From positions 128,001-192,000 of the forward strand of contig CAVVTZ010000009.1 of assembly GCA_963751275.1 (NCBI GenBank): a stretch of 64,000 nucleotides of DNA. The letters run 5' to 3'. The notes below the pieces were generated by a model, which did no database searches, was not told the DNA's origin, and saw only the letters and a list, made by a program, of their open reading frames with translations. The translations under genes were made by a program, and so were the position numbers. Source of the stretch: an uncultured Gemmatimonadaceae bacterium (GTDB lineage Bacteria > Gemmatimonadota > Gemmatimonadetes > Gemmatimonadales > Gemmatimonadaceae). This document shows positions 1-64,000 of this stretch, one piece after another (the first letter of the stretch is position 1; each line of letters begins with the position of its first letter).

Positions 1-533
1 CCCGCGAGCACGCGCGGCACGCCGTCGGCGAGCACACCCGCGAATCCGAGCTGCGCGACGTGCTCCGCGAGCCGGTCGCTGTAGATGAGCTCGGTGTTCC
101 GGAAGACCGTGGGCGCCCGTCCGGTGAGCGCGGTGATGCGTGCGCGGTGCGCGGCTACCTCGAGATCGAATTCCTCCCAGTCACTCAGCGCGCTGAGCGA
201 GTGATTGTCCGTCTCGCACAGGAATTCGACGCAGCCGGTGCGCGCGAGCGCCTCGAAGCTCCGCACGACGTCGGGCGCGTACGCGGCGAGCTGGTCGAGC
301 ACGGTGCCGGTGATGCTGAAGCTCACCTTGAACCGGCCGGCGTGCCGGTCGATGAGCTCGAGCAGCAGGCGGTTCGTGGGCGTGTAGCACTTGGCCGCGA
401 CGCGCTGCAGGATGCCGGCGTTCTTCTCGTCGTCGAAGTAGTGCGCCGCCTTGCCGACGCCCACGTCGAAGGTGGAGAAATGGCGGAGCCGGTACGGCTG
501 GTGCACCTGGAAATAGAAACAGACCGCGGCCAT
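1..533 (-). CDS. Glycoside hydrolase family 57 protein (alpha-amylase-like), N-terminal part; runs off the window edge
   Basis: Not in the ORF track. Manual translation from ATG 533: MAAVCFYFQVHQPYRLR...KCYTPTNRLLLELI...FSITGTVLDQL...EFLCETDNHSL...FRNTELIYSD, which contains the GH57 HQP, ET..HSL and RNTE motifs. Starts 2 nt after the GT4 stop. Confidence 0.88.
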   Translation of the reverse strand, partial: MAAVCFYFQVHQPYRLRHFSTFDVGVGKAAHYFDDEKNAGILQRVAAKCYTPTNRLLLELIDRHAGRFKVSFSITGTVLDQLAAYAPDVVRSFEALARTGCVEFLCETDNHSLSALSDWEEFDLEVAAHRARITALTGRAPTVFRNTELIYSDRLAEHVAQLGFAGVLADGVPRVLA

Positions 534-534
534 G

Positions 535-1677
535 TCAGCGGCTCCCGGCGAGCAGCGGCGCGTACAGCTCCGTGATCCGCGCGCCCGCGCGCTCCCAGCT
601 CCATTTCTCCACACTCGCGCGGCCGCGCGCGGCGAGTTCGCGCCGCAGCGTGGGGTAGGTGAGCGCCGCCAGGATCCGGTCGGCCATTTGCCGCACGTTC
701 CAGAAGTCCACGAGCAGCACGTCGCGCGCGACCTCGGTCACGCCGGCGCCGCGGTCGAGGATCACCGGCGTCCCGGCGCGCAGCGCCTCGAGCGCCGCGA
801 TCCCGAACGGTTCCGACACACTCGGCATCACGAACACGTCGGCGCTCGCGAGCAAACGCGCGGCATTGTCGGGGGGCACGAAGCCGGTGAACAGGATGCT
901 CTTCCCCAGCTCCAGGCCGGCCACGTGCTGCATCAGCCGGCCGCGCATGTCGCCGTCGCCCGCCACCACGAACAGCACCTCCGGTTCGTGCTGCAGCACG
1001 AGGCGCGCCGCCTCCACGAAATAGTCGGGCCCCTTCTGGAAGGTGACGCGCCCCAGGAAGAGCACCATCGGGCGGTGCGGCGTGTCGTCAGCCCCATCGG
1101 CGAGCCAGGGCGCGTCGCGGTCCACGGAGTTGTGCACCACGTGCACGCGCGACGGATCGGCGCCGTAGCGGCGGATCACGATGTCGCGCGTGTACGCGCT
1201 CACGGCGATCACCGCCGACGCGCTGTGCACCGCCGCGCGCTCGATGGCCATCACGCCCTCGTTGCCATGCTCGCCGGCGCGGTCGAACTCGGTGGCGTGC
1301 ACGTGCAGCACCCACGGCCGATGATGCTCCGCCGCGATCCGCATCGCCGCCGGCGCGGTGAGCCAATCGTGCGCGTGGATCACGTCGAAGCGCACGGTGC
1401 GCGCGATCGCCGACGCCGCGATCGCGTACTGCTCCACCGCGCCGAACATGCCGTACAGCGCTTCGCCCGCGCCCTCATAGCCGCCGGGCGCCCCTTCACG
1501 GAACACGCCGTGCACGGTGAGGTGCGGCGCGCCGGCCGCACCCTCCGCGTTCGCCACGATCAACTGCACCTCGAGCCCGGCCGCGAGCAACCCGCGCACG
1601 ATGCCGGCGGTGGCCGGCGCCAACCCCCCCGTCACGTGCGGCGGATATTCCCAGCCGAGCATCAGGACGGTGGTCAC
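535..1677 (-). CDS. Glycosyltransferase family 4 (glycogen synthase-like)
   Basis: C-terminal part of ORF 535..3558. GTG at 1677 overlaps the upstream TGA. Motifs LMLGWEYPP..GGL, HAHDWLT, HVHATEFDR, GRVTFQKG, PSVSEPFGIAALEA. Confidence 0.9.
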   Translation of the reverse strand: MTTVLMLGWEYPPHVTGGLAPATAGIVRGLLAAGLEVQLIVANAEGAAGAPHLTVHGVFREGAPGGYEGAGEALYGMFGAVEQYAIAASAIARTVRFDVIHAHDWLTAPAAMRIAAEHHRPWVLHVHATEFDRAGEHGNEGVMAIERAAVHSASAVIAVSAYTRDIVIRRYGADPSRVHVVHNSVDRDAPWLADGADDTPHRPMVLFLGRVTFQKGPDYFVEAARLVLQHEPEVLFVVAGDGDMRGRLMQHVAGLELGKSILFTGFVPPDNAARLLASADVFVMPSVSEPFGIAALEALRAGTPVILDRGAGVTEVARDVLLVDFWNVRQMADRILAALTYPTLRRELAARGRASVEKWSWERAGARITELYAPLLAGSR

Positions 1678-3707
1678 GGCACGGCACGCAGGATGTCCGT
1701 GAGGCGGCCGAGCCGCGCCGTCTCCTGGCCGCAGGTGGGACAGACGCTGAAGCGGCCGGCGCGCACCATGTACTCGCGTACGGCGCGCACATACGCGGCA
1801 TGGCTCCATGTGAGCGGCGACACCGAGAGCGGCTCGCCCGTGTACGGATCGAGCTGCTCGGCCATCACTCCCGAGGTGAACGCGCGATCCGCCGCCCACT
1901 CGAGCAGTTTCCGCGCCTTGGAGAGTTCTTCGGTGCTCCGCGCGCGCATCACGTGGTAGCGCGCCATCCAGAGCGTGCAGATGAACCACGGATTCCCGGG
2001 CACGCGCTTGGTGTCGCTCTTCTCCACCTGGTGGTAATAGTCGTTCTCGTAGCGCGCGAGGCCGCCGATGTCGGTCTGCACCCAGAGCCGCTCCTCCACC
2101 TGCCGCAGCGTGCTCGCGACGTACGGCGACTCGATCGACAGCACCGAGAACTCGGTGAGCGCATAGAGCGCAGAGTCGATCGTCATGTCGAGCGTGTACC
2201 CGTTGGGGCCCGGCGTCGCCATGCGCGCGAAACGCTGGTCCTTCTCGCTCCACATGATCGACATCATCGCCTCGACCATCCGCTCGGCGCCCGCGTGACA
2301 GCGCGCGGCGCGCTGCTCCTCGCCGAACGCCGAGGCCACCTGCGCGGCGGCGCGGAGCCCCGAGATCACCGTGCACACCGTGTAGAAGTGCACCCCCCAG
2401 CGCTCTTCCCAGAGATCCCACGAAGGGAGCGGGAGGCCCGTCGCCTGGTCCACGTGGCGCAGGAGGAAATCGGCCGGTCGCGTGACGAGCGCGCGGTAGA
2501 AGGGCGCCGTCTCCTCCACGCGCTGGAAGAGCGTGAAGTACTGCCACACCGCCCACACGACGAGCGCGGTCTCGTCCTCCTGGATGGGGAGCACCGTGTG
2601 GCCGTCGCGCATCGCGCCGTGCCACGAGGAGGCGACCATCCCGTCGGGATTGTACTTGTGCCGCAGATAGCCTTCCGGCGTGACGGCCTTCGCGCAGAAC
2701 TCGAAGAACTTCGTGGCCGCGCCCATGTGGCCCGTGCTCATGAGCGCGGACATCACGAGCGCGCCGTCGCGCGGCCACATGTACGCGTAGGTGTCGCGCG
2801 CGAGCTGCGCGATGTCGGAATCGGTGGCGGCGATCACGGCGCCATCGTGGTCCACGTGCGAGCGGATGATCAGCAGGCTCTGGCGATAGCGCTCCACGAC
2901 GCTCGCCGGGAGATCGGCCGTGGCGCGCTGCTCGCGGCTCACCCAGAGCTGCCAATAGTGCCGCGTGCGGCGGAGCAGTTCCTCGGGCGACTTGGTGCGC
3001 ACGACCTGGTCGATGGTCGTCGACCTCGGCCATGTCGCGCCCCGCCGCCATCCAGTAGTAGACCTCGCGTTCCGCGTTCGCGCCGACCGTGAGCGCGATG
3101 CCCATGGTGGAATCCACCGAGCCCTGCGCGATCGCGTTGCCGCTGAGGTTCCCATCCTCGGCGTCGCGCCACGTGCCCTCGGCGGAGCCGACGTCCTTCG
3201 TGCCGCAGGCGTACGACGTCATGCCGACCTTGTCGCCGATGCGGCAGTTCATCAGGAAGTAGCGGTCATCCTTGTAATGGATGAGCGATCCCGTTTCCGG
3301 CGAGAACATTGCCGTGTCGCCCACTTCGTGGCCGAGGATCCGGAAGTTGTGGTGGTAGAAGAGGCGGACCTCGCGCGGGTGATCGGCGAGATTGTGCACG
3401 ACCACGCGCCGCACGAGCACGTTCTCGAAGAAATCCACGGCGTCGGCGCACGTAGAGCGAGATCGCGCAGCTCGCGGCTGATCGCGCTGACCTCGGTGGA
3501 CATCGAGTCCTCGGCATACCGCATGTCGAGTTCCCAATCGGGGCCCATCCAGCGGCACGTCCCGTCGACGAAGACGCCGAAGCGGAAGGGGCGGCCGACC
3601 GCGTGATTCTCCTTGCCGACGCGCGGGAAGTAGATGTCGCGGAGAACGTACTGTCGGTCGAAGGCGACGTGCAGCCGGCCATTCGAGAGCGGGAGGTCAC
3701 GCGGCAT
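1674..3707 (-). CDS. Glycoside hydrolase family 15 (glucoamylase-like), split by frameshifts near 3450-3470 and 3020
   Basis: MPRDLPLSNG...IYFPRVG (ATG 3707) continues in a second frame (ADAVDFFEN...) and then in ORF 1674..3155, which has YAYMWPRDGA, QEDETA, DLWEER, MAEQLDP and SPLTWSHA. Confidence 0.85.
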
Positions 3708-3811
3708 GCGCGGCACGGTCTGAGAACGGGCGCATCCTAGGTACCTAAGTGCCGGAGATTGGGGGACTCGCAATGTACCGCCCACGCGGAGCCGGACGCT
3801 AGGAGACGAGC

Positions 3812-3935
3812 CGTTCGGGAGTCGGGAGTCGGGAATCAACGGCCCCGAACAAAGCCCCCTTGCCTCGCCCCTACGGGGAGGCATCTTCGTTCTCCCGGGC
3901 GTCGCCGTCGATTCCCGACTCCCGACTCCCGAACG
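3812..3935. repeat. Fold-back element with (TCGGGAG)3 heptamer stems
   Basis: Arms 3812-3843 and 3904-3935 are 32-bp inverted repeats with 1 mismatch. An inner hairpin lies at 3861-3883. Confidence 0.9.
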
Positions 3936-3939
3936 CGGA

Positions 3940-4539
3940 ATGCCTGTGAGCCCCCTTCCCCTCGTCTATCTCGCCCGCCACGGGGAAACGGAGTGGAGTC
4001 TCAGCGGAAGACACACCGGCCTCACGGACATTCCCCTCACCGCGCGCGGGGAGGCGGCGGCGCGCGCCCTGGGCCCGCCGCTTCGGGGGATCCAGTTCAC
4101 GCAGGTGCGCACGAGCCCGTTACAGCGCGCCAGCCGCACCTGCGAGCTGGCCGGGTTCGCGTCGGTCGCATTGGTCGATCCCGATCTCGTCGAGTGGAAC
4201 TACGGGAATTATGAAGGACGGAAGACGGATGAGATCCTCGCCGAGCGGCCGGGGTGGCAGCTCTTTCGCGACGGCTGCCCGGGTGGGGAATCGCCCGCCG
4301 ATGTCGGCGCGCGCGCCGACCGCGTGGTGGCGCGCGCGCGGGCGGCGGGCGGCAATGTGCTGCTCTTCTCGAGCGGCCACTTCCTGCGCACCCTCGCGGC
4401 GCGGTGGCTCGGGCTGCCCCCGGCCGATGGCCGCCTGCTCTATCTCGCGACGGCCACCTTGAGCACGTTGGGGTACGAGCATAGTCTCACAGAACCGGTA
4501 TTGCGGCTCTGGAACTCCATTCCCGCCACGCGGACCTGA
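3940..4539 (+). CDS. Histidine phosphatase (phosphoglycerate mutase family)
   Basis: LARHGETEWS, SPLQRA, EWNYG and SSGHFLR motifs. Start may be GTG 3946. Confidence 0.9.
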   Translation: MPVSPLPLVYLARHGETEWSLSGRHTGLTDIPLTARGEAAARALGPPLRGIQFTQVRTSPLQRASRTCELAGFASVALVDPDLVEWNYGNYEGRKTDEILAERPGWQLFRDGCPGGESPADVGARADRVVARARAAGGNVLLFSSGHFLRTLAARWLGLPPADGRLLYLATATLSTLGYEHSLTEPVLRLWNSIPATRT

Positions 4540-4543
4540 AGCC

Positions 4544-5630
4544 ATGAACGCCACACGGACACTCCACGACCTCGGCCAGAGTCTCTGGCTCGACAATATC
4601 ACGCGCGGGCTGCTCTCGAGCGGCACGCTGAAGCGCTACATCGACGAACTCTCGGTGACGGGACTCACGTCCAATCCGACGATCTTCGATCTCGCGCTCA
4701 AGGGCAGCACCGACTACGACGCCGACATTCTCGAAGAAGCTGAAGCAGGGCAAGTCGGGCGAGTCACTCTTCTTCGAGCTGGCGATCGACGATCTCACGC
4801 GCGCGGCCGATCTCTTCCGCCCGGTGCACGACAAGACCGCCGGGGTGGACGGTTGGGTCTCGCTCGAGGTGTCGCCGCTGCTGGCGTACGACACGAAGAC
4901 CACGCTCGCGATGGCGAAGAGCCTGCACGCGAGCGCCGGCCGCCCGAATCTCTTCATCAAGATCCCCGGCACGAAGGAGGGATTGCCGGCCATCGAGGAA
5001 GCGACCTTCGCGGGCGTGCCGATCAACGTCACGCTGCTCTTCTCGCGCGAGCAATACCTCGCGGCGGCGGAGGCCTATCTGCGCGGCATCGAGCGGCGCA
5101 TCGCGGCGGGGCTGTCGCCGAACGTCACGTCGGTGGCATCGGTGTTCATCAGCCGGTGGGACGCCGCGGTCGCCGCGAAGGTCCCGCCGGAGCTCGTGAA
5201 CAAGCTCGGCATCGCGATCAGCCGGCGCTGCTACAAGGCGTATCTCGATCTCATCCAGTCGCCGCGCTATCTCGCGGTGCTGAACGCCGGCGCGCGGCCG
5301 CAGCGGCTGCTGCTCGCGAGCACCGGCACGAAGGATCCCAAGGCGAGCGACGTGATGTACATCGAGGCGCTCGCCGCGCCGTTCACGGTGAACACGATCC
5401 CCGAGGCGACGCTCAAGGCGTTCGCCGACCACGGGAAACCGGGCGCGACGATGCCGCGCGACGGCGGCGACTGCGAGCAGGTGCTCGCCCAGTTCACGAA
5501 GGCCGGTGTGAACATCGATGAGGTGGCCGCGAAGCTGCAGAGCGACGGCGCCGCGTCGTTCGTGAAGTCATGGAACGAGTTGATGGCCGGACTCGAAGCC
5601 AAGAGCGCCACGCTCAAGAAGGCCGGCTGA
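4544..5630 (+). CDS. tal: Transaldolase, frameshift near 4732
   Basis: GQSLWLDNITR and GLTSNPTIF in ORF 4544; continues in the frame of ORF 4824 with VSLEVSP, FIKIPGT, INVTLLFS, SVFISRWD and ASTGTK. Confidence 0.92.
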
Positions 5631-5631
5631 G

Positions 5632-6288
5632 ATGCACGTGCTCGCGGTGGACGTGGGCGGCACGAACGTGAAGATCCTCGCCTCCGGTCAAACGGAGGCG
5701 AGGCGCTTTCCGTCCGGCACCGGCCTCACACCGAAGGAGATGGTGGCCGGCGTGAAGAAACTCGCGAAAGGCTGGGAGTTCGAGGCGGTCTCGATCGGCT
5801 ATCCCGGGCTCGTCATTCGCGGCAAGCCGATCGCCGACCCGCACAATCTCGCGCCGGGATGGGTCGGCTTCGATTTCGCGGCGGCCTTCGGCTGCCCCGT
5901 GAAGGTGATCAACGATGCCGCGATGCAGGCGCTGGGCAGCTATCAGGGCGGCCGCATGCTCTTCCTGGGACTCGGCACGGGACTCGGCACCGCGCTCATC
6001 GATGACGGCGAGTTGGAACCGATGGAACTGGCGCACGTGCCGTACAAGAAGAAGACGTACGAGGATTACGTGGGCGCGCGCGCGCAGAAGAAATTCGGCA
6101 AGAAGAAGTGGCGGAAGAACGTCGAAGAGGTCGTCGAGAACCTGCGCGGCATCTTCGAGCCCACCGACATCGTGCTGGGCGGCGGGAACGTGAAGCAGCT
6201 CAAGGAACTTCCCGCCGGATGCCGCGCCGGCGACAATGCGAACGCGTTCACCGGCGGCTTCCGCCTGTGGGAGCAGCGCGGCGCGTGA
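5632..6288 (+). CDS. ROK-family sugar kinase (polyphosphate glucokinase-like)
   Basis: [33 protein letters not shown] and LGGGN motifs. Confidence 0.88.
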
Positions 6289-7910
6289 GCACCGCCGCCA
6301 GCCATCCCGCCTGGAAGGCGCTGCAGGCGCACGCCACGGCGGTCAAGGCGGCGTCGCTGCGCGACCTCTTCGCCGCGGACCCGAAGCGCGGCGAGCGCTG
6401 CACGCTCGACGCGGCCGGCCTGTTCCTGGACTACTCGAAGAACCGCATCACCGACGAGACGCTGCCGCTGCTGCTGCGGCTGGCCGATGAGTGCGGCCTG
6501 CGCGCGCGCATCGATGCGATGTTCCGCGGCGACAAGATCAACATCACCGAGGATCGCGCCGTGCTCCACGTGGCGCTGCGCGCCCCGCGCGATGCGGTGA
6601 TCACGGTGGACGGGAAGAACGTCGTGCCCGACGTGCACGCGGTGCTCGACAAGATGTCCGCGTTCGCCGAGCGCATCCGGAGCGGCGCCTGGACCGGCCA
6701 CACGGGCCAGCGCATCAAGAACGTGATCAACATCGGGATCGGCGGCTCCGACCTCGGCCCGGTGATGGCCTATGAGGCCCTGCGCTTCTACAGCGACCGC
6801 TCGCTCACCTTCCGCTTCGTCTCCAACGTGGACGGCACGGACATCGCCGAGGCGACACGCGATCTCGCGGCGGCCGAGACGCTGTTCATCGTCTCGTCGA
6901 AGACCTTCACGACACTCGAGACGATGACCAACGCCGGCACCGCACGCGACTGGCTGCTCAAGGGGCTGGGCGGCGATGCGAAGGCGGTCGCGAAGCACTT
7001 TGTGGCGGTGTCCACCAACGCGGAGAAGGTCGCGGCGTTCGGCATCGACACCGCCAACATGTTCGGCTTCTGGGACTGGGTGGGTGGCCGCTATTCGATG
7101 GATGCCGCGATCGGCCTCTCGACGATGATCGCGGTCGGCCCGGAGAACTTCCGCGCGATGCTGCGCGGCTTCCACGAGATGGACGAGCACTTCCGCACGG
7201 CACCGTTCGCACAGAACATGCCGGTGCTCATGGGATTGCTCACGGTCTGGTACACGGACTTCTTCAACGCGCAAACGGTCGCCGTCCTCCCCTACGAGCA
7301 GTACCTCAAGCGCTTTCCCGCGTACCTGCAGCAGCTCACCATGGAGAGCAACGGCAAGCACGTCACGCTCGAGGGCGAAGCGGTGGGCTGCGACACGAGC
7401 CCGGTCTACTGGGGCGAGCCCGGCACGAACGGCCAGCATTCCTTCTATCAGCTCATCCACCAGGGGACGCGCCTCATCCCGTGCGACTTCATCGCGTTCG
7501 TGCACGCGCTGAATCCCGTGGGGCGCCACCACGACATGCTCATCGCCAACGTGCTCGCGCAAACGGAAGCGCTCGCGTTCGGGAAGACCGCGCAGCAGGT
7601 GAAGGCGGAAGGCACGCCCGACTGGCTGGTGCCGCACCGCGTGTTCGAAGGCAACCGCCCATCGAACACGATCCTCGCGGACCGTCTCACCCCCGAAGCG
7701 CTCGGCCGGCTCGTGGCGCTCTACGAGCACAGCGTCTTCACGCAGGGCGCGATCTGGAACATCGATTCGTTCGATCAGTGGGGCGTGGAACTGGGCAAAC
7801 AGCTCGCGCAGCGCATCATCCCGGAACTCGAGAGCGCTGCCGATCCGAAACTCGCGCACGACAGCTCGACCAACGCGCTCATCCGGCGCTACCGGAAGCT
7901 CAAGAAATGA
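6285..7910 (+). CDS. pgi: Glucose-6-phosphate isomerase
   Basis: GTG overlaps the upstream [44 protein letters not shown] and [10 protein letters not shown]. Confidence 0.97.
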
Positions 7911-7939
7911 TGCGGAGCGGGACCAACTAAGGAGAACGC

Positions 7940-9010
7940 ATGCAACTCGCGATGATCGGACTGGGCCGCATGGGCGCCAACATGGTGCGCCGGCTCACCA
8001 AGGGCGGACACGACTGCGTCGTCTACGACCGCTCGCCGGAAGCGGTGAAGGATCTCGCGAAGGGCAAGATCGCGGGCGCGGACTCGCTCGAGGATCTCGT
8101 GAAGAAGCTGCGCAAGCCGCGCACGGTGTGGCTCATGGTGCCGGCGGCCGTCGTGGACCACAGCATCGCCGATCTCGCGCCGCTGCTCGCGAGCGGCGAC
8201 ACGATCATTGACGGCGGGAATTCCTACTACGTGGATGACATCCGTCGCGCGGAGACGCTCGCCAAGAAAGGCATCCACTACGTGGACGTGGGCACGAGCG
8301 GCGGCGTATGGGGGCTCAAGCGCGGCTATTGCATGATGATCGGCGGCGAACCGAAGATCGTGAAGCGCCTCGATCCCGTCTTCGCCACGCTCGCGCCGGG
8401 CATCGGCAGGATCGAACGCACGCCCGGCCGCGAGAAGATCGGCGGCACCGCGGAGAACGGCTATCTCCACTGCGGGCCCAACGGCGCCGGCCACTTCGTG
8501 AAGATGGTGCACAACGGCATCGAGTACGGGCTCATGGCCGCCTATGCCGAGGGGCTCGGCGTGCTCGCCGAGGCGAACATCGGCAAGAAGACGCACGAGG
8601 TGGACGCCGAGACGACGCCGCTCCGCGACCCGGAGCACTACCAGTACGACATCAACCTGCGCGACGTGGCCGAAGTGTGGCGGCGCGGCAGCGTGATATC
8701 GTCGTGGCTGCTGGACCTCACGGCGGCGGCGTTGGTGAAGGATCAGAAGCTCGGCGACTTCGGCGGACGCGTCTCCGATTCCGGCGAAGGGCGCTGGACG
8801 ATCAAGGCGTCGATCGACGAAGGCGTGCCCACGCCGGTGCTCACCGCGGCGCTGTACGAGCGATTCAGCTCGCGTGGGCAGGCCGACTATCAGAACCGGC
8901 TGCTCTCCGCGATGCGGTTCGCGTTCGGCGGCCACCTCGAGAAGCCGGCGGATGGCGCGGCGCCGCAAGCGGCCGCGCCCAAGGCGCCGGCGAAGAAGAA
9001 GAAAGCATGA
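7940..9010 (+). CDS. gnd: 6-phosphogluconate dehydrogenase, decarboxylating (short form)
   Basis: IGLGRMG, DGGNS, DVGTSGG, KMVHNGIEY, SDSGEGRW and FGGH. RBS aaggag upstream. Confidence 0.95.
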   Translation: MQLAMIGLGRMGANMVRRLTKGGHDCVVYDRSPEAVKDLAKGKIAGADSLEDLVKKLRKPRTVWLMVPAAVVDHSIADLAPLLASGDTIIDGGNSYYVDDIRRAETLAKKGIHYVDVGTSGGVWGLKRGYCMMIGGEPKIVKRLDPVFATLAPGIGRIERTPGREKIGGTAENGYLHCGPNGAGHFVKMVHNGIEYGLMAAYAEGLGVLAEANIGKKTHEVDAETTPLRDPEHYQYDINLRDVAEVWRRGSVISSWLLDLTAAALVKDQKLGDFGGRVSDSGEGRWTIKASIDEGVPTPVLTAALYERFSSRGQADYQNRLLSAMRFAFGGHLEKPADGAAPQAAAPKAPAKKKKA

Positions 9011-10396
9011 GCGACCGGCCCCACTCCGGCGCGCTGGTCTTCTTCGGCGCCACCGGCGACCTCGCGTACAAGAAGATCTTCCCCGCGCTGCAGGCGATGA
9101 TCAAGCGCGGGCATCTCGATGTCCCGGTCATCGGCGTCGCGAAGTCGTCGTGGAATTGCGACCAGCTCGTCGCGCGCGCGAAGGACAGTCTGGAGCATCA
9201 CGGCGGCCTCGATGCCGCGGCGTTCGCGAAGCTCACGAAGCTGCTGCGCTACGTGGACGGCGATTACAACGACGCCGGCACTTACGAGAAGATCAAGCAG
9301 GAGCTGCGCGGCGCCGAGCGGCCGGCGCATTACCTCGCGATCCCGCCGGTTTTGTTCGGCGTCGTCGTGGAGCACCTGCGCAACGCGGGGCTCACGAAGG
9401 AAGCGCGCGTCATCGTGGAGAAGCCGTTCGGCACCGACCTCGCCTCGGCGCGCGCGCTGAACGCCATTCTGCTCAGCGCCTTCGACGAGACGTCGATCTT
9501 CCGCATCGACCACTATCTGGGCAAGCGGCCGGTGCACAACATGCTCTTCTTCCGCTTCGCGAACCTCTTCCTCGAGTCGTTCTGGAACCGCACGCACATC
9601 GAGAGCGTGCAGATCACCATGGCCGAGGACTTCGGCGTGCAGGGGCGCGGTGCGTTCTACGACCAGACCGGCACCATGCGCGACGTGGTGCAGAACCATC
9701 TCTTCCAGGTGATGTGCAACCTCGCGATGGAGCCGCCGGTGCGCACCGACAGCGAATCCATTCGCGATGAGAAGGTGAAGGTGCTCAAGGCGATCCCCAC
9801 GCTCGACGTGAAGAACATCGTGCGCGGACAGTTCACCGGCTACCTGAAGGAAGACCGGCGTGAAGCCGGGATCCACCACCGAGACCTTCTCCGCCGTGAA
9901 GCTCGCGATCAACTCGTGGCGCTGGCAGGACGTGCCGTTCTACATCCGCGCCGGCAAGTGCCTGCCGGTGACGTGCACGGAGATCTTCGTGCGCCTCCGC
10001 CGCCCGCCGGCGCTCTATCCCACCGACGGCCAGCAGCCGAACTACTTCCGCTTCCGCATCAGCCCCGACGTCACCACGGCGATCGGCATGAACGTCATGG
10101 GGCCCGGCGAGGAAGAGATGCACGGCGCCATGACCGAGATGGTCGCGAGCTCGCACCCGGCCGCGAACGAGATGGATGCCTACGAGCGCGTCCTCGGCGA
10201 TGCTATGGTGGGCGACGCGACGCTCTTCGCGCGCGAGGACTACGTCGAGGAAGCGTGGCGGATCGTGGACGCGGTGCTCAAGGCGACGACGCCGGTCTAC
10301 CCGTACGCGCCGGGCACGTGGGGGCCGAAAGAGGCGGCCGCGATCGCGCCCGACGGCGGCTGGCACGATCCGGTGCTCGGACCGCCCACGCCGTGA
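9007..10396 (+). CDS. zwf: Glucose-6-phosphate dehydrogenase, frameshift near 9856
   Basis: FGATGDLA, EKPFG, RIDHYLGK and RDVVQNH; continues in ORF 9860..10396 with TETF, RWQDVPFYIRAGK, AYERVL and GTWGP. Confidence 0.94.
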
Positions 10397-11088
10397 AGAT
10401 CGAGATCCTGCCCGACGCCATCGCGGTAGCGGTGCGCGCGGCGGAGATCATCGCCGACGATGCGCGCGCGGCGATCGGCGCGCGGGGAGCGTTCACCTTC
10501 GCGGTGAGCGGCGGGAACACGCCCTGGCAGATGCTGCGTGCGCTCGCGCAGCAGCCGGTGCCGTGGAGCGCGGTGCAGCTCTTCCAGGTGGATGAGCGGA
10601 TCGCGCCCGACGGCGACCCCGACCGCAACCTCACGCACATCCGTGAGACGCTGCTGGGCGCCGTGAACATCCCTCCGCAGAACGTGCACGCGATGCCGGT
10701 GAACGATCCTGATCCCGCCGCCGCGGCGGGGCGCTACGCGCACGAGATCGAGCGCACCGCGGGTGCGCCGCCGGTGTTCGATCTGGTGCATCTCGGCCTC
10801 GGGCCGGACGGCCACACCGCGTCGCTCGTGCCCGGCGATCCCGCGCTGTTCGTGACCAACAGCGAGGTCGCGCTCGCCGGCCCGTACATGGGACATTGCC
10901 GGATGACGCTCACCTATCCGGTGCTCGACGGCGCGCGCCGCGTGCTGTGGGTGGTGACGGGCGCGGAGAAGGCGCGCATGCTCTCGCTGCTGCGCGCCGG
11001 CGACCGCACGATCCCGGCGGGGCGCGTGAACGCGATGCACGCCACGCTCCTCGCGGACCGCGCCGCCGCGCTCACGCACGCGGGCTAG
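10393..11088 (+). CDS. pgl: 6-phosphogluconolactonase
   Basis: GTG overlaps the zwf stop. SGGNTP, VDERI, LGLGPDGHTASL, RMTLTYP and VTGAEK. Confidence 0.92.
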   Translation: MKIEILPDAIAVAVRAAEIIADDARAAIGARGAFTFAVSGGNTPWQMLRALAQQPVPWSAVQLFQVDERIAPDGDPDRNLTHIRETLLGAVNIPPQNVHAMPVNDPDPAAAAGRYAHEIERTAGAPPVFDLVHLGLGPDGHTASLVPGDPALFVTNSEVALAGPYMGHCRMTLTYPVLDGARRVLWVVTGAEKARMLSLLRAGDRTIPAGRVNAMHATLLADRAAALTHAG

Positions 11089-11097
11089 GGGGAACGC

Positions 11098-13799
<2,702 letters not shown>

Positions 13800-13803
<4 letters not shown>

Positions 13804-15419
13804 GCACGGTGCTGCTGTCGCGCGGGCAGTTCGCGCTCACGATCGCGTTCCATTTCATCTTCCCGCCGATCACGATCGGGCTCGGGCTGGTGCTGGTGTT
13901 CATGCAGGCGATGCGCCTCCGCACCGGGAACCCGCTCTACACCGGCATGGCGCATTTCTGGACGAAGATCTTCGGCCTCATCTTCGCGATCGGCGTCGCG
14001 ACCGGCATCCCGATGGAATTCCAGTTCGGCACGAACTGGGCGAACTACGCGCGCTTCGTCGGCGACATCTTCGGCAGCCCGCTCGCGATCGAGGGCGTAT
14101 ACGCCTTCTTCCTCGAGTCGGGCTTCCTCGCGATCCTGCTCTTCGGCTGGAACAAGGTGGGACCGCGCATGCATTTCCTCGCAACCTGTCTCGTGGCGCT
14201 CGGCGCGCATTTCAGCGCGATCTGGATCATCGTCGCGAACTCCTGGATGCAGACGCCGGCGGGATACCATCTCGCGCGCTCGGTGAAGGAGATCGCGAGC
14301 GGGCAGCAGTTCCCCATGGGCGCCGAGTTGGGCAACACCGCCTTCACCGTGAAGGAGATCCCGCTTCCCGCCGGCTACGTGGTGCAGCCGTCGGACCTGG
14401 GCAACGTGCGCGCGGTGGTGGACGATTTCGCGAAGGCGATCCTCAACCCCTCCACCCTCGACCGGCTCACGCACACGATCATCGCGTGCTGGATCATCGG
14501 CGCGCTCGTGGTGGCATCGGTGAGCGCGTTCTGGCTGCTCAAACGGCGGCACATCGACACCGCGCGCGTGTCGCTCAAGATCGGGCTCGCCGTCGCCGCG
14601 GCGGCATCACTGTTGCAGCTGATCTCGGCGGACATCACCGCGACCGGCGTCGCGCGCCACCAGCCGGAGAAGCTCGCGGCCATGGAAGGACTCGCGGCCA
14701 CGCGCTCCGAAGCGCCGATGGGGATCGTCGGCGTCGTGCGCTGGCAGCACGATTCCACGGGCCGCATCACCGGACTCGATGAGCACGTGCTGCGCGTGCC
14801 GGCGCTGCTGAGCATCCTGGTCTCGGGCGACTTCCTGCATCCGGCGCAAGGCGCGAAGACCGTCGTGCCCGGGCTCAACGATCTCCCCTCGGATTCCTTT
14901 CTTCGCACGCGCCACCCTGGCGCGACGGACGCGGAGCTCATGGCGATCCGGCCGAACTACTGGCCGAGCGTACCGTGGGTGTTCCAGTCGTACCATCTGA
15001 TGATCGCGATCGGTGTGTTCCTGGTCGCGATGACGCTGCTGGGGTTGCTGCTGTGGAAGACGGGCCGGCTCTGGCAACCGGAAAAGCGATTGGTGCGCAT
15101 GTATCTCTGGCTGCTCGTCTTCTCGCCGGCGCTCGCGGAGATCGCGACGCAGGCAGGCTGGTTCACCGCGGAGGTGGGACGCCAGCCATGGATCGTCTGG
15201 CACGTGCTGGCCACGCATGATGCGACGAGCGCGGTGGTGCACTCGGGACAGATCGCGCGCTCGATCGTGCTCTTCTGTCTCATCTATGCGCTGCTCGCCG
15301 CGCTCTTCGTGACGCTCTTCACGCGGATCGTGCAGAAGGGGCCGCCGCACGACAAGCCGGATGCCGGCCTGCCGGAGAAGTTCGAACCGCTGTCACTCAA
15401 GTCCGGGCGCGAAACATGA
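13800..15419 (+). CDS. cydA: Cytochrome bd ubiquinol oxidase subunit I
   Basis: AFHFIF, EFQFGTNW, AFFLES, NSWMQTP, QPEKLAAME, HLMI and GWFTAEVGRQPW. Confidence 0.96.
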
Positions 15420-15429
15420 GGACCGGCGC

Positions 15430-16449
15430 ATGGATCTGAACACCATCTGGTTCCTCCTCGTGGGCACGCTGCTCACGGGGTACGCCGTGCTCGACGGCTT
15501 CGACCTCGGCACCGGCGCGCTGATCCTCTTCCTGAACGATGACACCGAGCGGCGCATCTTCTTCAATGCGATCGGGCCGGTGTGGAACGGCAATGAAGTG
15601 TGGCTCGTGACGGGAGGCGGCGCGCTCTTCGCGGCCTTCCCGAACGTGTACGCGACCGTGTTCTCCGGCTTCTACGACGCGTTCATGCTCCTGCTGGCCG
15701 CGCTGATCTTCCGCGCGGCGGCCATCGAGTTCCGCAGCCAGTATCCCGGCGCGCGCTGGCGCGCGATGTGGGACACCGTGTTCGCGGTCGCGAGCGTGTC
15801 CGGCGCGCTGCTCATCGGCGTCGCCATCGGCAATCTGGTGTGGGGGATCCCGCTGGACGCGCACCACGAGTTCCGCGGCGACTTCTTCACGCTGCTCAAA
15901 CCGTACACGCTGCTGGTAGCGCTCACCGGGCTCGCGCTCTTCGCGATGCACGCGAATCTCTACCTGCTCCTGAAAACGGGGGGCGCGCTGCAGCAGCGGC
16001 TCGCCGGCTGGACGAAGCGCACGATCCCCATCTATCTCACGCTCTTCGCCTTGATGAACATCGCCACCGTGATCGCGCGGCCGATGGTGCACGACGCGCT
16101 GCGGTCGCGGGGGCCGCTGCTCGGCGCCATCCTCCTCGTGTCCGTCGCGATCACCTTCAACATCGTGCGCCTGGTCAAACGGGAGCGGTACGGCCTCGCC
16201 TTCATCAGTTCGGCGGGCTCCATCGTGACGCTCATGATGCTCTTCGGCGCGGCAGTCTATCCGAACCTGGTCTTCTCCTGGCCCGAGCCGGCGAACAGCT
16301 TGAACATCGTGAACGGCGCGTCCACCGCGCCGTCGCTCAAGTTCATGCTCGTCGTCGCACTCATCGGCGTGCCGATCGTGCTCGCGTACACGGCATCCAT
16401 CTACTACGTGTTCCGCGGCAAGGTCACGCTCACCGACCATTCGTATTGA
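15430..16449 (+). CDS. cydB: Cytochrome bd ubiquinol oxidase subunit II
   Basis: YAVLDGFDLG, IGPVWNGNEVWLV, FAAFP and YYVFRGKV. Confidence 0.95.
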   Translation: MDLNTIWFLLVGTLLTGYAVLDGFDLGTGALILFLNDDTERRIFFNAIGPVWNGNEVWLVTGGGALFAAFPNVYATVFSGFYDAFMLLLAALIFRAAAIEFRSQYPGARWRAMWDTVFAVASVSGALLIGVAIGNLVWGIPLDAHHEFRGDFFTLLKPYTLLVALTGLALFAMHANLYLLLKTGGALQQRLAGWTKRTIPIYLTLFALMNIATVIARPMVHDALRSRGPLLGAILLVSVAITFNIVRLVKRERYGLAFISSAGSIVTLMMLFGAAVYPNLVFSWPEPANSLNIVNGASTAPSLKFMLVVALIGVPIVLAYTASIYYVFRGKVTLTDHSY

Positions 16450-16501
16450 CTAGTCCGGCCAACAGGGGAATGCTGTTGTCGCAAGCGGGCGGTACGAGTC
16501 G

Positions 16502-16598
16502 ATCATGTCAATCATGTTCATCCTGTCGGAAGTTGTTTCCGCTCGCCTCCAGGAACTGCTTTTGACAGGATTAACATGATGTACATGATGTTCATGAT
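16502..16598. repeat. Nonamer-array inverted repeat (GACAGGAT-GAACATGAT family), arms in inside-out orientation
   Basis: 16502-16527 versus 16564-16589: 26-bp inverted repeat with 3 mismatches. Arms match the elements at 25693 and 34207. Confidence 0.85.
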
Positions 16599-16676
16599 GG
16601 CGGGTAAAGATGGAACGGCCTTGCCCGAATATCGCCTGATCATTCACTGGAGCAATGGACGCCGCCGGGAGACACC

Positions 16677-17135
16677 ATGAAGATCGGCATCGCCACGGAT
16701 CACGGCGGATTCCCGCTCAAGGAAGAACTGGCCGCGCGGTTGCGCGCCGCGAAGCACGAAGTGGTGGATTTCGGCGCGCACGCGCTCAACGACGGCGATG
16801 ACTATCCGGATTTCGTGATCCCGCTCGCGAACGCGGTGGTCGCGGGGCAGGTGGAGCGCGGCATCGCGTGCTGCGGCAGCGGCGTGGGCGCTTCGGTGTG
16901 CGCCAACAAGGTGCCCGGCGTCCACGCGGCGCTCATCGCCGACCACTTCTCCGCGCGCCAGGGCGTGGAGGACGACCATATGAACATCATCTGCCTGGGC
17001 GCGCGCACCGAGGGGATCGAGCTGGCGTGGGATCTCGTTCAGCAGTTCCTGGCCGCGGAGTACAGCAGCGCCGAGCGGCATCTGCGCCGGCTGGCGAAGG
17101 TCGCGAAGCTGGAAGCCAAACATTCTTCGAAGTGA
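16677..17135 (+). CDS. rpiB: Ribose-5-phosphate isomerase B (RpiB/LacA/LacB family)
   Basis: IATDHGG, DDYPD, CGSGVG, ANKVPG and RHLRR. Confidence 0.93.
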   Translation: MKIGIATDHGGFPLKEELAARLRAAKHEVVDFGAHALNDGDDYPDFVIPLANAVVAGQVERGIACCGSGVGASVCANKVPGVHAALIADHFSARQGVEDDHMNIICLGARTEGIELAWDLVQQFLAAEYSSAERHLRRLAKVAKLEAKHSSK

Positions 17136-17140
17136 CCGCC

Positions 17141-19198
17141 GTGGCTGACAAGGATATCTCGCAGATCTCGATCAATACCATCCGCACGCTCTCCATCGAT
17201 GCCGTGCAGCAGGCGAAGTCCGGGCATCCGGGAACGCCGATGGCGCTGGCGCCGTTGGTGTACGCGCTGTGGAACCGCGTGATGCGCTTCGATCCCGCGG
17301 ATCCCATCTGGCCGGATCGCGATCGCTTCGTGCTGTCGAACGGGCACGCGTCCATGCTGCTGTGGTCCGTGCTGCATCTCAGCGGCACGCGCGCCGTGAA
17401 CGCCGAGTACGAGCGGCTGGGCGATCCCGCGGTGTCGCTCGAGGACATCAAGCATTTCCGCCAGCTGGGAAGCAAGGCGCCGGGGCATCCGGAGTATCGG
17501 TATACCTCCGGCGTGGAGACGACGTCCGGCCCGCTGGGGCAGGGGATCGCGACGAGCGTCGGCATGGCGATCGCGCAGCGCTGGCTCGCGGCGCGCTACA
17601 ACAAGCCGGGCTTCGACGTGTTCGACTACGACATCTTCGCCGTGTGCGGCGATGGGTGTCTCATGGAAGGCGTCGGATCGGAGGCGGCGTCGCTCGCCGG
17701 CCATCTCGCGCTCGACAATCTCTGCTGGATCTACGACAACAACCACATCACGATCGAAGGGAACACCAACATCACCTTCACCGAGGATGTGGCGGCGCGT
17801 TTCATGGGCTATGGGTGGAACGTGCTGCGTGTGGGCGACGCGAACGACTTGGGGTTGATCGAGCGCGCGGTCGCCACGTTCAAGGGCACGAAGGGCCGGC
17901 CGACGATCGTCATTCTCGACAGTCATATCGGCTACGGTTCGCCGCACAAGCAGGACACCGCCGCCGCGCACGGCGAGCCGCTGGGCGAGGAGGAGGTGAA
18001 ACTCACGAAGCGCGCGTACGGCTGGCCCGAGGATGCGAAGTTCCTCGTGCCCGACGGTGTGCGCGAGGATTTCGCCGCGGGCGTGGGTGCGCGCGGCGCC
18101 GCGGCGCACGCGGCGTGGACGGAACTCTTCGGGCGTTACCGTACGGCGTTCCCCGCACTCGCCACCGAGATCGACCAAATGCAGCGGCGCGAGCTGCCGC
18201 CGGGATGGGACAAGAACCTCCCGGTATTCCCCGCGGACGCGAAGGGGATCGCCGGCCGCGATGCGAGCGGCAAAGTGCTCAACGTGCTCGCACAGAACGT
18301 CCCGTGGCTCCTTGGCGGATCCGCCGACCTCGGCTCGTCGAACAAGACCACGCTGCTCTTCGAGGGCGCGGGAGATCTCGAGCCGGATACGCCGGGCGGG
18401 CGCAACATGCATTTCGGCATTCGCGAGCACGCGATGGGCGCGGCGCTCAACGGCATGGCGCTCACCAAGCTGCGCGCGTTCGGCGCGACGTTCTTCATTT
18501 TCAGCGATTATTGCCGCCCCACCATCCGGCTCTCGGCGCTGATGGAATTGCCGGTGATCTGGGTGTTCACGCACGAAGCGATGAGCGACGGCGAGGACGG
18601 CCCCACGCACCAGCCGGTGGAGCAACTCGCGTCGCTGCGCGCGATGCCGGGGCTCATCCTGTTCCGCCCGGCCGACGCGAACGAAGTGGTGGAAGCGTAC
18701 CGCGTGATCATGCAGCTCCGGCACGAGCCGGCCGTGCTCGCGCTCTCGCGCCAGCCGCTGCCCACCATCGACCGCGCGAAGTACGCGAGCGCCGCCGGCG
18801 TCGCGAAGGGCGCGTACGTGCTCGCCGATGCGCCGGGCGGGAAGCCGGAGGTGATCCTGATCGCGACGGGGAGCGAAGTGGTGCTCGCGCTGCAGGCGCA
18901 CGAACAACTCACGGCGGCGGGGATCAAGTCGCGGGTGGTGTCGATGCCATCGTGGGAGTTATTCGATCATCAGACGCCGGAGTATCGAGAGCAGGTGCTG
19001 CCGCGTGCGGTGCGGGCGAGAGTTTCCATTGAGCAGGCGTCGACGATGGGATGGGAGCGTTATGTGGGGGACGGAGGGAAGATGATCGGGATGAAGACTT
19101 TTGGTGCTTCCGCTCCTCTGAAAGAGCTCGAGAAACACTTCGGGTTTGAGCCGGGGGCGATCGTCTCAGCGGCGAAATCGCTACTCGCTACGACCTAA
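17141..19198 (+). CDS. tkt: Transketolase
   Basis: GTG 17141. SGHPG, DRFVLSNGHAS, GPLGQG, GDGCLMEG, FGIREHAM, EDGPTHQP and FGASAP. Confidence 0.97.
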   Translation: MADKDISQISINTIRTLSIDAVQQAKSGHPGTPMALAPLVYALWNRVMRFDPADPIWPDRDRFVLSNGHASMLLWSVLHLSGTRAVNAEYERLGDPAVSLEDIKHFRQLGSKAPGHPEYRYTSGVETTSGPLGQGIATSVGMAIAQRWLAARYNKPGFDVFDYDIFAVCGDGCLMEGVGSEAASLAGHLALDNLCWIYDNNHITIEGNTNITFTEDVAARFMGYGWNVLRVGDANDLGLIERAVATFKGTKGRPTIVILDSHIGYGSPHKQDTAAAHGEPLGEEEVKLTKRAYGWPEDAKFLVPDGVREDFAAGVGARGAAAHAAWTELFGRYRTAFPALATEIDQMQRRELPPGWDKNLPVFPADAKGIAGRDASGKVLNVLAQNVPWLLGGSADLGSSNKTTLLFEGAGDLEPDTPGGRNMHFGIREHAMGAALNGMALTKLRAFGATFFIFSDYCRPTIRLSALMELPVIWVFTHEAMSDGEDGPTHQPVEQLASLRAMPGLILFRPADANEVVEAYRVIMQLRHEPAVLALSRQPLPTIDRAKYASAAGVAKGAYVLADAPGGKPEVILIATGSEVVLALQAHEQLTAAGIKSRVVSMPSWELFDHQTPEYREQVLPRAVRARVSIEQASTMGWERYVGDGGKMIGMKTFGASAPLKELEKHFGFEPGAIVSAAKSLLATT

Positions 19199-19209
19199 CG
19201 GCAGACGTC

Positions 19210-19726
19210 GACTGACGATTGACGACTGACGCCTGCCTCGGGCTGGCGCATGGTGCGGTATCGATGCGCAACGGATCGATGGGGCACCTATCAACGGTGG
19301 ATACATCGTTGGCGGTATGACATATCCGCCATTGCCAGATGGGCACCGTCGCTTGATCGTTTGGCAGCGCGCACTCGAACTGACGATGGAGTGCTACGCG
19401 ATTGCGAGGTTGCTCCCCGATATCGAACGCAGGGGCCTCGCTGATCAGATCCGGCGCGCAGCGGCGTCGGTGCCCGCGAACATCGCGGAAGGGAACGGGC
19501 AGTACTACTCGCGCGCGTACGGGCGACATCTATCGATCGCGCGCGGCTCCCTCATGGAATTGGACACCCACATCGAGATCGCGTTGCGCGCGGGGTACGT
19601 CAACCATGCCGCTACGGCAAAGTCGTTCACGCTCATCGATCAGGTCGGCCGCATGCTGACCCGCCTCTCCAAGGCTATCGCCCCCAGAGAGCCGAACTAG
19701 CAGGCGTCAGTCGTCAGTCGTCAGTC
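19210..19726. mobile_element. Putative cassette: four-helix-bundle gene enclosed by inverted (GACTGAC)3 heptamer arms
   Basis: Arms 19210-19236 and 19700-19726 form a 27-bp inverted repeat with 1 mismatch. Mobility is inferred; no transposase or target-site duplication is seen. Confidence 0.6.
19317..19700 (+). CDS. Four helix bundle protein (TIGR02436 / PF05635 23S rRNA intervening-sequence protein, Avd-like)
   Basis: LIVWQRA, LPDIERRGLADQIRRAAASVPANIAEG, LSIARGSLMELDTH and VGRML match the family pattern. Confidence 0.93.
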   Translation: MTYPPLPDGHRRLIVWQRALELTMECYAIARLLPDIERRGLADQIRRAAASVPANIAEGNGQYYSRAYGRHLSIARGSLMELDTHIEIALRAGYVNHAATAKSFTLIDQVGRMLTRLSKAIAPREPN

Positions 19727-19738
19727 TGCTATTCGCAG

Positions 19739-20551
19739 TTAGAAGTGAAACGCGAACGCAACCTCCGGCCCAAAGATGTTCATGTCGTAAATGAACGTGT
19801 CCGATCCCGATCCCGACGAGTAGTTCAGCCCTAGCCAGCGGTATTGAAGCGCCGTCTCGAACAGCTTGCTCCACCGGTATCCCACCGATGGCAGCACCTG
19901 ATACGTCCAGTTGTTCCCGCTCGTGCCGCCGATGTCGGAGAAGAGCACGAGATGCCAACGGTCGGCATCCACCGGCGTCCAGCGGAATCCGACCACGGGA
20001 AGGGCCCACGTCTTCTGCTTGCTGTTGCTCTGGGGGGTCGGGCCAGGCGCCAGGATGGTGATCGTCCCGCTCGCCTGGATGCTGTTCACGAGACCGCCGA
20101 CCACCGCTTCGAAGCCGTGGCTGATCTCCTTGATGGCGAAGGCCTCCGCGGCGTATTGCTTCATGGTCACGCTGCCATTCACCCAGGTTCCTCCGGGATT
20201 CACGTCCTGCTTCAGGTCCATGTAGATCTGATCCAACACGAACGCCCACTGTCCCTTTCTCGCCTGGATATAGAGCATCCCGCCGAAGTGGAGGTGCGAG
20301 AAGATGTCGCTCGGGCTCGCGTCCACGTGCAGCAGCGGCAGGTTCCCGATCCCCGTGGTCCCCTGCATCGTCGGCATCAGCAGGTACGGTGCGATGGTCC
20401 ATTGCCAATGATCGGAGTCGGCCGGCGCCATCGGCGGCGGTGCCCACGCGCCAACGGCCGGCGCGAGAGCGTAATTCGTCGTTTGTGCCGCGAGCGGCGA
20501 TGACGCCGCGATCAGGATGGCAAAGAGAGGGAATCGGCGGAAGACTTTCAT
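19739..20551 (-). CDS. Outer-membrane beta-barrel protein (hypothetical)
   Basis: Signal peptide MKVFRRFPLFAILIAASSPLAA; alternating amphipathic strands; C-terminal VAFAFHF beta-signal. Confidence 0.78.
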   Translation of the reverse strand: MKVFRRFPLFAILIAASSPLAAQTTNYALAPAVGAWAPPPMAPADSDHWQWTIAPYLLMPTMQGTTGIGNLPLLHVDASPSDIFSHLHFGGMLYIQARKGQWAFVLDQIYMDLKQDVNPGGTWVNGSVTMKQYAAEAFAIKEISHGFEAVVGGLVNSIQASGTITILAPGPTPQSNSKQKTWALPVVGFRWTPVDADRWHLVLFSDIGGTSGNNWTYQVLPSVGYRWSKLFETALQYRWLGLNYSSGSGSDTFIYDMNIFGPEVAFAFHF

Positions 20552-20621
20552 TGGCGCCTCGATGATCAAGTTGTGTCCCGTGAAGCTGCGTCGGCTGGTG
20601 TAACAGCCTGCCGTCAGGCTT

Positions 20622-21425
20622 TTAGAAGTGAAACACCGCCGCCAGCTGCGGCCCATACGTCAGCGTCCGATACTGCAGATATCCCTCATCCGTGAACGTC
20701 GGCGTCGGCGGCGAGCCGTTGATGTATTCCACGTACAGCGCCCGGTACTGCGCCGAGATCTCGAGCATCTTGTTCACCTTGTAGCCCGCGGTGGGGAGCA
20801 GCTGCCAGGTCCAGTTCTTGCCGCTCCAACCGCCGACGTCGCCGAACACGGTCACGTGCCAACGGTCGCCGTCCACCGGCGTCCAGCGTCCCGCCGCCAC
20901 GGCCGTAAGCCAGGCATGCGGGTAGTTCTCGGCCACCGGCTCTTCGACGATGACATCGCCGGTCATCTCCTCGAACGTGCCGTTGATGATGGTGCCGACC
21001 CGGTGTCCGTTGACGCCGAGCGCCACATCCCACGCCTTCGCGGCGTGCCGGAAGAGATACGCGTCGAACGCGGTCTGGTTCGTTCCGAGCGTTCCCTCCA
21101 GCGTGTTGTCGCCCACCGCCACGAGCGGATTCGGCTCGATGGTCTGGTTCAGCGAGACGTTGCTCGCATTGAGCGCGAACGACCACGCGCCGCCCCTCAC
21201 TTCGAGATAGACCCCGCCGCCGGCCTGCAGTCCCTTGAACGGCCCCGGCGAGCGGTTCACACTCGCCGCCGGCCACTCCTCGATCGCGACGGTGCCGCTC
21301 ATGCCCGCGAACATCACATAGGGCGCGATGGTCCATTCGATTGGCGCCGCCGCCGCTTGCCCTCGCGCCGAAAGGGCGGAACCGAGGATCAGGATCGCCA
21401 CGCTGCCCAACCGGAAATGTTTCAT
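20622..21425 (-). CDS. Outer-membrane beta-barrel protein, paralogue of the adjacent gene
   Basis: Signal peptide; shares WTIAPY, RWTPVDxDRWH, NWT and QYR motifs and terminal FHF with 19739..20551. Start could be 21437. Confidence 0.78.
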   Translation of the reverse strand: MKHFRLGSVAILILGSALSARGQAAAAPIEWTIAPYVMFAGMSGTVAIEEWPAASVNRSPGPFKGLQAGGGVYLEVRGGAWSFALNASNVSLNQTIEPNPLVAVGDNTLEGTLGTNQTAFDAYLFRHAAKAWDVALGVNGHRVGTIINGTFEEMTGDVIVEEPVAENYPHAWLTAVAAGRWTPVDGDRWHVTVFGDVGGWSGKNWTWQLLPTAGYKVNKMLEISAQYRALYVEYINGSPPTPTFTDEGYLQYRTLTYGPQLAAVFHF

Positions 21426-21707
21426 GTGCCTCATCATGGGAGAACGTTGCCCGATACTTCCTCCCCAGAAGATGGCACCCCGCCACCCATGATTCAAACC
21501 ACCCCGGACATTCCCTGACAAGAAACGCTATTTCTCACTTCGTCCGCCGGTCGATCCCGGAGCCATCTCTAGCTATACCCCCCGGCCGCGCCGGACTTGC
21601 AGTCCGCCGGCGACAGCCGCCAGCCCGCCGTGGCACTTGTTCTACTTGCCCTCCCACCGAACCTTGGGTACGATAGAAAAAACACCCCAGTCCTGAGGAC
21701 TGAGCAT

Positions 21708-23816
21708 ATGAGAGAATTCGGCAGTGCGGAGATCCGCAACGTGGCGGTCGTCGGGCATGGTGCGAGCGGGAAGACCACATTGGTCGACGCGCTCGCTTTC
21801 GTTTCCGGGTCGTCCAAACGGCACGGCTCCATAAAGGAAGGCACCACCCTCACGGACTTCTCCCCCGAAGAGATCGAACGCAAATACTCCATCAACGCCG
21901 GCTGCGCGTACGCCGAGTGGATGGACAGCAAGATCAATCTCATCGACACCCCGGGATACGCCGACTTCATGGGCGACGCGGTGGCCGGACTCGCGGCTGC
22001 CGACGGCGCGCTCGTCGTGGTGAGCGCCACCGCCGGCGTCGAGGTCGGAACCGAGTCGATGTTCCGCGAAGCTGTGGCCCGGAAGGATCCCGTGCTCTTC
22101 GTCGTCTCCCTGCTCGACAAGGAGCACGCGTCCTTCGACATGGCCTACGAGAGCATCAAGGCGCGACTCACGCCCAACGTCATCCCCGTGGAAGTGCCCA
22201 TCGGCGAAGGCGCCGCCTTCCGCGGCGTGCTCAATCTCTTCTCGCGCAAGGCGCACCTCTATAAGAAGGGCACCAAGGCCGGCGAATACGATGAGACGGA
22301 CATCCCCGCCGACCAGCAGGCGATGTTCGACAAGTATTACGAGCAGCTCGTCGAGACGATCGCGAGTACCGACGACGCGATGCTCGAGCGCTACCTCGAA
22401 GGGAAGGAGATCGGCCGCGACGAAGCGATCGCCGCCATGAAAGAAGGGATGAAGCGCGGCGACCTCTTCCCGCTCTTCTGCGTGAGCGCCGAGCAGACCT
22501 TCGGCACGCGCGCGCTGCTCACGAAGATCGTGGAGCTCATGCCGAGCGCGTTCGAGATGGAAGAGCTGCACGCGCTCAAGGGCGCGGAAGGCGACAAGAC
22601 GGTGGAGATCCACGCGAAGGACGACGCGCCCTTCGCGGCGTGGGTCTTCAAGACGCAGTCGGAGCCACACGTCGGCGATGTCTCCTTCTTCCGGATCCTC
22701 TCGGGCTCGGTGGTGAACGGCGCCGAGGTGTTCAACGCAACCCGCAACGGCGTCGAGAAACTCGGCCACATCGCGGTGGCGCAGGGGAAGGACCGCACCG
22801 AGATCAACAAGCTGCACGCCGGCGACATCGGCTGCGTGGCCAAGCTCAAGAACACGCACACGAACGACACGCTCAGCACGAAGGACCATCCGGTGCGCCT
22901 GCCGGCCGTGAAGTTCCCCGAGCCGCTCGTGGAATTCGCGGTGCACGCCTCGGTGCGCAACGACGAAGAGAAACTCCAGGCCGGACTGCACCGGCTGCAC
23001 GACGAGGACCCCACCTTCGAGATGCACTACGATCCCGAGACGCACGAGACGATCGTCACCGGGCTCGGCGAGCGCCATCTCGAAGTGAACATGGCCAAGC
23101 TGCACCGGAAGTTCGGCGTCACCGGCGATCTCACGAAACCGCGCATCGCCTACCGCGAGACGATCCGCGGCAAGGGCGAAGGGCAGGGACGCCACAAGAA
23201 GCAGTCCGGCGGGCGCGGCCAGTTCGGCGACTGCTGGGTGCGCTTCGCGCCACTGCCGCGCGGCGAGGGCTACGTGTTCCAGGATGAGATCGTGGGCGGC
23301 TCGATCCCGAACAAATTCATTCCCGCCGTGGACCGCGGCATCCAGGAAGCCTCGGCGCGCGGGATATTGGCGGGCTATCCACTGGTGGATTTCACCGTCG
23401 AGTGCTTCGACGGCTCATATCACTCGGTGGACTCGAACGAGATGAGCTTCAAGATGGCCGGCATCCTCGCCTTCAAGGCGGTGGCGCCGAAGTGCAAGCC
23501 GGTGCTGCTCGAGCCGCTGGATGAGCTCGAGATCAGCACGCCGGGCGATTGCCTCGGCGACGTGATGGGCGATATCTCGGCGCGTCGCGGGCACATCCTG
23601 GGCTCCGATGCGCTCCCCGACAATCGCGGCACCTTGGTGCGCGCCGTGATCCCGCGGGCCTCGCTGCACCTCTACGCGACCGACCTCAGCAGCATGACCC
23701 ACGGCCGCGCCAGCTTCACCAAGAAATTCCGCGGCTACGAAGAGGCCCCCGGCGACGAGACGCAGAAGATCATCGCCGAGTCCGCCAAGGGAGAGGAGGT
23801 CCTCGCCGAGGCGTGA
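21708..23816 (+). CDS. fusA: Elongation factor G paralogue (EF-G2-like)
   Basis: GHGASGKTT, DTPGYADF, AYRETI, KKQSGGRGQFG, DGSYHSVDS and LLEP. G2 (RKYSI) and G4 (SLLD) are divergent, and the gene is not in an rps-tuf operon. Confidence 0.9.
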   Translation: MREFGSAEIRNVAVVGHGASGKTTLVDALAFVSGSSKRHGSIKEGTTLTDFSPEEIERKYSINAGCAYAEWMDSKINLIDTPGYADFMGDAVAGLAAADGALVVVSATAGVEVGTESMFREAVARKDPVLFVVSLLDKEHASFDMAYESIKARLTPNVIPVEVPIGEGAAFRGVLNLFSRKAHLYKKGTKAGEYDETDIPADQQAMFDKYYEQLVETIASTDDAMLERYLEGKEIGRDEAIAAMKEGMKRGDLFPLFCVSAEQTFGTRALLTKIVELMPSAFEMEELHALKGAEGDKTVEIHAKDDAPFAAWVFKTQSEPHVGDVSFFRILSGSVVNGAEVFNATRNGVEKLGHIAVAQGKDRTEINKLHAGDIGCVAKLKNTHTNDTLSTKDHPVRLPAVKFPEPLVEFAVHASVRNDEEKLQAGLHRLHDEDPTFEMHYDPETHETIVTGLGERHLEVNMAKLHRKFGVTGDLTKPRIAYRETIRGKGEGQGRHKKQSGGRGQFGDCWVRFAPLPRGEGYVFQDEIVGGSIPNKFIPAVDRGIQEASARGILAGYPLVDFTVECFDGSYHSVDSNEMSFKMAGILAFKAVAPKCKPVLLEPLDELEISTPGDCLGDVMGDISARRGHILGSDALPDNRGTLVRAVIPRASLHLYATDLSSMTHGRASFTKKFRGYEEAPGDETQKIIAESAKGEEVLAEA

Positions 23817-23846
23817 TCGTTCGTTGCGCCGGGGCGGGGAGTACTA

Positions 23847-24050
23847 CAACTGCTTGCACGCGGATCGCGCGGATTGCGCGGATCACGCGGTTTGCTCCAT
23901 GCACGATGAAGGCTTCTTGCCGGTGATCCAGCGGTTGTTTTTGTTGTTAACAACAGAAACGAATGCTGAACTACATCCGGGGAGCCTTCATCGCACAATG
24001 AGCATTCCGCGCGATCCGCGGATTCCGCGTCATCCGCGTGCAAGCAGTTG
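23847..24050. repeat. 204-bp fold-back palindrome with (NNCGCGGAT) nonamer stems and CAACTGC/GCAGTTG ends
   Basis: Outer arms pair over about 70 bp. The inner GTTTTTGTTGTT/AACAACAGAAAC shares the same symmetry axis (23948/23949). Confidence 0.9.
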
Positions 24051-24139
24051 CTGTTCAAGCACTCGCCGGCCTCATGCGGCCCCTCCGCGCGCGTGATACG
24101 TTTGGTGCTTCGATTCCACAACAATTCTCGAGGACACTG

Positions 24140-25678
24140 ATGATCTCTGCTCTTGTCATGCGCCGCGCGTTTGTCGGGATCCTGGTCTTCGCACCGGCGC
24201 TCTACTCGCAATCCCCGGCGAAGACGAAGGCCGCCGACCCGCTGGCGGGGTTCGATGCGTACGTCGCGAAGGGGATGAAGGATTGGGACGTGCCCGGGAT
24301 GGAGATCGCGGTCGTGAAGGACGACTCGGTCACCTTCATCAAGGGCTACGGCGTGAAGACCGTGGGCGGGCACGATTCGGTGAACATCCACACCCTTTTC
24401 GCGAACGCGTCCACCACGAAGGCCTTCGGGTCGTACGTGACGATGCTCATGGTGGACAGCGGCAAGCTCTCGCTGGAGTCCCGCGTCGCCGACCGGATGC
24501 CGCAGTTGCAGCTCATGTCCCCCTATGTGACATCCGAACTCACCGAGCGCGATCTGCTCACGCACCGCACCGGCCTCCCCGAGGCGGGCTACCTCTGGTA
24601 CGGCACCAGCTACGACTTCAACGAGATCGCGAAGAAGCTGCGCCTCGTGAAGCCCACGTACTCCTTCCGCGAACACTTCCAGTACCAGAACGAGACGTAC
24701 GCGGCCGGCGTGTTCATCGCGGCCGACGCCGCCAAGGAGAACTGGGAGGCGATGTACAAGCGGGACATCTTCACGCCCCTCGGCATGAACGAGACCGTCA
24801 CCAACACCGCGGCCGCGGCCGCCAGCAGGAACGTGGCGACGCCGCACTTCCTGATCGACGACACGGTACGCGCCATCGACCGGTATCCGACGGACAACAT
24901 CGGCCCCGCGGGCGCGATGTACTCGTCGGTGTATGACATGGCCAAATGGCTGCGCTTCTTGCTCGACAGCACGCGCATCGGCGGCAAGCGCATGCTCAGC
25001 GCCGCGAATTTCGCCGAGTTGTGGAAGCTGCAGCAGATCGTTGGCCCCGATGAGTTCTATCCCACCGCGCGGCTCACGCACCCGAACTACACCGCGTACG
25101 GGCTCGGCTGGTTCCTTGAGGATTACCGGGGCGAGGCCGTGGTCTTCCACACCGGCAGCATCGATGGCTTCGTCGCGATCGTCGGGCTGATCCCGAGCCG
25201 CAAGCTCGGCGTGGTGATCTTCGAGAACCTCGATCACGCCGAACTGCGCCACGCGCTCATGTACACCGTGTTCGACCGTTACATGGGCGGCGGGACGCAC
25301 GACTGGAGCGCCGAGCTGAAGAAGATGTACGACGCCGCGCGGGCGCAGCGCGCGCAGGCGGTGGCGGCCGAGGCGAAGAAGCGCGTGATGGGCACCAAGC
25401 CATCATTGCCCCTCGAGGCCTACGCCGGCGTCTACAAGGATCCGCTCTACGGCACCACCACCATCAAGATGAAGGATGGCAAGTTGTGGGTGGATGATCC
25501 GTTCGCGACCGCGACCGTGGAGCACTGGAACTACGACACGTTCGAGTTCAAGTACAGCAAGCGCTGGTTCGGGACACAACTGGTCACGTTCCAGATCGGC
25601 ACCGATGGGAAGGTCTCTGGGATCGATCTCGGTGATGGCGTGGTCATCGCGCGCGTGGCGGATCCCGCGAGTAAGTAG
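24140..25678 (+). CDS. Serine hydrolase, beta-lactamase/AmpC family with DUF3471-like C-terminal domain, secreted
   Basis: ASTTK (SxxK), LLTHRTG, YQN and HTG motifs; N-terminal signal peptide; RBS gagga. Confidence 0.88.
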   Translation: MISALVMRRAFVGILVFAPALYSQSPAKTKAADPLAGFDAYVAKGMKDWDVPGMEIAVVKDDSVTFIKGYGVKTVGGHDSVNIHTLFANASTTKAFGSYVTMLMVDSGKLSLESRVADRMPQLQLMSPYVTSELTERDLLTHRTGLPEAGYLWYGTSYDFNEIAKKLRLVKPTYSFREHFQYQNETYAAGVFIAADAAKENWEAMYKRDIFTPLGMNETVTNTAAAAASRNVATPHFLIDDTVRAIDRYPTDNIGPAGAMYSSVYDMAKWLRFLLDSTRIGGKRMLSAANFAELWKLQQIVGPDEFYPTARLTHPNYTAYGLGWFLEDYRGEAVVFHTGSIDGFVAIVGLIPSRKLGVVIFENLDHAELRHALMYTVFDRYMGGGTHDWSAELKKMYDAARAQRAQAVAAEAKKRVMGTKPSLPLEAYAGVYKDPLYGTTTIKMKDGKLWVDDPFATATVEHWNYDTFEFKYSKRWFGTQLVTFQIGTDGKVSGIDLGDGVVIARVADPASK

Positions 25679-25692
25679 GGAGTGGGAAGGGC

Positions 25693-25908
25693 AACTGCAT
25701 TGGACAGGATGAACATGATGGTCATGATGAACCGCAACGACGACCAACAGCGGTTGATGTTGTAACTGCGCGTGTAGTTCACAACAGCAGTGGGGTGTTG
25801 TTGGCCGTTGCCGTTCATCATGACCATCATGTTCATCCTGTCAAATGCAGTTCACCACGAACTACTTTGACATGATGACGGGATAGCGGCAGGATGATCA
25901 GGATGACT
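25693..25908. repeat. Fold-back palindrome of the GACAGGAT-GAACATGAT nonamer family plus a degenerate extra half-copy
   Basis: 25693-25852 is self-complementary (AACTGCATT.GACAGGATGAACATGATGGTCATGATGAAC arms). A partial arm follows at 25859-25908. Lies between convergent genes. Confidence 0.88.
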
Positions 25909-25910
25909 AC

Positions 25911-26531
25911 CTAACGATGCTTTCTCAACCGTTTGAGGCGGACGTGCTCTTCGCGCTCACGCTCATCGAGCGTCGAGCGCACCCATGAGATCCGCGAACG
26001 AAGCGATGGCTCGATGCGCTGCTCGAGCGTTCGGAGCTGGCGCGTGGATCGCGCTACCGCGTCGCCGAGGCGCTGGATCTGCTGCTCGCGGGCTGCGGCG
26101 CTGATCAGGAGATCCACCAGCGTCTCGAATTCCTCGGCGGCGGCCGACACCGCACCGGCGCCGGCGGTGAATCCGCGCGATTCCGGCGTGCGCTTCACGG
26201 GGCCGCGCTCCACGATCTCGGCTACCGGGATCCCCCACACGAACGCCGGACGCACGCTCAGCTGCACGGTGCGCGACGGCCATCCGAAGGCGCGCGTGCC
26301 CAATGATCCGTGGGTCGCGAGCGCTTCCAACAGCGCCGGATACGCATTGCCCGCCTGCTTCGCGATCTCGGCGCGCGCGCCCATCGCGGGACGCGCCAGC
26401 TTGAACAATTCGCCCACCAGCGCTTCGCGCTTCCGCCGCACCAATTCGGCGCCCTTCTCCACCTGCGCGAGCTGCTTGCGCGAGCGGAGCAGGTTCACGC
26501 GCGTCGGCGCGATGTGCTCGCGGTCGCTCAC
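25911..26531 (-). CDS. ntpD: V/A-type ATP synthase subunit D
   Basis: APTRVNLL, LVRRKREAL, LRTLEQ and LDEREREE..RLK; GTG overlaps the subunit B stop. Confidence 0.9.
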   Translation of the reverse strand: MSDREHIAPTRVNLLRSRKQLAQVEKGAELVRRKREALVGELFKLARPAMGARAEIAKQAGNAYPALLEALATHGSLGTRAFGWPSRTVQLSVRPAFVWGIPVAEIVERGPVKRTPESRGFTAGAGAVSAAAEEFETLVDLLISAAAREQQIQRLGDAVARSTRQLRTLEQRIEPSLRSRISWVRSTLDEREREEHVRLKRLRKHR

Positions 26532-27961
26532 CCGCCCCTCGCCTTCACCACCGCGTCGCGCGCGGCCCAGCTCTTCGCGCTCAAGCGGTGCAGCTCGGAG
26601 CGCGGTACGGTCTCGAGCAACTTCCATCCCACTTCGAAGGTCTCGGCGATCGTGCGCCGCGTGCCGCCCTGGTTCACGAATTCCTTCTCGAACTGGTCGG
26701 CGAAGTCGAGCGCGCGCCGCTCCTCCTCGGGCAACCCGGTCGCGCCGAGGATCGCGCTCATCACGCGCGCCTCGCGGCCGCGTGCGTACACGGCGTACAG
26801 CTGGTCGCTCCATTCGCGGTGCTCGGGACTCGTCTTCCCGGCGCCGATCCCCGCGCTCATCAATCGCGACAGACTCGGCAGCACATCGATCGGCGGCTCC
26901 ACGCCGCGGCGGTGCAGCTCGCGGCTCAGCACGATCTGCCCCTCGGTGATGTAGCCCGTGAGGTCGGGGATCGGATGCGTGATGTCGTCGTCCGGCATCG
27001 TGACGATCGGGATCTGCGTGATCGAACCGGCCTTCCCTTCGATCACCCCCGCGCGCTCGTAGATGCTCGCGAGGTCGGTGTACATGTAACCCGGGAACCC
27101 GCGTCGGCCGGGGATCTCGTCGCGCGCCGTCGCGATCTCGCGCAGGGCCTCGCAGTAATGCGTCATGTCGGCGATCACGACGAGCACGTGCATGCCGAGG
27201 TCGAACGCGAGGTACTCGGCGGCGGTGAGACCGAGACGGGGGGCGAGCAGGCGCTCGACTGCGGGGTGGCCGGCCTCGTTCAAATACAAGACAGTGCGCT
27301 CCATCGCTTCGCTGTGCTGGAAGCGGTCGAGGAAGGCGGCGGTCTCGCGTGCGGTGATGCCGACGCCGACAAATACGACTGCGAAGTCCACTGCAGGCTG
27401 GGGGCTGTCGGCTGTCGGTGCCTGCGCTGAGGGGCGAGTGGGGACGCGGGCGTGCTCAACGATCTCGGCGGCGATCTCGAGACCCGGGAGACCGGGTCCC
27501 GAGAAGACGGGGAGTTTCTGGCCCCGTACCAACGTGTTCATCGCATCGATCGCGGAGAATCCCGTCTCGATGAAATCGCCGGGACGGGCGCGGCGCACGG
27601 GGTTCATCGGCGAGCCACCGATCGGACGGATCGCTTCGCCGATCGGGGCGGGGAGGCCGTCAACCGGCACGCCCAATCCCGAGAAGGCGCGGCCGAGGAG
27701 GTCGCGGCCGACCACGGTGGTCGCGACTTCGCCGGAGAGAATGAGATCGCTCCTGCCGGGTGCGAGGCCGATCGTGTCGCCGAGTACTTGTACGACGGTG
27801 ACCGTCTGGCTCACTTCGAGCACCTGGCCGCGGCGGTCGGGCTGGCCTTCGCTGCGGATCGTGACCCATTCGCCGAGCGCGCCGTGGCGCGCGCCTTCGA
27901 GGAAGAGGAGCGGGCCGGCAGCCGCGTGCGCGCCGTGATAGGTGCGGGAGACGGTGCTCAT
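26528..27961 (-). CDS. ntpB: V/A-type ATP synthase subunit B
   Basis: NTLVRGQKLPVFSG, PGRRGFPGYMYTDL, DDITHPIPDLTGYITEGQI and LPSLSRLM. Confidence 0.96.
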   Translation of the reverse strand: MSTVSRTYHGAHAAAGPLLFLEGARHGALGEWVTIRSEGQPDRRGQVLEVSQTVTVVQVLGDTIGLAPGRSDLILSGEVATTVVGRDLLGRAFSGLGVPVDGLPAPIGEAIRPIGGSPMNPVRRARPGDFIETGFSAIDAMNTLVRGQKLPVFSGPGLPGLEIAAEIVEHARVPTRPSAQAPTADSPQPAVDFAVVFVGVGITARETAAFLDRFQHSEAMERTVLYLNEAGHPAVERLLAPRLGLTAAEYLAFDLGMHVLVVIADMTHYCEALREIATARDEIPGRRGFPGYMYTDLASIYERAGVIEGKAGSITQIPIVTMPDDDITHPIPDLTGYITEGQIVLSRELHRRGVEPPIDVLPSLSRLMSAGIGAGKTSPEHREWSDQLYAVYARGREARVMSAILGATGLPEEERRALDFADQFEKEFVNQGGTRRTIAETFEVGWKLLETVPRSELHRLSAKSWAARDAVVKARGG

Positions 27962-29697
27962 GTAAGCTCCTTCGCGGCCTTCATCGCGAGTTCCTTCGCG
28001 GCGGCGAATTCATTCTCTGGCGCGTCGCGCAGCGCCGCGAGCGCGTTCTCGGCGCGCGCGATGTCGAGCTTCGCCATCGGCGTGCCGGCGGCGAGCGCGG
28101 TCTCGCCCGCGCGCAGCAGCTCGCGCGCCACCGAGGCGAGTGCGTACGTGCGCTGCGGCGTGCTTGCGCAGTCCACGGCGTGGTAAGCGTTCTGCCGGAG
28201 GATCACTTCACGCACCACGCCGGCCACGGCGAGCGTGAGCCGGTCCTTGTCCTCGAGCGCCTCCGGGCCGACGAGCGCGGCAATGTCGCGCAGTTCACGC
28301 TCGCGCTGGAGGAGCGCCATGAGATCGCGGCGCAGATCGTTCCAGTCGGCGCCTACATTCTTTGCGAACCAGGGCGCGAGCGCGTTCGCCTGCAGCGAGT
28401 AGCTCGTCTCCCAATCCACGGCGGGGAAGTGCCGCTGGTGCGCGAGTGCGGGATCGAGCGCCCACAGGGCGCCCGTCACGCGCAGCGCGGCTTGCGTCAC
28501 CGGCTCGGAGAAATCGCCGCCCGGCGGCGAGATCGCACCGATGATCGTCACCGCGCCGTCGCGCGCGGGTGAGCCGGCCGCGCGTACGCGCCCGGCGCGC
28601 TCGAAGAACGCGCCGAGCCGCGACGCGAGCGACGTGGGATACCCTTCTTCGCCCGGCATCTCCTGCATGCGCGCCGCGAGTTCGCGCAGCGCCTCGGCCC
28701 AGCGGCTCGCGCTGTCCACCATGAGCGCCACGCGGTAGCCCATGTCGCGGAAATACTCGGCCACCGTCGCGCCGAGATAGATCGACGTCTCGCGCGCCGC
28801 GACCGGCATGTTGCTCGTGTTGACGATGAGCACCGCGCGGTCCATCACCGGCCGGCCGGTGCGCGTGTCGATCAGCTTCGGGAATTCGGTGAGCACTTCG
28901 GTCATCTCGTTGCCGCGCTCGCCGCAGCCGACGTACACCACGATGTCGGCGTCGGCGTACTTCGCGAGCGACTGCTCGATGATGGTCTTGCCGGTGCCGA
29001 AGCCGCCGGGGACGGCGGCGCTGCCGCCTTCGGCGAGGGGGAAGAGGAGGTCGAAGATCCTTTGACCCGTGAGGAACGGACGACTGCTGGCTGTCGGCTG
29101 TCGGCTGTCGCCTGCCGGGCGCGGGATCCTAACCGGCCACGCGTGGGCGAGTCTCAGAATTGTGCCGTCGACCAGCGTGCCGATCGGGTCCACGACACTG
29201 AATGCACCGGAGTTCAACTCCTTGATCGTTCCCTTCACGCCGGGCGGGACCATCACGTGGTGTTTGAGGCCCGGTTTCTCATCAATCGTGCCGAGCACAT
29301 CGCCGCCGGTCACTTCGGCGCCGGCTTTCAATGTGGGCGTGAACTGCCACTTCTTCTCCGGGTCCAGCGTCGGGGCGGTCGCGCCGGCGGCGATGAAGTC
29401 GCCGAACTGCGCAGCGACACGGGCGAGCGGGCGTCCGACGCCGTCGAGCACGGCGCCGAGCAGGCCGGGGCCGAGTGTTACGGCGAGCGTGCCGCCTTCG
29501 GTCTCCACCGGCTCGCCGAGGGTGAGGCCGTTCGTGTCCTCGTACACTTGGAGCGTGCCCACATCGCCGGTCACGCGCACCACTTCGGCCATGAGCTTCC
29601 GCGAGCCTACGTGCGCGAGCTCGTAGAGCGACGCGTCCGGGAGCGGCGCCGCTTCCACGAGCGCGCCGGCGACGCGCGTGATGCGCGCCGCGCTCAT
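27958..29697 (-). CDS. ntpA: V/A-type ATP synthase catalytic subunit A
   Basis: QVYEDT, P-loop GGFGTGKT, GCGERGNE, NTSNMPVAARE, EMPGEEGYP and SPPGGDFSEPVTQ. Confidence 0.97.
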   Translation of the reverse strand: MSAARITRVAGALVEAAPLPDASLYELAHVGSRKLMAEVVRVTGDVGTLQVYEDTNGLTLGEPVETEGGTLAVTLGPGLLGAVLDGVGRPLARVAAQFGDFIAAGATAPTLDPEKKWQFTPTLKAGAEVTGGDVLGTIDEKPGLKHHVMVPPGVKGTIKELNSGAFSVVDPIGTLVDGTILRLAHAWPVRIPRPAGDSRQPTASSRPFLTGQRIFDLLFPLAEGGSAAVPGGFGTGKTIIEQSLAKYADADIVVYVGCGERGNEMTEVLTEFPKLIDTRTGRPVMDRAVLIVNTSNMPVAARETSIYLGATVAEYFRDMGYRVALMVDSASRWAEALRELAARMQEMPGEEGYPTSLASRLGAFFERAGRVRAAGSPARDGAVTIIGAISPPGGDFSEPVTQAALRVTGALWALDPALAHQRHFPAVDWETSYSLQANALAPWFAKNVGADWNDLRRDLMALLQRERELRDIAALVGPEALEDKDRLTLAVAGVVREVILRQNAYHAVDCASTPQRTYALASVARELLRAGETALAAGTPMAKLDIARAENALAALRDAPENEFAAAKELAMKAAKELT

Positions 29698-30026
29698 TGC
29701 AGCCTCACGCGGTAGCCGATCGCGCGCTGCAGCAGCGCGAGGATGTATTCGGCGGGCTCCGCCGGCGCCGCGTCCCAGAGCGGTGCGGGGAAGGGCACGA
29801 CGATCGGCACCGCGCGCTTCGCGATCTCGAGGCGGTCCTCGTCGGAGAGCAGGCGCATCAGTGTGTCTTCCACCAGCAACAGCGCGGTGCCGGCCGCGCG
29901 CGCGAGCGTCGCGATGCGCGCCCCCGCCGCGCCGTCGGCCACGAGCTCTGTGACCGGAAGACCGGCGAGCGCGAAGCCCGAGGCGATGCCCGGCCGCGCG
30001 ACGACCTTCACATCGCCCGTCATCAT
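29694..30026 (-). CDS. ntpF: V/A-type ATP synthase subunit F
   Basis: C-terminal part of ORF 29694..30716 from MMTGD: GFALAG, PIVVPFP and RAIGY. Size and operon position fit. Confidence 0.85.
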   Translation of the reverse strand: MMTGDVKVVARPGIASGFALAGLPVTELVADGAAGARIATLARAAGTALLLVEDTLMRLLSDEDRLEIAKRAVPIVVPFPAPLWDAAPAEPAEYILALLQRAIGYRVRLQ

Positions 30027-30949
30027 GGCGAGATCACTCCGCCCGCGAGCACCGTGCGGGGCGCGTCGAGCGACACGCCCCACGCGATGCGCGTGAGATC
30101 GCGCAGCTCGGCGCGCAGCCGCGCGAGGAAGTAGAGCACGGGCCCGAGTCCCAGCGGCTCGCGGCGCGCGTTGGCGCGCTGCGCCTTGAGCAGCGTCTGC
30201 AGCGAGGCGCGCTCGATCGCGTCGGCGGTGGGAACGCCCTTGGCGATCGCGCGGGAGAGCGGCGTGCCGGGCATCTCCGCGCGCAGCGGCGCGAGCTCCT
30301 TCTCCGGATCGGCCGCGAGCAGCGCGGTGAAGGCCCGCTGCGAGAGCGACGAGATCTTGATGAGATCCTTGAGCGCGCGGTCGCCCTTCTTCGCGGCGGC
30401 CGCCTCGCGCTCCGCGTAGGCAGCATCGAGCGCGCGCTCCAGCACGTAGAGATCCGGCTGTTCGCGCCGCGCTTCGGTGAGGATCGCGCCGGCAAGCGGA
30501 TGTTCCCATGCCGCGAGGAGCGCCGCGACGGCCGCGGGCGTCGGCTGACGGCAGAGTTCGTCCAGCGCCTGATCGCCGAGCGATGGCGTGGCGATGAGCC
30601 CCGCGCGCCGCTCTTCGGGCGCCGTGCCGGCCGCCGCGCCGCGCAGCGCCGCACGAATGGAGCGATGATCCTCGGCGTCGAACACGGGCACGAGCGCGTC
30701 CACGCGGTCGCCGCACCAGCGCATCAGGATCGCCAGGCGCGACTGCGCCTCGCGCCGCGTCGCGAGCTCAATGCCCAGCGGCGACGGCGGATCCCCCGCC
30801 GCGATCTCCGGCGCCGCGCGCGCGAGCGCGTCAGCGAGCGCGCGTACGTCGTGGGCGCCGGCGAGATCGCGCAGCCGCGCACCACCCAGCAGCCGCGTGC
30901 TCAACCCGCGCGCCCGTGCGCTCACATCGCCCCACCCGGTGCTCGTCAT
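30023..30949 (-). CDS. ntpC: V/A-type ATP synthase subunit C (AC39/d family)
   Basis: ARARGLSTRLL N-terminus, LERALDAAY and ELRDLTRIAWG; operon position. Confidence 0.82.
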   Translation of the reverse strand: MTSTGWGDVSARARGLSTRLLGGARLRDLAGAHDVRALADALARAAPEIAAGDPPSPLGIELATRREAQSRLAILMRWCGDRVDALVPVFDAEDHRSIRAALRGAAAGTAPEERRAGLIATPSLGDQALDELCRQPTPAAVAALLAAWEHPLAGAILTEARREQPDLYVLERALDAAYAEREAAAAKKGDRALKDLIKISSLSQRAFTALLAADPEKELAPLRAEMPGTPLSRAIAKGVPTADAIERASLQTLLKAQRANARREPLGLGPVLYFLARLRAELRDLTRIAWGVSLDAPRTVLAGGVISP

Positions 30950-31512
30950 CGCTGCTCCACCGCGCGCACGATCTCGATCGCCAGCGCCGCGCGCATCCGA
31001 TCCAGCCGCGCCTCGGCGGTCCCATCCACGCGCAACGTGCCATCGCTCATTGCCACGATCACTCCCGCCTGGATCTCTGCGTCCACCGTCACGGTCGTAT
31101 GCTGCCGTCCCGCCGCGGCCTTCTTAACCGCCGCGAGATCCTTCTTCGCGCACCGCAATTCCGCCCCACCCTCCGGCAGATATTCGAGTGCGGCCGCCAC
31201 CTGCCGCTGAAGCCACGCATCGGTGGCTGCGCCAGCAAGCAGCTGCCGTGTGCGTTGCAGTACGCCGTTCACCACTCGCTCCCGAATCCCGAATCCCGAT
31301 TCCCGAGCCCTGCCGCGTGCTTTGAGCCGTTCGGCACTCTCGGCCGCCTGAAGTTCCTCGGAGCGCCGCAGCTTTCGCTCTTCGAGGTCGCGTGTCAGCC
31401 GCGCCGCGCTCTCCCCGTCGATGCGCGCCGCCTCCTCGCGCGCCTTCGCGATCACCGCGCGCGCCTCGGCCTCGCCCTCCGCCGCCAGGACCTCGAGCAG
31501 GGTCGTGGTCAC
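30946..31512 (-). CDS. ntpE: V/A-type ATP synthase subunit E
   Basis: N-terminal coiled coil (AEARAVIAKAREEA), GVIV..DG..RVDGT.EARL; operon position. Confidence 0.82.
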   Translation of the reverse strand: MTTTLLEVLAAEGEAEARAVIAKAREEAARIDGESAARLTRDLEERKLRRSEELQAAESAERLKARGRARESGFGIRERVVNGVLQRTRQLLAGAATDAWLQRQVAAALEYLPEGGAELRCAKKDLAAVKKAAAGRQHTTVTVDAEIQAGVIVAMSDGTLRVDGTAEARLDRMRAALAIEIVRAVEQR

Positions 31513-31736
31513 CCGCCCGTTCCCGAGCGCAGGATGATGAGCACCGCCACCACGAAGCCGAGGATGACCATCGTCTCCGGGATCGCCACGAGGATCACGG
31601 CGGTCGCGGAAAGTTCCGGTTTCTCGGCGAGAGTGGCGGAGATCGCCGCCCCGATGCGCGATTGCGCCCAGGCGGTCGCCAACGCCGCGAGCGCCATGAC
31701 GCCCGCCGCCGCCAATGCAGTCCAGACCGTGTTCAT
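31509..31736 (-). CDS. ntpK: V/A-type ATP synthase proteolipid subunit K/L (single hairpin)
   Basis: 75 aa, two hydrophobic helices, AQSRIG, EKPE loop, IPET ion-binding Glu. Confidence 0.92.
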   Translation of the reverse strand: MNTVWTALAAAGVMALAALATAWAQSRIGAAISATLAEKPELSATAVILVAIPETMVILGFVVAVLIILRSGTGG

Positions 31737-31755
31737 AGTTCGCTCCAGTGAGAGA

Positions 31756-33642
31756 TCACCGCGGCGCGCCGGCGTGCCAGCGCGTCAACGGGTGGTACGG
31801 CAGCCCGCCCGGGCTGTAGAACTTCCCGAAGAACTCCACGTAATGCAGACGCAGCGCGTGGATCGTCGGGCCGAACAGACCGATCGCGAAATTCACGAGG
31901 TGGAAGAGCAGCGCGAAGACCAATCCCACGGCCACGCTCCCCAACGCCCCCACCATCCGGTTCGCCACGGCCGCGAGCATCACGCTGGCCGTGCCGAGCG
32001 CCATGATACGTGCGTAGCTCAGCGCGTTCCCGACGCTCGACAGCAGCTCGAGCGGCGCGAGCAGTCCTTCCGTGAGGATCAGCAGCGGGAACGCGATGAG
32101 CAGCGCGATCACCACCGGCACGAACAGTGCCTTGGGCAGCACCTCGAACGCCGCGAGCAGCGCCGCGACGATCAGGAGCACCATCACGGCGGTGATCCCC
32201 TTGCCGATCGCGTGCTTCGGCTCGCTGCGCCGCGCGCTCAGCGCACCGAGCACGAGGCCGAGCACCACGTGCACGACGCCGAGCCCCACCGCGAGCGCGA
32301 GTGCGGCGATCACGCCCTCGGCGCGATCGAAGAGGATCGGCTTCATTCCGAACAGCCGAGCGCCCAGGTCGCCGAAGAACTCGCCGTACAGGAATCCGAA
32401 GATGATCGTGAACACCGACATCGGGATCGCCATGTCGCCCACCGAGCGGAGCATCGTGCCGGCGCGCGCTTTGTGATGGATCGCGAGGCCGATCGCGAGC
32501 AGCATGATCCCGTAGCCGATGTCGCCGAGCATGATGCCGAACATCGCGGGAAAGAAGACGGCGACGAAGGGCGTGGGGTCGATGGTGCCGTACGCCGGCA
32601 GCGGCATCACGCGCACGATCGACTCGAAGGGGCGGAAGATCCGCGGATTCGAGAGCACCACCGGCGCATCCTTGGCGGTCCATTGCTCGCGCGCGATCGG
32701 CTCCAGCACCACCGCGGCGCCGAATCGCTTCGCAACGAGCGCCTCCAGCCGCGGGAGCGCGGTCACGGGAAGCCAGCCTTCGACGGCGAACGCATGCGCC
32801 GTAACGCCGCAGCGCGCGATCGCATCCAGTTCGGTGAGGCAGTCGTGCATCGGACCGCGCGCGGCCAGCAGTCTCGGCGCCTGTTCCGCGGCGAGCGCGG
32901 CGCGTTCCTGCGCGAGCCGCTCGGCGTCGCGCGGGATCGCCTTGAGGCGCTCGAGCATCTTCGGCACCGTCTCGGCGAGCGCGCCGCCGCCATAGGCGGC
33001 GGGCATCGGGATCTCGGGCAGCCGCGCATCGGCGAGCGCGTGTTCCATGCGGTCGGCGAAGGTCTTGGGCAGCACGAGGAGCAGCGCGACGTCGCCGCTC
33101 GCGAGGTCGTGCGTGGAGATCGCGAACTCGGGGCCGATCTCCTTGCGGAGCGCGTCGCCGAGCTGTGGGATGATGCCGCGCTCGTGCGCGGGGACGACCA
33201 CCGCGTACGTGGTGAGGTGCGGGAAGCGTGCGACGCCGGCGAGCGCACTCTCGAAGGCAGCGAAGAAGTCGCGGTACTTGAGGATCAGTGCTTTCTCTTC
33301 GGCGAGCGCGGCGGTGCGGATCGCGATCGATTCGGCGAGGCGGCGGGCGCGGCGGGCGCGACGCGCGGCATGCGCGAAGTCCTCCGGCTCTCCGGCTGCG
33401 CCGCGTTCTGCTTTCTTGCCGGCGGCGTGCAGCGCGCCGAGCGCCGCGTCAATGTCCTCGAGCGCGCGCTGGAGCTGGCGCCGCATCCGCTCCTGTCGCG
33501 GCGTGAGCGCCATCTCCTGGAGCGGTGAGTCGCGCGTGGCATCGCCCAGGTGCAGCACACCGGCATCCTGCAGCGCGGCCATCAGTTCCCCGAGGCGAGT
33601 GCGAGGGCCGAGGAGCCGGATCTTCTCCATGGGAATGATCAT
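31756..33642 (-). CDS. ntpI: V/A-type ATP synthase subunit I (a)
   Basis: VEGWLP, PVVLSNP, IDPTP, GDIGYG, SYARIMALG (essential Arg) and LRLHYVEFFGKFY. Confidence 0.95.
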   Translation of the reverse strand: MIIPMEKIRLLGPRTRLGELMAALQDAGVLHLGDATRDSPLQEMALTPRQERMRRQLQRALEDIDAALGALHAAGKKAERGAAGEPEDFAHAARRARRARRLAESIAIRTAALAEEKALILKYRDFFAAFESALAGVARFPHLTTYAVVVPAHERGIIPQLGDALRKEIGPEFAISTHDLASGDVALLLVLPKTFADRMEHALADARLPEIPMPAAYGGGALAETVPKMLERLKAIPRDAERLAQERAALAAEQAPRLLAARGPMHDCLTELDAIARCGVTAHAFAVEGWLPVTALPRLEALVAKRFGAAVVLEPIAREQWTAKDAPVVLSNPRIFRPFESIVRVMPLPAYGTIDPTPFVAVFFPAMFGIMLGDIGYGIMLLAIGLAIHHKARAGTMLRSVGDMAIPMSVFTIIFGFLYGEFFGDLGARLFGMKPILFDRAEGVIAALALAVGLGVVHVVLGLVLGALSARRSEPKHAIGKGITAVMVLLIVAALLAAFEVLPKALFVPVVIALLIAFPLLILTEGLLAPLELLSSVGNALSYARIMALGTASVMLAAVANRMVGALGSVAVGLVFALLFHLVNFAIGLFGPTIHALRLHYVEFFGKFYSPGGLPYHPLTRWHAGAPR

Positions 33643-33657
33643 CGGCCGCCATCGCGC

Positions 33658-34008
33658 TCATTCCTCGAGGACACGCAGACTCAGTCGTGCCGCGAGATCA
33701 TCGAGGAATGCTTCGGGGAGCGCGTCGAAGCGCGCGCAGTCGGCTTCGGCTTGCGCGAGGATCGCGGTGAGCTCGGATTGCAGCGCGCGTTCGTGCGCGG
33801 CGTCGAGTGTGGCGAGTTCGCGGGCGGTGGCGGCGTCGAGATCGGCGGTTGTGGCGGCGGCGCGAGTGTATGCTTCGGCAACGATGCGTTCGGCTTCGGT
33901 GTTGGCCGCGTCGAGTTGCTCGCGGAGCGTGTGCTCGGTCGCGAGCAGAGCGGTCAGCGCGTTGCCGTCGTGGTGGGCGGCCGGTGGTTTGGCATGGTTG
34001 TGAGGCAC
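33658..34008 (-). CDS. Probable V/A-type ATP synthase subunit G/H (peripheral stalk)
   Basis: First gene of the operon; Ala/Glu-rich coiled coil EAERIVAEA. Start is uncertain. Confidence 0.65.
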   Translation of the reverse strand: MPHNHAKPPAAHHDGNALTALLATEHTLREQLDAANTEAERIVAEAYTRAAATTADLDAATARELATLDAAHERALQSELTAILAQAEADCARFDALPEAFLDDLAARLSLRVLEE

Positions 34009-34206
34009 GGGCTCAAGCTGGGGGCCGGCCGAGGGCGGGTGCAGTCGGAAAGTCCCTATTTCGTGTCAGGGAGATTCGTACGCGCATGGGACTCGCGCGC
34101 GAAAATTCCGAGCGATTCGGAGTATCTTCGGTTTCCGGCTTCTACTATAGTGATATGCGAGGTCTCATTCGGGACTGGGGAGTCGGGAACGGGAGATCGC
34201 GAACGA

Positions 34207-34328
34207 CAACTGCATCAGACAGGATGAACATGATGAACGTGATGTGAACGGCGGCCGGCGGGTTGAAATCAGGTCGTAGATTGCGGTTCATATCATGTCC
34301 ATCATGTTCATCCTGTCTGATGCAGTTG
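34207..34328. repeat. Fold-back palindrome of the GACAGGAT-GAACATGAT nonamer family
   Basis: 34207-34249 versus 34286-34328: 43-bp inverted repeat with 3 mismatches; ends CAACTGC/GCAGTTG. Confidence 0.92.
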
Positions 34329-34371
34329 CTCTTCCTACAGACTATGGCCGTACCAGCCGAGGACACTGGGC

Positions 34372-34785
34372 ATGCCGACATCGAAACTCGCTGCGAAGAT
34401 GAAATTGAAGCCGGGACATCGGGCGGCGCTCGTCAATGCACCGGCCGGCTATGCGAAGGAGCTGAGTCCGCTGCCGGCGGGTGCGAAGATCGCGCCGTCG
34501 CTCACGGGAGAGTTCGACTGGATCCAGCTGTTCGCGAAGGATCAGGCGGAGTTGAAGAACCTGTTGCCGCGCGCGGTGAAGGCGCTCAAGGCGGAGAGCA
34601 TCCTCTGGCTCTCCTTCCCGAAAGGCGGCTCGAAGATCCAGACCGATCTCACGCGCGACAAAGGCTGGGAGGTGCTCAAGACGCTCGACATGAAATGGGT
34701 GACGCTCATCTCCGTGAACGACACGTGGAGCGCGTTCGCGATCAGGCCGTACCGGGCGAGGGAGGAGAAGCAGGACTGGCGCTAA
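34372..34785 (+). CDS. Conserved hypothetical protein (DUF3052-like)
   Basis: KMKLKPG..NAP, LWLSFPKGGSKIQTDLTRD and SVNDTWSA pattern; RBS gagga; typical codon usage. Confidence 0.75.
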   Translation: MPTSKLAAKMKLKPGHRAALVNAPAGYAKELSPLPAGAKIAPSLTGEFDWIQLFAKDQAELKNLLPRAVKALKAESILWLSFPKGGSKIQTDLTRDKGWEVLKTLDMKWVTLISVNDTWSAFAIRPYRAREEKQDWR

Positions 34786-35023
34786 GATCGAGCGGGTCAC
34801 GAATCGCGCCGGATTTCAATGCGGTGCGCGGCCGCACGATTGAGGGATGCTGATAGCGGATTGTTTCCGAGCCCGCACGACCGTCCGCTCTTGGGACGCC
34901 CAGTCCCCACTTCGAACACCCGCTCGCCAACCATCCGCCCACTCACGGAGTCTAACCACGCGTTAGCCCGCGTCTTAGGCAGTCAGCGAGTCCCGAGTCC
35001 CGAGTCCCGAGCGCGAACATTCT

Positions 35024-35039
35024 CGGCACGTCTCTTGCC
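35024..35039 (+). promoter_or_regulatory. Sigma-54 (-24/-12) promoter motif for the MFP/ABC/permease operon
   Basis: CGGCACGTCTCTTGCC matches TGGCACG-N4-TTGC with GG and GC 12 nt apart. An NtrC-type activator is encoded in the same operon. Confidence 0.7.
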
Positions 35040-35085
35040 CTTAGGGAGGTGAATACCCGTCATGCTCCTCAGCCCAGGATAGCCG

Positions 35086-36330
35086 TTGGACGTCGCCCGC
35101 GCACCCAAGAAGAAAACGAGCAAGTACGTCGCCATCGGCGGCGGTGTCTTCGCGCTCATCATCGTCACGGTCTTGCTCGGCAAGCTCAAGCCGGCCGCGC
35201 CGTCGGTCGAGATCGCCACGCTGCTCATCGACTCCGTCCGCCAGGGCGACCTGTCGATCGAAGTGCGCGGTCCCGGCAATCTCACCCCCGAGCACATCCG
35301 CTTCATCACGGCGCAGGCCAGTGCGCGCGTGGATCGCCTCATCGCTCAGAGTGGCCAGAGCGTTCCCGCTGGCGGTGTGCTGCTCACGCTCTCGAATCCT
35401 GACGTCGAGATCCAGGCGCTGCAGGCCGACCAGGCCTACAACCAGGCGCGCTTCGATCTCTTCGCCATGAGGACGAATCTCAACAGTGCGCGCCTGGCCC
35501 AGGAAGGAGTCGTCGCCACCACGCGCACGAACTACATCAGCGCCACGCAGGACGCGGCGGCCGCCGAGTCGCTCGTCACGAAGAATCTCATCTCCCCCTT
35601 CGACGCGAACGCGAAGAAGGCCGCCGCCCAGGAATACGAAACGCGCCTGCGCGTCGAAAAAGAGCGCCTCGCGCTCATGACGCAGAGCGTCGATTCGCAG
35701 ATCCAGGTGCAGACGGACCAGGTGCAGCGCCTCAAGTCGATCGCCGAGCTGGACCGCGGGCGCGAGCGCGCCCTGCAGGTCACCTCGCCCGACGCCGGCA
35801 TCGTGCAGGACCTCACGATCCAGCTCGGCGAATGGGTCACCGAAGGCACGACGCTCGCGAAGGTCGTGCAGCCGGGCACGCTCAAGGCCGTCATTCGCAT
35901 TCCTGAAACACAGGCCAAGGATGTCGCCGTAGGTCAGGATGCCGACATTGACACGCGCAACGGCATCGTCCACGGCAAGGTCTCACGCAAGGATCCCAGC
36001 TCGGTGAACGGCACGGTCACGGTGGACGTGAAGCTCGAGGGCGCGCTCCCCGCCGGTGCGGTGCCCGATCTCTCGGTGGACGGCACGATCAAGATCGCGT
36101 CGCTCAAGAACGTCATGTACACCGGCCGCCCCGCGTACGGATCGGGCACCGGCATGGTGGGTCTGTTCAAGGTCGTGGAGAACGGCAGCGCCGCTGTTCG
36201 CGTGCAGGTGCAGCTGGGCAAGAGTTCCGTTACGACGGTGGAGATCCTGAAGGGCCTGAACATCGGCGACAAAGTGATCCTGAGCGACATGTCACAGTAC
36301 GACAACGTGGAACGCGTACGCCTCAAATAA
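35086..36330 (+). CDS. Efflux periplasmic adaptor (membrane fusion protein, HlyD/MacA-like)
   Basis: TTG start; N-terminal TM helix; VRGPG, coiled-coil hairpin, SPDAGIV, PDLSVDG and GLNIGDKVILSD. Confidence 0.9.
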   Translation: MDVARAPKKKTSKYVAIGGGVFALIIVTVLLGKLKPAAPSVEIATLLIDSVRQGDLSIEVRGPGNLTPEHIRFITAQASARVDRLIAQSGQSVPAGGVLLTLSNPDVEIQALQADQAYNQARFDLFAMRTNLNSARLAQEGVVATTRTNYISATQDAAAAESLVTKNLISPFDANAKKAAAQEYETRLRVEKERLALMTQSVDSQIQVQTDQVQRLKSIAELDRGRERALQVTSPDAGIVQDLTIQLGEWVTEGTTLAKVVQPGTLKAVIRIPETQAKDVAVGQDADIDTRNGIVHGKVSRKDPSSVNGTVTVDVKLEGALPAGAVPDLSVDGTIKIASLKNVMYTGRPAYGSGTGMVGLFKVVENGSAAVRVQVQLGKSSVTTVEILKGLNIGDKVILSDMSQYDNVERVRLK

Positions 36331-36344
36331 CTCCGGAGCTTACC

Positions 36345-37052
<708 letters not shown>

Positions 37053-37076
37053 CTGGTCTCAACCCCGAGGGCGACA

Positions 37077-39503
37077 ATGGGCATGCTGCTGCAGGATCTG
37101 CGCTACGCTCTCCGCGCGCTGCGGAAGAGCCCGCTCTTCACCGCTGTCGCCGTTGTCACACTCGCCCTCGGGATCGGCGCGAACACCACGATATACACGT
37201 GGCTGGAGGACATGGTGCTCCGCCCATTGCCGGCCGTGGGCGGCTACGACGATCTGGTGCTCGTGATCACGCGGGGCCCGGACGGCGCGCGGTGGAGTTT
37301 CTCGATCCCCGACTGGCAGGACGTCTCGAAGATGGCGACGCTCATCGAAGGGCCGGCGATCACCACCGGCCAGCCCTTCAGCGTGCGCACGGAGGGACAA
37401 GCCGAGCGCGCGTGGGGCGAGATCGTCAGCTCGAATTATTTCAACGTGCTGCACGTGCGGCCGATGCTCGGCCGCGGGTTCCTGCCGGCTGAGGACAGCT
37501 CGGTGGGCGGGCATCCCGTGGTCGTGCTTGCGTACAACTATTGGCGGCGGAAGTTCGGCTCCGATTCGAGCATCGTGGGGAAGACACTCACGCTGAATAG
37601 CCATCCGTTCACGGTCGTGGGCGTGATGCCGCCGCTCTTCGGCGGAAAGACCGCGGCGCTCTCCTTCGACATGTGGGTGCCGCTGTCCATGGTGGGCGTC
37701 GCGAACGGCTCGCCGCAGCAGTACACGTCGCGCGGATGGCAGAGTTACGACGCGATCGCGCGGCTCAAGCCCGGCGTCACGTTCGCGCGCGCGCAGGTGG
37801 AGATGCGCGCGATCGGAAAGCAGCTCGCCGACACGTACCACGAAGATGCGCACACCGGCCGCGACTTGCTGCCGATGAACGAAGACTACGTGCAGGCGCT
37901 GTTCAAGCCGGCGCTCATCGCGGTGATGGGGATCACGGCCATCGTGCTGCTCATTGCGTGCGCGAACGTCGCGAATCTCATGCTGTCGCGCGCGGCGTCG
38001 CGCCGCCGGGAAATGGGCATACGACTGGCGCTCGGCGCCAGGCGCTCGGCGCTGGTGCGGCAGCTGCTCGTCGAGAGCCTGATCATCGCGGTGGTGGGCG
38101 GCGGGCTCGGGCTGCTCGTTGCGTCATGGGGCAGTGGGATGCTCAGCGCACTCATGCCGCCGGTGCCGTACCCGGTGACCATCCCGCATTCGTTCGACGC
38201 GCGCATCCTCGCGTTCGCAATGCTCGTGACCGTGGGCACGGTGGTCCTGTTCGGCGTCGCGCCGGCGGTCCAGGCTTCGAAGCCCGATCTCGTCGTATCG
38301 CTCAAGAGCGGCGTGGGCAATGGCGGGCACGGACGCGGGCTGCTGCGCGGCTCGCTCGTCGTCACGCAGATCTCCTTGTCGGTGATCGCGCTGGTGGCAG
38401 CCGGACTCTTCGTACGCAGCCTGAACACGGCCCAGCACATGGACGCGGGTTACCGCGAGCCGGAGAAGGTGCTGCTCGTGGGCACCGACCTCCTCCTCGC
38501 CGGCTACAACCCGTCCACCGGGCGCGTGATGGAGCGGCAGATCCTGGAGCGCGTCACCGCGCTTCCGGGCGTGGTGTCTGCGTCGTTCTCCGGCATCGTG
38601 CCGCTCGGCTTCGGCGGCAACAACACGAGCAGCGCCACGATCGATGGCTACACGCCGGCGAAGGACGAGAACATGTCGATCCACAACGACGACATCGCCC
38701 CTCGTTATTTCGAGACGGTAGGCACGCCGATCCTCGCCGGCCGCGAATTCACCGCGCAGGATGATTCCGGCGCGGCGCGCGTCGCGATCGTGAACGACGC
38801 CTTCGTCAAGAAATATTTCCACGGGCAGGATGCGCTCGGCCGCTGGATCGATTTCGGCGGCGGCAAGCGCACGGTGGTCGGCGTCGTGGCGAGCGCCAAG
38901 CAGAAGCAGCTGAGCGAGGCGCCGCTCCCGTTCGTCTTCCTGCCGCAGGCACAGGACTACGATGCGGCCACCACGCTGTACGTGCGGGCCGCCGGCGATC
39001 CGAAGCTCCTCACCGAGACGCTGCGCAAGACTTTCGCATCGATCGATCCGAACCTGCCGTTCCTGGACGTGCGGACGTTCGCCGAGCACATGGGGGCGGC
39101 GATGTTCTTCATGAAACTCGGCGCGACGATGCTCGGGATGTTCGGCGCGCTCGCGCTGTTCCTCTCGAGCATGGGCATCTACAGCGTGATCGCGTACTCG
39201 GTGAGCCAGCGCACGCGCGAGCTGGGCATTCGCACCGCGCTCGGCGCGGCGCGGCAGGACATCCTGTCGCTCGTGCTGGGCGAGGGGATGAAGCTCACCG
39301 CGATCGGGCTCGCGATCGGCGGCGTGCTGGCGTTCGGCGCGGGGATGCTGCTGCGCAGTCAGCTGCTGGGCGTTGGCGCGGCCGATCCCGTCACGTTCTT
39401 CTCGATCGGCGCACTGCTCGCGTCGGTCGCCCTGATCGCGAGCTGGATCCCGGCGCGGCGCGCCTCGCGCACCGATCCCATGGTCGCGCTGCGCACCGAA
39501 TAG
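37077..39503 (+). CDS. ABC permease, ADOP/MacB-like duplicated permease (1 of 7)
   Basis: [50 protein letters not shown] and PARRA..DPMVALR. Confidence 0.95.
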   Translation: MGMLLQDLRYALRALRKSPLFTAVAVVTLALGIGANTTIYTWLEDMVLRPLPAVGGYDDLVLVITRGPDGARWSFSIPDWQDVSKMATLIEGPAITTGQPFSVRTEGQAERAWGEIVSSNYFNVLHVRPMLGRGFLPAEDSSVGGHPVVVLAYNYWRRKFGSDSSIVGKTLTLNSHPFTVVGVMPPLFGGKTAALSFDMWVPLSMVGVANGSPQQYTSRGWQSYDAIARLKPGVTFARAQVEMRAIGKQLADTYHEDAHTGRDLLPMNEDYVQALFKPALIAVMGITAIVLLIACANVANLMLSRAASRRREMGIRLALGARRSALVRQLLVESLIIAVVGGGLGLLVASWGSGMLSALMPPVPYPVTIPHSFDARILAFAMLVTVGTVVLFGVAPAVQASKPDLVVSLKSGVGNGGHGRGLLRGSLVVTQISLSVIALVAAGLFVRSLNTAQHMDAGYREPEKVLLVGTDLLLAGYNPSTGRVMERQILERVTALPGVVSASFSGIVPLGFGGNNTSSATIDGYTPAKDENMSIHNDDIAPRYFETVGTPILAGREFTAQDDSGAARVAIVNDAFVKKYFHGQDALGRWIDFGGGKRTVVGVVASAKQKQLSEAPLPFVFLPQAQDYDAATTLYVRAAGDPKLLTETLRKTFASIDPNLPFLDVRTFAEHMGAAMFFMKLGATMLGMFGALALFLSSMGIYSVIAYSVSQRTRELGIRTALGAARQDILSLVLGEGMKLTAIGLAIGGVLAFGAGMLLRSQLLGVGAADPVTFFSIGALLASVALIASWIPARRASRTDPMVALRTE

Positions 39504-39511
39504 GGCGACCC

Positions 39512-41926
39512 ATGGAACATTCTCTGGCAGGACGTGCGCCACGCGCTGCGGCAGTTCCGCACGCAGCGCCAGTTCACGATCGCCGCGCTGCTCGTGCTGG
39601 GGCTGGGTATTGGCGCGAATGCCACGATCTTCACGGTGGTCGACCGCGTGCTGCTCACGCCGCTGCCGTACCACGCGCCCGACGATCTCGTGATGATCTG
39701 GGAGAAGAACGTTCCCGGGAATTTCGCGCACAACGTGGTGAACCCGCAGAATTATCTCGATTGGAAGGACCGGTCCACGTCGTTCAGCGACATGGCGGCG
39801 TTCACGTGGAGCCAGATGGTGCTGCTGGGCAGCGGGGCGCCCGAGCGCGTGTACGGCCGCTCGGTGACGCCGAATCTCTTCGCGTTGCTGGGCGCGCGGC
39901 CGGCGCTCGGCCGCACGTTCACGGCCGAGGAATCGCGGCCGAAGGGGCCGAACGTCGTGATCCTGAGCGACAAGCTCTGGCGGCGGCGCTATGCCGCGGA
40001 TCCGCAGATCGTCGGAAAGACTATCGAGGTGTCGGGCGGGAATCCCACCGTGGTGGGCGTGATGCCGGCGAGCTTCCGGCCGCTCTCGAACGAGGAATAC
40101 TGGGACCCGTTCGCGCTCGATCCATCGGATCGTTCGCGGCACGGCCGCTACGTGATGGCGATCGGGCGGCTCAAGCCGGGCGTGACGCGCGCGCAGGCGG
40201 AGGCCGACGTGACGGCGATCGGGGCGCAGCTCGAGAAGGAATATCCCGCGTTCGACACGGGGTGGCGCGCGAGCGTGGTGGGGCTGGCGGATGAGATCGT
40301 GGGGTCGTCGAAGAGCGTGATCCTCGTGCTCTTCGGCGCGGTATCGCTCGTGCTGCTGATCACGTGCGCCAATGTGGGCAACCTGATGCTCACGCGCGCC
40401 GCGTCGCGGCGGCGCGAAGTAGCCGTGCGCACGGCGCTCGGCGCCACGCGCTGGCGGTTGGCGCGCGAATGGCTGGTGGAGAATCTGATCCTCGCCCTCG
40501 CGGGTGGCGCGATCGGGCTCACACTCACCGCGTACGCGGTGGACCTGCTGGTCGCGGCGTCGCCGTCGGGAGTGCCGCGGCTGCATGAGATCGCGCTGGA
40601 CGGCCGAGTGATCGCGGCCACGGCGCTGGTGACGATCGTCGTGGGGCTCGTGATCGGCGCGCCCGCGGCACTGCAGGAGCGCACGACGCGACTGGCCGCC
40701 GATCTGCAGGGCGCGAGCACGCGCACCGCGGGCAGCGTGCAGGCGGCGCGATTCCGCTCGGTGCTCGTGGTGGCGCAGATGTCGCTGGCGGTGGTGCTGC
40801 TGCTCGCGAGCGGATTGCTCGTGCGCTCGGTGGCGCGCCTCGCGCAGGTGGATCCGGGCTTCGATCCCAAGGGCGTGCTCACGCTCGGCGTGACGCTGCC
40901 TTCGGACAAGTATCCCGATCTCGCGCGGCAGGCGGCGTTCTTCAACGAGTTCTCCGCGCGCCTCGCGGCGCTGCCCGGCGTGGAGAAAGTGGGCGCGGTG
41001 AGCTTCCTGCCGCTGCAGGCCGGGAACGCGGGCACCGGCTTCGACGGTGATCGGGCAGCCCGAGCCCGCTCCGGGCATGGGGCCATCGGCGTCCGTGCGT
41101 ATAACGGATCCGGGGTATTTCGCGGCCATGCGTATCCCGGTGATCAAGGGGCGCGCACTATCGGCCGCCGACCGCGAGGGCACGCCGCGCGTGGTGGCGG
41201 TGAGCGAGCTACTCGCCAAGAAGATCTGGCCGAACGGCGACGCGATCGGCCAGCGGATCAAGGTGTACTATGGCCGGCCAAACGACACGCTCGAAGTGGT
41301 GGGCGTGGTGGGCGACGTGCGCCACAACGGGCTCGACGAGGATGTGAACCAGACCATCTACTATCCCGCGTCGCAGTACAACTACGGTGCGCTCACCTAC
41401 GTGATCCGCACGGCCGGGTCCGCCGGCGAACGCCGCGCCGGCCGTGCGCGCCGCGTTGCACGATCTGGATCCGAACGTGCCCGCCGAAGATGTGGGCACG
41501 ATGGATCACTGGGTGACTCGCTCGATGAGCGACCGCCGCGATCCGATGCTGGTGCTCACGATCTTCGCCGCGCTCGCGGTGACGATCGCGGCGGTGGGCG
41601 TGTACGCGGTGCTGTCGTTCGGCGTGAGCCAGCGCACGCGCGAGATCGGCGTGCGCATGGCGCTCGGCGCACAGCCGCGCGAAGTGCTCTCGATGGTGCT
41701 CGGCGGCGGGCTGCGGCTGACGCTCATCGGCATTGTGCTCGGCGTCATCGGCGGCGCCATCGCCACGCGCGCGCTCGACAAGCTGCTCTTCCACGTGCAA
41801 CCCACCGACCCGCTCACGATCGGCGCCGTCGCATTGCTGCTCGGCATCGTGGCGCTCGTCGCGATGTACGTGCCGGCGCGTCGCGCGGCGAAGGTGGATC
41901 CGGTGGTCGCGCTCCGATCCGAATAG
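39512..41926 (+). CDS. ABC permease, ADOP family (2 of 7); frameshifts near 39516, 41044 and 41418
   Basis: Pieces 39534.., 41047.. and 41444..41926 join into one full permease ([10 protein letters not shown] ... DPVVALRSE). Confidence 0.88.
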
Positions 41927-41934
41927 GAGGCTCC

Positions 41935-44365
41935 ATGGAAACTCTCCTGCAGGATCTCCGCTATGCGGCGCGCGCGCTGCGGCGGAATCCGGTGTTCACG
42001 CTGGCGGCGGTGCTCACGCTCGCGATCGGCATCGGCGCGAATACGGCGGTGTTCAGCGTCGTGAATGCGGTGCTGCTGCGCGCGATGCCGTACCCCGATC
42101 CCGACCGGCTGGTGGTGATCTGGGGCACGCTCGGGCAGGAGCAACGCACGCTCATCTCGCTTCCGGACATCGTGGAGATGCGCGCGCGCAACCGGACGTT
42201 CGACGAGCTGTCGATAGTCCGCTCGCAGAGCGTGAACCTCACGGGCGTGGATGCGCCCGACCGGCTGATCGGCAGCTTCGTGAGCGCGAACGCGCTGACA
42301 GTGCTCGGGGCGACGGCCGAGCGCGGCCGGCTGTTCACGCCGGAGGAAACAGAACAGGGCAACGGTGCGGCGGTGGCGGTGCTCTCGCACGGGGCGTGGA
42401 TGACGCGCTTCGGCGGCGATCCCAACATCGTCGGCCGCTCGATCACGCTCAATGGGCGGCCGCACGTCGTGATCGGCGTTACCTCTCCGGGGTTCCGTGA
42501 TCCAATGGGCGACGACGACGTCTGGCTGCCGGTCCTGTCCGCGCCGGGCGCGAGCATGACGGAGCGCAGCGCCCCTGACAATATCTTCCGCGTGTGGAGC
42601 GTGGGCCGGATGAAGCCGGGCGTGTCGCTCGCGCAGGCCAAGGCCGACCTGGGCGCGATCGCGGCGGATCTCGCGAAGGAGTATCCGGTCACGAACGTCG
42701 GACAGGGCGTGAACATCATCTCGCTCAAGCAGACCGTGGTCGGCTCGCTGCGTCCCGTTCTGTTGACGGTGTTCGCGTTCGTGATGGTCGTGCTGCTCAT
42801 CGCGTGCGCGAATGTGGCGAATCTGCAGCTCGCCCGCGCCACCGCGCGCGAGAAGGAACTGTCCCTGCGCGCCGCCCTCGGTGCCGGCCGCGGACGCATC
42901 ATCCGCCAGCTGCTCACCGAGAGCGTATTGCTCTCCGTGCTCGGCGGCGCGCTCGGCATTCTCGTGGGCGTCTGGGCCACGCGCGCGATGGTCGCCGCCG
43001 TCCCCGGCGGCCTGCCGGGTTTCGCCGAGGTGACGCTCGACCCGCAGGTGCTGGCCTTCTCGATATTGGTGACGCTGGGTTCGGGCGTGTTGTTCGGCCT
43101 GGCCCCCGCATTGTTCGCCAGCCGCACGAACCTCCGCGGCGGCGTCGGCTCCGCCGGCTTCAGTCGTCAGTCGTCAGTCGATGGCCGCCGTTGGCATTTG
43201 AGAGATCTCCTCGTCGCCGGCCAACTCGCCCTCTGCATCGTGCTCCTCGTCGGCGCCGGCTTGCTCACGCGCAGCCTGGTCGCGCTGCGTCGAGTGGACG
43301 CCGGTTTCGACGCGCGCAACGTGCTCACCGCGGAGTTCCGGCTGCCGCGCAACAAGTACGACTCGCCGGCGAAGATCAACCAGTTCATGGCGCGCGCGCT
43401 GGCTTCGATCCGCGCGGTGCCCGGGATCAAGGATGCGGCGCTGGTGCAAGCGGTGCCGCTCAGCGGGAATTACGGACTCGTCACGTTCGAGCTGGACGGG
43501 AACGGGCCCATCGACCACACCGCCCACCGCGCTCCAGAACGTCGTGACCAATGGCTTCTTCCGGACGATGGGGATCCCGATGCACGCCGGCCGCGACTTC
43601 GATGCGCGCGACCGCATCGATGCGCCGCCCGTGGCGATCGTGAGCGAGGAATTCGCGCGCCAGGCGTGGCCAGGTGAGAATGCGATCGGGCGGCGCGTGA
43701 AGATCTTCGGTCCGCCCAATGTGTGGGTGACCGTGGTGGGCGTGGTGGGCGACGTCAAGCAGCGGTCGTTCGACGACGCGCCCCCCGGCGGCCAGATCTA
43801 CCAGCCGGTGGAGCAGGGGATCGGGATCTTCAACAGCGTGGTCGCGCGCACCGCGGGCGATCCGGATCTGCTGGCGAAGCAGCTGCGCGCCGCGATCTGG
43901 AGCGTCGATGCGGACCAGCCGGTATGGAAGGTGCGCTCGCAGGAATTCCTCGTGGAGCGCGATTTCTCGCCGCGCCGCTTCGCGCTCTCGCTCGCGGGGG
44001 TGTTCGCGCTGCTGGCGGTGATCCTCGCCGCGATCGGCGTGTACGGCGTGATGAGTTACATGCTCGCGCAGCGGACGCGCGAGCTGGGCATCCGGCTGGC
44101 GCTCGGCGCGCGGCGGTCATCGCTCGTGGGACTGGTGCTCGCGCGCGGGACGCGCGTGATCGCCGCGGCGATCGTGGTGGGCGTGATCGCGGCGTTCGCC
44201 GCGGCGCGGCTGATGCAGAGCCAGCTGTTCGGCGTGAGCGCCTCCGATCCTCTGACATTCCTCGCCGTACCGATCCTGTTGGGCGCCGTTGCACTCGTCG
44301 CCACGTATCTCCCCGCGCGGCGCGCGGCGAACGTGGATCCCATGATCGCCATCCGCTCGGAGTAA
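41935..44365 (+). CDS. ABC permease, ADOP family (3 of 7); frameshift near 43500-43520
   Basis: RBS ggagg; [13 protein letters not shown]...; continues in ORF 43433..44365 ending DPMIAIRSE. Confidence 0.9.
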
Positions 44366-44368
44366 CGC

Positions 44369-46798
44369 GTGGACACTCTCTGGCAGGACATCCGCTACGC
44401 AGTACGGCAGTTGGCGAAATACCGGCATTTCACGATCGCCGCGCTGCTCGTGCTCGGGCTCGGCATCGGCGCGAACGCCACGATATTCGGGCTGATGCAG
44501 GGGATGCTGTATCGTCCGCTGCCGGGCGTCGCGCACTCGGAGCGCCTGGTGGATTACACCGAGAACGTCGTGTCGTATCCGGAGTACCACGATCTGCACG
44601 CTGACACGCGCAGTCTGATCGAACTCGCCGGCGCAAGCGGCCGCAGCATGACGCTCTCGGGCGACGGACGTGCGACGCTCGTATCCACGCAGGTCGTCAG
44701 TGGGAATTTCTTTGATGTGGTGGGCGTGCGCGCCGAGCTCGGCCGCGTGCTTGCGCCGAGTGATGATGTTCCGGGCGCGGCGCCGGTCGCGGTGCTCAGC
44801 GGCGCTTACTGGCGGCGCGAGTTCGGCGGCGACAAGGGCGTGATCGGCCGCACCGTGTTGCTCAATGACCGCCCGGTGATGATCGTTGGCGTAGCCGCGC
44901 CTGATTTCCGCGGCCTCTGGCTCGAGAGTTCGCCGTCATTCTGGTTGCCGATATCGGCGTGGCCCGGTCTCGTGCCCACCAACATGGCGCGCCTCGATCT
45001 GAACGGCCGCAACTGGAGCTGGATCAGAGTGTTCGGCCGGCTCGCTCCGGGCGCAACCGTGGCGCAGGCCGCCGCGGCGATGTCGGCGTCGTTCGAGCGG
45101 CAGCGTCTGACGTACGCGCCGGGCGAGAAGCCGCAGGACGCGGTGGTGCTGCAATCATCGGTGGAGGCGTTCGCCGGCCTCTCGCATTCCACGATCGCGC
45201 GATTCACCGGCGTGCTCATGGGCGTCGTGGGGATCGTGCTGCTGCTCATCTGCGCGAATGTCGCGAATCTGCTGCTCGCGCGCGGCGCAGCGCGCCGCCG
45301 CGAAGTGGGAGTGCGATTGGCGCTCGGCGCGACCCGGGCGCGGCTCATGCGGCAGCTGTTCACCGAGAGCGCCGTGCTCGCCGCGGCCGCCGTGGTGGTG
45401 GCGTTCGGCATCGCGAGCCTGGCCGGTGACGCGCTCGGCCGCATGAGCTTCAGCGGCACATCGTTCTCCGGACTCAACATCGCGCCGGACTGGCTGACGA
45501 TCGTCTTCATGGCCGCGCTGGCGTTGGGCGCGACGCTCATCTTCGGACTCGCACCGGCGCGGCAGACGCTCGCCGTGGATCTCACGCCCGCGCTCCGCGA
45601 CGGTACTGCCGGCGCCGGAGAGCGGCGCACGCGGCTCCGCGGTGTGCTGCTCGCGTCGCAGGTGGCGCTCAGTCTCGTGCTGCTCATTGGCGCCGGACTG
45701 TTCACGCGGGGGCTGCAGCGCGCGCTCACCATCGATCCGGGCTTCGCCGTGGGTCATGTCGCGGTGGCCGCGGTGAACATGGGGCTCTCGCACTATGATG
45801 CGGCGCGCGCCACGGCCTATTACCGGCAGGCCAACGACCGCCTCTCGCAAACGAAGGGCGTGGCCGCGTTCGCGTGGGCAACAGACACGCCGCTCAGCGA
45901 CGGCATGGACAAGGAATCGTTCCGGATCCCGGGTTACACTCCGGCGGCGGACGAGCGCATGAGCGTGGAGAACGGCGCTGTGAGTGCTGGCTATTTCTCC
46001 GTGTTGCGCGTGCCGCTGGTGGTGGGGCGCGAGTTCGACGCGCACGACACGCCGGAGAGCGCGCCAGTGGTCGTGGTGAACCAGACGATGGCCACGCGGT
46101 ACTGGCCCAATGGCGCGGTCGGCCAGCAGGTCGAGATCCACGGCCAACTCGCCTCGGTCGTGGGCGTCGTGAAGGACGTGAAATACCATGGCCTTCGCGA
46201 GAAGCCGCGCCCGTATCTCTACGCATCCATGGAGCAGCATGTGGCCAATGTGGGCGTGGGCGATGTCGTGCTGCTCGCGCGTACACCCGGTGATCCGACT
46301 GCCGCCGAGCCGGTGATCCGCGCGGCGCTCATCGGTGCCGATCCGCACGTGACGCCGTTTGGCTTTGGCACGCTCAGCGACAAGCTCGGCGAAGTGCTCT
46401 TCCCGCAGCGCGCCGGCGCGTTCACGCTCGGGGCGTTTAGTATTCTCGCGCTCATCGTCGCACTCGTCGGCGTGCACGGCGTGGTGAGCTACGCTGTGAG
46501 CCGCCGCACGCGCGAGATCGGCATCCGCGTCGCGCTCGGCGCGCGCGGCGACCGCGTGGTCAACGAACTCGTGCGCGAGCACGTGCCATACATCGCCGCC
46601 GGCGTCGTCGCGGGGCTCGCCCTGTCCGCCGCCGGCACCCGCGCGCTCGCCAGTTTCCTCTATGGCGTGAGCTCCACCGATCTCCCCACGTTCGCCGGCG
46701 CGTCGCTCGCGCTGGCGGTCGCCGCCCTCCTCGCGGCCGCGATCCCCGCGCGCCGCGCCGCCAAAGTCGATCCCATGGTCGCCCTGAGGTACGAGTAG
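44369..46798 (+). CDS. ABC permease, ADOP family (4 of 7)
   Basis: Intact 809 aa with the same signature motifs, ending DPMVALRYE. Confidence 0.95.
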   Translation: MDTLWQDIRYAVRQLAKYRHFTIAALLVLGLGIGANATIFGLMQGMLYRPLPGVAHSERLVDYTENVVSYPEYHDLHADTRSLIELAGASGRSMTLSGDGRATLVSTQVVSGNFFDVVGVRAELGRVLAPSDDVPGAAPVAVLSGAYWRREFGGDKGVIGRTVLLNDRPVMIVGVAAPDFRGLWLESSPSFWLPISAWPGLVPTNMARLDLNGRNWSWIRVFGRLAPGATVAQAAAAMSASFERQRLTYAPGEKPQDAVVLQSSVEAFAGLSHSTIARFTGVLMGVVGIVLLLICANVANLLLARGAARRREVGVRLALGATRARLMRQLFTESAVLAAAAVVVAFGIASLAGDALGRMSFSGTSFSGLNIAPDWLTIVFMAALALGATLIFGLAPARQTLAVDLTPALRDGTAGAGERRTRLRGVLLASQVALSLVLLIGAGLFTRGLQRALTIDPGFAVGHVAVAAVNMGLSHYDAARATAYYRQANDRLSQTKGVAAFAWATDTPLSDGMDKESFRIPGYTPAADERMSVENGAVSAGYFSVLRVPLVVGREFDAHDTPESAPVVVVNQTMATRYWPNGAVGQQVEIHGQLASVVGVVKDVKYHGLREKPRPYLYASMEQHVANVGVGDVVLLARTPGDPTAAEPVIRAALIGADPHVTPFGFGTLSDKLGEVLFPQRAGAFTLGAFSILALIVALVGVHGVVSYAVSRRTREIGIRVALGARGDRVVNELVREHVPYIAAGVVAGLALSAAGTRALASFLYGVSSTDLPTFAGASLALAVAALLAAAIPARRAAKVDPMVALRYE

Positions 46799-47470
46799 AT
46801 GATCTCGCTCAAGAGCATCGAGAAGAGTTACCCCATTTCCGGCGGACAGGTGTACGTCCTCCGGCACATCACGCTCGACATCAAGAAGGGCGAGTTCGTG
46901 ACCATCATGGGCCCGTCGGGGGCGGGGAAGAGCACGCTGCTCTCCGTGCTCGGCATGCTCGACGGCGCATGGACCGGCGAGTACCAGCTCATGGAGCACG
47001 CCGTGCACAAGCTGGATCCCAAGCGCCGCGTGGCGCTGCACAAGCAGTACGTGGGCTTCGTCTTCCAGCAGTATCACCTGCTGGACGATCTCACCGTGGC
47101 GGAGAACCTCGACCTGCCGCTCTCGTACCGCGACATCAAGAAGACCGAGCGCCAGGCCGTGGTGGCCGACACGCTCGACCGTTTCGGCATCGTCGCCAAG
47201 AAGGATCTCTATCCCACGCAGCTCTCCGGCGGGCAGCAGCAGCTGGTGGCCGTCGCGCGCGCGGTGATCCACCAGCCCGCGCTCATCCTCGCGGACGAGC
47301 CCACCGGCAACCTGCATTCGGCGCAGGGGCGCGAGATCATGCAGCTGTTCAAGACGCTCAATGCGCAGGGCACCACGATCATCCAGGTCACGCACTCTGA
47401 AGAGAACGCGACCTACGGCCACCGGATCATCCGGCTCAAGGATGGCTGGCTGGACAAGGAGGCGTCATGA
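46799..47470 (+). CDS. ABC transporter ATP-binding protein (second copy)
   Basis: [24 protein letters not shown] and VTHS. Confidence 0.96.
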
Positions 47471-49873
47471 GTGAGATCAAGCTCGCCTTCCGGCGCCTGA
47501 TCAAGGCCCCGCTCTTCACTGGCGTGGCGGTGCTGACGCTCGCGCTCGGCATCGGCGCGAACAGCGCGGTGTTCTCCGTGGTGAATGCGGTGCTCCTCCG
47601 GCCGCTGCCGTATCCCGACGAAGGGCGGCTCATGATGCTGTATCCGCATGACGCCGACGGAGAAGAGACCTTCTCGCCCGCGGACTTCGTACGATTCGAA
47701 CGCGACAGCCGGCTCGTGTCGCCGGTGGCCGCGATGCGCGAGTGGACGTTCAACGTCGGCACGGGCGGTCGGCCCGAGAAGGCGGACGGCGCGATCGTGA
47801 CCGCGGGATTCTTCAAGACGCTGGGCGTTTCGCCCGAGCTCGGCCGGTGGCCCGAGGAAACGAGCCCGGGCCGCCTCAACACGGGTGAAGTCGTGATCGG
47901 GGATGGCTACTGGCGCACGAGCCTCGGCGGCCGGCCCGACATCCTCGGCACGGTGATCGATCTCAACGGAGAGCCCGTGGCGGTAGTGGGCGTGATGCCG
48001 CCCGGTTACGATGTGCCGGTGGGCGCGGAGATCTGGCGGCCGTCGCCGTTCGCGGTGCCTCCCACTCCACTGCGGCCGACCGAGGATGTCTCCACCGAGA
48101 CGGACACGCATTATTTCGAGGCGATCGGACGCGTGCGATCGGATGTATCCGTCGAGGCGGCGCACGCCGAAGCGAGCGCGATCGTGAGTCGCAACGCGCG
48201 GATCGAGAACGGGAAGCCGGAATTCGATGGGGCGTCGCTGATCACGATCCACGAGGACCGGGTGGGTGAGAGCCGATCCGCGCTGCTGCTGCTCCTCGGC
48301 GCGGCGGGGGTGCTCTTGCTCATCGCGAGCGTGAATCTCGCGAACCTGTTGCTCGCCCGCGCTGCGGCGCGGTCGCGCGAATGGCTCGTGCGCTCCGCGC
48401 TCGGGGCCGGCCGCTGGCAATTGGCCAAGGAGCAACTCATCGAGAGCGTGATGCTCGCGGTGTTCGGCGGCGGGGCCGGACTGCTCATCGCGACGTGGGG
48501 CGTGGCCTCGCTGCGTTCGCTCGCTCCCTTCGACCTGCAGTCGCTCATCGATCCCGCGCCCGATTGGCGCGTGGTGGGTTTCACGATGGCGGTCGCGATC
48601 GCGACCGGCATCGCGTTCGGGGTGGGTCCGGCGCTGCAGACCGGGCGCGGGGATCTGGCGGCCGGCATGCGCGAGGGCGGGCGCGGCGCGGTGGATTCGC
48701 GCGCGCGGCGCCGCGTGCGGGATACGCTCGCCGTGAGTGAAGTGGCGCTCGCCTGCGTGCTCGCGGTGGGGGCCGGCCTGCTCGTGAAAGCCTTCGTGTC
48801 CGTCCAGAATGTGAGCGAAGGATTCGAGACGCGCGGCGTGGTGACGATGGCGCTGACCCTCCCGCAGGTGAAGTATCCCGACGGTGAGCGGCGCGCCGCG
48901 TTCGTGGATCAGGTTGTGCCGGCGATCGCGGCGCTGCCGCAGGTCACGTCGGTGGGCGTGATCAGCCGGCTGCCGTTGAATCCGGGAGCCAGCCGCAGCG
49001 ACCTGAAGATCGAGGGACGCCAACAGCGTCCGGACGATCCGAATCCCGACTATCTGGTCGCGTCGCCGGGCTATTTCAAGGCGCTCTCGATCCCGATCAT
49101 CCGCGGGCGCGACTTCGATCCACGCGACCGGCTGAACGCGCCGCAGGTCGCGATCGTGACCGCGAGCACCGCGCAGCGATTCTGGGGGACGACGGATGTG
49201 CTCGGCCAGCGCATCCAGATCCGCGACGACCGGTGGCGCACGATCGTGGGGGTCGTGGCCGATGTGCGCCAGCACGAGCTCGACCGCAAGCCGATGCCGG
49301 GGGTGTACCTCCCGTATGATCAGGACGCGTGGGCGAATTTCACGCTCGCGGTGCGCGGCCCCGGCAATGCCGCGGCGATGACCGGATCCATCGAGCGCGC
49401 GATCCACGCGCTGGATGCCGACCAGGCGGTGTACGCGGTGCGCACCATGGATGAAGTCGTTGCGCGCTCACTCGCGGCGCGCCGCTTCACCCTGATGCTC
49501 GATCTCGCTGTTCACGGCGGTCGCGCTCTTGCTCGCGGCGGTGGGCGTCTATGGCGTGATCGCCTATGGCGTCGCCCAGCGGACGCGCGAGATGGGCGTT
49601 CGCGTCGCGCTCGGGGCGCTCCCGCGCGATGTCGTGCGCCTCGTCGTGCGCGACGGCATGCTCGTGGCGGGCGCGGGCGTGGCGGCGGGGCTGCTCATCG
49701 CGCTCGCGCTCGCGCCAGTGCTCAAGGCGATGCTGTATGCGGTGCAGCCGCGCGATCCGGCCACCTTCCTCGCGGTGGGCGGCATGGTGGCGGCAGTGGC
49801 GCTGCTGGCGAGCTGGATCCCCGCGCGCCGGGCGGCGCGCGTGGACCCGCTGGAGGCGCTGCGCGAGGAGTGA
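47467..49873 (+). CDS. ABC permease, ADOP family (5 of 7); frameshift near 49500
   Basis: ORF 47467 continues in the frame of 49529..49873 (LAAVGVYGV...DPLEALREE). Confidence 0.9.
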
Positions 49874-49906
49874 CGCTCCGCCCTCGCGGGCGATAATCTT
49901 AGCATC

Positions 49907-51268
49907 ATGCGCCACGCCTCCGCCCGCCTGCTCGTCGCCGACGACGCGCGCGACATCCTCGATGCCCTCGAACTGCTCTTCCGCAGCGAAGGCTACGAGG
50001 TATCCACCGTCGCCAGCCCCGGGGCCGTGCTCGCCGCGGTGGAGGAGCGCGACTACGACGCGCTGCTGATGGACATGAACTACATGCGTGACACCACCGG
50101 CGGCACGGAGGGGCTCGATCTCCTCTCGCGCCTGCAGCAGCTCGACGCCACGCTGCCGGTGGTCGTCATGACGGCGTGGGGCTCGATCGAGGGCGCCGTG
50201 GAAGCGCTGCGCCGCGGTGCGCGCGACTACATCGAGAAGCCCTTCGACAACGAGCGCCTCCTCCAGGTGCTGCGCACCCAGGTGGAACTCGGCCGCGCGA
50301 TTCGCCGCAGCCAGCGCCTCGAGAGCGAGAATCTCGCGCTTCGCCCCGTGGGCGCGCCACAGCTCATCGCCGAGTCGGCGGCGATGCAGCCGGTTCTGCG
50401 GATGATGGAGAAGATCGGGCCGTCGGACGCGAACGCGCTCATCACCGGCGAGCACGGCACGGGCAAGGAAGTGATCGCCAACTGGCTGCACGCCGCGTCG
50501 CCGCGCGCGGTGCGCGCGATGGTGACGGTGAACCTCGGCGGGCTCGCCGAGGGCGTGTTCGAGAGCGAGATGTTCGGGCACCAGAAGGGTTCGTTCACCG
50601 ATGCGAAGGCCGATCGCGTGGGGCGATTCGAACTGGCCGACCTCGGCACGTTGTTCCTGGATGAGATCGCGAACCTGTCGCTCACGCAGCAGGCGAAACT
50701 ACTGCGCGTGCTGCAGGCGGGGGAATTCGAGCGCGTGGGCTCGAGCAAGACGCGGCGCGTGGACGTGCGCATCATCGCGGCGACCAACGCCGACCTGCGC
50801 GCCGAGGTGGCCGCGGGGCGCTTCCGTGAGGATCTCTTCTTCCGCTTGAACACGGTGGAATTGCACCTGCCGCCGCTGCGCGACCGGCGCGAGGACATCC
50901 CGCTGCTCGCGTCGTTCTTCCTGCGGCAGGCGGCGTCGCGCTATCGTAGCGCCGTGACGTCCATCGATCCGGAAGCGATGCGCGCGCTGCTGGCGTACGG
51001 ATGGCCGGGGAACGTGCGCGAGCTGGGCCACGCGATCGAACGCGCGACGCTGCTGGCCACGACCGACCGGATCACGACGGCGGAGCTGAATTTCCGCCCG
51101 ATGACCGACGCGAGCCCGCGGCTGGACGAGATGAGCCTCGAGGAGGTGGAGCGCGTGCTCATCACCAAGGCGCTCGCGCGCCACGACGGGAACGTGACGC
51201 TCGCCGCGCGCGCGCTGGGTTTGTCGCGCAGCGCGCTCTACCGGCGGCTGCAGCGCCACGGGCTGTAG
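49907..51268 (+). CDS. Sigma-54-dependent response regulator (NtrC family: receiver, AAA+, Fis-HTH)
   Basis: LVADD, MDMNY, GEHGTGKE, ESEMFGHQKGSFTDA, LFLDEI, FREDLFFRLN, WPGNVREL and C-terminal HTH. Confidence 0.96.
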   Translation: MRHASARLLVADDARDILDALELLFRSEGYEVSTVASPGAVLAAVEERDYDALLMDMNYMRDTTGGTEGLDLLSRLQQLDATLPVVVMTAWGSIEGAVEALRRGARDYIEKPFDNERLLQVLRTQVELGRAIRRSQRLESENLALRPVGAPQLIAESAAMQPVLRMMEKIGPSDANALITGEHGTGKEVIANWLHAASPRAVRAMVTVNLGGLAEGVFESEMFGHQKGSFTDAKADRVGRFELADLGTLFLDEIANLSLTQQAKLLRVLQAGEFERVGSSKTRRVDVRIIAATNADLRAEVAAGRFREDLFFRLNTVELHLPPLRDRREDIPLLASFFLRQAASRYRSAVTSIDPEAMRALLAYGWPGNVRELGHAIERATLLATTDRITTAELNFRPMTDASPRLDEMSLEEVERVLITKALARHDGNVTLAARALGLSRSALYRRLQRHGL

Positions 51269-51276
51269 CGCCCCGC

Positions 51277-52590
51277 ATGGCGGGCAGCCACGAACGCAGC
51301 GTCACCATCATCGCCGTCGCGACGAGCTTCCCCGCGCTCGCGCTCGGCCTGATCCTGCTGTGGACCGGCGACTTCGCGTCGCGCACGCAGTGGACGCTCA
51401 CGATCATCGTGCTGCTCACCTTCGGCGGCGGCCTCCTGGCGCTTCGCGAACGCGTCGTGCGCCCGCTGCAGACCTTGAGCAACATGCTCGCCGCCATCCG
51501 CGAGCAGGACTACTCGCTGCGCGCGCGGCGCGCGAACGCGGACGATGCACTCGGTCTCGCGATGCTCGAGCTGAACTCGCTCATGGCCGAACTGCGCTCG
51601 CGGCGCCTGGGCGCGCTGGAGGCCACCGCGCTGCTGCGTCGCGTGATGGAGGAAGTGGACGTCGCCGTGCTCGCGTTCGACGACGCGGGCGCGCTGCGGT
51701 TGGTGAACGCCGCCGGCGAGCGGATCCTCGAGCAACCGAGCGAGCGCTTGCTGGGGAAACGCGCCGAGGATCTCGGATTGACCGAAGCACTGTCCGGCGA
51801 CGCGCCGCGCGTGCTCGATCTCGCGCTGGGCGGGAAGCCCGGCCGCTGGGAAGTGCGGAAAGGCAATTTCCGCCAGGACGGCAAACCGCACACGTTCGTA
51901 TTATTGGCCGACGTGAGCCGCGCGCTGCGCGAGGAGGAACGCCTCGCGTGGCAGCGCCTCATCCGCGTGCTCGGCCACGAGATCAATAATTCCGTGACCC
52001 CGATCAATTCACTCGCGGAACGCCTGGGGCAACTGCTCGGCCGCTCGCCGCCGGAGGGAGAACTGCGCGAGGATCTGAAGAAGGGACTCGCGGTGATCTC
52101 GAGTCGCTCGCAGGGGTTGAGCCGATTCCTCGCGAGCTACACGAGACTCGCGAAGCTGCCGCCGCCGCGCCTCGCGCCGGTGAAGGTCGACGCCTGGGTG
52201 CAGCGCGTTGTGCGCCTCGAGACGCGCCTGCCCGTGGCGGTCGAAGCGGGTCCCTCGATGACCTTGAACGCCGACGGCGATCAGCTCGATCAGCTCTTGA
52301 TCAACTTGATCGCGAACGCCGTCGACGCCGCCCAAAGCACCGGCGGCGGCGTGCGCGTGCGCTGGACGCGCATCGACGGTCAATTCCAGCTGAGCGTGCT
52401 CGACGACGGCCCGGGCCTCCCGAAATCGGCGAATCTGTTCGTCCCATTCTTCACGACGAAACCGGGCGGCACGGGCATCGGCCTCGTCTTGTCGAGGCAG
52501 ATCGCGGAGGCGCATGGCGGCATCGTGACGCTCACAAACCGGCCGGACGCGAAGGGCTGTGAGGCGCGACTGACGCTACCGCTGAACTGA
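51277..52590 (+). CDS. Sensor histidine kinase (NtrY-like, PAS domain)
   Basis: Two TM helices, HEINNS, NLIANA, DDGPG, PFFTTK and GTGIGL. Confidence 0.94.
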   Translation: MAGSHERSVTIIAVATSFPALALGLILLWTGDFASRTQWTLTIIVLLTFGGGLLALRERVVRPLQTLSNMLAAIREQDYSLRARRANADDALGLAMLELNSLMAELRSRRLGALEATALLRRVMEEVDVAVLAFDDAGALRLVNAAGERILEQPSERLLGKRAEDLGLTEALSGDAPRVLDLALGGKPGRWEVRKGNFRQDGKPHTFVLLADVSRALREEERLAWQRLIRVLGHEINNSVTPINSLAERLGQLLGRSPPEGELREDLKKGLAVISSRSQGLSRFLASYTRLAKLPPPRLAPVKVDAWVQRVVRLETRLPVAVEAGPSMTLNADGDQLDQLLINLIANAVDAAQSTGGGVRVRWTRIDGQFQLSVLDDGPGLPKSANLFVPFFTTKPGGTGIGLVLSRQIAEAHGGIVTLTNRPDAKGCEARLTLPLN

Positions 52591-52602
52591 ACCGCTTGAG
52601 AA

Positions 52603-52710
52603 GGGGAAACGGGCAACGGGAGCGAGTAGGAACTGGGAGCCGCTTTCTGTGGACTGTCGACTGTAGACTGTCGACTGGTGTTGACTGGATCACTGTCTAC
52701 TGTTGACTGC
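52603..52710 (+). repeat. Dispersed ~110-bp repeat, copy 1: (GGGAAAC)n-spacer-(GACTGTN)n
   Basis: Aligns in direct orientation with 57925-58038, including GGGAGCGAGTAGGAAC, CCGCTTTCTGTG and ACTGTCTACTGTT. Confidence 0.88.
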
Positions 52711-52758
52711 AATTCTAAGCGAGCAGGTGATGGCTCGTAGTGCGTAGTTCCGCCGCCA

Positions 52759-52774
52759 CGGCACAGGGTATGCA
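52759..52774 (+). promoter_or_regulatory. Candidate sigma-54 promoter upstream of permeases 6 and 7
   Basis: CGGCACAGGGTATGCA, with GG and GC 12 nt apart. Confidence 0.5.
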
Positions 52775-52986
52775 CTAGAGAGAGCCATGCGCCTCCCCCC
52801 TCTCTCCGCCCTCGCCACCCTTCTCCACCTGTCCGCTTCCGGGATGCACCGTCCGCCAGCGAACAGCAACCTCCTGAAGCCAACCATCTACTCCCCCAGC
52901 CTGTCCAACCGGCGGCCGGAGCAGTCCCCGCGCGGCGAATCCTGTCTCGAATCGCACGAGCCCGACCCCGTCCACGAGGTGGCCCA

Positions 52987-55441
52987 GTGAACAATCTCCT
53001 GTTCGACCTGAAATACTCCCTCCGTCGCCTCGTAAAATCGCCCGTCTTCTCCGCCATCATCATCCTCACCCTCGCGCTCGGGATCGGCGCCAACACCGCG
53101 ATCTTCTCGGTCGTGAACACGGTGCTGCTGACGCCGGCGCCCTACCGTGAGCCCGATAAACTCGTCGAAGTCTTCCACTGGTACGAGAACCTCAAACTCC
53201 ACGCCGGCGTCTCCGCCCCGGGCTTCCATGCCTACCGCGATGAGACGCACGACTTCGACGCTGTTGCCGTCACCACCGGCTGGGGCGCGAACCTCACCGG
53301 CGTCGGCGATCCGCAGCGCATCACCGGCATCCGCGCCAGCGGCGACTTCTGGAAAGTGCTCGGCGTTCCCCCCGCCCTCGGCCGCGTCTTCGGGCGCGAT
53401 GAAGATGAAGTGGGCAAGGAACACGTCGTCGTCCTGAGCGATGGCATCTGGAAGCGCATCTTCGGCGGCGATCCCGCCATCGTCGGCAAGAACATTCTCG
53501 ATCAACGGCGAGGCGTTCACCGTCGTCGCCGTCATGCCCCCCGGCTTCGTCGATCCGTGGACCCGCAACGCCGAGGTCTGGCGTCCGCTCGCGCTGCCGT
53601 CCTCCACGTTCGTGCCCGCGAACTTCACGAATGAATTCATGAAGCTCATCGCACGCGTGAAGCCTGGTATCACAGTGGAACAGGCGAACCGCGACATGGG
53701 GGCCTTCGCCGCCGACTTGAGGAAGCGCTATCCCGACCAATTCGGCCCCGACTGGACGCTCAAGGCCACGACCTACGCGGAGGCGACCACCGGCAACGTG
53801 CGCACGCCGCTGCTCTGGCTGCTCGGCGCCGTGGGCGTCGTGCTCCTCATCGCGTGCGCCAACGTCGCGAACATGTTCCTCGCGCGCGCGGCCGGCCGCC
53901 AGCGTGAAGTGGCCGTGCGCACGGCGCTCGGCGCCGAGCGTTGGGCGCTGATCCGGCAGTTCCTGGTGGAGAGCGTGATGCTCTCGGTGGCGGGCGGCGC
54001 GCTCGGCCTGTTCGTGGCGGACAGCGCGCTGCGTGCGCTGGTGGCGCTGAATCCCGCGAGCATTCCGGGCGCGGCGATGCTGCACATGGATGGCACCGTA
54101 GTGATGTTCACGGCGCTCATCGCCGTGGCCACCGGCGTGATCTTCGGCCTCGCGCCGGCGCTGCACGCGTCGGCCGGCGATCTGCATTCATCGCTCAAGG
54201 AAGGGGGACGCACCGGCACCGCCGACAAGAAGGGGCAGCTCGTGCGCCGCTCGCTCGTGGTGTCGGAAATGGCGATGGCCGTCGTCCTGTGTTTCGGCGG
54301 CGGCCTGATGATCAAGAGCTTCGCCAAGCTCGCGAACGTGGACCCGGGCTTCGATCCGCACAACGTGCTCACCTTCACGATCTCGCTCCCCAAGACGCAG
54401 TACCCGAACGACACGGCGCAGCGCGCCTTCATGGCACGCGTGGTGCCGCGCATCGCCGAGGTGCCGGGCGTGCTCGCGTCGGGCATCACGTCGGTACTGC
54501 CGTTCAGCGGCGACTGGGCCACCGGGAGCTTCAACGTGGAAGGCTACACGCCGCCGCCCAAGCAGAATTCGCCGTGGGGCGACCTGCGCAACATCTCGCC
54601 GGGCTTCCTCATCGCGATGAAAGTGCCGCTGCTCGCCGGGCGCATGTTCGACGCGCGCGATACGCACGCGGCGCCGCAGGTGTGCATCGTGGACGACGAA
54701 TTCATCCACAAGTACTACGGCAAGGACGCGACGCCGGCCTCGGCGCTCGGGAAGCGGATCTTCTTCGAGAATCTGCCGGTCACCGACTCCACGCACTTCA
54801 TCACCATCGTCGGCGTCGTCGGCCACACCAAGCATGAGGGTCTCGATGCCGATCCGCGCGTGCAGGTCTATTTCCCGGTGGACCAGCAGAGCTTCAACTT
54901 CAATTTCATGTACGTGATCGCGCGCACCGCCGGCGACCCGATGCGCTCGGTGAACGCCGTGCGCAGCGCCGTGCTGGACGTGGACCACAACCTGCCGATC
55001 GCGCAGGTGAACAATCTCGAGCAGCTCGTGAACGACTCGATGGGGCGCCGGAAGATCGCGGCGGTGCTGCTGGGCGTCTTCTCGTCGCTCGCGCTGCTGC
55101 TCGCCTCGCTGGGCATCTACGGTGTGATGAGTTACGCGGTGGCGCAGCGCACGCGGGAGATCGGCGTGCGCGTGGCGCTCGGCGCGAGCCGCGCGCAGGT
55201 GCTGCAGCTGATCGTGGGGCAGGGCGCCGCGCTCGCGATCATCGGCGGCGTCGCCGGCATCGCCGGCGCGCTCACGGGCGCGTGGGTCCTGCGTTCGCAG
55301 TTGTACGCCGTGCAGTGGTGGGATCCGGGGACGCTGGTGTCCATCGTCGTCCTGCTCGCCGGCGCGGTCATCGTGGCGTCCGTCATTCCCGCGCTGCGCG
55401 CGGCGGGCATTCATCCGACTGAAGCGCTGCGAGAGGAATAG
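52987..55441 (+). CDS. ABC permease, ADOP family (6 of 7); frameshift near 53497
   Basis: ORF 52987 (DLKYSLRR, LGIGANTAIF) joins ORF 53441 (INGEAFTVV ... HPTEALREE). Confidence 0.9.
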
Positions 55442-57903
55442 TGGCGACCGACGAAATGGGAAGCGGGAAACGGGAAACGGGACTGCTCTCCCAGATCGCG
55501 CAGGACGTCGGCTTCGCACTGCGGTCGCTCAGGAAGTCGCCGGGGTTCGCAGTGATCGCCGTGGCGACGCTGGCGCTCGGGATCGGGGCGAACACGGCCA
55601 TCTTCTCCGTCGTGAATGGCATTCTGCTCCGGCCGCTGCCGTTCCAGGACCCGTCGCGCATCGTGATGGTGGCTGCGACGTATGATGGCCGCCGCGCGGC
55701 GCCGGCGTCGCCGGCGAACATCGTCGATTGGCAGAGTCAGAACCACTCGTTCACCTCCATCGCGATCGTCGGCGGGCACTCGGTGGTGCTCACGGGCAGC
55801 GGCGATCCCGAGCGGCTCCGCGGCTCGGACGTCAGCGCCGACTTCTTCACCGTGCTCGGCGTGAAGCCGGTGCTCGGCCGGCTCACCTTCACTCCCGACG
55901 AAGCGGCCTTCAATGGATCGAAGGCCGTGCTGCTCAACGAGGCGCTCTGGAAGACCCGCTTCGGCGGCGATCCCGCCCTCGTGGGCAAGCACATCATACT
56001 CGACAACGAGAGTTATCTCGTGGCGGGCATTGTGCCCGCGGAAGCGGCGTGGCCGGCGAACACGTCGCTCTGGATGCCGTTCACTTTCGATCCCGCGCGG
56101 CTCGCGCAGAGCCGCGGCGCGGTGTACCTCAACGCCATCGCACGGCTCAAGCCCGGCGTGACGCTCGAGGGCGCGGCCGCGGACATGAAGGCGGTCCAGC
56201 AGCGGCTCGACACCGATTACCCCGAAGCGAACACGGGCGTGGGCTCGAAAGTGCTCTCAATGCAGGAGGGGATCACCGGCGATCTGCGCCGTCCGCTCTT
56301 CGTGCTGCTCGGCGGCGTGGCCTTCGTGCTCCTCATCGCGTGCGCGAACGTCGCGAACCTGCTGCTGGTGCGTGGTGTCGCGCGCGAGGGCGAGATCGCG
56401 GTGCGCACCGCGCTCGGCGCGGGACGCGGCCGGCTCATGCGCCAGCTCGTGACCGAGAGCGTCGTGCTCTCGCTCATCGGCGGCGGGGCGGGGCTCCTGC
56501 TCGCGGTGTACGGCACACAGCTGCTCGTGAGCGTCGCGCCGGCGAGCATCCCGCGGCTCGATTCCATTCGCGTGGATGGCGTGGTGCTCGGCTTCACGCT
56601 GCTCGTCGCCGTCGCGACGGGCGTGGTCTTCGGGCTCGTTCCCTCGCGGCAGCTCACGCGCCCCGACGTCGCCAAGACGCTGCGCGAGGGCGGACGCAGC
56701 GGCGGGCGGGCCGGAACGCATCGCGCACGCAGCGCGCTCGTGATCGCCGAGGTGGCGCTGAGTGTGATGCTGCTCGTGGGCGCGGGATTGCTCATTCATA
56801 GCTTCCAGCGGCTGACGACCGTGGATCCCGGCTTCCGCACGGAGAACTCGATCGCCTTCAACCTCAGCCTGCCGCAGACCAGGTACGACACGCCCGAGAA
56901 GACCGATCTGATGCTCTCGCAGATCATGGAGCGTGTGCGGGCCATTCCGGGCGTCGCGCAATCCGGCGCGGCGTTCGGCCTGCCGCTCACGAATTTCATG
57001 TACGGCTTCTCCTTCGCGATCAGCGGACGGCCGCCGGCCAAGCAGGGCGAGGAGCCGGACGCGCAGGTGCGCATGGCGACGCCCGACTATTTCGCGACGA
57101 TGGGCATTCGCGTGCTCAAGGGGCGTGGTTTCACCGCTGAGGACCGCGCCGGCGCGCCGGGCGCGCTGCTCATCACCGAGACGGGGCAGCAGCGCTTCTT
57201 CCCGAACGAGGATCCGATCGGCAAGCACATCACGTTCGGCATGGGGCGGAAGGGGAAGAACATGGAAGGCGACATCGTGGGCGTCGTCGCCGACACCAAG
57301 CAGACCACCCTCGCGAACGCGACCCTGCCGCAATTCTGGATCCCGTATGCGCAGTGGCCGATGAACAGCGTCACCGTGGTGATGCACACCACGCGCGACC
57401 CGAACGCGGCGGTGGCCGATGCGCGCCGTCAGATCAAGGAGCTCGATCCCGATCTCGCGCTCTCGAGCATCAAGACGCTGGACCAGGTCGTATCCGAATC
57501 GGTGGCACAACCGCGATTCTACATGGTGCTGCTCGCGGTGTTCGCCGGCGTCGCGGTGCTGCTCTCCGCGATCGGGATCTATGGAGTGATCGCGTACCTG
57601 GTGGGCCAGCGTTCCCGCGAGATCGGCATCCGTCTCGCACTCGGCGCCAGCCAGGGCACCGTGATCCGCATGATCGCGCGCGACGGCGCGATCATGACCG
57701 CGGCGGGCATCGGCGTGGGGCTGCTTGGCGCCTTCGCGCTGACAAGATCCATGACGGCGCTCCTGTTCGACGTGAAGCCGTCGGACCCGCTCACCTATCT
57801 CGCCGTGACGGCCCTGCTCGCCGCCGTGGCGCTTGCCGCCAGCTGTATCCCAGCCCTGCGCGCGGCACATGTGGATCCAGCGCTCACGATGCGGGCGGAA
57901 TAA
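55441..57903 (+). CDS. ABC permease, ADOP family (7 of 7)
   Basis: Intact, with signature motifs. Start is GTG 55441 or ATG 55456. Confidence 0.94.
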   Translation: MATDEMGSGKRETGLLSQIAQDVGFALRSLRKSPGFAVIAVATLALGIGANTAIFSVVNGILLRPLPFQDPSRIVMVAATYDGRRAAPASPANIVDWQSQNHSFTSIAIVGGHSVVLTGSGDPERLRGSDVSADFFTVLGVKPVLGRLTFTPDEAAFNGSKAVLLNEALWKTRFGGDPALVGKHIILDNESYLVAGIVPAEAAWPANTSLWMPFTFDPARLAQSRGAVYLNAIARLKPGVTLEGAAADMKAVQQRLDTDYPEANTGVGSKVLSMQEGITGDLRRPLFVLLGGVAFVLLIACANVANLLLVRGVAREGEIAVRTALGAGRGRLMRQLVTESVVLSLIGGGAGLLLAVYGTQLLVSVAPASIPRLDSIRVDGVVLGFTLLVAVATGVVFGLVPSRQLTRPDVAKTLREGGRSGGRAGTHRARSALVIAEVALSVMLLVGAGLLIHSFQRLTTVDPGFRTENSIAFNLSLPQTRYDTPEKTDLMLSQIMERVRAIPGVAQSGAAFGLPLTNFMYGFSFAISGRPPAKQGEEPDAQVRMATPDYFATMGIRVLKGRGFTAEDRAGAPGALLITETGQQRFFPNEDPIGKHITFGMGRKGKNMEGDIVGVVADTKQTTLANATLPQFWIPYAQWPMNSVTVVMHTTRDPNAAVADARRQIKELDPDLALSSIKTLDQVVSESVAQPRFYMVLLAVFAGVAVLLSAIGIYGVIAYLVGQRSREIGIRLALGASQGTVIRMIARDGAIMTAAGIGVGLLGAFALTRSMTALLFDVKPSDPLTYLAVTALLAAVALAASCIPALRAAHVDPALTMRAE

Positions 57904-57924
57904 CCACTCGCACGACACTGCAGA

Positions 57925-58038
57925 GGGGAAACGGGAAACGGGAAACGGGAGCGAGTAGGAACGCGGAACCGCTTTCTGTGAGCTGTTGACTGATGACTGT
58001 AGACTGGCAGTCACTCGTGACTGTCTACTGTTAGCTGC
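57925..58038 (+). repeat. Dispersed ~110-bp repeat, copy 2
   Basis: Direct-orientation homologue of 52603-52710. Confidence 0.88.
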
Positions 58039-58148
58039 GAGGTGAATGAGCAGGTGGTCCGATCCGGCGGGGATCGGGCCCGCCATTCTTGCGGGCCCGT
58101 AAGTTAGCGCATAGCTCACAGCACCCCATTTCCGCCTCTGGAGCCCAC

Positions 58149-59702
58149 ATGCGCCGCGCGCTCGCACCTTTCGCAGCCGTTCTTCTCGTCTTGCCCTCCG
58201 CGATCCGTTCGCAAGACACCGCGCTCGCGACCCGCATCTCCGCCATCACCAATCGCCCCGAATTCCGCCACGCGCTATGGGGCATCAAGATCTACGACCT
58301 CGACAAGAAACAAACCCTCTACGAACAGAACGCCAACAAACTCTTCTTCCCCGCCTCCACCACGAAACTCCTCACCATCGGCACCGCCCTCGCCTTGCTC
58401 GGCCCGGACTTCCGCTTTCGCACGAATGTCTATGCCGTCGGCGGCTGGGCTCAGAACGGCACCCTGAATGGTGACATCATCATCGTCGCGAGCGGCGACC
58501 CGAATCTGAGCGGCCGCATCCGCCCCGACGGCACCCTCGCGTTCGAGAACGAAGACCACGCCTACGCGGGCAGCGACTCGATGGCCCGCGCCGTGCCCGG
58601 CGATCCGCTGCTCGTGATCAAGGAGCTGGCGAAGCAGGCTGCGTCCAAGGTGAAGACGCTGAACGGCCGAGTGCTCGTGGATGTCTCGATGTTCCCCGAG
58701 GGGCAGGCGGAAGCGGGGTCGGGCGTCGTGATGTCGCCGATCATGGTGAACGACAACATCATCGACATCACCATCACGCCGGCGAAGAGCGCGGGCGCGC
58801 CGATGACGTTAGTGGCCTCGCCCGTCACCGCGTACGCGACCTTCGTGAACAAGACCGTCACCGGCGCCGCGGGCTCGGCGAACACGATTACCTTGGCGAG
58901 CGACAGCGTGACGCCGGCGGGGAACCACATCGTGACCGTGACGGGCTCGCTGCCGGCGGGCGGTCCGATGATGCTCTTCCCGTACGACGTGCCGCTGCCC
59001 AGCCGCTTCGCGGCCGTGACCTTCACCGAGGCGCTCGTCGCGAACGGGGTGAAGGTGAACGCGCCGTCGGCGCCGGCCGCGGTGGATTGGACGAAGCTGG
59101 CAGCCGGCTACACGCCGGCGAACATCGTGGCGAACCATGTCTCGCCGCCGTACAGCGAAGAGGTGAAGGTGACGCTCAAGGTGAGCGACAATCTTCACGC
59201 CGCGGTGACGCCGTACATCCTTGGCGCCATGATCGGCAAGAAGGACACCGCGAAGACCGGCTTCGATCTGGAGCGTGAGTTCCTGACCAGGGGCGGGCTC
59301 GATCTCAGCGGCGCGCAGCAGTCCGACGGGCTGGGCGCCGACGATCATTTCACGCCGGACTTCATGGTGAGCTATCTGTCGTGGTACGCGTCGCTCCCGA
59401 CGTATCCGGTGCTGCTGGCGGCGCTGCCGGTGCTGGGGCGCGACGGCACGCTGTACAACATCCAGACCACGTCGCCGGCGGCGGGGCACGTGTTCGCGAA
59501 GACGGGGACGTTCGCGAGCTGGGACCCGCTCAACCGGGATCTACTGGTAACGGCGAAGGGATTGGCGGGATACATCACGACCGCGAAGGGCCGGCATTTG
59601 GCGTTCGCGGTGTACGTGAACAACGTGGCCGTGCCGACGGGTGACGACGTGACGAGGATCGTGGGGCAGGCGGTGGGAGCGGTAGCGGCGGCGGCATACT
59701 AA
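58149..59702 (+). CDS. dacB: D-alanyl-D-alanine carboxypeptidase/endopeptidase (PBP4, peptidase S13)
   Basis: Signal peptide; PASTTK, SGDP, SDN, DGLG, LPVLGRDGTL and KTGT. Confidence 0.92.
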   Translation: MRRALAPFAAVLLVLPSAIRSQDTALATRISAITNRPEFRHALWGIKIYDLDKKQTLYEQNANKLFFPASTTKLLTIGTALALLGPDFRFRTNVYAVGGWAQNGTLNGDIIIVASGDPNLSGRIRPDGTLAFENEDHAYAGSDSMARAVPGDPLLVIKELAKQAASKVKTLNGRVLVDVSMFPEGQAEAGSGVVMSPIMVNDNIIDITITPAKSAGAPMTLVASPVTAYATFVNKTVTGAAGSANTITLASDSVTPAGNHIVTVTGSLPAGGPMMLFPYDVPLPSRFAAVTFTEALVANGVKVNAPSAPAAVDWTKLAAGYTPANIVANHVSPPYSEEVKVTLKVSDNLHAAVTPYILGAMIGKKDTAKTGFDLEREFLTRGGLDLSGAQQSDGLGADDHFTPDFMVSYLSWYASLPTYPVLLAALPVLGRDGTLYNIQTTSPAAGHVFAKTGTFASWDPLNRDLLVTAKGLAGYITTAKGRHLAFAVYVNNVAVPTGDDVTRIVGQAVGAVAAAAY

Positions 59703-59707
59703 CTGCT

Positions 59708-59799
59708 AACTGCCGGGAACCGATTGCCGGGAGCCGATGTGGCATGACAAAATATTTTGTCACTCCTGATCGACTCCCGGCGATCGGCTCCCGGTAGTT
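59708..59799. repeat. Fold-back element with 14-nt-period stems and a central perfect palindrome TGACAAAATATTTTGTCA
   Basis: 59708-59738 versus 59769-59799: 31-bp inverted repeat with 4 mismatches. Palindrome 59745-59762 lies on the same axis. Confidence 0.88.
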
Positions 59800-59840
59800 G
59801 AGTTCTGAAACTTCGTTCCGCGCTGGAACGTAGAAACATT

Positions 59841-61655
59841 ATGACCAATACTATATTTCGGGCCGCTGCGGCGGCCGGGCTGCTCGGGGCCGGTGTGCTC
59901 CAGGCCCAGGGGACGTTCCGCGGGAACGACGTGCATGCGGGGGCCTATCCGGCGGGCACCAAGGGGGAACTCGGCGGCATCGCGTGGCGATTCCCCACCG
60001 GCGGCGAGGTCATCGCGTCACCGGTGATCGTAGGCGGTGTCCTCTATATCGGCAGCGGGAGCGGCGTCATGTACGCGCTCGATGCCGCCACCGGCAAGCA
60101 GCGATGGGGCGCGGACCTCGCGAGCCCCATCAGCGCCACGGCGGCGCTGAGCGGCGGCCGGGTGTTCGTGGGCACGCGCGATGGCCGCTTCTACGCACTG
60201 GACGCCGCCACCGGCAAGCGCATCTGGCGCTTCGAGACCGGGCTGGCGCTGCCGCTCCACTGGGGGCACGAGAGCGGCGACTACTGGACCTCGTCGCCCA
60301 CGGTGTCCGGGGGCACGGTCGTCTTCGGCGCCAGCGATGGCAGCGTGTATGCGGTGAGCGCCGCCACCGGCAAGCAGCTCTGGCGCAATTTGACCGAGGG
60401 GCGCGTGCACTCGTCCGCGGCGATCGACGGCGACAACGTCGTCATCGGTTCGTTCGACGGCACGGTGCGCTGCTATTCCCTCGCCACCGGCAAGGAGCGC
60501 TGGAAGTTCGCCACACTCGGCACCACGCTCGAGTCCGCGAACTACGGCTATGACCGGCGATCCATCCAATCATCGCCCGCGATCGTGAATGGCGTGGCCG
60601 TGGTCGGCGCGCGCGATGGGTTCATCTACGCGATCGACGTCGCCACCGGGAAGGAGAAGTGGCACTACGACCACAAGATCTCGTGGATCAACGCATCGGC
60701 CGCAGCGAGCGGCGGGATGCTGTACGATGCCAGCTCCGACGCGCAGTTCGTGCAGGAACTCGACGCTGCCACCGGCACGGAGAAGTGGCGCTATACCGCC
60801 GACGCGCCGGTGTGGAGCTCTCCCGCGGTGAGCGGCGACGTCGTGTACGTGGGCGATTTCGTGGGCCGCCTGCACGCGATCTCGCGCGCCGATGGCAAAC
60901 GGCAGTGGCTCCTCCGCACCGGCTCGATGATCCTGAGCTCGCCCGTGCCCTTCGGCGATCTCGTCATCGTCGGCAGCACCGACGGCGCCGTGTATGCGGC
61001 GCGGACGTCGGACGTTCCGGTGCAGCGCGCGGTCTTCTTCGACAGCGCCTATCTCAAGGCATCGCGCACCGAGGACGCGGGCAAGACCGCGACCTATTTC
61101 TCGCGGCGCGGCTACACGCAGTTCGGCGCCGCCGCCCTCAAGGACTGGATGGAGGCGCGCATCGCCGACAAGGCGCCGAGCACCGTGGTGTTCGCGATCG
61201 AGTTCGTGCCGGAAGCGATCGCGTCCAAGCCGTACGCGTCGAGCACGCTGCGGCGCTATCTCGACAGCGGCGGCAAGGTGGTGTGGCTCGGCCTGCCGCC
61301 GGCGATCTGGCCGCGCGACAGCACGGGCGCGCCCGTGCCGAGTCTGCTCGCCCTCGACTGGAAGGGATCCGGCGAACTGCTCGGCGTGAACGTGGACGCC
61401 GCCATCTTCGATCCGCGCGGCGTGCGCGCCACGTCCGCGGGTATCGCGTGGGGGCTCGTGCCAGGGCACTATCGCGATGCGTGGAGCGTGGATCCCAAGG
61501 GCGTGACGCAGGTGCTCGCGACCGACGAATGGGGGCTGGCCGCGGCGTGGGTGAAGAATTACGGCGGCCCGCCCGGCACGGGATTCGTCCGCGTGCCGGG
61601 GGCCGATCCGTTCGTGATGTACCTCGCGGCGGAGTACCGGCCGGGAGGGCCGTAG
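59841..61655 (+). CDS. Secreted PQQ-like (BamB-type) beta-propeller repeat protein with an extra C-terminal alpha/beta domain
   Basis: Signal peptide; about nine repeats of SSP..G.V..G..DG..YA.DAATGK..W. Confidence 0.88.
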   Translation: MTNTIFRAAAAAGLLGAGVLQAQGTFRGNDVHAGAYPAGTKGELGGIAWRFPTGGEVIASPVIVGGVLYIGSGSGVMYALDAATGKQRWGADLASPISATAALSGGRVFVGTRDGRFYALDAATGKRIWRFETGLALPLHWGHESGDYWTSSPTVSGGTVVFGASDGSVYAVSAATGKQLWRNLTEGRVHSSAAIDGDNVVIGSFDGTVRCYSLATGKERWKFATLGTTLESANYGYDRRSIQSSPAIVNGVAVVGARDGFIYAIDVATGKEKWHYDHKISWINASAAASGGMLYDASSDAQFVQELDAATGTEKWRYTADAPVWSSPAVSGDVVYVGDFVGRLHAISRADGKRQWLLRTGSMILSSPVPFGDLVIVGSTDGAVYAARTSDVPVQRAVFFDSAYLKASRTEDAGKTATYFSRRGYTQFGAAALKDWMEARIADKAPSTVVFAIEFVPEAIASKPYASSTLRRYLDSGGKVVWLGLPPAIWPRDSTGAPVPSLLALDWKGSGELLGVNVDAAIFDPRGVRATSAGIAWGLVPGHYRDAWSVDPKGVTQVLATDEWGLAAAWVKNYGGPPGTGFVRVPGADPFVMYLAAEYRPGGP

Positions 61656-61659
61656 CCGG

Positions 61660-62667
61660 TCAGTACTGCGCCATCGCCGGCGGCGTCGGCCGGCTGAGCT
61701 TGATCATGTAGCCGCCCACCGGCGGGGCCTGGAGCGTGATCACGTATTGCTCCACGCCATTCACCACGCGGCCGGCGGGCTCGCCGCTGGTGCGGCTCGC
61801 CGCGCCCAGCCCCGCGCTCGGCGCGGCTGGGACGAACGCCCCGTCGCCGATCTCCATCGTGAGCAGGAGCTTGGGAGCGCCGGACGGCGTCGCGCCGTAC
61901 CACTTGATCACGCTCCCCGACAGATCCTCGCCCGACGTGGCCGCGGCCATGAGCGGTGTGCTCTCGGTGTCCGGCTTCTTCGTGAACACCACCTTGCTGA
62001 ACGTCGGCTTGCCGCCGCCGGCGGCCGGCGCCGTGACCTCGAACTGCACGCTCGAGAGCTCGATCCCCTGCATGGGGCCGCGCGCGTGCGGATCGAACGC
62101 ACCGGCCTTCTTTCCCTTGATCATGTCGCCCCGAATGCCCAGCGCGACGTTCGACGGGGAGCCGCTGGTCTTCACGAATGTCGGGAACGCCGTGGTCTGC
62201 GCGACACCGGGCGCGACGGTCATCGCGGGCGCGCTGACGGTCGTGATCGTCACGTCCATTTGGTAGGCCGATCCGGCACTGGTATTGAACGTAATGTTGG
62301 TGATCTTCGCCAACGCCGCGTTCACCGTATACGCGAGCATCACCTGGCCGTGCTGGTCATGGTGATAGAACGTGAACTTCGGCGTGACCGTCTCATTCGT
62401 GACCATCGCGTTGAGGATCTGCGGCAATGCGAACATTGACATCTTCACCGTGAACGCGGTCGGCGCGGCGCCGAGGGTCGCCGGCGCGGCGCTGAACGAA
62501 TCGAGCTCCATCTCCTTTAGATGATTCGCCTGGGTGGCGTCACCGCCGATCGTGCCTTGCCGCTGCCCCTTGAGGGTCATGAACGCTTCCTGTTGCGCGG
62601 GCGCGGCGGCCGCGAGGGCGGCAGTCATGAGTGCCGCCAACAGGGGAATACGGTGGGACAAGGTCAT
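61660..62667 (-). CDS. Secreted protein with two tandem Hcp/TssD-like (T6SS tube) domains
   Basis: Signal peptide ending APA-QQ. Domain 1: AFMTLKGQRQGTIGG...LPQILNAMVTNE...FTFY...G....YTV....AKI. Domain 2: IKGKKAG...IELSSVQF...FTKKPDTESTPLMAAATSGEDL....IKWY. Confidence 0.7.
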   Translation of the reverse strand: MTLSHRIPLLAALMTAALAAAAPAQQEAFMTLKGQRQGTIGGDATQANHLKEMELDSFSAAPATLGAAPTAFTVKMSMFALPQILNAMVTNETVTPKFTFYHHDQHGQVMLAYTVNAALAKITNITFNTSAGSAYQMDVTITTVSAPAMTVAPGVAQTTAFPTFVKTSGSPSNVALGIRGDMIKGKKAGAFDPHARGPMQGIELSSVQFEVTAPAAGGGKPTFSKVVFTKKPDTESTPLMAAATSGEDLSGSVIKWYGATPSGAPKLLLTMEIGDGAFVPAAPSAGLGAASRTSGEPAGRVVNGVEQYVITLQAPPVGGYMIKLSRPTPPAMAQY

Positions 62668-62870
62668 CGTCGCTCCATCGAGGTTCGGGTTCGTGTTGGC
62701 CGGATCGCGCTGTCCCGGCGCATGGTCGGCGGCTAGCTTGCACACGCGGGAGCGCGACTTCAAGGTCCGGCGGGCCGGTTACGGACCGGGCCTCTGCGAT
62801 GTGACGGAACGGCCCGTTCGCCGCGAGATCCACGGTGCCGCGAGCGTGCCTCCCGCCGGAGGGCAGCCTG

Positions 62871-63281
62871 ATGCCGGATCCCGTGATGATCGTAGCGTCC
62901 TGGTCGCTGTTCGCGATCGTGTTCGCGTTCGCGGCGTGGCGCGCGTTGCGATGGCGCGGCGGCTGGGCACTCTGCGCGACCATCGTGCTCTTCGCGCTCA
63001 TCTCCGCCTCGGTCGCGAGCCTCCGCGCCCATTTGCGGTGGACCGCCGCCGGCATCCCGATCGCTGAACACCAGCATCAGCTGCTTTTCGCCAGCACCGC
63101 CATCCTCGGCGCGTTCGGATGCACCGGCTCGGCGCTCGTGCTCTGGCGGCAGCGGTCGCACGCCGCCGAGCCGCTCGGCGCGCATCGCACGGCATCGAGC
63201 GTGGCGGGTTTCGTCGCCGGGCTGATCGTATTCGCCGCGATCATCCTTGTCACCGACGTCGGGCGCATGGTGCGGCTCTAG
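62871..63281 (+). CDS. Hypothetical membrane protein (about 4 TM helices)
   Basis: RBS ggagg before ATG 62871; four hydrophobic segments. Confidence 0.65.
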   Translation: MPDPVMIVASWSLFAIVFAFAAWRALRWRGGWALCATIVLFALISASVASLRAHLRWTAAGIPIAEHQHQLLFASTAILGAFGCTGSALVLWRQRSHAAEPLGAHRTASSVAGFVAGLIVFAAIILVTDVGRMVRL

Positions 63282-63354
63282 CGCCACAGTAGACGCGGCC
63301 AGCGTCTTGCTGCAGGTTCATCCGGTGGGCCAACGCTGATCCGAGGATGCATGC

Positions 63355-63450
63355 ATGGATGCCGGTGAGAAGAAGATCCACAAGAAGATCGTGTTCGGCG
63401 GCGTGATCATCCTCATCGCGATGGCGGCGTGGATCCTGCTGCTCATGTGA
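63355..63450 (+). CDS. Small single-TM membrane protein, 31 aa (MDAGEKKIHKKIVFGGVIILIAMAAWILLLM)
   Basis: Below the ORF-track cutoff. RBS gagga; nearly all codons end in G/C; basic N-terminus then a TM helix; ends 4 nt before the next gene. Confidence 0.6.
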   Translation: MDAGEKKIHKKIVFGGVIILIAMAAWILLLM

Positions 63451-63454
63451 CCGC

Positions 63455-63913
63455 ATGATCGCCGCCTCCCCCGCCAAGCAGCTCGCCGGCTTCATCGACA
63501 AGTATGATCCCGCGGTCGCCAAACTCGCGCGCTCGCTGCGCGCCGCGATGCGCAAGCGCCTGCCCACCGCCAACGAGCTGGTCTACGACAACTACCAGTT
63601 CCTCGCGATCGGCTACTCGTCCACCGAGAAGGCCTCGGACACGATCGTCTCGCTCGCCGTGTCGCCCAAGGGCGTGGCCCTCTGCTTCTACTACGGCGCG
63701 AAGCTGCCGGACCCGGCCAAGCTCCTCTATGGCGGCGGCAACCAGGTGCGCTTTGCGCGTCTCGACAGCGCGGCGTCGCTCGCCAAGCCGGCGCTGGTAT
63801 CGCTGATCCGCGTCGCCGCGGAGTGGGGGAAAGTTCCGCTCCCAAGAGGCTCGAAGGGCAAGCTGATCATCAAGTCGATCTCCGCCAAACAGCGGCCCCG
63901 CCGGAAGACCTGA
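63455..63913 (+). CDS. DUF1801-like (YdhG-type) protein
   Basis: RKRLPTANELVYDNY, L.FYYGAKLPDPAKLLYGGGNQVR pattern. Confidence 0.75.
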   Translation: MIAASPAKQLAGFIDKYDPAVAKLARSLRAAMRKRLPTANELVYDNYQFLAIGYSSTEKASDTIVSLAVSPKGVALCFYYGAKLPDPAKLLYGGGNQVRFARLDSAASLAKPALVSLIRVAAEWGKVPLPRGSKGKLIIKSISAKQRPRRKT

Positions 63914-64000
63914 TCGCCGGCCGCGGGGATCTCCCCGCGCCCTGTCCGCCATTCGCTGACACCGTACGGGTTCCCCGCGCCGAGCTTTCGGGAAGTTCGC

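What the first reader, a model, noticed from the sequence alone, without database searches (positions are those of the whole stretch)
19210..19726. Avd-like four-helix-bundle gene sealed in a heptamer-array inverted repeat: candidate core of an undescribed repeat-spreading system
Seen: left arm GACTGAC-GATTGAC-GACTGAC-GCCTGC (19210-19236) and its inverse (19700-19726, starting on the last base of the stop codon) bracket a single 127-aa gene between tkt and a convergent gene. The identical array (TCAGTCG)3 recurs in-frame in a permease 24 kb away. Established: this family (TIGR02436/PF05635) was first found in the excised intervening sequence of 23S rRNA, and it is structurally related to Avd, the nucleic-acid-binding partner of DGR reverse transcriptases; its function outside those contexts is unknown. 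Inference: the gene and its hairpin form a self-contained unit (stem-loop with the ORF in the loop, like an IVS), and the protein may recognise or propagate the heptamer hairpins scattered through this window. No transposase or RT is present here, so any catalytic partner must act in trans.
Basis: partly seen in the sequence, partly recalled or inferred. Interest (0 to 1): 0.85.

Follow-up and report, generated by a model that had tools for sequence, protein, structure and literature searches.

The report
Helix-bundle gene heading self-rewriting heptamer hairpins
A small gene of unknown function sits inside a hairpin built from 7-base repeats, and between related bacteria this unit is flipped or swapped at the same spot while many matching gene-less repeats are replaced in place, so the protein likely maintains a family of repeats the way REP-associated transposases do, though it is not a transposase of any known kind.

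Summary
Observation confirmed; the unit is slightly larger (19195-19742) and its tips contain both neighbours' stop codons. The ORF is PF05635/TIGR02436, below the DGR-Avd cut-off. All 6 detected copies in this genome sit in long inverted repeats, and their arms define largely separate families of 9-48 genomic sites each, nearly all gene-less. At this junction one congener has the same cassette inverted; two others have a different cassette between 88-97% identical flanks. Arrays mostly keep their position while their sequence changes: 17 of 22 mapped sites carry an array in a congener, 10 with a different unit (control 1 of 57). Genomes lacking the gene are nearly array-free (1 in 267 kb versus 34 in 400 kb). 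No RT or Y1 transposase was found in six incomplete genomes of the genus; no target duplication. Best reading (0.5): a REPIN-RAYT-like system in which the protein likely drives DNA-templated overwriting of arms. The protein's role is untested. This scan noted the architecture before in at least 124 genomes; nine paper searches found no description beyond the Coxiella rRNA intervening sequence.

The parts
19195..19236 (+). Left arm: CTAAC tip containing the TAA stop of the upstream transketolase-like gene (19196-19198), then about 4 GACTGAC-type heptamers
19237..19316 (+). 5' spacer before the ORF; no sigma-70-like promoter or intrinsic terminator found, so expression would likely be by read-through from the upstream operon
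19317..19700 (+). 127-aa four-helix-bundle protein, PF05635 / TIGR02436; homologue of Xcc0516 (PDB 2GSC); under purifying selection (dN 0.17, dS 1.64 versus the G005 copy)
19700..19742 (-). Right arm, inverse of the left; its CTAAC tip contains the TAA stop of the convergent gene (19739-19741)
16868..19198 (+).
19739..20656 (-). Convergent host gene, 305 aa, no Pfam or NCBIfam hit; syntenic in G002, G004, G005
43156..43191 (-). Solo arm of the same family inside a permease-like coding frame; G002 and G005 have a GGCTGTC-type arm behind the same tip, 6 nt shorter and still in frame

Best explanation
This is a gene-bearing copy of a family of heptamer-armed hairpins that is inverted or exchanged at fixed sites between related genomes, and its four-helix-bundle protein likely binds the arms and promotes their DNA-templated overwriting by host repair enzymes, working like a REPIN-RAYT system without a known transposase. 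Shown: architecture, arm families matched to protein clades, inversion, cassette-limited swap, in-place change of arm sequence, a gene-less hairpin at a site where relatives keep the gene, scarcity of arrays without the gene. Inferred steps: (1) the protein, predicted by homology to be a nucleic-acid-binding pentamer, holds an extruded arm near its AAC-containing tip; (2) a nick or 3' end there is extended on another arm as template, replacing a similar length of old sequence; (3) because the arms are inverted, copying through the loop would move or flip the gene, and loss of the loop would leave gene-less hairpins. Whether the protein itself cuts DNA is unknown.
For: 6 of 6 PF05635 hits in G000 lie in inverted repeats, scores 49-202; 30 of 31 scored congener loci score 55 or more; 41 of 74 loci from many phyla score 40 or more versus 0 of 129 controls. 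Arms of different paralogs pick out largely separate sets of sites and protein clades share arm types. At this junction G005 has the same cassette inverted and G002/G004 a different one; flanks G002-G005 are 88-97% identical (one far window 86%) while the ORFs are 63% identical, against 95-99% for two other G002-G005 cassette pairs; no 60-nt window of the cassette exceeds 77%; AU test rejects the host grouping, p = 0.023. Two more sites show opposite orientations among congeners, and G000 C11:13740-13942 is a gene-less hairpin with the same arms where G002/G004 keep the gene. Arrays keep position but change unit: 17 of 22 and 19 of 26 mapped sites have an array in G002 and G005, 10 each differing at 2 or more of 7 bases, 11 of those 20 within 6 nt in length; controls 1 of 57 and 1 of 58. 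Array density 0.4 versus 8.5 per 100 kb without and with the gene. The same same-site, different-repeat pattern is reported for REPINs (10.1101/2024.10.14.618302).
Against: No activity, binding or expression was shown. Between G002 and G005 (about 95% identical) most arrays are simply inherited: the orthologous site matches better than any own paralog in 30 of 43 and 26 of 35 cases. G000 has abundant GGGAAAC and CGGGACT arrays with no matching cassette among its detected copies (assembly 83% complete). Gene-rich genomes vary widely, and G006 (11 copies) has 1 period-7 array in 80 kb. Three of 30 best hits in relatives have no inverted repeat (scores 19-20). One paralog in G000 looks frameshifted and a seventh degenerate. 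The invariant residues (R47, S51, N55, A57, A75, S78, E81) match no nuclease motif I recognise. The AU test group was named after a first tree had been seen, and both trees were quick searches.
Confidence: 0.5

Rival explanations
1. The hairpins are host-useful RNA elements at gene ends, reshaped only by host processes (slippage, template switching between inverted arms, RecA conversion). The protein binds them as RNA or is a passenger.
For: Arm tips sit within 10 nt of a predicted stop in 11 of 33 cases versus 3% background. Positions are conserved and most arrays are inherited. Inverted repeats can flip their loop by ordinary recombination (established knowledge).
Against: Local processes do not explain many separate sites converging on a unit that matches a gene-bearing cassette of that genome (GCGGGAA in 6 of 10 changed G002 sites), swaps between unlike families, or near-absence of arrays without the gene.
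Confidence: 0.25
2. Arms are copied through RNA, DGR-style: the Avd-like protein presents the cassette transcript to a reverse transcriptase encoded elsewhere, and the cDNA overwrites target arms.
For: Weak similarity to the DGR Avd model (20.4 bits); Avd is required by the DGR RT (10.1101/2023.10.23.563531); replacement without length gain resembles retrohoming.
Against: RVT_1 found in 0 of 6 genomes of the genus and 9 of 41 relatives; not found in G021, G011, G016, G027, which are 96-100% complete with 8-13 copies.
Confidence: 0.12
3. The hairpins are ordinary MITEs moved by cut- or peel-and-paste by an undetected transposase, and the gene is cargo.
For: Terminal inverted repeats; one gene-less derivative at an orthologous site; one clean filled/empty pair between G002 and G005.
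Against: No direct repeat longer than 5 nt outside any of 37 cassettes; Y1_Tnp found in 0 of 6 genomes of the genus; inner spacers differ from site to site and many arms are solo; empty sites are rare. DDE and other transposase families were not searched.
Confidence: 0.08
4. It is mainly an RNA-level, IVS-like unit: the stem is cut by RNase III to release or destabilise the gene's transcript, and DNA turnover is incidental.
For: The Coxiella 23S IVS has a 28-bp stem with heptamer repeats around the same gene family and is cut by RNase III (PMC4990558); the predicted stem here is similar.
Against: No rRNA at 11 cassette loci scanned; it does not explain the gene-less families or their turnover. 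It may hold alongside the best explanation.
Confidence: 0.05

Closest known systems
REPIN-RAYT systems (PMC3116915; REPORTH, 10.1101/2024.10.14.618302)
   Same: A gene flanked by inverted repeats with many gene-less doublets of the same repeat; several systems per genome; repeats at conserved extragenic sites change type, 13 of 20 fully conserved sites holding a mix in P. chlororaphis.
   Different: The gene is a four-helix bundle, not an HUH/Y1 transposase; arms are tandem heptamer arrays rather than short palindromic REPs; the gene itself flips and is swapped; solo arms are common, one in a coding frame.
ORF-bearing 23S rRNA intervening sequences (Coxiella burnetii IVS with S23p, PMC4990558)
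   Same: Same protein family, in the loop of a stem of about 28 bp that includes tandem heptamers.
   Different: Here between protein genes, not in rRNA; accompanied by genome-wide gene-less relatives; RNase III processing not tested.
DGR accessory protein Avd
   Same: Reported structural likeness between Avd and PF05635 (PMC10053308); templated replacement of one repeat by another.
   Different: 20.4 bits against a cut-off of 80; no RT; no template/variable repeat pair was sought or seen.
Unexplained prokaryotic heptamer repeats (TAACTGA arrays, PMC4679880)
   Same: Short intergenic period-7 arrays that often overlap stop codons.
   Different: That paper proposes regulation and states no mechanism of transmission is evident; four-helix, S23 and intervening occur 0 times in its main text.
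MITEs / non-autonomous IS derivatives (recalled)
   Same: Terminal inverted repeats; internal-deletion derivatives.
   Different: No target duplication, no transposase found, variable spacers, replacement in place.

Membership tests
PF05635 / TIGR02436 four-helix-bundle protein | Score above curated cut-off | tested here: met
   110.6 bits versus 33.8; 104 versus 24
DGR | Avd equivalog score above cut-off | tested here: not met
   NF033474 20.4 bits versus 80
DGR | Cognate reverse transcriptase | tested here: not met
   No RVT_1 match in G000 (83% complete) or 5 congeners
DGR | Template/variable repeat pair with adenine-specific changes | not tested
   Not searched for; no long direct repeat in 18500-20500
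23S rRNA intervening sequence | Lies within an rRNA gene | tested here: not met
   No rRNA match in 11 cassette loci including this one
23S rRNA intervening sequence | ORF in the loop of a terminal stem | tested here: met
23S rRNA intervening sequence | Excised from RNA by RNase III | not testable with these tools
   No RNA run listed
REPIN-RAYT | Y1 (HUH) transposase gene flanked by the repeats | tested here: not met
   No PF01797 match in G000 or 5 congeners; the flanked gene is PF05635
REPIN-RAYT | Gene-less inverted doublets of the repeat that flanks the gene | tested here: met
   for this family 6 of 34 sites have both strands, the rest solo or with a weak partner
REPIN-RAYT | Repeat type at conserved sites changes between genomes | tested here: met
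IS / MITE | Target-site duplication | tested here: not met
   Longest direct repeat outside the arms 2-5 nt in 37 cassettes; tips are imprecisely defined
IS / MITE | Empty site at the orthologous locus | tested here: inconclusive
   tkt junction filled in 3 of 3 congeners; one clean empty site among 20 mapped G002 hairpins
IS / MITE | DDE or other transposase in trans | not tested
   Only Y1_Tnp and RVT_1 were searched

The most novel reading that the evidence does not exclude
The four-helix-bundle family is itself the mobilising enzyme of a widespread class of selfish elements: each protein clade recognises its own heptamer arm and rewrites, flips and exchanges hairpins in place with no transposase or reverse transcriptase. 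GxxExxY nucleases would do the same for 9-mer hairpins. This would explain the long-noted excess of period-7 repeats in prokaryotes and give a natural short-template DNA-overwriting activity ancestral to DGR Avd.
Probability: 0.3. Interest if true: 0.92.

Novelty: new variant of a known kind. Interest (0 to 1): 0.75.

Why it matters
It ties a very large protein family of unknown function to the unexplained heptamer repeats of bacterial genomes and gives a direct assay: defined cognate protein-arm pairs, natural flipped and swapped alleles of one junction, and a predicted outcome (overwriting without length gain). If the protein is active alone, it is a new kind of repeat-mobilising enzyme and a clue to the origin of the DGR accessory protein. 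The arms also supply stop codons and rewrite coding segments, so they shape gene ends across many phyla.

Tried and rejected
Sequencing runs: no RNA holder listed; contigs of four DNA runs covered only short pieces and none spanned the junction, so nothing follows on expression or excision. Structure prediction was submitted and had not finished at the last collection, so no model, fold search or mapping of conserved residues was possible. Promoter and terminator scan found none. My simple gene caller missed the known tkt stop, so 11 of 33 is a lower bound. The careful tree did not finish; quick trees were used. Chance, DGR membership, rRNA IVS membership and a classical IS were considered and rejected as given in the membership table. 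Genome-wide homogenisation of all arms to the current cassette was tested and not supported between G002 and G005. Nine paper searches found no description of the gene-plus-heptamer-arm system outside the rRNA IVS; the library lacks most subscription papers, and no supplements were read.

Full report
Observation. The arms 19210-19236 and 19700-19726 are 27 nt and 96% complementary, each a period-7 array, around one 127-aa ORF at 19317-19700. Nine of 3000 random positions with the same geometry score as high, and the RNA folds at z = -5.05. Pairing continues imperfectly to CTAAC tips at 19195-19199 and 19738-19742, which contain the stop codons of both neighbours. The array at 43160 is in frame in a permease-like ORF and carries the same tip, so it is a solo arm.

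Protein. It is PF05635 (110.6 bits) and TIGR02436 (104 bits), and scores 20.4 against the Avd cut-off of 80. The closest solved structure is Xcc0516, 2GSC, described as a pentamer in PMC4990558 (passages). In 108 aligned sequences (the query and 107 of the 120 listed homologues) R47, S51, N55, A57, A75, S78 and E81 are invariant. Against the G005 copy dN is 0.17 and dS 1.64, near saturation. No structure model was obtained.

Own genome (G000, 83% complete). Exact period-7 arrays number 227 against 87 for period 6 and 0 for period 8. All 6 PF05635 hits lie in inverted repeats, scores 49-202; a seventh, degenerate copy does too. There are 303 hairpins with loops under 150 nt and score 52 or more (the middle of that output was cut). 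Arms of the seven cassettes and two GxxExxY genes hit 249 merged sites, assigned 9-56 per query and mostly to one family only; this cassette's arms hit 24 sites, none shared, two being its own arms. A profile widened this to 71 hits; the 41 strongest fall in 34 sites, 6 with both strands. Tips lie within 10 nt of a predicted stop in 11 of 33 cases against 3%. No RVT_1 or Y1_Tnp match was found.

This junction in relatives. It is syntenic in G002, G004 and G005 and filled in all three. G005 holds the same cassette type inverted, beside a short remnant of another arm; G002 and G004 hold a different cassette. G005 flanks are 88-97% identical to G002 (one far window 86%) and 75-84% to G000, yet its ORF is 76% identical to G000's and 63% to G002's, while two other G002-G005 cassette pairs are 95% and 99% identical. 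The tree groups G005 with G000 (SH-aLRT 98) and the AU test rejects the host grouping at p = 0.023, with the caveat that the group was named after a first tree. A second site (C9:82.5k) shows the same split and 63-59% level divergence.

Other cassettes in the genus. Of 37 congener matches I examined 32; 31 could be scored and 30 have inverted repeats of 55 or more. Protein clades share arm types (by inspection). Two further sites have opposite orientations among congeners; at one, G000 has a gene-less hairpin with the same arms; at two others G000 has an element of a different family.

Turnover in place. In 400 kb each of G002 and G005, 20 of 21 G002 hairpins mapped: 17 same, 2 different, 1 empty; in reverse 23 of 25 mapped: 18 same, 4 different, 1 without a scored hairpin. 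Against G000, 12 of 19 and 11 of 21 were different. Of 192 G000 arrays, 22 and 26 mapped into the fetched stretches of G002 and G005; 17 and 19 had an array at the orthologous place (controls 1 of 57, 1 of 58), 10 each with a unit differing at 2 or more bases, and 11 of those 20 within 6 nt in length; one of the G005 ten is this cassette. For this family, all 8 other sites mapped to G002 carry an arm there, 5 of another family by eye. Against a sweeping rewrite, the orthologous site was the better match in 30 of 43 and 26 of 35 arrays between G002 and G005.

Wider pattern. In relatives 22 of 30 best hits have inverted repeats of 40 or more versus 2 of 108 controls; three have none (one of the 30 is a G000 paralog). 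In 80 loci from many phyla, 74 were scorable: 41 have such repeats versus 0 of 129 controls, and 45 and 44 have period-7 arrays upstream and downstream versus 9 of 129. Five genomes without the gene gave 1 array in 267 kb; five with 9-13 copies gave 34 in 400 kb, ranging from 1 to 18 per 80 kb; kin are not independent and the samples are small. RVT_1 was found in 9 of 41 and Y1_Tnp in 11 of 41 genomes, in none of the six of this genus, and neither in G021. The tallies over 41 genomes and the control include G012, which is unpublished; no conclusion depends on it.

Mechanism. Shown are linkage of gene and arms, inversion, cassette-limited exchange, in-place change of units and gene loss to a hairpin. 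Inferred is that the protein binds arms and promotes DNA-templated overwriting by host enzymes (0.5). Rivals are host-only processes acting on useful hairpins (0.25), an RNA route with an RT in trans (0.12), conventional MITE transposition (0.08) and a purely RNA-level IVS role (0.05).

Known systems. [quoted passage not shown] It is not a member, since the gene is not a Y1 transposase. The Coxiella IVS has the same gene in a 28-bp stem with heptamers (PMC4990558, passages), but no rRNA lies at 11 loci scanned here. PMC10053308 and 10.1101/2023.10.23.563531 (passages) give the Avd likeness. PMC4679880 (passages) describes heptamer arrays with no evident mechanism. Nine searches found no description of the system; supplements were not read and could bear on this.

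Earlier notes. This scan recorded the architecture in 127 findings from at least 124 genomes, including another paralog of this genome, and two notes use the word overwritten for gene starts. These are unchecked leads. What this locus adds is a three-state junction and counts of in-place replacement at orthologous sites. Verdict: real, part of an apparently undescribed system, mechanism indirect; interest 0.75.

Noticed in passing
G000 C7:943212-943673 and C7:952020-952538; window 23847-24050, 25693-25852, 34207-34328: A parallel 9-mer system: 2 of 3 GxxExxY (PF13366) genes lie in 9-mer inverted repeats whose arms hit 74 merged sites; three 9-mer hairpins differ in both arms between G002 and G005 at the same sites.
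   Followed up: partly
G000 C2:51721-52260: Tandem run of 9-mer hairpins with a period near 147 nt, reminiscent of BIME mosaics (comparison recalled).
   Followed up: no
G000 C9:285195-285829 and C2:57248-58048: Two cassettes whose four-helix-bundle ORF looks frameshifted or degenerate while the arms stay intact.
   Followed up: partly
L088:3119-3189 (G002) versus L111 (G005): The one clean filled/empty pair; the empty allele holds a tiny residual stem-loop, either a target or an excision scar.
   Followed up: no
L160-L239: Upstream arms are mostly G-rich on the sense strand and downstream arms C-rich across phyla, by eye; in the genus 54 of 74 arms have G over C on the tip-to-loop strand and 36 of 74 have an AAC tip motif versus 7% background.
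   Followed up: partly
G006 (L148-L151): A genome with 11 copies of the gene shows 5 period-8 arrays and only 1 period-7 array in 80 kb, hinting at an octamer variant.
   Followed up: no
G000 C9:120477-120831, C6:7963-8350, C7:978918-979255: Another abundant long inverted-repeat family without clear periodicity and with no gene assigned.
   Followed up: no
window 19739-21521: Two tandem, related 300-aa genes with no Pfam or NCBIfam hit, ending in Phe like outer-membrane barrels (barrel reading recalled).
   Followed up: no
L051 (G002 C26), also L053, L061, L069: A cassette lies next to a tRNA gene in L051; the others share its flanks.
   Followed up: no
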